Shown: positions 1-16,214 of the stretch, one piece after another
Position numbering within the stretch: the stretch's first letter is position 1
How the letters are laid out: every line of letters begins with the position of its first letter
Source of the DNA: Candidatus Thorarchaeota archaeon
GTDB taxonomy: Archaea; Asgardarchaeota; Thorarchaeia; Thorarchaeales; Thorarchaeaceae
NCBI GenBank assembly: GCA_003345595.1
Contig: PRDI01000036.1
Span: 1-16,214 of the forward strand
Length of the DNA: 16,214 nucleotides
Direction of reading: 5' to 3'
The notes under the pieces: model-generated
What the model saw: only the letters and a program-made list of their open reading frames with translations
What the model was told of the DNA's origin: nothing
Database searches by the model: none
Made by a program: the position numbers and the translations under genes

Positions 1-869
1 TCCACGACAAACGGCCGGCCTGAGCCGAGCATAAGTGCATCTATGTCTTCTCGGCCGGCTCCGTGGAACTTGAACCCAGCTCCTTGGGCTAGTGACTGAA
101 CAGGAATGCCTACGTACTCAGCTATAGAGTCGGGATATCTCCTGCCCGTGCCTCCACACGACTCGCACCCTCTCCCTCCACAGGCCGTGCAGTCCCATCT
201 GCTCTGTGGAATTCCCCTTACAAGTTTCCGATATCTCCCATAGACGAAGATTGGGTTGATTTGGATGTCCAAGGTGTCACGAATCATATTGTACACAATC
301 ACGATATCGGAGTGCTCGAAGTCGGCTTCCTTTCCGAGTGCTTTCTGAACCTGTTTTCCAAGCTCTCTGTTGAAATCAGACTTCAGAGGCTCACCTCGAA
401 GAAGGCTGAAAAGCGCTCTGAGCTCTTCTTCGCGTTCCGCAAGAGTGGGCACTGGAATACAACCAATCAAGAAAGTGGCGAACTCAATATTCTTGGTTGA
501 TTCTATGATCCTCTCAGCGATCTCTGATGTTCTTCCAAAGACACTTCTCTCTTCCAATAAGCACAGATGACAGCCTTTGGTTGAAGGTGGGTCTATGCCA
601 TTCTTCTTGATGAGTGTTCCCGCCGGGCCAAATGATCCATTACCAGCAAGTTCGGTAAGAATCTTCAACCCCCCCTCTCTATCGCCCGACTTGATCTGCT
701 CGTCCGCCTGCATAGAGAGAAGCAGTTTGATGGAGCGTCCTCTCTCCCGATTTGATGTGTCGGTGCTGAGCCATGCAAACTGACGTCCAAGACACTGGTC
801 ACATAGAGGATACTTGCTCAGCATCTGTTCGGCAATATCCAAGAGGTTTCTCTTGTCCGTGTTTCCCAA
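1..869 (-). CDS. pus10: tRNA pseudouridine(54/55) synthase Pus10, N-terminal part (runs off the left window edge)
   Basis: Manual translation (not in ORF track). N-terminus LGNTDKRNLLDIAEQMLSKYPLCDQCLGRQFA; second Cys pair GCHLC; Zn-ribbon WDCTACGGRGCESCGGTG; catalytic FHGAGREDIDALMLGSGRPFVV. Probable TTG start at 869 preceded by SD-like AAGGAG. Confidence 0.93.
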   Translation of the reverse strand, partial: MGNTDKRNLLDIAEQMLSKYPLCDQCLGRQFAWLSTDTSNRERGRSIKLLLSMQADEQIKSGDREGGLKILTELAGNGSFGPAGTLIKKNGIDPPSTKGCHLCLLEERSVFGRTSEIAERIIESTKNIEFATFLIGCIPVPTLAEREEELRALFSLLRGEPLKSDFNRELGKQVQKALGKEADFEHSDIVIVYNMIRDTLDIQINPIFVYGRYRKLVRGIPQSRWDCTACGGRGCESCGGTGRRYPDSIAEYVGIPVQSLAQGAGFKFHGAGREDIDALMLGSGRPFVV

Positions 870-924
870 ATGGATACGCTCCTTTTTGGACAGCAGCCCG
901 GGCTGACCACATAAAGATGTTCTT

Positions 925-2139
925 CTAGAACCTGGGGCTGATGTATCGTGCGGCACTTAGCAAAGCGATCATCGTGCGAGGGTTGGCCAAGAGACCCGCG
1001 ATAGTTGTACCCTGCATGTCCATGTCTCCCTCTCTCTTCACAGTGTCAGTCAGGCTCAGTTCGTCCGCATTCTTTACTAGTGAGTCTAGTCCCCGGTCCG
1101 AGAAAGAAGATATCGCCCGTTGAGCGAGATACATCGCTCTCATTTGTCCCAGTAGAAGAGAGCGCCAGCTGGTTTCATAACGTCCCAGAGAACGTGCAGA
1201 AGCGTCCCTCTCGGAAACAGCAAGCGCGGCTGTCTTGCCTGCAATCTTGCCACTGATGCCCCCAAATACTACACCTCCCCCGGTGGTTGCTTTTACCATT
1301 CCAGCTGCGTCTCCAACAACGACAAGACCGGACATGAACGTCTTCTTAACGGGTAAACCGACGAGGACTGTTCCACCGATTCCCCGCAGCACAGATGCCT
1401 TCACCAGCTTTCCACTGATAATGGGATGATGTCGCATGACTGCCTCCAGTCGGGGCTTCGACTTGAAGTCAGATGCAAGGCCGACTCTTGCTCGGCCGTC
1501 GCCCAATGGGATAATCCAAGCGAAGAAACCAGGTGCTGTTTGTCTGCCATAGTACATTTCGACTAGATCATCATCAACATCGGCTCCCTGAACCTCGTAC
1601 TGATATGCAGGGTATTTGCTGGTCCTATGAATCATTGGCAGTCCTACCGACCCTGAAAGCCTACCCTGCACCCCCTCTGCGTCGATAGTCACGATTGCCT
1701 TTCTCTGTACCACCGCACCGTCTTCGAGTGTTTCCACTCCAACAACAGACCCATCATGAGTCTTCAAGGCGCGCACCTTGACTCCTGTGATAATAGATGC
1801 GTGTGCCTGCACCGCTCGTTCGGCAAGCCACGCATCAAACTTGCGCCTGTCGACGACGACTGCCTCATGACGGCCACGCTCAACCAAGAGCGACCGGCCA
1901 GATGGCGCATAGATTCTCGCTGCGCGTACAGTGTTCTGAATTACCTGTTGTGGAGGTTCCAGTCCTAGTATCTTGAGCCCCGACAGACTGAGAAGCCCAG
2001 CACAGTGGTCGGGCTCGCCTACCTTTGGGTGTTCCTCGAGCACAGCCACGTCATGCCGTCGAGCTGCAATCGTCCATGCTGTCAGCAACCCTGCTGGCCC
2101 GGCGCCAATCACAACTGCATCGTGGTCGAGAGTCTTCAT
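925..2139 (-). CDS. Geranylgeranyl reductase family FAD-dependent oxidoreductase (digeranylgeranylglycerophospholipid reductase-like)
   Basis: DAVVIGAGPAG FAD-binding motif just after ATG 2139; HCAG, APGFFAWIIP and VVGDAAG motifs. The ORF-track extension to 2352 overlaps pth2 and is unlikely to be translated. Confidence 0.88.
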   Translation of the reverse strand: MKTLDHDAVVIGAGPAGLLTAWTIAARRHDVAVLEEHPKVGEPDHCAGLLSLSGLKILGLEPPQQVIQNTVRAARIYAPSGRSLLVERGRHEAVVVDRRKFDAWLAERAVQAHASIITGVKVRALKTHDGSVVGVETLEDGAVVQRKAIVTIDAEGVQGRLSGSVGLPMIHRTSKYPAYQYEVQGADVDDDLVEMYYGRQTAPGFFAWIIPLGDGRARVGLASDFKSKPRLEAVMRHHPIISGKLVKASVLRGIGGTVLVGLPVKKTFMSGLVVVGDAAGMVKATTGGGVVFGGISGKIAGKTAALAVSERDASARSLGRYETSWRSLLLGQMRAMYLAQRAISSFSDRGLDSLVKNADELSLTDTVKREGDMDMQGTTIAGLLANPRTMIALLSAARYISPRF

Positions 2140-2164
2140 CCGTCTAGACGAGTGAACTGCCACC

Positions 2165-2171
2165 TTTTTAT
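2165..2171. promoter_or_regulatory. Candidate TATA element in the 66-bp divergent GGR/pth2 spacer
   Basis: TTTTTAT (ATAAAAA on minus) lies about 26-35 bp from both start codons. Confidence 0.4.
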
Positions 2172-2205
2172 CTGTCGTTTCACCAGACTGGCCTGTGACT
2201 ACCGG

Positions 2206-2586
2206 ATGGCGGCCAGCATAGATCAGAGATCGTTCAAATACAAGCAAGTCATTGCAGTGCGAACCGACCTTGACATGAGCAGGGGCAAGATTGCAGTGCA
2301 GGTGGCACATGGTGCTGTGAGTGCTGCGGAACGGGCAAGAATGATCCGTCATGAAATATGGAAAGCATGGATGGACGAGGGACAGAAGAAGGTGGCTGTC
2401 AAGGTCGGATCCGAGAGTGAGCTTCTTGAGCTGAGACGAGTGGCCGTTGCCAACAGGCTTCCAAACGCTCTGATCCGTGATGCTGGGATGACCGAGCTCC
2501 CGCCTGGCACGATAACAGTGTTGGGGATAGGTCCCGGACCTGCGGTCGAAGTTGACAAGGTGACTGGCAGTCTGAAACTGTTGTGA
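2206..2586 (+). CDS. pth2: Peptidyl-tRNA hydrolase Pth2
   Basis: KQVIAVRTDLDMSRGKIAVQVAHGA, WMDEGQKKVAVK, IRDAGMTELPPGTITVLGIGP, VDKVTGSLKLL; ATG at 2206. Confidence 0.96.
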   Translation: MAASIDQRSFKYKQVIAVRTDLDMSRGKIAVQVAHGAVSAAERARMIRHEIWKAWMDEGQKKVAVKVGSESELLELRRVAVANRLPNALIRDAGMTELPPGTITVLGIGPGPAVEVDKVTGSLKLL

Positions 2587-2596
2587 GGGACTCCGA

Positions 2597-3949
2597 ATGC
2601 TACCTGCACATCCACTCGAACAGCGGGTGGGTATGGAGTTCTATTGCACCGATTCGCCCGGACTCGGAGGAAGACTCAGAGAGAGGTTTGAAGACTTCAT
2701 CGTTGAAGAGATAACACCCGAAGGGTCCGTCCTATCATTAGGGGACTGGTCCAGTGAACCAGTTTCAGAAGCACAACTGGCTGCTTCCGTGACAGGTGAA
2801 CGCTCCAAGTACGTCAAGTTCACACTTCAAAAGATGGGGCTCTCCACGCTTGACGCCGCGGGCATCATTTCCGCTGCTCTGAAAATCCCGCGATACTTGG
2901 TCACCTACGCTGGTCTGAAGGATAAGCGCGCCATGACAGTGCAAGCGATGTCAGTGTCAAGACAGGCGTCTGTAGCACTAGGTGGTCTTCGCCTCTCAAG
3001 AATCGTGCTGAGAGATTTGGAGTATGTTCGGCGTCCTGTACAAGTGGGCGACCTGTGGGGCAATCGTTTCACTCTGTTGTTGAAGAACATGACAGTTGAC
3101 TGCAACGCAGGGTGTGAGATGGTAGAGTCGTTCAAGGGGCGCTCGATATTGAACTACTTCGGCATACAACGTTTCGGTGTGACCCAGCCCTCCACACTCT
3201 TGGCTGGAAAGGCGCTCATAAAGAGGGACTACGAAAGCGCGGTCCGACGGATAGTCGCAGCAGCAAGCATCTCTGAAGAAGATACGCCCACCAACGTAGG
3301 TGAAGGGTCGAGTCCAGACACAGAGATCACGGAGAGCATGCTTGATCGGGTCTCTACCGGCGCAAGATATGAACGAAGCGTCATACAACATCTCATCAAA
3401 CACCCGGGCGACTACCAGAAAGCAATGACCAGAATTCCGCCACGCATTCTTACGCTTCTGGTCCATTCATATCAGAGCTACCTGTTCAATCGACTCCTTA
3501 GTGAGCGCGTGAGGTCCGGTTCCTCAATAGACCAGCCGGAGATTGGGGATTTCATAATCCAGCTGGACGAGACGCACTCAGGACGAGACTCATGGCTGTA
3601 TACAACTGAGAGGACTCTTGAGGAACGGCGGACAATGGTACGTTCAGGTCGCTATGGTCTCGCAGCGCCGGTACCCGGATACTCCACAAAGCTGCCACCA
3701 TCAAGGCAATCAGACTACCTCAGAAGTATACTAAGTGCTGAGGGTGTGGCTCTTGTCGACTTCAGGAACCCAGAGTCGAGAGCGCTGGACTCGCCCGGTG
3801 GTCTTCATCTTGTTTCAATGGAGCCTTCGAATCTCTGTGCAGAATGCACAGAAAACAGTCTCAGACTACAGTTCAGCCTCAGAAAGGGCTCATATGCCAC
3901 TGTCTTTCTCCGCGAGCTGATGAAGGGTGATCCCAGGGACTTAATCTAG
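2597..3949 (+). CDS. truD: tRNA pseudouridine(13) synthase TruD
   Basis: EDFIVEE, YAGLKDKRAMTVQ (catalytic Asp), GDLWGNRF, NYFGIQRFG, LRKGSYATVFLRELMK; pth2-truD tandem is a common archaeal arrangement. Confidence 0.95.
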   Translation: MLPAHPLEQRVGMEFYCTDSPGLGGRLRERFEDFIVEEITPEGSVLSLGDWSSEPVSEAQLAASVTGERSKYVKFTLQKMGLSTLDAAGIISAALKIPRYLVTYAGLKDKRAMTVQAMSVSRQASVALGGLRLSRIVLRDLEYVRRPVQVGDLWGNRFTLLLKNMTVDCNAGCEMVESFKGRSILNYFGIQRFGVTQPSTLLAGKALIKRDYESAVRRIVAAASISEEDTPTNVGEGSSPDTEITESMLDRVSTGARYERSVIQHLIKHPGDYQKAMTRIPPRILTLLVHSYQSYLFNRLLSERVRSGSSIDQPEIGDFIIQLDETHSGRDSWLYTTERTLEERRTMVRSGRYGLAAPVPGYSTKLPPSRQSDYLRSILSAEGVALVDFRNPESRALDSPGGLHLVSMEPSNLCAECTENSLRLQFSLRKGSYATVFLRELMKGDPRDLI

Positions 3950-4530
3950 CGTTTCGGCTGCTTCTGCGTGAAGCTCTTCATCCTTTCCTCGAAAACATCG
4001 GATGGTTTCTCCTCTGTCTTCTTGGTTTCCTCCTGATACTGGAAAAGTACCGACTCTCCGACTGCTGCTGACGCGATTAGTCTGAGCTCTTCAAGAGAGT
4101 ATGGAATCCTAGACTTGTCTTCCGATCGGAGTACGACTATGTTCTCTCTTGTTCTGTCGGGCAGGAAGAGACTGTTGACGCCAAGCTCGACCGCGGGATG
4201 TATCAGTTCTTTTACTACGCTGCGCAGGCTTAGTGGGCCCTCGATTATGAGGACTCTTCCAAATGCCTTGCCCATCTCGTCCATGAGTTCCTTCTCAGAC
4301 AGTAGAAGGTCTCTCCCCTTCTTCTTGACAATCAGGACGAGTCTGTCTGCCACACGCAGCGCCCGCAAAAGACTGAGGTCCCCGATGGCTGGGAACTGTT
4401 TCTGACGTTCCAAGAGCCATTTGCAGAAGTCTACATCGAACTGTGTGATCTCACCCTTGTCCAGCTTCTCTTGACAACTGGGGCAGAGCATATCAGACTC
4501 AACATCGAATACACAAACCGGCAGACGCAT
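3946..4530 (-). CDS. Archaeal NusA-like transcription factor paralogue (NusA2 type, N-terminal Cys cluster plus KH-like domains)
   Basis: N-terminus MRLPVCVFDVESDMLCPSCQEKLDKGEITQFDV and later ELIHPAVELGVNSLFLPD resemble the archaeal NusA-like family. Confidence 0.8.
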   Translation of the reverse strand: MRLPVCVFDVESDMLCPSCQEKLDKGEITQFDVDFCKWLLERQKQFPAIGDLSLLRALRVADRLVLIVKKKGRDLLLSEKELMDEMGKAFGRVLIIEGPLSLRSVVKELIHPAVELGVNSLFLPDRTRENIVVLRSEDKSRIPYSLEELRLIASAAVGESVLFQYQEETKKTEEKPSDVFEERMKSFTQKQPKR

Positions 4531-4605
4531 CCACGCAATCCCTCGCCTCTAGAGCGCTAGCGGTGGCCGAGCTCCGAGCGAGATTGTACATCAAAGCATA
4601 CAGGA

Positions 4606-4917
4606 TTATCGAGCGAGAGTTATGTCTATCGTGGATACGTTCAGGTCGCTACCCTTGTCTGTTTGAACGGCAGTAGTCCCAATCAGGATAGTCTTGACGT
4701 GAAGATCGGGGATGAACCTGTGGCGCGTTATCTCTGCGACGTCCACAGCCCTGCTGATCAATCGTCCTCTTGCCTTAATCACAACCTCTGATGCTCCTTT
4801 GTTGAAGAGGGTGACGCAGGCCAAGACGTAGCTCATGACGTTTTTCGCGCCAACCAGTATGGTTGATTCGGGCTTGCCTTTGGTAACTGACCTGCTTTCT
4901 AACTTCTCCTCTGCCAC
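4606..4917 (-). CDS. albA: DNA/RNA-binding protein Alba
   Basis: [15 protein letters not shown]...[24 protein letters not shown]...NVSTIDITL. Start uncertain: GTG 4917 follows SD-like GGTGGAG; ATG 4926 and GTG 4932 are alternatives. Confidence 0.92.
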
Positions 4918-5246
4918 CCGAAGCATCTCCACCAGCTGTCACTCGTTCAGGCATAGGCGCTAAGCCAAGTGCCTCTAATATTGGTTTCGATTATCATTGT
5001 GGCAAACACGAGAATTATGCCATCTGCAGACCAAGGACATTTCCAAGTCCGATTCTCTGGGGGTTAAGGGTTCAGCAGAGGGCAGAAATCATGCACAATA
5101 ACGCATGTTCCATTTGACAGTCCTGTCGTATGTGATTGCTCAGACAAGCGCCTATCACTACCTTCACGTCTTTCTCCGACAGTAAGGCTGCCCTTCAGCA
5201 AGGCTTTTCTTCAATAGGTCTGGCCCTGATGTGGAAGTTCTACGCG

Positions 5247-6512
5247 ATGGCGAAACTGACCTTTCTTGGCTCTTGCAGAGAAATAGGACGTTCGGCTTTC
5301 TGTCTAGAGGAACACGGGGAGAGCGTTCTGGTGGATCAAGGTGTCAAGTTTGTTGACAACCCCGTGTTTCCAGACCGTATTTCAGCGACTGGGCTTCAGG
5401 GAGTCGCTCTTACTCATGCGCATCTAGATCACTCTGGTGGAATACCACTGATCCTCTCGCGGAATGACGTGTCACTGTTCTGTACTCCAGCCACGCGTGA
5501 CCTGAGCACTCTACTCGTCGAAGACATGTTTCAGATAGCCAAGGCCCGGCTTCCTTTTGCTCACAAGGACATAGCCCTTGTTCATCGTCGGTGTCAATCA
5601 ACATCATATGAGGAAACAATCCCTCTGGGTCGAGAGTTTGAGCTCACACTCTTCAATGCGGGTCACATCCCTGGTAGCGCAATGGTTTCGGTTAGAGCAA
5701 ATGGCAAGAGAATTCTCTTCACAGGTGACTTCAACTCCATCGAAACGCAGCTGAACGCCGGCGCAAGGAAGAACCTGCCAAAGCATGACATAGTCGTGAC
5801 CGAGAGTACGTATTCTCAGCGACTCAATGCAAAGAGAGAGGAGATTGAGGCCGAGTTCATCCAGTCGGTCCTCGAAGCCCTAGAGCGCGGAGGAACTGTT
5901 CTCATTCCTGCGTTCGCTGTAGGACGTAGCCAAGAGATCATGTGCATATTCGAAAAATGTAACCTGCCTCAGAAGTACACGGTCTATGTAGACGGACTGG
6001 CCAGAATGGTGAACGAGGTCGTAGCCAAGCATCCCGGATATATAGCGTCACCCCAGTCATTTGAGAGGGCGCTCAAGAGAACAGAGAGTATAGTCAGTGA
6101 CAAGGACCGCCTACGTGCAGTCAAGAATGGCGGTGTGATCATATCACCCGCAGGGATGCTCAAGGGTGGCCCCTCTCATATGTACTTCAAAATGCTGTAT
6201 GATGACAGCAAGAGCTCAATAGTCTTGGTAAGCTTCCAGATACCCGGGACTCCCGGTGCAGAACTGCTTGCGAAGAAGAAGATGACAGTGGGCAACAGAA
6301 CATACGACGTTGCAGCAGATGTCAGATTTCATCACTTGAGCAGTCACTCGGACTCCGCAGGACTGATGGACGTTCTCGAAAAGATACCTGGTGACCCACA
6401 GTTCTACTGTGTCCATGGCGAACCTGACTCATGCGATGCACTGGCTAAGAAACTGAATGACATCGGCAGACAGGCACATGTACCTCAGCTGAATGAATCG
6501 ATTCAGTTCTAG
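5247..6512 (+). CDS. Beta-CASP metallo-beta-lactamase ribonuclease without N-terminal KH domains (aCPSF2-like)
   Basis: MAKLTFLGSCREIGRS start; THAHLDHSG, AGHIPGS, FTGDF, ESTY, PAFAVGRSQE, SSHSD, VHGE motifs; 421 aa from ATG 5247. Confidence 0.88.
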   Translation: MAKLTFLGSCREIGRSAFCLEEHGESVLVDQGVKFVDNPVFPDRISATGLQGVALTHAHLDHSGGIPLILSRNDVSLFCTPATRDLSTLLVEDMFQIAKARLPFAHKDIALVHRRCQSTSYEETIPLGREFELTLFNAGHIPGSAMVSVRANGKRILFTGDFNSIETQLNAGARKNLPKHDIVVTESTYSQRLNAKREEIEAEFIQSVLEALERGGTVLIPAFAVGRSQEIMCIFEKCNLPQKYTVYVDGLARMVNEVVAKHPGYIASPQSFERALKRTESIVSDKDRLRAVKNGGVIISPAGMLKGGPSHMYFKMLYDDSKSSIVLVSFQIPGTPGAELLAKKKMTVGNRTYDVAADVRFHHLSSHSDSAGLMDVLEKIPGDPQFYCVHGEPDSCDALAKKLNDIGRQAHVPQLNESIQF

Positions 6513-6518
6513 TAGACA

Positions 6519-6731
6519 CTACTCTTCTGCCTTGGGCTTTGCCTCAACGACTTGGCACTTCACCTGCTGGAGGATAGTTTCGGCCTGCTGGGGCTCAACA
6601 ATCAGTGTGTATAGGTATCTTCCCGTTCGGAGCTTAAGCTTGACCTGATCACTGCTCCTCTTCACGCGACACTCGGTTGCGCTCTCAGTCATCTCAAGGA
6701 ACTTCGCCACATCAGTTATCTGTCTTGGCAT
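6519..6731 (-). CDS. rpl38e: 50S ribosomal protein L38e
   Basis: MPRQITDVAKFLE...VKLKLRTGRYLYTL matches the eL38 signature (KxKxRxxRYLYTL); 70 aa from ATG 6731. The 179-aa ORF-track version is over-extended. Confidence 0.92.
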   Translation of the reverse strand: MPRQITDVAKFLEMTESATECRVKRSSDQVKLKLRTGRYLYTLIVEPQQAETILQQVKCQVVEAKPKAEE

Positions 6732-6819
6732 TTGTAGGCCTCTGATTGCATTCTTCTGAGCCGTGACTAGGAGCGACTCGGCTCGCTCCTCCCTTTCAGA
6801 GTTTCCCATGGCATTCACA

Positions 6820-6826
6820 TTATAAG
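6820..6826 (-). promoter_or_regulatory. Candidate TATA box for rpl38e
   Basis: CTTATAA on minus about 90 bp upstream of the ATG, preceded by CATT, the same CATTCTTA context as the tRNA-Val promoter. Confidence 0.45.
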
Positions 6827-7039
6827 AATGTCGGAATGTGATGCTAGACTCATACACACGCCTGAAACCCAGCACATTGTGGCTGACCTGCAATGCTGTC
6901 AGTTGCTTTAGGAGTGATTCAGAAACAGGACAGAAACTTCGCCCCATTAGAGTTGTCAACAAGCACTCCAACGTAGTCAGATGAGCGCAATGCCATGTGC
7001 TGGGCGAATCCGCGTCCTCTATCATCCGTTGTATGGCCG

Positions 7040-7058
7040 AACAACCAAGAAGAATCAA
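7040..7058 (-). terminator. Possible T-rich archaeal terminator after tRNA-Val
   Basis: TTGATTCTTCTTGGTTGTT immediately follows the CCA end. Confidence 0.3.
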
Positions 7059-7075
7059 TGGTGGGCAGGAGGGGA

Positions 7076-7106
7076 TTTTCTACGCACAGGGTGGTCCTGC
7101 GCTGTT
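7076..7106 (-). other. tRNA intron 2 (31 nt) at position 59/60 (T-loop), relaxed bulge-helix-bulge
   Basis: T-stem as outer helix; central TTCG/AGAA (3 Watson-Crick pairs plus G-A); bulges AG^A and AA^T; inner AC/GT then GCGCAGG/CCTGTGC stem. Removal restores a 7-nt T-loop; the junction could be 58/59 instead. Confidence 0.82.
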
Positions 7107-7121
7107 CTCGAACCCCCGACA

Positions 7122-7153
7122 TAGGCGGGCAGACGCATCGCAGGCAGCTGCCA
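7122..7153 (-). other. tRNA intron 1 (32 nt) at position 44/45, strict bulge-helix-bulge
   Basis: AC/GT outer helix; GGCG/CGCC 4-bp central helix; 3-nt bulges GA^T and TA^T; GGCAG/CTGCC inner helix. Removal restores a 5-nt variable loop ATGTC. Confidence 0.88.
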
Positions 7154-7224
7154 TCCGCCGTGTGAAGGCGGTATCATAACCGGACTAGATCACCTGCCCT
7201 TGGCCCGCAGGTCTGTCTGCTGTG

Positions 7225-7232
7225 TATTTAAG
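7225..7232 (-). promoter_or_regulatory. TATA box of tRNA-Val
   Basis: CTTAAATA 26-33 bp upstream of the first tRNA base. Confidence 0.65.
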
Positions 7233-7685
7233 AATGATGGCGGGGTGATGAGGGATCTTGAGTGGGGTATCTCTTTGACACACGATCCATGTCTTCCCAC
7301 TTGAAACCTAGGGTTTCCATCGCAGATGTCATGGGCAAGCTTCTCGTTCGATGTGGGTTCGTGATAGTCTGCCATCGACTTGGCACATCTCCGTCCCCGT
7401 TCCGCCTCTAATCTTCCATCCCGAACCTTGGACTCAAGACATTGATGCATGACGCTGGCTCTCGGGAGCAGGTGGTGTCAATGGCTAGATAACGCCATGC
7501 GGACGTTTGCCATGACCGCAATACACGGCGACCCAAGTCATGATCGTATAGACAAGTATGACAAATGCAAGGCCAACGTCCATGGGCAGACATGTATTGG
7601 AGTTTCAGTGTCAGAATGCTGGAAACTGCAAAAGGATAGATAGTGCTTCCTATTGCATGGTTTAGTTCCACGCATCACAGGGAAA

Positions 7686-7844
7686 CTATTTCTTCCCACG
7701 CCTCTTGGGCCTGAGGTCGTCCGACTTGCACTTCCTGCACTTCTTGGCCTTGAGGGGGTTGGTTGCACCGCAGTAGCGGCACACAGACTTGTACAGCAAA
7801 TAGTGCTGAGCCAGCCTGCGCTTCTCGATGTCAGATATGGGCAT
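7686..7844 (-). CDS. rpl40e: 50S ribosomal protein L40e
   Basis: Manual translation (52 aa, below ORF cutoff): MPISDIEKRRLAQHYLLYKSVCRYCGATNPLKAKKCRKCKSDDLRPKRRGKK; CxxC...CRKC zinc finger and LRPK signature. Confidence 0.95.
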   Translation of the reverse strand: MPISDIEKRRLAQHYLLYKSVCRYCGATNPLKAKKCRKCKSDDLRPKRRGKK

Positions 7845-7918
7845 GTCAAGGTCCTCATTAAGTGCTTGACGGACTAGGGTTTCCCGTGAGCCCGCTCAGG
7901 CTTCGGAGCGTGGTTGTG

Positions 7919-7926
7919 TTTTAAAA
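7919..7926 (-). promoter_or_regulatory. Candidate TATA box for rpl40e
   Basis: TTTTAAAA about 75 bp upstream of the ATG, just after the sucD stop. Confidence 0.4.
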
Positions 7927-7946
7927 GTTATGCTCCAAACACAGCA

Positions 7947-8819
7947 CTACTTCAAGGCCTTTCTGAGTAGCTCGGCGACTTGACTGGGCCTCTCTGCAAC
8001 GGCGACACCTGCATCCTTCAACGCCTTAATCTTCGCTTCTGCCGTTCCCGTACTTCCACTGATGATGGCTCCTGCATGACCCATCCTCTTCCCGGGAGGC
8101 GCTGTCCTCCCTGCAATGAAAGCCACCACTGGCAGGTCAAACCCCTTTGAAACGAATGAAGCCGCACGTTCTTCTGCGTCTCCGCCAATCTCGCCCACGA
8201 GGACGACTGCTCTTGTTGCCTTGTCGTTCCTGAACAGCTTTAGACCCTCTGTGGGTGTCAGCCCGACACACGGGTCTCCACCCAGCCCAATTGCCGTCGA
8301 GATTCCGATCCCGGCTAGCGTCATTCCGGCGGCGATCTCGTAAGTCAGTGTTCCACTACGTGACATGAGCCCTACATTGCCGGGAGAGAACACATGACCG
8401 GGCATTATTCCAACCTTCTGTTTCACGATTGGAGTGATTATCCCGGGCGTATTGGGGCCGATGATGGTGATACCCTTCTGGGCTGCCACATGGATGACCC
8501 TGATTTCATCCTTCACGGGGAGGTGTTCCGTGATCACTACCACAGGATTGAGGCCCTCTGATATGGCCTCAAGGGCGGCGTCAGCCGCGTAGGCGGCCGG
8601 GATGAATATTATTGAGGCTGTTGCATCATGTTCTCGCTTGGCTTCTCTGACTGTGTCGTACACGGGAACACCATTCACATCGGTCCCGCCCTTGCCCGGC
8701 GACGTACCCGCAACAACCTTCGTCCCATACTTCAGCATTGAGGCAGTATGGAATGTCCCCTGCGAACCAGTGATGCCCTGCACTATCACTCTTGTCTTCT
8801 TATCTACCAAGACCGCCAT
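7947..8819 (-). CDS. sucD: Succinyl-CoA synthetase alpha subunit
   Basis: VIVQGITGSQGTFH, IIGPNTPGII, SRSGTLTYE, GEIGG, KRMGHAGAII (phospho-His). Confidence 0.96.
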   Translation of the reverse strand: MAVLVDKKTRVIVQGITGSQGTFHTASMLKYGTKVVAGTSPGKGGTDVNGVPVYDTVREAKREHDATASIIFIPAAYAADAALEAISEGLNPVVVITEHLPVKDEIRVIHVAAQKGITIIGPNTPGIITPIVKQKVGIMPGHVFSPGNVGLMSRSGTLTYEIAAGMTLAGIGISTAIGLGGDPCVGLTPTEGLKLFRNDKATRAVVLVGEIGGDAEERAASFVSKGFDLPVVAFIAGRTAPPGKRMGHAGAIISGSTGTAEAKIKALKDAGVAVAERPSQVAELLRKALK

Positions 8820-9965
8820 CTACGATACCTCCTTTGTCAATTGGACGACACGCTCAGCAGCCTCCTCCATGGTCTTCAGGAATGGAATGCCAGCCTTGCT
8901 GAGTATCTCCTGCCCCTGCTCCTCATTGGTACCAACCATCCTTATGACTGTGGGAATGCTGAGTCCCTTTTCTTCGCGGGCAGCGACTATGCCCTTGGCG
9001 ACCTCATCGCATCTGGTTATACCACCCATGATATTGACGAGGACTGCCTTGACCTTTGGATACATCAGCGCAATCTCGATACCTTTCTTGACTCGCTCAG
9101 CATCTGCTCCGCCTCCTAAGTCAAGGAATGTGCTAGCCTTTCCTCCGTGCAGGGCCACTGCGTCTAGTGTAGCCATGGTCAATCCTGCACCATTGCAGAT
9201 GCATGCTATGTCACCATCGAGTTCAACATAGGCCATGTCATGTTCGGCAGCGAGCTTCTCCCTTGCGTTCTGCTCGACGGGCTCTCTTCTCAGTCCGTCT
9301 GTCAGCTTCTTGTGACGATACAGGGCACTATCGTCCACGTTGAGTCGCGCGTCCGCAGCTAGCAGTCGTCCTTCCTTTGTGAGGATGAGTGGGTTAATCT
9401 CAGTCAATTCAGCATCATAAGAGTCTGCAACACTCCACAGACTGAGAATCATGCTCGTCAGCGTGTTCAGCATCTTGCCCCTGAAACCCATCGCAATGGC
9501 CATCTCGCGCGCCTCGTACGTCTGAAACCCTAGCAAGGGATCGACGTACATCTTGACTATCTTCTCAGGGCTCCGAACAGCGAGTTCTTCGATGGACATG
9601 CCGCCAGCCGAGCTGCCTATGACCACATATTTGCGTTCAGTCCGATCCACAGTAATTCCAAGGTAGATCTCCTGTTGGATGTCCAGCTTCTCCTCCACGA
9701 GTACTGCCTCAACGGGCAAGTCATTGATTCTCATCGCTAGTATCTCTCTTGCCGCGTTCCCAGCTTCGTCTGGAGTGTTGGCGAACTTTATTCCTCCGGC
9801 TTTGCCCCTTTTTCCTGCAAACACTTGTGCTTTGACCGCGACTGGTTTGCCAATCTCTCTTGCGCGTGTCTTTGCCTCTTCAGGAGTCTTAGCCACATTT
9901 CCCAGCGGCGTTGGCAGATTAAAGGCACGAAAGATATCCTTTGCCTCAAATTCGAGAAGCTTCAT
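8820..9965 (-). CDS. sucC: Succinyl-CoA synthetase beta subunit (ATP-grasp)
   Basis: MKLLEFEAK, KAQVFAGKRGKAGGIK, EINPL, NGAGLTMATLD, FLDLGGGA, GGITRCDEVA. The stop abuts the sucD ATG (TAGATG) with an internal GGAGG SD. GTG 9977 is an alternative start. Confidence 0.96.
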   Translation of the reverse strand: MKLLEFEAKDIFRAFNLPTPLGNVAKTPEEAKTRAREIGKPVAVKAQVFAGKRGKAGGIKFANTPDEAGNAAREILAMRINDLPVEAVLVEEKLDIQQEIYLGITVDRTERKYVVIGSSAGGMSIEELAVRSPEKIVKMYVDPLLGFQTYEAREMAIAMGFRGKMLNTLTSMILSLWSVADSYDAELTEINPLILTKEGRLLAADARLNVDDSALYRHKKLTDGLRREPVEQNAREKLAAEHDMAYVELDGDIACICNGAGLTMATLDAVALHGGKASTFLDLGGGADAERVKKGIEIALMYPKVKAVLVNIMGGITRCDEVAKGIVAAREEKGLSIPTVIRMVGTNEEQGQEILSKAGIPFLKTMEEAAERVVQLTKEVS

Positions 9966-10043
9966 GGGTTCCACCACGCACTGAGAAGGCAGAATCAGTC
10001 GCCTTCCCGGGCATCAACGGTCCAATGTCATGGAGTAAAAAAC

Positions 10044-12314
10044 TTAGCTGCTCTCCGTGAGCATAGCTGTCAGTTCGCTCTGCAGTCGAAAGATCTCCTT
10101 GTGCAATCCGTTTCGTTTGTCCGCTGCCAAGAGCCTGAGAAGAATGGAGTTCACATAGTGTAGCTCCTCAAGAATGTTCTCAACTATGCCTGGCATGTCT
10201 TTTTCGCTCCGTATTGCCTGCTCGATGCTGTCTGCCGGAACTGAGTCGATGACCCGTTTGACCAAGTCCTCTGGTAGGTCTGTCCTAGCCACGGTCACAC
10301 CCACAAGAAGGTCTCTCACTCTGCCACTCCCTCTTGCGACTGCTTTCATCACCTTCTTGGCGTCTCGAACGGGCACTCCAAGAACTGCCACGCTGGCACC
10401 CAGATCGGTGCATCTGACGGCCTTTCCGTCGCGTATGATCAGGTCGTCATGCTCCATATCATCAAGCACCCGGAGACCGCGTAGAGCCTGCCCTATCACG
10501 GATGCTGCATATGGTCTGGTTTCCTCACTCTTGAGTGCGAATGAACAGAACTTGACTAGATGCTTGCAGAGCCTGTGGTTCCTTATTCCTTGATACTTCC
10601 AAGACTCACAGGAACATGACACTCCCTCGGCCGGCCTGAGTGTCACGTAGTGCCATAGCTCTCTTGTGCCGCTATGAATGAGTCCCTCAATTTTGAAGGG
10701 AGTGACTGACACAAATTTCACTCTTGAATCGGATATCTCGTCGGCGCGCTTGACCGTAGACCTAGTGGTACGAAGAGAGATGATATCACTGACGGCAGAA
10801 TCATCAAGGGAAACCATTGATTCGTGGGTGATCCCCTTAGCCCGGTTTGTTGCTGCCCAGTATGTGCGGCTGATGATTGCATACGGGTCATCCGTTACTG
10901 CACTCCTTCCACACAGCTGGCTGATGACCAAGTCCTGGATGTTCTCGGGATCGTCCATGCAGCTGTCTACTTCCCCGAGCCTCGGACTGATATTACCATC
11001 TCTGTCTTTGGTGAAGAACTTGTCCAAGACTCGCGTACGTTCTGACTCCTTGTCAACAACGACAATCGCGAAAGCCTCATTGTCAACCCCTGCCCTGCCT
11101 GCTGACTGCAAGACGTCATTAAGCTGCCACTCAGAAAGCATAGTCAGGTCCTCGGTTCCGACGACGTCTTTGCTGACATCTTTCATGAACACCCCGACCA
11201 GAAACACCACAGTCGCCTTGATACCACTGGCGATCGCGAATCTTGTGGGCATGACAACTACCGGCAGAAGCCCCTCCTCCCATGCAGACGACACTTCCCT
11301 TCTTTGGGCTCTGGAAACTCCTTCGTGCAGAAAGGCGACACCTCTCAGGACAGCACTTGCAAGGCGAGAGGTCACTTCGCATTTTGAATACTTGTCCCGC
11401 ACTTGGTTTGAGAGAATCCTGAGGTCATCTTGATGAGAGGGTGTCAATCTGAGGTCAAGGGGTGAGGGCCTGTCCACTCCGGACGTTCCTGTCAAATGAG
11501 CTGCTAATTCCTCGCAAGAAGCTATGTCAGGACACAGTATCACTATCTGTCCGCGACGGTAATGCACGAACTCCGTGATGTCTGCCAACGACTCACGCAC
11601 GCTACTGAATGCCTTCACGCTGAAGATACGCTTCACCTCGGGCTTCGTGTCTTCCACAATGTCTGCATGCAGCCAGAGGCTCAAGTCCTTGAGATCTGCA
11701 ACAGGCGGGCATGTGGCTATGTACTGTGTCCCTTGACCGTGACCCATTAGATTCACAAGCGTCGTTTCAAGTGTCGCGCCAATACCTGGCTGCCCAATCA
11801 AGTCGAGACGCTCGATGATGATACATTGGAGGCCTTCCAGCAACTCAGGATGAACTCTCAGCGCTATGTCAAGGGAACCATAGGTTCCAACCACGACACG
11901 CCCGCTCTTCCACTCCTGACTTATGGCAGTACGCCTACGTATGGCCTCAGCTCCCTCAACCCCAAGCCGTCTGCACTTCTGTATCAAAGAGGAGTATCTC
12001 TTTTCAGCCTGGTGTGCATTTGGACAGAGAACCAACGCTCTAGCCTTGTAGTCAGTTAGAAGCCTGTTCAGAGCTGCAATCTCTGCTATCTGATACGCCT
12101 CATCATAATCATATGTGACAAGCAGCTGGCTTGCGCCTCTGAGCACGCCCTTCTCCAATGTAGCAGTCTGAAATCCTGACAGTTTGACAAGACCTTGTTT
12201 CCTGAGAAGCTCCAGCAGACGCGGCGAAGTTTGCTCAAGCTCGAGCTCTCTCAAAGTACTCAATTGGTCTAAGCCCCAAGCGGTCAGATGCGCGAGGAGA
12301 TGAGAAGTTATCAT
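10044..12314 (-). CDS. Hel308/Ski2-like SF2 helicase homologue with degenerate ATPase motifs and an inserted SWIM zinc finger (probable pseudo-helicase)
   Basis: Q-motif-like GLVKLSGFQ; VVVGTYGSLD (Ib); GVAFLHEGVS; QSAGRAG (VI-like); CTDLG winged-helix end. Walker A position reads TYDYDEAY and Walker B reads IIIERLD. SWIM motif CSC-x12-CKH. TTG 12263 is an alternative start. Confidence 0.8.
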   Translation of the reverse strand: MITSHLLAHLTAWGLDQLSTLRELELEQTSPRLLELLRKQGLVKLSGFQTATLEKGVLRGASQLLVTYDYDEAYQIAEIAALNRLLTDYKARALVLCPNAHQAEKRYSSLIQKCRRLGVEGAEAIRRRTAISQEWKSGRVVVGTYGSLDIALRVHPELLEGLQCIIIERLDLIGQPGIGATLETTLVNLMGHGQGTQYIATCPPVADLKDLSLWLHADIVEDTKPEVKRIFSVKAFSSVRESLADITEFVHYRRGQIVILCPDIASCEELAAHLTGTSGVDRPSPLDLRLTPSHQDDLRILSNQVRDKYSKCEVTSRLASAVLRGVAFLHEGVSRAQRREVSSAWEEGLLPVVVMPTRFAIASGIKATVVFLVGVFMKDVSKDVVGTEDLTMLSEWQLNDVLQSAGRAGVDNEAFAIVVVDKESERTRVLDKFFTKDRDGNISPRLGEVDSCMDDPENIQDLVISQLCGRSAVTDDPYAIISRTYWAATNRAKGITHESMVSLDDSAVSDIISLRTTRSTVKRADEISDSRVKFVSVTPFKIEGLIHSGTRELWHYVTLRPAEGVSCSCESWKYQGIRNHRLCKHLVKFCSFALKSEETRPYAASVIGQALRGLRVLDDMEHDDLIIRDGKAVRCTDLGASVAVLGVPVRDAKKVMKAVARGSGRVRDLLVGVTVARTDLPEDLVKRVIDSVPADSIEQAIRSEKDMPGIVENILEELHYVNSILLRLLAADKRNGLHKEIFRLQSELTAMLTESS

Positions 12315-12462
12315 ATCCTATTATCTTTTTGCAAAACAGTCATAAACTCACTTCAGCAGATCTCAGTGGCCGATGCAGGGTGCCGCATGGGCATGAGATC
12401 TTTCGGCTGAACAACAAACATTTAATCCGGGTTCCACCCAAGGTGGTGCGCGAGTGGTTGCT

Positions 12463-13128
12463 ATGGAGATTACCAGGTCTGTCAAGTGCAAGGAACTGAA
12501 GAAGGCTGATGTTGTAGACTCGACCGGTCGCAAAGTCGGTCACATCGGTGATATGACCTTTGGGTTCAATGGAACACTGAAACTATCGCAGTTCATACTT
12601 GCAGGTCCCGCATGGGAGGAGTTCTTGGAGTCAATCAAGGTCCGACCAGACCGCGACCCTGTCTTTGACGCGACACTCATCAAGAAGATGGGAGATAAGG
12701 TCTACCTCGACACGACTGCAAACAGTCTGAAGACGACGCTCGACAAGGGTGCCATTGGTCCGGGTGAGCTCCGGTTCTCCAAGCTGGAGAAAATGGACAT
12801 AGTCGACAAGGACGGCGTGAAGGTAGGCCGGACAATCGATGTCCATTTCGAGAAGGATGGATCCTGTTCTCTGATAGTCGGAGGTGGATTCATAGAGGAG
12901 AAGCTCGAAGCTGCGGGAATCAAGGAAGATGTCGACATAATAGTCCCAGGAGAAGTAATATCGACAATAGGTGACAGGGTGAAGCTGCTGGTTTCCAAAG
13001 ACACGCTTGGAACGACCATGGATGATGCTCTGAAGAAGAGGAAACCAGAAACCAAGAAGGCAAAGGATTCCCGGGCAGTACAACGCGATGTGACCAAGGT
13101 TCAGCTGTTCACGCAACGGCCGTTCTAA
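12463..13128 (+). CDS. Tandem (two-domain) PRC-barrel protein
   Basis: Two repeats of the PRC N-terminal pattern: KELKKADVVDSTGRKVGHIGDMTF and SKLEKMDIVDKDGVKVGRTIDVHF, ending IKKMGDKVYL and ISTIGDRVKL respectively. Confidence 0.82.
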   Translation: MEITRSVKCKELKKADVVDSTGRKVGHIGDMTFGFNGTLKLSQFILAGPAWEEFLESIKVRPDRDPVFDATLIKKMGDKVYLDTTANSLKTTLDKGAIGPGELRFSKLEKMDIVDKDGVKVGRTIDVHFEKDGSCSLIVGGGFIEEKLEAAGIKEDVDIIVPGEVISTIGDRVKLLVSKDTLGTTMDDALKKRKPETKKAKDSRAVQRDVTKVQLFTQRPF

Positions 13129-13348
13129 TGTACGAAGTCATATGTAGCGCTGTTGACCGATAGTGATGCTCCATCCTCGCCGAGTCTTGGCTGCCATGCT
13201 GGCGCGAAGCCGACAGAACTCTCGTAGGCGAGCAGAACATACCGGGTATTGCGCTCCTAAGACATACAGATAAAAGCAGTATCAGGGGTAGCACCGCGAG
13301 TGACTCAACTGAAGGGCGTTACAGTATCAGCCCCCCGATGACCGAGGC

Positions 13349-14098
13349 ATGGAATGGATGGCATTCGTAGCAACTAGAGAATCCGTCTTTGAGATAATAC
13401 TGAAGGATGGCTTCAAAATCGAACCCGGGTCCACGTTCATCTGTGGCTTTCACGGACTTGGCGAGGTAGGTTTTCTCAGCACAGCTCATCTCACACGAAC
13501 GCTGAATGCCGAACGGGTGGGCTTCATCAAGAGTGACATGCTACCCTTGTTTGTGTCCATGGAGAATGATCGCCTCGTTCTACCTTTTGAGATATACTCC
13601 TATGCTGAGAAGAACATGATCTTCTTTGTCCCACGTTTCCAGCCGCATCAGTCTGAGCAATGGTCATGGATAGACAGGCTGGCAAAGTGGATTATCGATT
13701 GCAGATTCTCAGAGATACTCCTACTTGGAGGTCTGGACTCAAGCTTCAAAGAAGACAATGAGGACATGCGGTGCGTTCCTACTACCGCATATAGACCGAT
13801 GCTGGAAAAGTGGTCAGTACCACTCCTAGAGGAGGGTCTCTTCGTAGCAGGCCCGCTGGCCCTCCTTCTTGCAGAGCTTGAAATGCGGGACGTGCCTGCG
13901 ATAGGTCTTCTCACTTATGCCACACGCGGACGACCTGACCCAAGGTCTGCAGCGACCATGCTGGGAAGAATCAACCAGGTCTATGACATCAAGGCTGACG
14001 TGGACCAGCTCCTTGAAGAGAGCAAGGAGATTGAGCGGCTCGAGAAAATGCGCAAGAGCATCGAGTCTGACGACAGATCATCTGACATGTTTGTCTAG
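13349..14098 (+). CDS. PAC2-family proteasome assembly chaperone-like protein (PbaA/PbaB type)
   Basis: FICGFHGLGEVGFLS, PFEIY, LLGGLD, GPLALLL, PDPRSAA, DVDQLLEESKEIE and C-terminal MFV. ATG 13358 is an alternative start. Confidence 0.88.
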   Translation: MEWMAFVATRESVFEIILKDGFKIEPGSTFICGFHGLGEVGFLSTAHLTRTLNAERVGFIKSDMLPLFVSMENDRLVLPFEIYSYAEKNMIFFVPRFQPHQSEQWSWIDRLAKWIIDCRFSEILLLGGLDSSFKEDNEDMRCVPTTAYRPMLEKWSVPLLEEGLFVAGPLALLLAELEMRDVPAIGLLTYATRGRPDPRSAATMLGRINQVYDIKADVDQLLEESKEIERLEKMRKSIESDDRSSDMFV

Positions 14099-14637
14099 CC
14101 GAACCGTCTGATATACCAGCCAACGTCCATCACGTTCTTCGCCACTAGCTCCTTGGGGCTCAGCCTGTGCAGCTTGTCTGTGTCAACAGACATAACTGCA
14201 AGTCCGAGGCACTCACCGTTTCCATTCATCACAAGCACGTACTGTCCTCTCTTCAGACCTTGTCCTGTTTCCTTGACGGAGTGCTTCAAGATGCTCTTGC
14301 CGTATGTCAACGCTTCTGCTCCCTCTCTAGAAACGACAATCAGGTTCTTGGTTAGACCCACCAGTCGGTCTAGGACCGAGATCGCGAATGTAAACCTGCC
14401 CGAAGAGAGGTCACCAACCCATGTCCCTAGAGATTGTGGCGTGAACGGGCCGAAATCATTCTCAAAGTGGTCCATCCAATCCTTTGGCACTAAGTAGAAT
14501 GACCTCGATGTTTCATGCTCCAGAGTGACGGGCAGCAGGCCCCCAACAAGCTTGTCTGTCACGCCCTCGCCGAAGCCGCCATCAATCTGTTGTTTGGCCA
14601 AATCCCAATCATGAGGGTCTGCCAGTTCTGGCTTCAA
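14095..14637 (-). CDS. Nip7-like PUA-domain ribosome biogenesis protein (UPF0113)
   Basis: VVSREGAEALTYGKSI...VLVMNGNGECLGLA...KNVMDVGWYIRR. TTG 14637 follows GGAG/AAGGA; GTG 14658 is an alternative start. Confidence 0.82.
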   Translation of the reverse strand: MKPELADPHDWDLAKQQIDGGFGEGVTDKLVGGLLPVTLEHETSRSFYLVPKDWMDHFENDFGPFTPQSLGTWVGDLSSGRFTFAISVLDRLVGLTKNLIVVSREGAEALTYGKSILKHSVKETGQGLKRGQYVLVMNGNGECLGLAVMSVDTDKLHRLSPKELVAKNVMDVGWYIRRFG

Positions 14638-14722
14638 TGTCCTTTCATCTCCATGCACTGTATCCTTCGGGGAGAATTGCTGTCTGGACTGACAGTGCAG
14701 GCTGCCTTGGGCACCCCCATAC

Positions 14723-15628
14723 TCAGCCCTCCTTTGTCATCCTGCATATGAAGAAGCCCTCTGTCTTATGCTCATGCGGGAGAAGTCGTCTTGCACGCGC
14801 CAAGGATTTGTCAAGCTGAATGCCGAATGGTCGAACATAGCCTTGGCTTCCGAAGTCTATGGCTATGTCATCAATCTTCATCTCTGGTTGTTTCTTGAGG
14901 AAGTCATCGATGACAAACTCATTCTCTTCAGGGGCTATCGAGCATGTGGAGTAGACAAGGCTTCCTCCTCCAGCAAGAACCTTGGCAGCTGAGCTGAGCA
15001 TATCTTGCTGTCTGTCGGCGCAGTACCTGATGTCTGCCATACTCCTACTCGTCTTTCTGCTTGGGTCCAATGGAATGAGTCCTTCTCCAGAGCACGGTGC
15101 ATCAAGCAGTATTCGATTCGGGTGGAATGGGAGGTGTTCCAGCCTTCTGGCATCTCCTCTCAAGACGAGAGTGTTGTTCACTCCACATCTGAGGATATTG
15201 CCTTGAAGACTCCTGATTCGCACCCTGTCCTCATCGATAGAGACTATCATGCCTGAGTTCTCCATCATCTGTGCCATGTGCGTGGTCTTTCCGCCTGGGG
15301 CAGCAGCGATATCCATGACCATTTCTCCCGGCTGAGGATTGAGCACTCTGCTGACGGTCATAGATGGCACTCCTTGTATGTAATAGAAACCCAGCATATG
15401 CTCAAAGAGAGAACCGGGCGAAATGGAACCGAAATCTGCATAGTACCCCTCCGCAAGCCAAGGGACCCCCTCCAGCACAACACCCTTTGACTGTAGGCGT
15501 TTAACTAGGAGATCGATGGGAGTCTTTAGAGTGTTGACTCTGATGGAAGTCCTAATTGGGCGCTCACAGGCCTCAAGGAATCGAAGCGTTTCGGCTTCTC
15601 CCCATAGGGCCAAGTAGCGTTCAATCAT
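14723..15628 (-). CDS. RsmB/NOL1/NOP2/Sun family RNA m5C methyltransferase
   Basis: SIRVNTLK, GFYYIQ, DIAAAPGGKT (motif I), LLDAPCSGEG (IV), VYSTCSI (VI), EGFFIC. The true start may lie upstream, near 15694 (see findings). Confidence 0.93.
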   Translation of the reverse strand: MIERYLALWGEAETLRFLEACERPIRTSIRVNTLKTPIDLLVKRLQSKGVVLEGVPWLAEGYYADFGSISPGSLFEHMLGFYYIQGVPSMTVSRVLNPQPGEMVMDIAAAPGGKTTHMAQMMENSGMIVSIDEDRVRIRSLQGNILRCGVNNTLVLRGDARRLEHLPFHPNRILLDAPCSGEGLIPLDPSRKTSRSMADIRYCADRQQDMLSSAAKVLAGGGSLVYSTCSIAPEENEFVIDDFLKKQPEMKIDDIAIDFGSQGYVRPFGIQLDKSLARARRLLPHEHKTEGFFICRMTKEG

Positions 15629-15739
15629 GTACTGTTGATACCCGAATCTTGCCGCAAGTTCCTTTGCCCTCAGCCGGAGGTCTTTCGTTGTCGTAGTCCC
15701 CTAGTCCTCCAAGTTGCCGTAGATGCCACTAGTCAAGAG

Positions 15740-16214
15740 CTACCCACTCTCAGTCCGTTTCTCGAGCAACGCTCTCAGTTCCTGCAAATCAGGTCCAATG
15801 ACATGAGGGCCGGGTGTCAATCGGTCTGCTGTGCCCAGATCCTTGAAACCTGAACCGGTGATGGGCACAACAATCCTGTCAGACCTATCAATCAGTCCCT
15901 CTTCAAGGAGAGGTTGTAGTCCTGCTAACGCTGCGACGCCGCTGGGTTCGGCGAACACTCCCTCCGTTCTTGCCAGCATCACAAGACAATCTTCTATGGA
16001 CCTGTCAGACACTTCCACTGCTATCCCCTTTGCGAGTTTCAAGTATCGGAGCGCAGCATCTCCATCCCAGGGATATGGATCGGCGAGGCCGCCTGCGACA
16101 GTGTCGTTGGAGTCCCAAGGTCTGATATGCAAGGGATCGCTGTCTTCACGAAATGCTCTGACTATAGGCGCACATCCTTCAGGCTGAACGACCACAGGCT
16201 TCGGCAGGTCGTCT
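15740..16214 (-). CDS. thrC: Threonine synthase (PLP-dependent, fold type II), C-terminal part; 5' end beyond the window
   Basis: LPKPVVVQPEGCAPIVRAF, TVAGGL, VSDRSI, LARTEGVFAEPSGVAALAGL, VVPITGSGFKD; frame open to the window edge. Confidence 0.85.
   Translation of the reverse strand, partial: DDLPKPVVVQPEGCAPIVRAFREDSDPLHIRPWDSNDTVAGGLADPYPWDGDAALRYLKLAKGIAVEVSDRSIEDCLVMLARTEGVFAEPSGVAALAGLQPLLEEGLIDRSDRIVVPITGSGFKDLGTADRLTPGPHVIGPDLQELRALLEKRTESG

Follow-up and report, generated by a model that had tools for sequence, protein, structure and literature searches.

The question raised by this locus is whether a short minus-strand stretch of an archaeal contig, on which the common tRNA finders are silent, encodes a working tRNA-Val(CAC) that is interrupted twice at unusual sites. 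The window, by which is meant the whole stretch of DNA analysed, is contig PRDI01000036.1 (16,214 nt), and the genome to which it belongs (G000) comprises 2.73 Mb in 129 contigs, with 52% GC and 83% completeness. The host is a Thorarchaeia MAG, DNA of which was found in wetland metagenomes. Part of the initial annotation had been made conditional on an Asgard origin, and this origin is borne out by the neighbouring succinyl-CoA ligase beta gene, which shares 75-92% identity with genes from Candidatus Thorarchaeota MAGs. It is considered very probable (about 0.93) that 7199..7059 on the minus strand is a functional, cis-spliced tRNA-Val(CAC) gene of this archaeon, with two introns bounded by bulge-helix-bulge (BHB) motifs. 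The 141 nt are divided as 46 + 32 + 15 + 31 + 17 nt (exon, intron, exon, intron, exon), and the parts of the locus are as follows.

7225..7231, minus strand: TATA-like box TTAAATA, at -32..-26 from the tRNA 5' end; putative promoter element
7154..7199, minus strand: exon 1, 46 nt; acceptor 5' strand, D arm, complete anticodon arm and position 44
7122..7153, minus strand: intron 1, 32 nt; site 44/45, at the boundary of anticodon stem and variable loop
7107..7121, minus strand: exon 2, 15 nt; variable loop 45-48, T-stem 5' strand and T-loop 54-59
7076..7106, minus strand: intron 2, 31 nt; site 59/60, in the T loop
7059..7075, minus strand: exon 3, 17 nt; U60, T-stem 3' strand, acceptor 3' strand, A73 and encoded CCA (7061..7059)

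Once both introns are removed, the spliced product of 78 nt, CCA included, is called by ARAGORN as tRNA-Val(cac) with a regular cloverleaf. The stems of this fold measure 7 bp (acceptor), 3 bp plus U13.U22 (D), 5 bp (anticodon) and 5 bp (T); the anticodon loop is UUCACAC, the variable loop has 5 nt, the T loop reads UUCGAGU, and the molecule ends in A73 and CCA. The anticodon CAC is located at 7164..7162, inside exon 1, and the uninterrupted anticodon loop means that there is no intron at the 37/38 site. The coordinates, strand, lengths and junctions proposed in the initial annotation were thus reproduced by reading of the sequence and by ARAGORN on the spliced form, and its description of a full cloverleaf appearing after both removals, with an intact 37/38 site, agrees with this call and with the intronless orthologs considered below.

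The same annotation had stated that standard scans would pass over the gene, and this was found to be the case. ARAGORN called no tRNA on the whole raw window, and Rfam gave zero matches there at the gathering score. At E<=10, Rfam returned for the raw locus only weak, partial look-alikes (Tymo tRNA-like and tRNA-Sec), the tRNA family itself not being matched. Forms from which one insert had been removed gave no ARAGORN call either, the cuts tried being 2 nt off the 44/45 and 59/60 junctions.

The TTAAATA box and its flanks are conserved in three congeneric genomes (G001, G002 and G003), and similar boxes, starting at -38..-32, occur at about half of the tRNA genes of the host genome, TTAAATA itself standing at the modal position. 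An encoded CCA was present in all other true tRNA genes that ARAGORN found in this genome. The TATA box and the encoded CCA that had been attributed to this gene are therefore both in place.

The strongest evidence came from comparison with related genomes, which placed the exon boundaries independently of any motif. When the 141-nt locus was searched by BLAST against 40 relatives, full-length matches were obtained in two congeners, G001 (95%) and G002 (82%), both of which carry both introns at the same sites. The third congener, G003, and about fifteen members of the family matched query positions 1 to about 46 only, which is exon 1. This exon matched the tRNA-Val genes of around 20 related genomes at 80-95%, with the match ending at query 45-48; its identity to the family's intronless Val(CAC) genes is 89-94%, and it scored 55 bits with a covariance model (R1) built from intronless Val tRNAs only. 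Uninterrupted tRNA-Val(CAC) genes, which cross both predicted joints, were found in G003, of the same genus, and in G024, G021, G006 and G014. The intronless orthologs read ...GGCGGAUGUC..., matching the predicted joint: GGCGG-AUGUC in G003 and G024 is identical to the exon 1/exon 2 joint of the host gene, and the T loop UUCGAGU in G021 and G006 is the predicted exon 2/exon 3 joint. Three of the four intronless orthologs checked scored 57.6-62.8 bits with the Rfam tRNA family (cut-off 29). A motif-free gapped alignment of the host locus with the intronless G024 gene recovered insertions of 32 nt and 31 nt. The G003 ortholog (L004, about 1474-1548, minus strand), besides being without both introns, was observed to have C5-G68 rather than A5-U68, and its CCA is not encoded (...CCCACUA).

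BHB motifs had been proposed at both junctions, and both were found in register. The standard motif, attributed to the 2003 work of Marck and Grosjean, consists of an outer helix and a 4-bp central helix with a 3-nt bulge on each strand, the cut falling after the second bulge nucleotide, and this geometry was used for scoring. At intron 1 the central helix GGCG/CGCC is fully paired (4/4), the bulges are GA-U and UA-U (the hyphen marks the predicted cut) and the intron helix GGCAG/CUGCC has 5 bp; the outer helix has just 2 bp, and the motif, strict otherwise, is relaxed in that element. At intron 2 the 5-bp T stem acts as outer helix, the bulges are AG-A and AA-U, and the intron helix consists of 2 bp, a 1-nt bulge and 7 bp, the relaxed element being the central helix UUCG/AGAA, with 3 bp and a G.A mismatch. 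Because each motif is relaxed in one element, processing of both would depend on the predicted broad-specificity splicing endonuclease (EndA) described below.

Adjacent registers of both junctions scored much worse. The observed quality was reached in register by 0.13% of the in-place shuffles of intron 1 and by 2% of those of intron 2 (0.0013 and 0.02), and by random genome windows at frequencies of 1.5e-5 and 1.5e-4, respectively. When all BHB-like candidates were enumerated and each resulting product was tested with ARAGORN for Val(cac), the combination of 44/45 and 59/60 was the best pair in G000, G001 and G002. In G002 the central helices are 4/4 at both sites, and the intron helices have been rebuilt with different bases.

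The two motifs stand in different relations to the cloverleaf. The intron 1 motif pairs the 3' strand of the anticodon stem with an intron-borne decoy copy of the 5' strand, and so competes with the anticodon stem. In constrained folding its conformer had the same predicted energy as the unconstrained minimum (-57.5 kcal/mol), and it is thus predicted to be isoenergetic with a cloverleaf-like fold. The intron 2 conformer costs +2.7 kcal/mol; this motif uses the T stem as its outer helix and can therefore coexist with the cloverleaf.

The exact cut register of each intron is predicted from motif geometry together with the orthologs, and a real spliced gene with other junctions has to be weighed. 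In such a gene intron 1 would have 30 nt and the variable loop 7 nt, or intron 2 would be located at 58/59, giving a T loop of UUCGAAU, or both. The alternative register of intron 1 also forms a BHB (4/4/3), and ARAGORN still calls tRNA-Val from it, but a 5-nt variable loop was present in all 14 orthologs except the distant G026, for which a 4-nt loop was placed by the pipeline, and the exact AUGUC of G003 and G024 speaks against a 7-nt loop. For intron 2, the motif-free alignment puts the T-loop gap at 58/59, since G024 reads UUCGAAU. In that register, however, two of the four central pairs form and there is no intron helix, whereas the 59/60 register gives G002 its perfect 4-bp central helix, and the resulting UUCGAGU loop is shared not only with the intronless genes of G021 and G006 but also with the genes of G020 and G013, in which the T loop is uninterrupted. 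Other junctions are accordingly regarded as quite improbable.

Processing at 44/45 and 59/60 is also in keeping with the way in which the locus has diverged. Identity to the host gene over the exons is 78/78 in G001 and 73/78 in G002, compared with 57/64 and 43/64 over the introns. All seven differences between G000 and G001 are inside intron 1, in the bulges and the loop, and in both congeners the BHB helices are kept while loops and bulges vary freely. Pairing is preserved throughout the stems of 14 spliced or intronless orthologs, the conserved U13.U22 being the one exception. Pair 5:68 is A-U in the three intron-bearing congeneric genomes, whereas ten relatives have C-G and one has G-C; as read from the alignment, this is a compensatory change that links exon 1 with exon 3 and spans both introns. 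Four pairs of the T stem covary as well, exon 2 with exon 3, in the same 14 orthologs. The locus DNA was present in metagenome contigs of two studies, and a strain variant from an independent metagenome run (X4) differs only at 7137/7139 and by one inserted base, all in the loop of intron 1. A search for sequencing runs containing this DNA returned no RNA run, and the joined, intronless form was not found among the DNA contigs from metagenome runs, a result that carries no information on expression.

These patterns bear directly on the idea of a decaying tRNA pseudogene, which would carry two insertions and stay unprocessed while GUG codons were read by Val-UAC or by a Val-CAC gene that was not assembled. 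Val(UAC) could read GUG through wobble, and 17% of the genome is unassembled. Against decay, identity between species is 100% and 94% in the exons but has fallen to 89% and 67% in the introns, compensatory changes maintain pairing in the exon stems as well as in the BHB helices, and the promoter box and CCA have been retained. Nor is the interruption itself a sign of decay, since it is shared by many other tRNA genes of the same genome. An intact tRNA-Val(CAC) elsewhere in the genome, the counter-case named in the initial annotation, was looked for and none was found; BLAST and a Val-specific covariance model returned no other Val tRNA gene from the 83%-complete assembly. A pseudogene is therefore thought very improbable.

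Negligible probability is given to chance resemblance, or to a T-arm-less tRNA-like element of 74 nt (7126-7199) ending in intron 1: covariance model R1 does align 7126-7199 at 55 bits, with CUGCCC of intron 1 as a pseudo acceptor 3' strand, but this alignment, which bears out exon 1 only, has mismatched pairs, no T arm and no discriminator plus CCA, the sequence downstream of 7126 supplies a perfect T arm, an acceptor strand, A73 and CCA, and the three-exon model alone is supported by orthologs and covariation.

For the two-intron tRNA-Val gene, the enzymes that would be needed are encoded in the same genome. Two EndA paralogs were found. In the alpha paralog (188 aa) the conserved positions of the catalytic motif are occupied by Tyr, His and Lys, and the protein aligns end to end, at 170 bits, with Aeropyrum pernix 3P1Z_B, the catalytic subunit of an (alpha-beta)2 enzyme; the alignment takes in an N-terminal loop (...RKPKSAEF...) in the L1 loop region. 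The other paralog, of 241 aa, is without the catalytic His and looks like a structural beta subunit. Judging from these sequences, the set is predicted to form an (alpha-beta)2 EndA with an L1 loop, a type that can cleave motifs of relaxed or non-canonical form. RtcB was recognised by a PF01139 match of 561 bits on contig C78, where the gene is truncated by the contig end.

In the proposed pathway, the TATA box would drive transcription of a precursor of about 141 nt, in which each short intron and the adjacent exon bases would fold into a bulge-helix-bulge. The (alpha-beta)2 EndA, with its broad-specificity L1 loop, would then cut after the second nucleotide of each 3-nt bulge, and RtcB would join the three exons into a tRNA body of 75 nt plus the encoded CCA. 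We infer transcription, cleavage and ligation at this locus, and the same holds for the order of the two splicing events.

The tRNA-Val gene is not an isolated case in its genome. ARAGORN with intron search reported 22 tRNAs in the whole assembly, one of them false and 13 with introns, and this set included no Val, Met, Phe, Tyr or His tRNA; Rfam gave 21 tRNAs above the cut-off. Hidden tRNA genes were defined by acceptor pairing, U8, a T-stem plus UUCRA (an intact start of the T loop) and an encoded NCCA, a scan that misses genes with D-arm or acceptor-stem introns and is a lower bound. It recovered the Val locus and at least five genes missed by ARAGORN, all with an encoded CCA and two with weak Rfam matches.

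C52 6349-6454, minus strand: tRNA-Lys-UUU; one 29-nt intron at 59/60, from BHB-guided splicing
C86 13696-13801, plus strand: tRNA-Gln-CUG; 30-nt intron at 59/60, from BHB-guided splicing
C49 52651-52788, plus strand: tRNA-Pro; anticodon-arm intron and 30-nt T-loop intron, from BHB-guided splicing
C75 43027-43167, plus strand: tRNA-Lys-CUU; two introns, the T-arm intron of 37 nt as placed by the pipeline
C14 5900-6071, plus strand: fifth gene, 172 nt; at least two introns

A T-loop intron of 29-30 nt at or near 59/60 was seen in four of these five genes, so that the suggestion that other 'missing' tRNAs might be split in the same way proved correct. No mutual relatedness of the intron sequences of the five genes was apparent by eye. 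A separate locus, C106:12486-12593 (plus strand), was labelled 'tRNA-Pyl(cta)' with an intron by ARAGORN; this is probably an intron-bearing tRNA of some other identity that was wrongly resolved, and not a pyrrolysine tRNA.

Interruption of the Val(CAC) gene is also seen in relatives, at varying positions. Introns at 59/60 were found in three genomes of other genera (G007, G012 and G022), and variable-region introns in G020 (at 45/46), G011 and three more distant genomes (G026, G036 and G037); those of G013 and G023 are in the anticodon arm. The combined BHB and ARAGORN pipeline was unable to resolve G011, G013, G036 and G037, where junctions are more relaxed or introns longer, and the introns of these four were read by eye. 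Intron sequence similarity between genera was not evident, and BLAST of the 141 nt against the host genome revealed no intron paralogs, with just chance or T-arm matches of 14-19 nt.

Within the genus, G003 is without both introns, as are most other genera, and G000, G001 and G002 share the introns together with the derived A5-U68 pair. On these sequences the pattern may reflect either a gain in the lineage of the three genomes or a loss in G003. A bolder version would have both introns gained recently within the genus and intron 1 built from its own tRNA, making this a dated case of self-templated intron birth. The 5' part of intron 1, GGCAGCUG, matches tRNA positions 2-9 at 7/8 bases (7122-7153 against 7192-7199, minus strand), its 3' part, UCUGCCCGCC, matches positions 66-75 at 8/10 (against 7059-7068, minus strand), and the intron also holds the copy of the anticodon-stem 5' strand. 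By a rough, post-hoc estimate this self-mimicry is not clearly beyond chance, because it is partly forced by the BHB pairing, and such an origin seems unlikely. If true, it would bear on the route of intron arrival, which has been described as the central open problem (bioRxiv 10.64898/2026.10.13.758758). The 3' part of intron 1 is also able to pair with the acceptor 5' strand, and covariance model R1 mistook it for the tRNA 3' end.

Introns of this kind have been reported in other archaea. The sites 59/60 and 45/46 are listed as non-canonical intron positions in Crenarchaeota (PMC4090602). Within the Asgard archaea, introns occur in 92-95% of the tRNA genes of Atabeyarchaeia and Freyarchaeia, often non-canonical and multiple, and some of these genes are missed by tRNAscan-SE (Valentin-Alvarado et al., 2024; PMC11291895). 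A 2026 preprint on 90 Asgard genomes found that 30% of the intervening sequences in its three focal families had been missed, among them T-arm insertions with strong motifs; Thorarchaeia are unnamed in its main text (bioRxiv 10.64898/2026.10.13.758758). An (alpha-beta)2 EndA with an L1 loop, the loop being linked to broad substrate specificity, was found across Asgard, and incomplete predicted tRNA sets were attributed to unidentified disrupted genes (Kaneta et al., 2018; PMC5829648). Of the proposal that the lineage has an under-described, intron-rich tRNA complement, the intron richness holds, but 'under-described' does not, given these publications (PMC5829648, PMC11291895, bioRxiv 10.64898/2026.10.13.758758).

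The closest parallels to the tRNA-Val gene are the genes of Atabeyarchaeia, Freyarchaeia and Jordiarchaeia, which belong to the same superphylum and likewise have at least two short non-canonical introns, sites in the T arm and the variable region, BHB boundaries, an EndA as permissive background and a history of being missed by standard annotators. The present gene differs in its Thorarchaeia host, which is outside the focal families of those studies, and in showing a contrast within one genus between G003, with neither intron, and G000, G001 and G002, with both. The Thermoproteales and other Crenarchaeota share the hBHBh' or relaxed HBh' motifs (Marck & Grosjean, 2003; Sugahara, 2008; PMC4090602) and the same class of mechanism, an (alpha-beta)2 EndA with a crenarchaeal/L1 loop, as predicted here from the genes. 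They are of another phylum, and 44/45 is absent from the 'such as' list of sites in PMC4090602; transposed intron families have been reported in Thermoproteales, in contrast to the host genome, where similar intron copies were not found by BLAST. The survey that covered Thorarchaeota SMTZ1-83 reported the same (alpha-beta)2 EndA with L1 loop, a Thorarchaeote included, and predicted hidden genes (PMC5829648), whereas here one such gene, for tRNA-Val, is worked out at nucleotide resolution and proven by comparison.

Split (trans-spliced) and permuted tRNA genes, as in Nanoarchaeum, Caldivirga and Cyanidioschyzon, have similar BHB-type junctions and use the same enzymes, but in the present locus the exons are about 30 nt apart with one promoter, which amounts to cis-splicing; a split or permuted gene was rejected, the exons being collinear, on one strand and inside 141 nt. 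Group I and group II introns were likewise rejected: the introns here measure 31-32 nt, whereas a ribozyme core takes up hundreds of nucleotides, and there was no match to an intron family of Rfam.

A known pattern is thus extended to one Thorarchaeia genus and not first revealed here, and knowledge of the splicing mechanism is unchanged by this locus, both phenomenon and mechanism being already known in Asgard archaea and Crenarchaeota. What it adds is a nucleotide-level example of a tRNA gene that is invisible to ARAGORN and Rfam, backed by strong comparative evidence from intronless and intron-bearing orthologs in a single genus. It shows that Thorarchaeia, too, have the heavily interrupted tRNA complement reported for other Asgard classes, and that tRNAs 'missing' from such MAGs are an artefact of annotation and not a biological gap. 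The presence and absence of the introns within one genus also makes the locus suitable for dating the gain or loss of introns.

The downstream neighbour of the tRNA gene, recognised by Pfam L38e and its translation, is as follows.

6519..6731, minus strand: rpl38e, about 70 aa, starting MPRQI

The order of tRNA-Val(CAC) upstream of rpl38e is shared by many relatives. The spacer between the two is about 327 nt in the host genome and much shorter in other genera, very roughly 50-130 nt by eye. Two open reading frames that touch the locus were rejected as gene models. The 179-aa frame at 6519-7058 (minus strand), which abuts the tRNA, is an upstream over-extension of rpl38e, Pfam L38e matching its residues 111-165; the frame at 7190-7450 (minus strand), which overlaps the tRNA, has no Pfam match. 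Pfam also gave no match for three further minus-strand frames of the window, 10044-12314 (756 aa), 3946-4530 (194 aa) and 7538-7858 (106 aa). Genes for a TruD/Pus7 tRNA pseudouridine synthase and an aCPSF-like beta-CASP RNase (2597-3949 and 5136-6512, both plus strand) were observed less than 5 kb from the tRNA, which is probably a coincidental clustering of RNA-processing genes.

Follow-up and report, generated by a model that had tools for sequence, protein, structure and literature searches.

Eukaryotic pseudo-enzymes that have the shape of a motor and none of its chemistry are well known (Utp25 is one, the inactive Brr2 cassette another); to our knowledge, such proteins have hardly been documented in archaea. 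The inactive cassettes of Brr2, ASCC3 and Slh1 are Hel308-type, do not work as motors, and serve as regulatory or interaction platforms. They occur in tandem fusions with an active cassette, carry a Sec63 unit (ratchet, HhH and FN3), and in the case of Brr2 the inactive cassette still binds ATP. Within the archaea, the closest described body is that of Hel308/Hjm (2zj2, 2zj5, 2zj8, 2va8, 2p6r; NF040935), of which four domains recur in the same order in the protein studied here. Utp25/Def is a DEAD-box-like pseudo-helicase that acts as a scaffold in the SSU processome and has an SF2 fold with lost motifs (PMC9539457), and the arch of Mtr4 and Ski2 is an insertion into the winged helix (PMC10946056).

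The pseudo-helicase gene lies on the minus strand of the window, by which we mean the whole stretch of 16,214 nucleotides that was analysed. Its frame translates into 756 amino acids with zero internal stops, and the description of the ORF as intact, without frameshifts or stops, is therefore accurate. Translation probably begins at the TTG at 12263, resulting in a protein of 739 amino acids, since this is also the length of homologues of 93% and 70% identity, whose N-terminus matches this TTG, residues 1-19 of the 756-residue form are modelled by AF2 with a pLDDT below 50, and a TATA-like A/T-rich stretch adjoins the ATG at 12314. Residue numbers below refer to the 756-residue form, and the features are as follows.

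10044-12314, minus strand: whole pseudo-helicase ORF, 756 codons plus stop
11649-12230, minus strand: RecA-like domain 1 (residues ~29-222), from HMMER alignment to Hjm 2zj2, AF2 and VIA/Foldseek
12168-12173, minus strand: Q motif F48-Q49, retained; FQ in 113/113 rows of the dead family
12093-12116, minus strand: Walker A/P-loop position (residues 67-74), TYDYDEAY where Hel308 has PTxSGKT
11802-11813, minus strand: Walker B/DExH position (residues 168-171), ERLD, catalytic Glu replaced by Arg
11703-11711, minus strand: motif III (SAT) position, C202-P203-P204, CPP
11016-11648, minus strand: RecA-like domain 2 (residues ~223-433), with altered motifs V and VI
11223-11252, minus strand: altered motif V, MPTRFAIASG
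11088-11117, minus strand: altered motif VI, DVLQSAGRAG
10815-11015, minus strand: winged helix, part 1 (residues ~434-500), from AF2 secondary structure; conserved GEVDSxMD
10527-10814, minus strand: winged-helix insertion, two or three helices (residues ~501-529) followed by the SWIM module (~530-596)
10560-10616, minus strand: Zn ligands C567, C569, C583 and H585, signature CxC-x13-CxH
10371-10526, minus strand: winged helix, part 2 (residues ~597-648), wing plus conserved CTxLG
10047-10370, minus strand: helical domain at the C-terminus, corresponding to Hel308 domain 4 (ratchet), from alignment to Hjm 1-655

The AF2 model (pLDDT 85, pTM 0.84) has the RecA1-RecA2-winged helix-ratchet fold of Hel308/Hjm according to both VIA and Foldseek. 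The best Foldseek matches are Hjm, Hel308, the PolQ helicase and Brr2 (E 7e-26; 6.6e-26 unrounded), while the VIA comparison with Hjm 2zj5 places residues 19-755 of the model on Hjm 1-655 (Z 29.5, rmsd 3.3, 576 aligned residues), in agreement with the SF2/Hel308 fold that the preliminary description had claimed. Sequence identity to Hel308/Hjm is only about 18%. Hel308 models do find the protein (E 1e-24), as does PDB Hjm (6e-17); the bit scores against Hel308 family models, however, are 77-87 against cut-offs of 887-1216 (for NF040935, 77 against ~1200). Neither Pfam DEAD nor Helicase_C matches, a weak SWIM match being all that Pfam returns, and PADLOC gives no match. In common with Hel308/Hjm are the Q motif, the CTxLG wing segment, of which T636 and G639 are conserved across the dead family, its active relatives and Hel308, and the HxG segment that follows motif IV. 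By contrast, other residues occupy the positions of Walker A, DExH and SAT, motif VI is degenerate, an insertion of ~100 residues bearing a SWIM module interrupts the winged helix, and the HhH domain 5 is missing. The latter absence had already been remarked upon, and it holds: no HHH model of Pfam matches, and the protein stops where Hjm domain 4 stops, whereas HHH_5 does match the Hel308 of the same genome (P0122). The ratchet-like C-terminal domain is the least conserved domain of the dead family, and in the alignment the GD...W of the Hel308 ratchet helix has become PG[IV][IV]EN..EE..Y.

In order to place the ATPase motifs, HMMER alignments to PDB Hjm/Hel308 were combined with MAFFT alignments to the Hel308 and the active paralogue of the same genome, and conservation was read from an alignment of 113 dead-family homologues of 50-93% identity. 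This placement confirms the replacement of Walker A by TYDYDEAY and of DExH by ERLD, both of which had been called from the sequence beforehand. At the P-loop position the family varies as T[YH]DY[DNEG]EA[YH], and GK[ST] occurs there in 0/113 homologues; the DExH position reads [DE]R[LI]D, most often DRLD (90 rows) or ERLD (17 rows). For motif III, the reported loss of SAT stands, although not in the register ATC, as SAT aligns with CPP about two residues away ([CSTL]PP in the family). Motif VI was likewise correctly seen as degenerate, again about two residues out of register and with the wrong arginine taken to be missing: relative to QxxGRxGR, D400, Q403 and S404 replace the Gln, the Gly and the first Arg, and the second Arg is kept as the near-invariant R407 within an AGR that the homologues have in common. 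Among the new cleft residues, D69, E72, R169, D171, P203 and P204 are near-invariant as well, without drift. From these replacements we infer that the protein cannot hydrolyse ATP, and binding of the ATP phosphates is probably absent too.

The substituted motifs are near-invariant across all 113 homologues. Against an orthologue of 94% identity, dN/dS is 0.07 at a dS of 0.40, so that the substituted P-loop is indeed conserved under a dN/dS below 1, and the gene is intact in 26/26 other genomes searched within the same GTDB family (47-94% identity), while the other families searched gave no match above 27% identity. Together, the replaced motifs of the 113 homologues, the dN/dS and the presence in all 26 genomes mean that the loss is not a recent decay: the catalytic loss is old and fixed, and the gene is under strong purifying selection. 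We found no description of a dead Hel308-like family in the literature searched, which within that scope agrees with the preliminary description, whose author was aware of no characterised family of this type.

The insertion within the winged helix has a SWIM fold, with beta strands followed by a helix bearing the CxH, as modelled. Folded alone, the insert reaches a pLDDT of 90, and its best match among 48,161 chains is ZSWIM8 (9rwz_M; Z 8.2, 89 residues aligned), followed by Shu2 (6dex_B; Z 4.6, 90 aligned), with all others at 3.7 or below. The Pfam model SWIM (PF04434) matches weakly, at 16.6 bits against a gathering threshold of 19.6 (E 0.0057), and at E <=0.01 it is found in 8/22 members of the SWIM-bearing clade (best 1.7e-4). 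Each of the four Zn ligands is kept without exception in that clade (73/73 sequences). The insertion also has the lowest entropy of any domain (0.65 versus 1.1-1.6 elsewhere), and with a net charge of +7 it is the sole basic domain. SWIM modules of Shu2/Sws1 and ZSWIM8 are protein-docking modules; these have the CxC-xn-CxH signature and the fold of a beta-sheet plus helix in common with the insert, which, unlike them, sits inside the winged-helix domain of a helicase. This insertion, which is under tighter constraint than any other part of the protein, was absent from the preliminary description.

By alignment and phylogeny, the ancestry of the pseudo-helicase lies in a distinct Asgard clade of SWIM-bearing Hel308-like helicases and not in canonical Hel308. 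The clade is monophyletic in a quick LG+G4 tree (SH-aLRT 99), and in all members the insertion site aligns; architecture and place of insertion, with the invariant C, C, C and H, are common to the clade and the pseudo-helicase. Most members keep GKT, DE[IV][HQ], SAT and QxxGRAGRP, in contrast to the pseudo-helicase, and full loss of the motifs within the clade is confined to the Thorarchaeal family. In the forms nearest to that family (Odin, Ran, Hod/Prometh), GKT is still present and motifs II, III and VI are partly degenerate, which suggests that the motor was lost stepwise. The grouping with these forms has an SH-aLRT of only 94 and involves long branches, the stem of the pseudo-helicase clade measuring 1.66 substitutions per site. 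An AU test against a Thor-specific duplication, in which the pseudo-helicase clade joins the Thor active paralogues, gives a borderline p of 0.047 for a grouping that was picked post hoc from the tree. In an archaeal survey of Ski2-like proteins (PMC10946056) there is no mention of SWIM or of degenerate members, and the SWIM-bearing Hel308 clade does not figure in that published classification. Its members are annotated merely as 'DEAD/DEAH box helicase' in MAGs of Thor-, Hermod-, Odin-, Ran-, Hod- and Promethearchaeota; for genes such as the pseudo-helicase, neither 'DEAD/DEAH helicase' nor Hel308 is a suitable label.

The pseudo-helicase is probably a functional, ATP-dead derivative of the Asgard SWIM-bearing Hel308-like helicase that works as a motor-less binding adaptor, because the residues for ATP are nearly all lost, yet the gene is kept in all the family genomes searched and strongly selected. 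In this arrangement, the Hel308 body of two RecA-like domains, winged helix and ratchet-like domain is kept, without the HhH, and would serve as a platform. The nucleotide cleft has been rebuilt with invariant residues of its own, comprising an acidic D-Y-D-E P-loop, the change from Glu to Arg, and that from SAT to CPP, with a single Arg left in motif VI. We propose that D69, D71 and E72 pair with R169 and R407 in the old ATP cleft; these charge-swapped residues probably satisfy each other, thereby fixing the arrangement of RecA1 relative to RecA2. The SWIM module inserted in the winged helix would then be the docking site for a conserved partner, which may be a protein or a nucleic acid; in this it may be likened to the SWIM modules of Shu2/Sws1 and ZSWIM8 and to the Mtr4/Ski2 arch, which recruits adaptors. 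A whole dead family thus exists in the Asgard archaea, to which eukaryotes are more closely related than to any other prokaryotes, and it is kept there more consistently than the active paralogue. Taken together with its partly degenerate Asgard relatives, it forms a natural series in which the change from helicase to scaffold can be studied.

A more far-reaching version of this adaptor reading takes the protein as the end point of a stepwise conversion from motor to adaptor in one Asgard Hel308 paralogue lineage, with the Odin, Ran and Hod forms as intermediates and a stand-alone docking cassette as the outcome, for which a role in RNA/ribosome metabolism or in the control of recombination could be envisaged. 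We regard this full scenario as unlikely. If it were true, the protein would parallel, in a prokaryote, both the inactive Brr2/ASCC3 cassettes and the arch with which Mtr4/Ski2 recruits adaptors.

The structural likeness to Brr2 (the model matches its cassettes with Z ~27) also raises the question of whether the protein might, by analogy with Brr2/ASCC3, act in trans as an inactive cassette, pairing with and regulating canonical Hel308 or the active SWIM paralogue (P0123). Regulation of the true Hel308 had been suggested in the preliminary description, as had a role as a nucleic-acid clamp, and both are conjectural here. Both candidate partners are encoded in the genome: a canonical Hel308 (594 bits), which had been expected to exist elsewhere, adjoins MCM on contig C49, and P0123 lies on contig C50; furthermore, the dead and active paralogues have the same domain plan. 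However, orthologues of the P0123 type were not found in ~9/41 genomes of the family, including two of the same genus (93% and 85% completeness), while the dead protein is in 26/26, and the 792-aa protein of the P0123 operon was found in 0/5 of the P0123-lacking genomes checked. In addition, dead and active genes are never neighbours or fused, and no helicase gene lies next to the pseudo-helicase in the window or at three syntenic loci. A tandem fusion of the Brr2 type was not found, nor was a Sec63 Pfam match, the protein being a single cassette of 739-756 amino acids; compared with the Brr2/ASCC3/Slh1 cassettes, it stands alone, has a SWIM insert, and is without HhH/FN3 and without a P-loop. 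We therefore think it improbable that pairing of this kind is what the protein is kept for.

Much the same low standing is given to a role as a scaffold in RNA metabolism or ribosome biogenesis, in which the protein would be a motor-less Ski2-like docking protein, comparable to Utp25 and the Mtr4 arch. This possibility arises from the neighbourhood, since the flanking genes are mostly of RNA/ribosome type plus succinyl-CoA synthetase, and not DNA repair. Three other genomes (55-57% protein identity) conserve the synteny: an RsmB/Nop2-like methyltransferase, a Nip7-like PUA protein, PAC2, the pseudo-helicase, sucCD, L40e (called in 2/3), L38e, a beta-CASP RNase, Alba and TruD. Moreover, Utp25 is a documented pseudo-helicase (PMC9539457), and the Mtr4/Ski2 arch is likewise inserted in the winged helix (PMC10946056). 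On the other hand, synteny is weak evidence for a common function here, as it extends over only three close relatives and includes metabolic genes, and the nearest relatives outside the family that were checked (Hod/Prometh P0275, Odin P0145) have neighbourhoods with nothing in common with the window. Utp25/Def itself belongs to another SF2 subfamily (DEAD-box), is eukaryotic and lacks SWIM, with no evidence of homology past the RecA core. Active members of the parent clade, furthermore, adjoin genes of DNA-repair type: in Thorarchaeal members, P0123 included, these are XPD/DinG-like, Rad51-like and XPG-like and make up an accessory operon with the helicase gene. Among the loci examined, genes of the Rad51 family occur only in this operon of the active paralogue, none being present in the window or at the three syntenic loci. 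The parent lineage is thus linked with genes of DNA repair and recombination.

More doubtful still is that the cleft belongs to a cryptic enzyme or ligand sensor, which would bind a non-triphosphate adenine nucleotide, a metal or a CoA-type cofactor, or hydrolyse NTP in a non-canonical manner. With FQ invariant and R407 kept, a ligand that contains adenine or is bridged by metal is conceivable; the near-invariance of the new cleft residues fits such a site, and in the window as at 3/3 other loci, sucCD follows immediately downstream of the gene on the same strand. Conversely, Walker A has lost its Lys and Thr, Walker B its Asp-Glu, and motif VI its Gln and first Arg, motif III is absent, the acidic P-loop should repel phosphates, and a site of this kind is known from no family.

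A decaying pseudogene, or a helicase copy inactivated only recently, has the loss of all catalytic motifs as its sole support, and this reading is ruled out for practical purposes by the open frame of 756 codons, the low dN/dS, the intact presence throughout the family and the conserved substitutions. Two ORFs on the plus strand (10174-10593 and 10678-11433) overlap the pseudo-helicase gene, and we consider both spurious because the minus-strand frame is strongly conserved at the protein level.

The product of window 10044-12314 (minus strand) is an SF2/Hel308 pseudo-helicase. The NCBI names given to its homologues assign it to Thorarchaeota, within the Asgard archaea. Its reading frame is open without interruption over 756 codons, the intact ORF that the preliminary description had reported. 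Translation probably begins at a TTG (12263), for a product of 739 aa. Homologues sharing 93% and 70% identity have this length and begin with MSTLRELEL at the same point; residues 1-19 have a pLDDT below 50 in the AlphaFold2 model, and a TATA-like, A/T-rich stretch directly abuts the upstream ATG. NCBIfam Hel308 models match the protein weakly (E 1e-24 to 7e-22, 77-87 bits, where model cut-offs lie at about 900-1200 bits), and among PDB sequences it is closest to Hjm and Hel308 (E 6e-17 to 5e-11). A Pfam search gave no match for DEAD or Helicase_C, the sole match being a weak one to the SWIM zinc finger at residues 563-587. Public records list the dead proteins as 'hypothetical protein' and use 'DEAD/DEAH box helicase' for the active ones.

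The AlphaFold2 model, based on a 140-sequence alignment (pLDDT 85, pTM 0.84), has the Hel308 fold. Foldseek and VIA-align rank Hjm, Hel308, the PolQ helicase domain and Brr2 cassettes at the top, with 2zj5 as the best match (Z 29.5, rmsd 3.3, 576 residues aligned), bearing out the SF2 fold proposed earlier. Since this match aligns model residues 19-755 with residues 1-655 of the 2zj5 chain, the protein as modelled comprises Hel308 domains 1-4 and has its C-terminus where domain 4 stops. As such, the C-terminal HhH domain 5 is indeed missing, and no HHH Pfam match was found, in contrast to P0122, the genome's own canonical Hel308. In the ratchet helix, the GD...W motif of the clade has become PG[IV][IV]EN..EE..Y.

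The helicase motifs were placed by aligning the pseudo-helicase with Hjm, P0122 and P0123, an active SWIM-bearing paralogue of the same genome:

Motif I, residues 67-74 (12093-12116): PTxSGKT replaced by TYDYDEAY
Motif II, residues 168-171 (11802-11813): DExH replaced by ERLD
Motif III, residues 202-204: SAT replaced by CPP
Motif V: TTTLAAGxN replaced by MPTRFAIASG
Motif VI: QxxGRAGR replaced by D..QSAGR, the Gln and first Arg lost, the second Arg (R407) kept
Q motif, F48-Q49: retained

The alignment shows that the residues for ATP binding and hydrolysis are missing. The preliminary description had located motifs I and II exactly, but its registers for III and VI were about two residues off. 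Among 113 homologues (50-93% identity), motif I reads T[YH]DY[DNEG]EA[YH], motif II DRLD (90 sequences) or ERLD (17), motif III [CSTL]PP and motif VI AGR[RA]G, while the Q motif is FQ in every one. GK[ST] is absent from the P-loop position in these homologues, the six such strings in their N-terminal regions all being located elsewhere. Compared with a 94%-identical orthologue from a same-genus genome, the gene shows a dS of 0.40, a dN of 0.028 and a dN/dS of 0.07, a sign of strong purifying selection on the gene. When 150 other genomes of the phylum were searched in six frames, each of the 26 that belong to the same GTDB family yielded a match of at least 47% identity, one of them a contig-end fragment. 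Beyond that family, one same-order genome included, no match rose above 27% identity. Clustering at 50% reduces the family to one full-length representative plus fragments. Taken together, the conserved substitutions, the low dN/dS and the presence throughout the family mean that this is not a decaying gene.

An insert of about 100 residues lies between the first winged-helix helices and H3/wing (CTxLG), and starts with two or three helices, after which come four strands and a further pair of helices. It carries the zinc-ligand signature C567-x-C569-x13-C583-x-H585, whose four ligands are invariant in 73 of 73 sequences from the wider clade of Asgard SWIM-bearing Hel308-like proteins. Furthermore, it is the most conserved region of the protein (mean column entropy 0.65, versus 1.1-1.6 elsewhere) and the only basic one (net charge +7, pI 9.7). 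Modelled in isolation (pLDDT 90) and compared with 48,161 PDB representatives without a prefilter, it adopts a SWIM fold, the top two matches being the SWIM proteins ZSWIM8 (Z 8.2, 89 residues aligned) and Shu2 of the Shu1:Shu2 complex (Z 4.6, 90 aligned); the next chain reaches 3.7.

An exhaustive search of representatives and a genome search identified a wider Asgard set of about 700-800 aa, at 19-27% identity, with the same insertion. Most members carry canonical GKT, DE[IV][HQ], SAT and QxxGRAGRP motifs. A quick LG+G4 tree groups the SWIM-bearing proteins in a clade separate from canonical Hel308 (SH-aLRT 99), in which the pseudo clade has a very long stem (1.66 substitutions per site) and partly degenerate forms as its nearest neighbours:

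Hod/Promethearchaeota: GKT kept, motif II DETY, motif III SSN, motif VI SRAGK
Ranarchaeia: DDAQ, motif VI DKAGR
Odinarchaeia: EECD or DEFQ, motif VI GRAGN, Arg finger lost

These forms and the pseudo-helicases have one version of the SWIM motif in common, CxCE[HY]W[KR]F, which together with their position in the tree suggests that the motor was lost stepwise within one paralogue lineage. The grouping has an SH-aLRT of only 94 and involves long branches, and the alternative, a Thor-specific duplication, is rejected only marginally (AU p 0.047) for a grouping picked after inspection of the tree. We found neither the pseudo-helicase family nor the SWIM-bearing Hel308 clade described in the literature searched.

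We infer that the pseudo-helicase is a binding platform without a motor. The charges of the old cleft are reversed, with the Walker A Lys now acidic, the catalytic Glu an Arg, and one motif VI Arg retained; these may satisfy one another and so fix both RecA domains. The SWIM module, basic and exposed, would dock a conserved partner, for which the SWIM modules of Shu2/Sws1 and ZSWIM8 are comparable cases. A further comparable case is the adaptor-recruiting arch of Mtr4/Ski2, which is also inserted in the winged helix (PMC10946056).

The canonical hel308 expected elsewhere in the genome was found: P0122 (594 bits, with domain 4 and HhH) adjoins MCM on contig C49. P0123 lies in a ten-gene, same-strand cluster (minus strand, L041:3607-18242, corresponding to C50 ~42100-56740), directly downstream of a 376-aa RadA paralogue:

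Gene 1: XPD/DinG-like helicase
Genes 2-4: proteins without assigned function, 204, 106 and 792 aa
Gene 5: P0123
Gene 6: protein without assigned function, ~490-590 aa
Gene 7: P-loop protein, 252 aa
Gene 8: protein without assigned function, 323 aa
Gene 9: Rad51-like protein, 242 aa
Gene 10: XPG-I nuclease, 329 aa

The cluster also occurs in a second Thorarchaeote (L038), and a related helicase in GCA_019058315.1 lies near a Rad51-like gene, RadA and an XPG-like gene. The cluster is accessory within the family: about 9 of the 41 family genomes, two same-genus ones included, yielded no P0123-type orthologue, and the 792-aa protein was found in none of five genomes without the orthologue. The cluster could therefore be a repair or defence module. 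In one same-genus genome (G164:C3:602303-604466), the paralogue appears as two overlapping matches, one reading through a TGA, which could be a frameshift or pseudogene and would be consistent with a dispensable active paralogue. The pseudo-helicase is retained more consistently within the family than P0123, which argues against an obligate partnership between the two.

The pseudo-helicase is separated by 66 bp from the succinyl-CoA synthetase beta (8820-9977) and alpha (7947-8819) genes, which follow it on the same strand, and its surroundings encode PRC-barrel, PAC2, Nip7-like PUA, RsmB/Nop2-like, L38e, beta-CASP RNase, Alba, TruD and Pus10 proteins. Three other genomes (55-57% protein identity) keep this order with minor changes, and it was not found around the genes of the distant relatives examined; it is only a weak hint of a function connected with RNA or the ribosome. 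On the Odinarchaeota contig (L013:1017-5218), aconitase comes next on the same strand after the partly degenerate relative, so that both loci continue with a TCA-cycle enzyme, probably by coincidence.

At 13349-15628 and 12454-13128 lies a block of eukaryote-flavoured biogenesis genes, with a PRC-barrel gene divergent from the pseudo-helicase, a PAC2-type proteasome assembly chaperone, and a Nip7-like UPF0113/PUA gene directly beside an RsmB/Nop2-type methyltransferase; in eukaryotes, Nip7 partners with Nop2 in 60S biogenesis. The 179-aa ORF at 6519-7058 (minus strand) matches L38e at residues 111-165 only, and orthologues in related loci have 71 aa; by this comparison, the real L38e gene is probably its 3' third. 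Two short ORFs at ~7190-7900 had no Pfam match, and in two of the three related loci, sucD and L38e are separated by a gene for L40e. Finally, an aCPSF-like beta-CASP/RMMBL RNase of 458 aa (5136-6512, plus strand) is divergent from Alba (4606-4932, minus strand), a pair that the three syntenic Thorarchaeal loci examined all share.

Follow-up and report, generated by a model that had tools for sequence, protein, structure and literature searches.

Helicases of the Hel308/HELQ type take part in the control of recombination from archaea to humans, and the inactive C-terminal cassette of Brr2, which is also Hel308-like, is retained as a non-catalytic regulatory and interaction platform. Hel308 and HELQ are reported to alternate between translocation and ATP-independent annealing; recognition of the substrate is attributed to the winged-helix (WH) domain of Hel308, annealing is assigned to domain 5 (helix-hairpin-helix, HhH), and HELQ binds BCDX2 (PMC13623763). 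Insertion into the WH domain has a precedent in the arch of Mtr4 and Ski2 (PMC10946056). As for the SWIM zinc finger, its signature CxC-x(n)-CxH usually has n of 6-16 (PMC5727457), and by the original prediction, cited in the same paper, the domain would bind both DNA and proteins. Shu2, with 59 residues inserted between its ligands, binds Rad51 paralogues, and its SWIM domain touches Shu1, a minimal Rad51 paralogue (PMC5727457). In ZSWIM8, the SWIM domain is called the "central organizer" of a protein superdomain (PMC13083262). In the papers searched for SWIM in combination with Hel308, with Asgard archaea or with archaeal helicases, a SWIM-bearing Hel308-like family is not mentioned, and the word SWIM is absent from both the 2024 survey of archaeal Ski2-like helicases (PMC10946056) and the 2026 review of HELQ/Hel308 (PMC13623763).

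The present analysis concerns one protein, P0001, encoded in a window of 16,214 nucleotides, which is the whole stretch of Thorarchaeota DNA that was analysed. According to a preliminary description of this DNA, a SWIM zinc finger lies inside the winged helix of a Hel308-like pseudo-helicase, and this is borne out by alignment, ligand conservation and the modelled fold. P0001 belongs to a pan-Asgard Hel308-like branch that bears SWIM, the module partnering Rad51 paralogues in eukaryotes. Within this branch the Thorarchaeota copy appears to be a natural separation-of-function variant, with a motor predicted to be dead and the SWIM module under the strongest constraint, and this combination makes it a good handle on what the SWIM insert binds.

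Domain layout and ATP site of P0001

The features of the gene are collected in Table 1. The TTG codon is given as the probable start because homologues open with MSTLRELEL. The AF2 model of the protein has a pLDDT of 77.6, and for its RecA1-RecA2-WH-ratchet fold the top Foldseek matches are the Hjm/Hel308 structures 2zj8, 2va8 and 2p6r (E 1e-23 to 2e-20, TM 0.58-0.70), followed by the POLQ helicase domain, Brr2, and Mtr4. For the whole model on Hjm/Hel308, E is 1e-23 and TM 0.63-0.68. The RecA domains are alignable by sequence as well, with the HMM alignment to 2va8/2zj2/2p6r spanning residues 10-422. Against the NCBIfam Hel308 equivalog (NF040935; COG1204) the protein scores 77-87 bits, which is below the cut-offs of 887-1216. 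Regarding the C-terminus, the Hel308 alignment indicates that domain 5 is absent: the C-terminal columns specific to canonical proteins are missing from P0001 and present in P0300, the canonical Hel308 of the same genome. The helical C-terminal domain is the least conserved region of P0001.

Table 1. Features of the P0001 gene and protein (positions in the window; residues numbered on the longest ORF).
Feature	Position	Strand	Basis or remark
ORF P0001, predicted ATP-dead SWIM-bearing Hel308-like protein	10044..12314	-	longest ORF, 756 aa
Probable true start, TTG	12263-12261	-	739-aa product
RecA1-like domain, residues ~56-225	11640..12149	-	AF2 model; HMM alignment
Walker A / motif I remnant TYDYDEAY (family: PSxSGKT)	12093..12116	-	alignments
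Walker B / motif II remnant ERLD (family: DEIH)	11802..11813	-	alignments
RecA2-like domain, residues ~226-445	10980..11639	-	AF2 model; Foldseek; HMM alignment
Motif VI, shortened: QSAGRAGV (family: QxLGRAGRP), second arginine gone	11085..11108	-	alignments
Winged-helix domain, N-terminal part, residues ~446-496, ending ...SRTYWAATNR	10827..10979	-	canonical Hel308 alignment
Inserted SWIM domain (modelled), residues 497-612	10479..10826	-	missing from canonical Hel308; folds alone
SWIM signature CxC-x13-CxH, predicted zinc ligands C567, C569, C583, H585	10560..10616	-	translation, alignments
Winged-helix domain, C-terminal part, residues ~613-650: LDDMEHDDLIIRDGKAVRCTDLG	10365..10478	-	canonical Hel308 alignment
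Helical C-terminal (ratchet-like) domain, residues ~651-756	10047..10364	-	helices in AF2 model

Judging by its sequence, P0001 is a full-length Hel308-fold protein without an ATP site: both Walker motifs are lost, as is motif III, which reads CPP where Hel308/Hjm has SAT, and motif VI is shortened. These degenerate motifs are unchanged in the alignment of 22 Thorarchaeota orthologues, with D69, Y70, E72 and Y74 of the Walker A remnant invariant, as are R169 and D171 of the Walker B remnant. Among the distant relatives, 12 of 20 retain SGSGKT, DEIH and GRAGR. For brevity, P0001 is called the dead copy below.

The inserted SWIM domain

The minus-strand translation of 10044-12314 contains KIEGLIHSGTRELWHYVTL (residues 541-559, nt 10638-10694), followed by CSCESWKYQGIRNHRLCKH, in which the four putative ligands are arranged as C567-S-C569-x13-C583-K-H585. 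The motif had been placed correctly in the preliminary description; its spacer, however, has 13 residues and not 12, a length inside the usual range, and the gene lies on the minus strand. Approximately 115 extra residues (497-612), found in none of the canonical Hel308 proteins of the alignment, interrupt helix 3 of the winged helix. The same alignment confirms the proposed flanks, SRTYWA and LDDMEHDDLI..CTDLG, as the two halves of this helix together with the wing. The second half and the wing correspond to LDDMEHDDLIIRDGKAVRCTDLG, which aligns with L..L..g.i...l.aT.lG of canonical Hel308.

The preliminary description had let its reading depend on conservation of the Cys and His ligands, and all four are invariant in every orthologue and relative examined, i.e., in 22 Thorarchaeota orthologues and 20 distant relatives. 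Among 27 insert sequences from 17 Asgard GTDB families they are the sole invariant columns, and in this alignment no conserved surface beyond them is common to the P0001 insert and its active relatives, which suggests that the partners of dead and active copies may differ. According to Pfam, SWIM (PF04434) matches P0001 with E of 0.0057 and 16.6 bits, where the gathering cut-off is 19.6, and it matches 7 of the 20 relatives at E <= 0.01 (best E 2e-6). In the precomputed Pfam annotation the domain goes unflagged. Scanned over its full length, P0001 matches no Pfam family except SWIM, and the arch (PF13234) is not reported.

The insert is also the most conserved part of P0001, with 38% of its columns invariant in comparison with 14-15% in the RecA domains. 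Measured against the same-genus orthologue, dN/dS equals 0.069 overall and 0.015 for the SWIM module, the lowest value in the protein. Purifying selection acts strongly on P0001, and nowhere more so than in the SWIM module.

Modelled in isolation, the insert reaches a pLDDT of 89.5 and a pTM of 0.84, with strands at 43-78 and helices thereafter; the predicted layout runs from two short helices through a sheet of four strands to the helix of the zinc site, followed by one more helix. In an exhaustive VIA search of 48,161 chains (PDB representatives), the best structural match is ZSWIM8 (9rwz_M; Z 8.0, rmsd 3.2 Å over 95 residues, 17% identity), followed by Shu2 of Shu1:Shu2 (6dex_B; Z 4.2, 90 residues), and the remaining chains all have Z <= 3.6. 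No Mtr4/Ski2 chain is among the structural matches listed. Foldseek with the isolated insert reports nothing at E <= 0.001 and ranks ZSWIM8 third, with a probability of 0.75. SWIM-annotated clusters are found among the nearest Atlas models, and the Atlas search by language-model features gives no usable match. A profile of the insert run against PDB sequences returns chance-level matches only, with neither Shu2/SWS1 nor any significant chain at E <= 10. Since the isolated model, the structural matches and the Atlas neighbours agree, the SWIM assignment is supported; as modelled, the insert is a genuine autonomous SWIM domain, predicted to bind zinc. Homology of the insert to the Mtr4/Ski2 arch was considered as well and rejected, as the two share a host domain and differ in fold.

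Family and gene neighbourhoods

P0001 inherited the insert from a family of Hel308-like helicases that spans the Asgard archaea, bears SWIM, is catalytically intact and is distinct from canonical Hel308. Intact members have the same architecture, insertion site and four ligands, and in the tree the SWIM-bearing sequences group together, apart from canonical Hel308 (SH-aLRT 100); restriction of the family to Asgard archaea is taken from the names of database matches only. The word "fusion" in the preliminary description, understood as a recent event, does not hold, since the insert is old. The dead copy is present in 59 of the 61 Thorarchaeia genomes and is a core gene, and the genome studied here also encodes an active SWIM-bearing copy (P0299, contig C50) along with the canonical P0300 (contig C49). 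In the best ML tree, the dead copy joins degenerate Odin, Hod and Ran proteins in an old paralogue clade (SH-aLRT 99), a grouping at risk of long-branch attraction, and a Thorarchaeota-specific duplication with fast divergence is not rejected by the AU test (p 0.185). Nothing supports a Brr2-like pairing of dead and active copies, and the Odin and Hod genomes seem to carry the degenerate type only.

RadA/RadB-type (Rad51-family) genes are located at most 6.3 kb from the helicase in 10 of the 16 intact SWIM-Hel308 loci, one of the ten (L056) being a weak match (E 3e-4). Counted over 21 loci (16 intact and 5 degenerate), short and long RadA paralogues stand beside an active SWIM-Hel308 in 10. 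P0299 belongs to these ten, and its cluster includes XPD and FEN1 as well; many intact relatives adjoin RadA/RadB paralogues, XPD and FEN1. Across five genomes, including the complete G094, 8 out of 22 Rad51-family genes are found no farther than ~7 kb from an active SWIM-Hel308 (2 of 6 in G094, 2 of 3 in G098). The genome studied here has five Rad51-family genes, on contigs C58, C50 (two), C39 and C75, and the C50 cluster contains one more RecA-like ORF (c62).

As for the degenerate clade, a RecA-family neighbour occurs at none of its five loci (Thor, Odin, Hod; window included), and no recombination gene is found near the dead copy in the window. The genes around it are sucCD, a PRC-barrel protein, PAC2, Nip7, Nop2, L38e and tRNA pseudouridine synthases; named among them too are an aCPSF-like beta-CASP nuclease, Alba, TruD and Pus10. 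The Odin and Hod members of the clade adjoin aconitase and ThiN. The whole 16-kb block around the dead gene is kept in 11 Thorarchaeota genomes and absent in a sister family. As a neighbourhood preserved only en bloc and in a single family, it is uninformative on function, and synteny was rejected as functional evidence.

Possible roles and comparison with known systems

We tentatively favour a role as a non-catalytic adaptor, which may well apply without being assured. The Hel308-shaped ring of the dead protein would act as a scaffold, and the zinc-stabilised SWIM module would project from the domain that bears the adaptor-binding arch in Mtr4/Ski2, forming a binding surface that recruits a partner. 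By analogy with the two solved SWIM complexes, this partner would most likely be a protein. As the active sibling shares an operon with RadA/RadB paralogues, XPD and FEN1, its pathway would most plausibly be that of DNA repair or recombination.

Binding of nucleic acid is a possible alternative, if a somewhat doubtful one: the SWIM insert would extend the winged helix, and the dead protein would be an ATP-independent binder of DNA (or RNA), a clamp or an annealing factor. The SWIM module is basic throughout the degenerate clade (net charge +3 to +8, pI 8.8-10.0), with values from -4 to +8 in active relatives, and around the zinc site the 22 orthologues share aromatic and basic residues (K541, R551, W554, H555, W572, K573, R581). 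Such a role would also suit the part of the Hel308 WH domain in substrate recognition and the ATP-independent annealing by Hel308/HELQ (PMC13623763), as well as the early prediction of DNA binding by SWIM cited in PMC5727457. However, SWIM makes protein contacts in both solved assemblies that match the insert (ZSWIM8 and Shu2), the domain to which annealing is assigned is missing from P0001, and the conserved Trp of the family's GD.E..L....W helix is replaced by Tyr. Counting against the adaptor role, the basic charge of the SWIM module in the degenerate clade is no less compatible with binding of nucleic acid than with protein docking. A purely structural function, with the insert bracing the WH/ratchet arrangement from inside, having no ligand of its own, and the protein being kept for some other surface, seems quite improbable. 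It would agree with the organising part described for SWIM in ZSWIM8 (PMC13083262) and with the restriction of family-wide conservation to the four ligands, but within Thorarchaeota many surface-type SWIM residues beyond the ligands are invariant, the module has the lowest dN/dS in the protein, and it is modelled to fold confidently on its own.

The preliminary description had suggested a Shu-like function, in which SWIM would dock a RadA paralogue as Shu2 docks Shu1 and the dead helicase would be a Shu-like or HELQ-like recombination mediator. This we regard as unlikely, although part of it stands: Shu2 ranks second among the structural matches of the insert and contacts Shu1 through SWIM (PMC5727457), HELQ binds BCDX2 (PMC13623763), RadA-type genes are near 10 of the 16 intact loci and make up the linkage counts given above, and this genome has its five Rad51-family genes. 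What did not hold up is the link to the degenerate clade and to Shu2 by sequence. The RadA linkage is confined to the active subclade, being absent from the window and all five degenerate loci; no Shu2/SWS1 profile match or sequence similarity was detected, and a Z of 4.2 is weak; and within this genome the SWIM charge is +7 in the dead copy versus -4 in the active one. Distinctly unlikely is the wider proposal that dead and active SWIM-Hel308 together with spare RadA/RadB paralogues form an Asgard recombination-mediator network, with SWIM docking a minimal RadA paralogue in the manner of Shu2-Shu1. If true, such a network would give the Shu and HELQ-BCDX2 partnerships of eukaryotes an archaeal equivalent that might even be ancestral to them, and with a RadA paralogue as partner the origin of eukaryotic recombination mediators would become directly testable. 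An RNA-side adaptor in ribosome biogenesis or RNA processing, analogous to the Mtr4/Ski2 arch, is very improbable. The host domain of the insert is the same, and Nip7, Nop2, L38e, the beta-CASP nuclease, Alba, TruD and Pus10 are nearby; yet this neighbourhood is kept only as a block within one family, Odin and Hod members have other neighbours, the insert has the fold of SWIM and not of a stalk with KOW, and the active siblings reside among DNA-repair genes. The location of the dead copy amid housekeeping and RNA-processing genes, with its clade having no RecA-family neighbour at any of five loci, is a further observation that counts against the adaptor role.

In comparison with known systems, ZSWIM8 is a eukaryotic cullin-RING substrate receptor in which SWIM organises a dimeric E3 superdomain, a context unrelated to P0001. 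According to the Atlas's own model, the insert resembles SWIM modules on SF2 (SNF2) ATPases and transposases, i.e., the bacterial SNF2-associated and MULE/FAR1-type SWIM; these are terminal modules, however, whereas that of P0001 is inside a winged helix, and the host ATPase family differs. With Shu2/SWS1 the insert has in common the SWIM fold and the CxC..CxH zinc site, but Shu2 is a small free-standing protein and the SWIM of P0001 is embedded in a helicase fold. The Mtr4/Ski2 arch is likewise an accessory domain in the WH domain and serves as a platform binding adaptors and substrates; in contrast to the insert it consists of a stalk and KOW, and both Mtr4 and Ski2 are active RNA helicases. 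Unlike P0001, the inactive cassette of Brr2 is fused in tandem to an active cassette, has a Sec63 unit and bears no SWIM. As for Hel308/Hjm (2zj8/2zj2, 2va8, 2p6r), P0001 is alike in its arrangement of RecA1, RecA2, winged helix and helical bundle, and differs in the loss of motifs I, II and III, the short motif VI, the added SWIM insert and the missing domain 5. The intact SWIM-Hel308 relatives keep SGSGKT, DEIH/DEIQ and GRAGR, and in comparison with P0299, P0001 is predicted to be ATP-dead, is encoded elsewhere in the genome and carries a SWIM module that is basic rather than acidic.

The SWIM insert of the window protein

The real product of P0001, the ATP-dead, SWIM-bearing Hel308-like protein of the window, probably has 739 aa judging by its sequence, since homologues start with MSTLRELEL and the corresponding codon here is TTG. 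The ATG of the longest ORF (window 12261-12314) precedes the conserved N-terminus by 17 codons, and in several relatives stop codons interrupt the stretch upstream of the MSTLRELEL start. The translation reads KIEGLIHSGTRELWHYVTL, followed by CSCESWKYQGIRNHRLCKH, which carries the CxC-x13-CxH ligands. The motif thus lies where the preliminary description placed it, with a spacer of 13 rather than 12 residues.

By the Pfam SWIM model, P0001 stays below threshold (E 0.0057), and 7 of 20 relatives match (best E 2e-6). The four ligands are the sole invariant columns among 27 aligned inserts, which cover 17 GTDB families within the phylum. Modelled in isolation, the insert (pLDDT 89.5, pTM 0.84) consists of two helices, four strands, and three more helices. 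Neither Foldseek on this model (no significant match) nor the insert sequence profile run against solved chains (none found) reports relatives. In the exhaustive VIA search covering 48,161 chains, the top match is ZSWIM8 (9rwz_M; Z 8.0, rmsd 3.2 Å, 95 residues), followed by Shu2 of the Shu1:Shu2 complex (6dex_B; Z 4.2), with all remaining chains having Z ≤ 3.6. The nearest neighbours of the ESM Atlas model of the insert stretch also include SWIM-annotated clusters, among them bacterial SNF2-associated SWIM proteins and MULE transposases. Motif, conservation, and fold together identify the insert as a genuine SWIM module with a predicted zinc site, as had been proposed. ESM Atlas neighbours of P0001 490-615 further comprise archaeal proteins with HD, DUF72, or DUF6582 domains, mostly from Promethearchaeota and Bathyarchaeota, and the occurrence of structurally similar modules in them suggests that the extended SWIM module moves between archaeal proteins as a mobile domain.

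Regarding the insertion site, an alignment of dead, active, and canonical Hel308 sequences gives the SWIM-bearing proteins ~115 residues more than canonical Hel308 (P0001 497-612) and confirms the proposed location within the winged-helix region. The insert splits helix 3: it comes after ...TFWxxQ... in the first half, and the second half follows it together with the wing (L..L...g.I......T.lG). In contrast to canonical Hel308, SWIM-bearing proteins lack the C-terminal HhH domain 5.

SWIM is mentioned neither in the 2024 survey of archaeal Ski2-like helicases (PMC10946056) nor in the 2026 HELQ/Hel308 review (PMC13623763), and a literature search on SWIM with Hel308, Asgard, or archaeal helicases returned nothing relevant. 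Precomputed Pfam annotations of >100 SWIM-bearing Asgard helicases contain DEAD, Helicase_C, and Helicase_dom4_arc but never PF04434, which is probably why the insert has been overlooked.

Host protein, selection, and family

NCBIfam Hel308 models score P0001 weakly (77-87 bits vs cut-offs of 887-1216). Its AlphaFold2 model, based on 22 orthologues (pLDDT 77.6, pTM 0.74), is matched by Foldseek to Hjm/Hel308 (2zj8, 2va8, and 2p6r; E 1e-23 to 2e-20, TM 0.58-0.70), followed by the POLQ helicase domain, Brr2, and Mtr4. Walker A (TYDYDEAY), Walker B (ERLD), motif III (CPP), and motif VI (QSAGRAGV) are all altered, and each replacement is kept in 22/22 Thorarchaeota orthologues. By these motifs the ATP site is lost, so the earlier label of pseudo-helicase is fair.

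The dead gene is present in 59 of the 61 Thorarchaeia genomes sampled (at ≥47% identity). Compared with a same-genus orthologue (dS 0.41), the whole gene has a dN/dS of 0.069, the RecA domains have 0.080, and the SWIM module has 0.015. In the 22-sequence alignment, invariant columns make up 38% of the SWIM module vs 14-15% of the RecA domains, and conservation over 30-residue stretches peaks in the one beginning at residue 560.

In a profile search across 1.84 billion representatives, the Thorarchaeota orthologues merge into one 50% cluster. Further full-length relatives have 18-23% identity, and most of them retain SGSGKT, DEIH, QxLGRAGR, and the SWIM motif at the same site; the motif never occurs in canonical Hel308 (TASGKT). 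Named sources are all Asgard (Loki, Hel, Baldr, Jord, Odin, Ran, Hod, Hermod, Thor, and "Promethearchaeota"), and the 20 genes fetched from a further 16 families within the phylum all carry the motif. The window's genome encodes four Ski2-like proteins (see table). Two genomes of one family (f16), G078 and G088, have 9-10 Hel308-like matches each, which is a local expansion; G088 has two active SWIM-bearing copies (L030 and L031).

In the ML tree rooted on canonical Hel308, SWIM-bearing proteins group together as a single clade (SH-aLRT 100). Within it, the dead proteins of Thorarchaeota cluster with partly degenerate Hod P0128, Ran P0131, and Odin P0133 and P0142 (SH-aLRT 99), and the Thorarchaeota active copy branches apart from them, with long branches involved; in the AU test, a duplication specific to Thorarchaeota is also compatible with the data (p 0.185). 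Within this degenerate clade, Odin (L039/L053) and Hod (L048/L054) members retain Walker A (SSGKT/SASGKT), the former also DEFQ; motif VI is gone in both, and their genomes seemingly have no fully intact SWIM-bearing copy. ATP-site decay, as read from these motifs, therefore looks gradual.

Features of the window and of the helicase loci in the same genome
Feature	Location	Strand	Remark
P0001 ORF	window 10044-12314	minus	longest of window; 756 aa
Probable true start, TTG	window 12263-12261	minus	aligns with MSTLRELEL onset of homologues
SWIM signature C567-x-C569-x13-C583-x-H585	window 10560-10616	minus	from translation
Dead SWIM copy (P0001)	contig C36
Canonical Hel308 (P0300)	contig C49		HhH tail
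ASH-Ski2-like protein	contig C82
C50 cluster, locus L037	C50 40200-56300	one strand
Active SWIM-Hel308 (P0299)	contig C50, L037:6940-9120	minus
Long RadA paralogue	C50:55830-56507	as cluster
XPD	L037:12383-14347	as cluster
Short RecA-like ORFs	L037:4574-5332 and 2904-3632	as cluster
FEN1	L037:1907-2896	as cluster
792-aa protein	L037:9143-11521		no Pfam match; flanks P0299
589-aa protein	L037:5223-6992		no Pfam match; flanks P0299

Neighbourhoods and candidate function

The dead gene is surrounded by sucC/sucD, a PRC-barrel protein, PAC2, Nip7, Nop2, L38e, a beta-CASP nuclease, Alba, TruD, PTH2, geranylgeranyl reductase, and Pus10. This neighbourhood was rejected as a functional clue, since 11 other Thorarchaeota genomes share the entire block in synteny and a sister family lacks it. 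A 194-aa minus-strand ORF (window 3946-4530) with an N-terminal CxxC pair and no Pfam match keeps its position at 50-58% identity in all Thorarchaeota loci compared. The gap from the L38e-like ORF to sucD (window 7059-7946) contains no convincing long ORF.

As for the active relatives, clustering the ORFs of 21 loci reveals a recurrent RecA/Rad51-family neighbour. By profile it lies ≤6.3 kb from the helicase in 10 of the 21 loci (L056 being a weak match, E 3e-4), including every member of the subclade holding the Thorarchaeota active copy. The same profile has no match near the helicase in any of the 5 degenerate-clade loci; across the loci compared, close linkage to RadA paralogues is confined to active relatives. 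The C50 order is long RadA paralogue, XPD, 792-aa protein, SWIM helicase, 589-aa protein, two short RecA-like proteins, and FEN1. In the complete genome G094, 2 of 6 Rad51-family genes lie ≤6 kb from the SWIM helicase, and canonical Hel308 is near no Rad51-family gene in 4 of 5 genomes checked (those 4 with a position listed).

The suggested Shu-like recombination role is thus partly supported: the SWIM domain is real, its fold resembles Shu2, and active members are tied to RadA paralogues, but none of the results links the dead copy to recombination proteins. By analogy, protein docking would be the best-supported mode of the SWIM module, given that in ZSWIM8 this domain serves as "central organizer" of a protein superdomain (PMC13083262), that in Shu2 it contributes to the contact with Shu1, a minimal Rad51 paralogue (PMC5727457), and that HELQ is a binding partner of the BCDX2 paralogue complex (PMC13623763). 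Nucleic-acid binding, however, stays a serious rival, because the module is consistently basic in the degenerate clade (net +3 to +8) and acidic in P0299 (net -4); for the same reason, dead and active paralogues probably share no common partner surface. Most likely, the dead copy would act as a non-catalytic Hel308-shaped adaptor with the SWIM module as its working surface. The Mtr4/Ski2 arch also sits within the WH domain (PMC10946056), a likeness of position and, it appears, not of fold.
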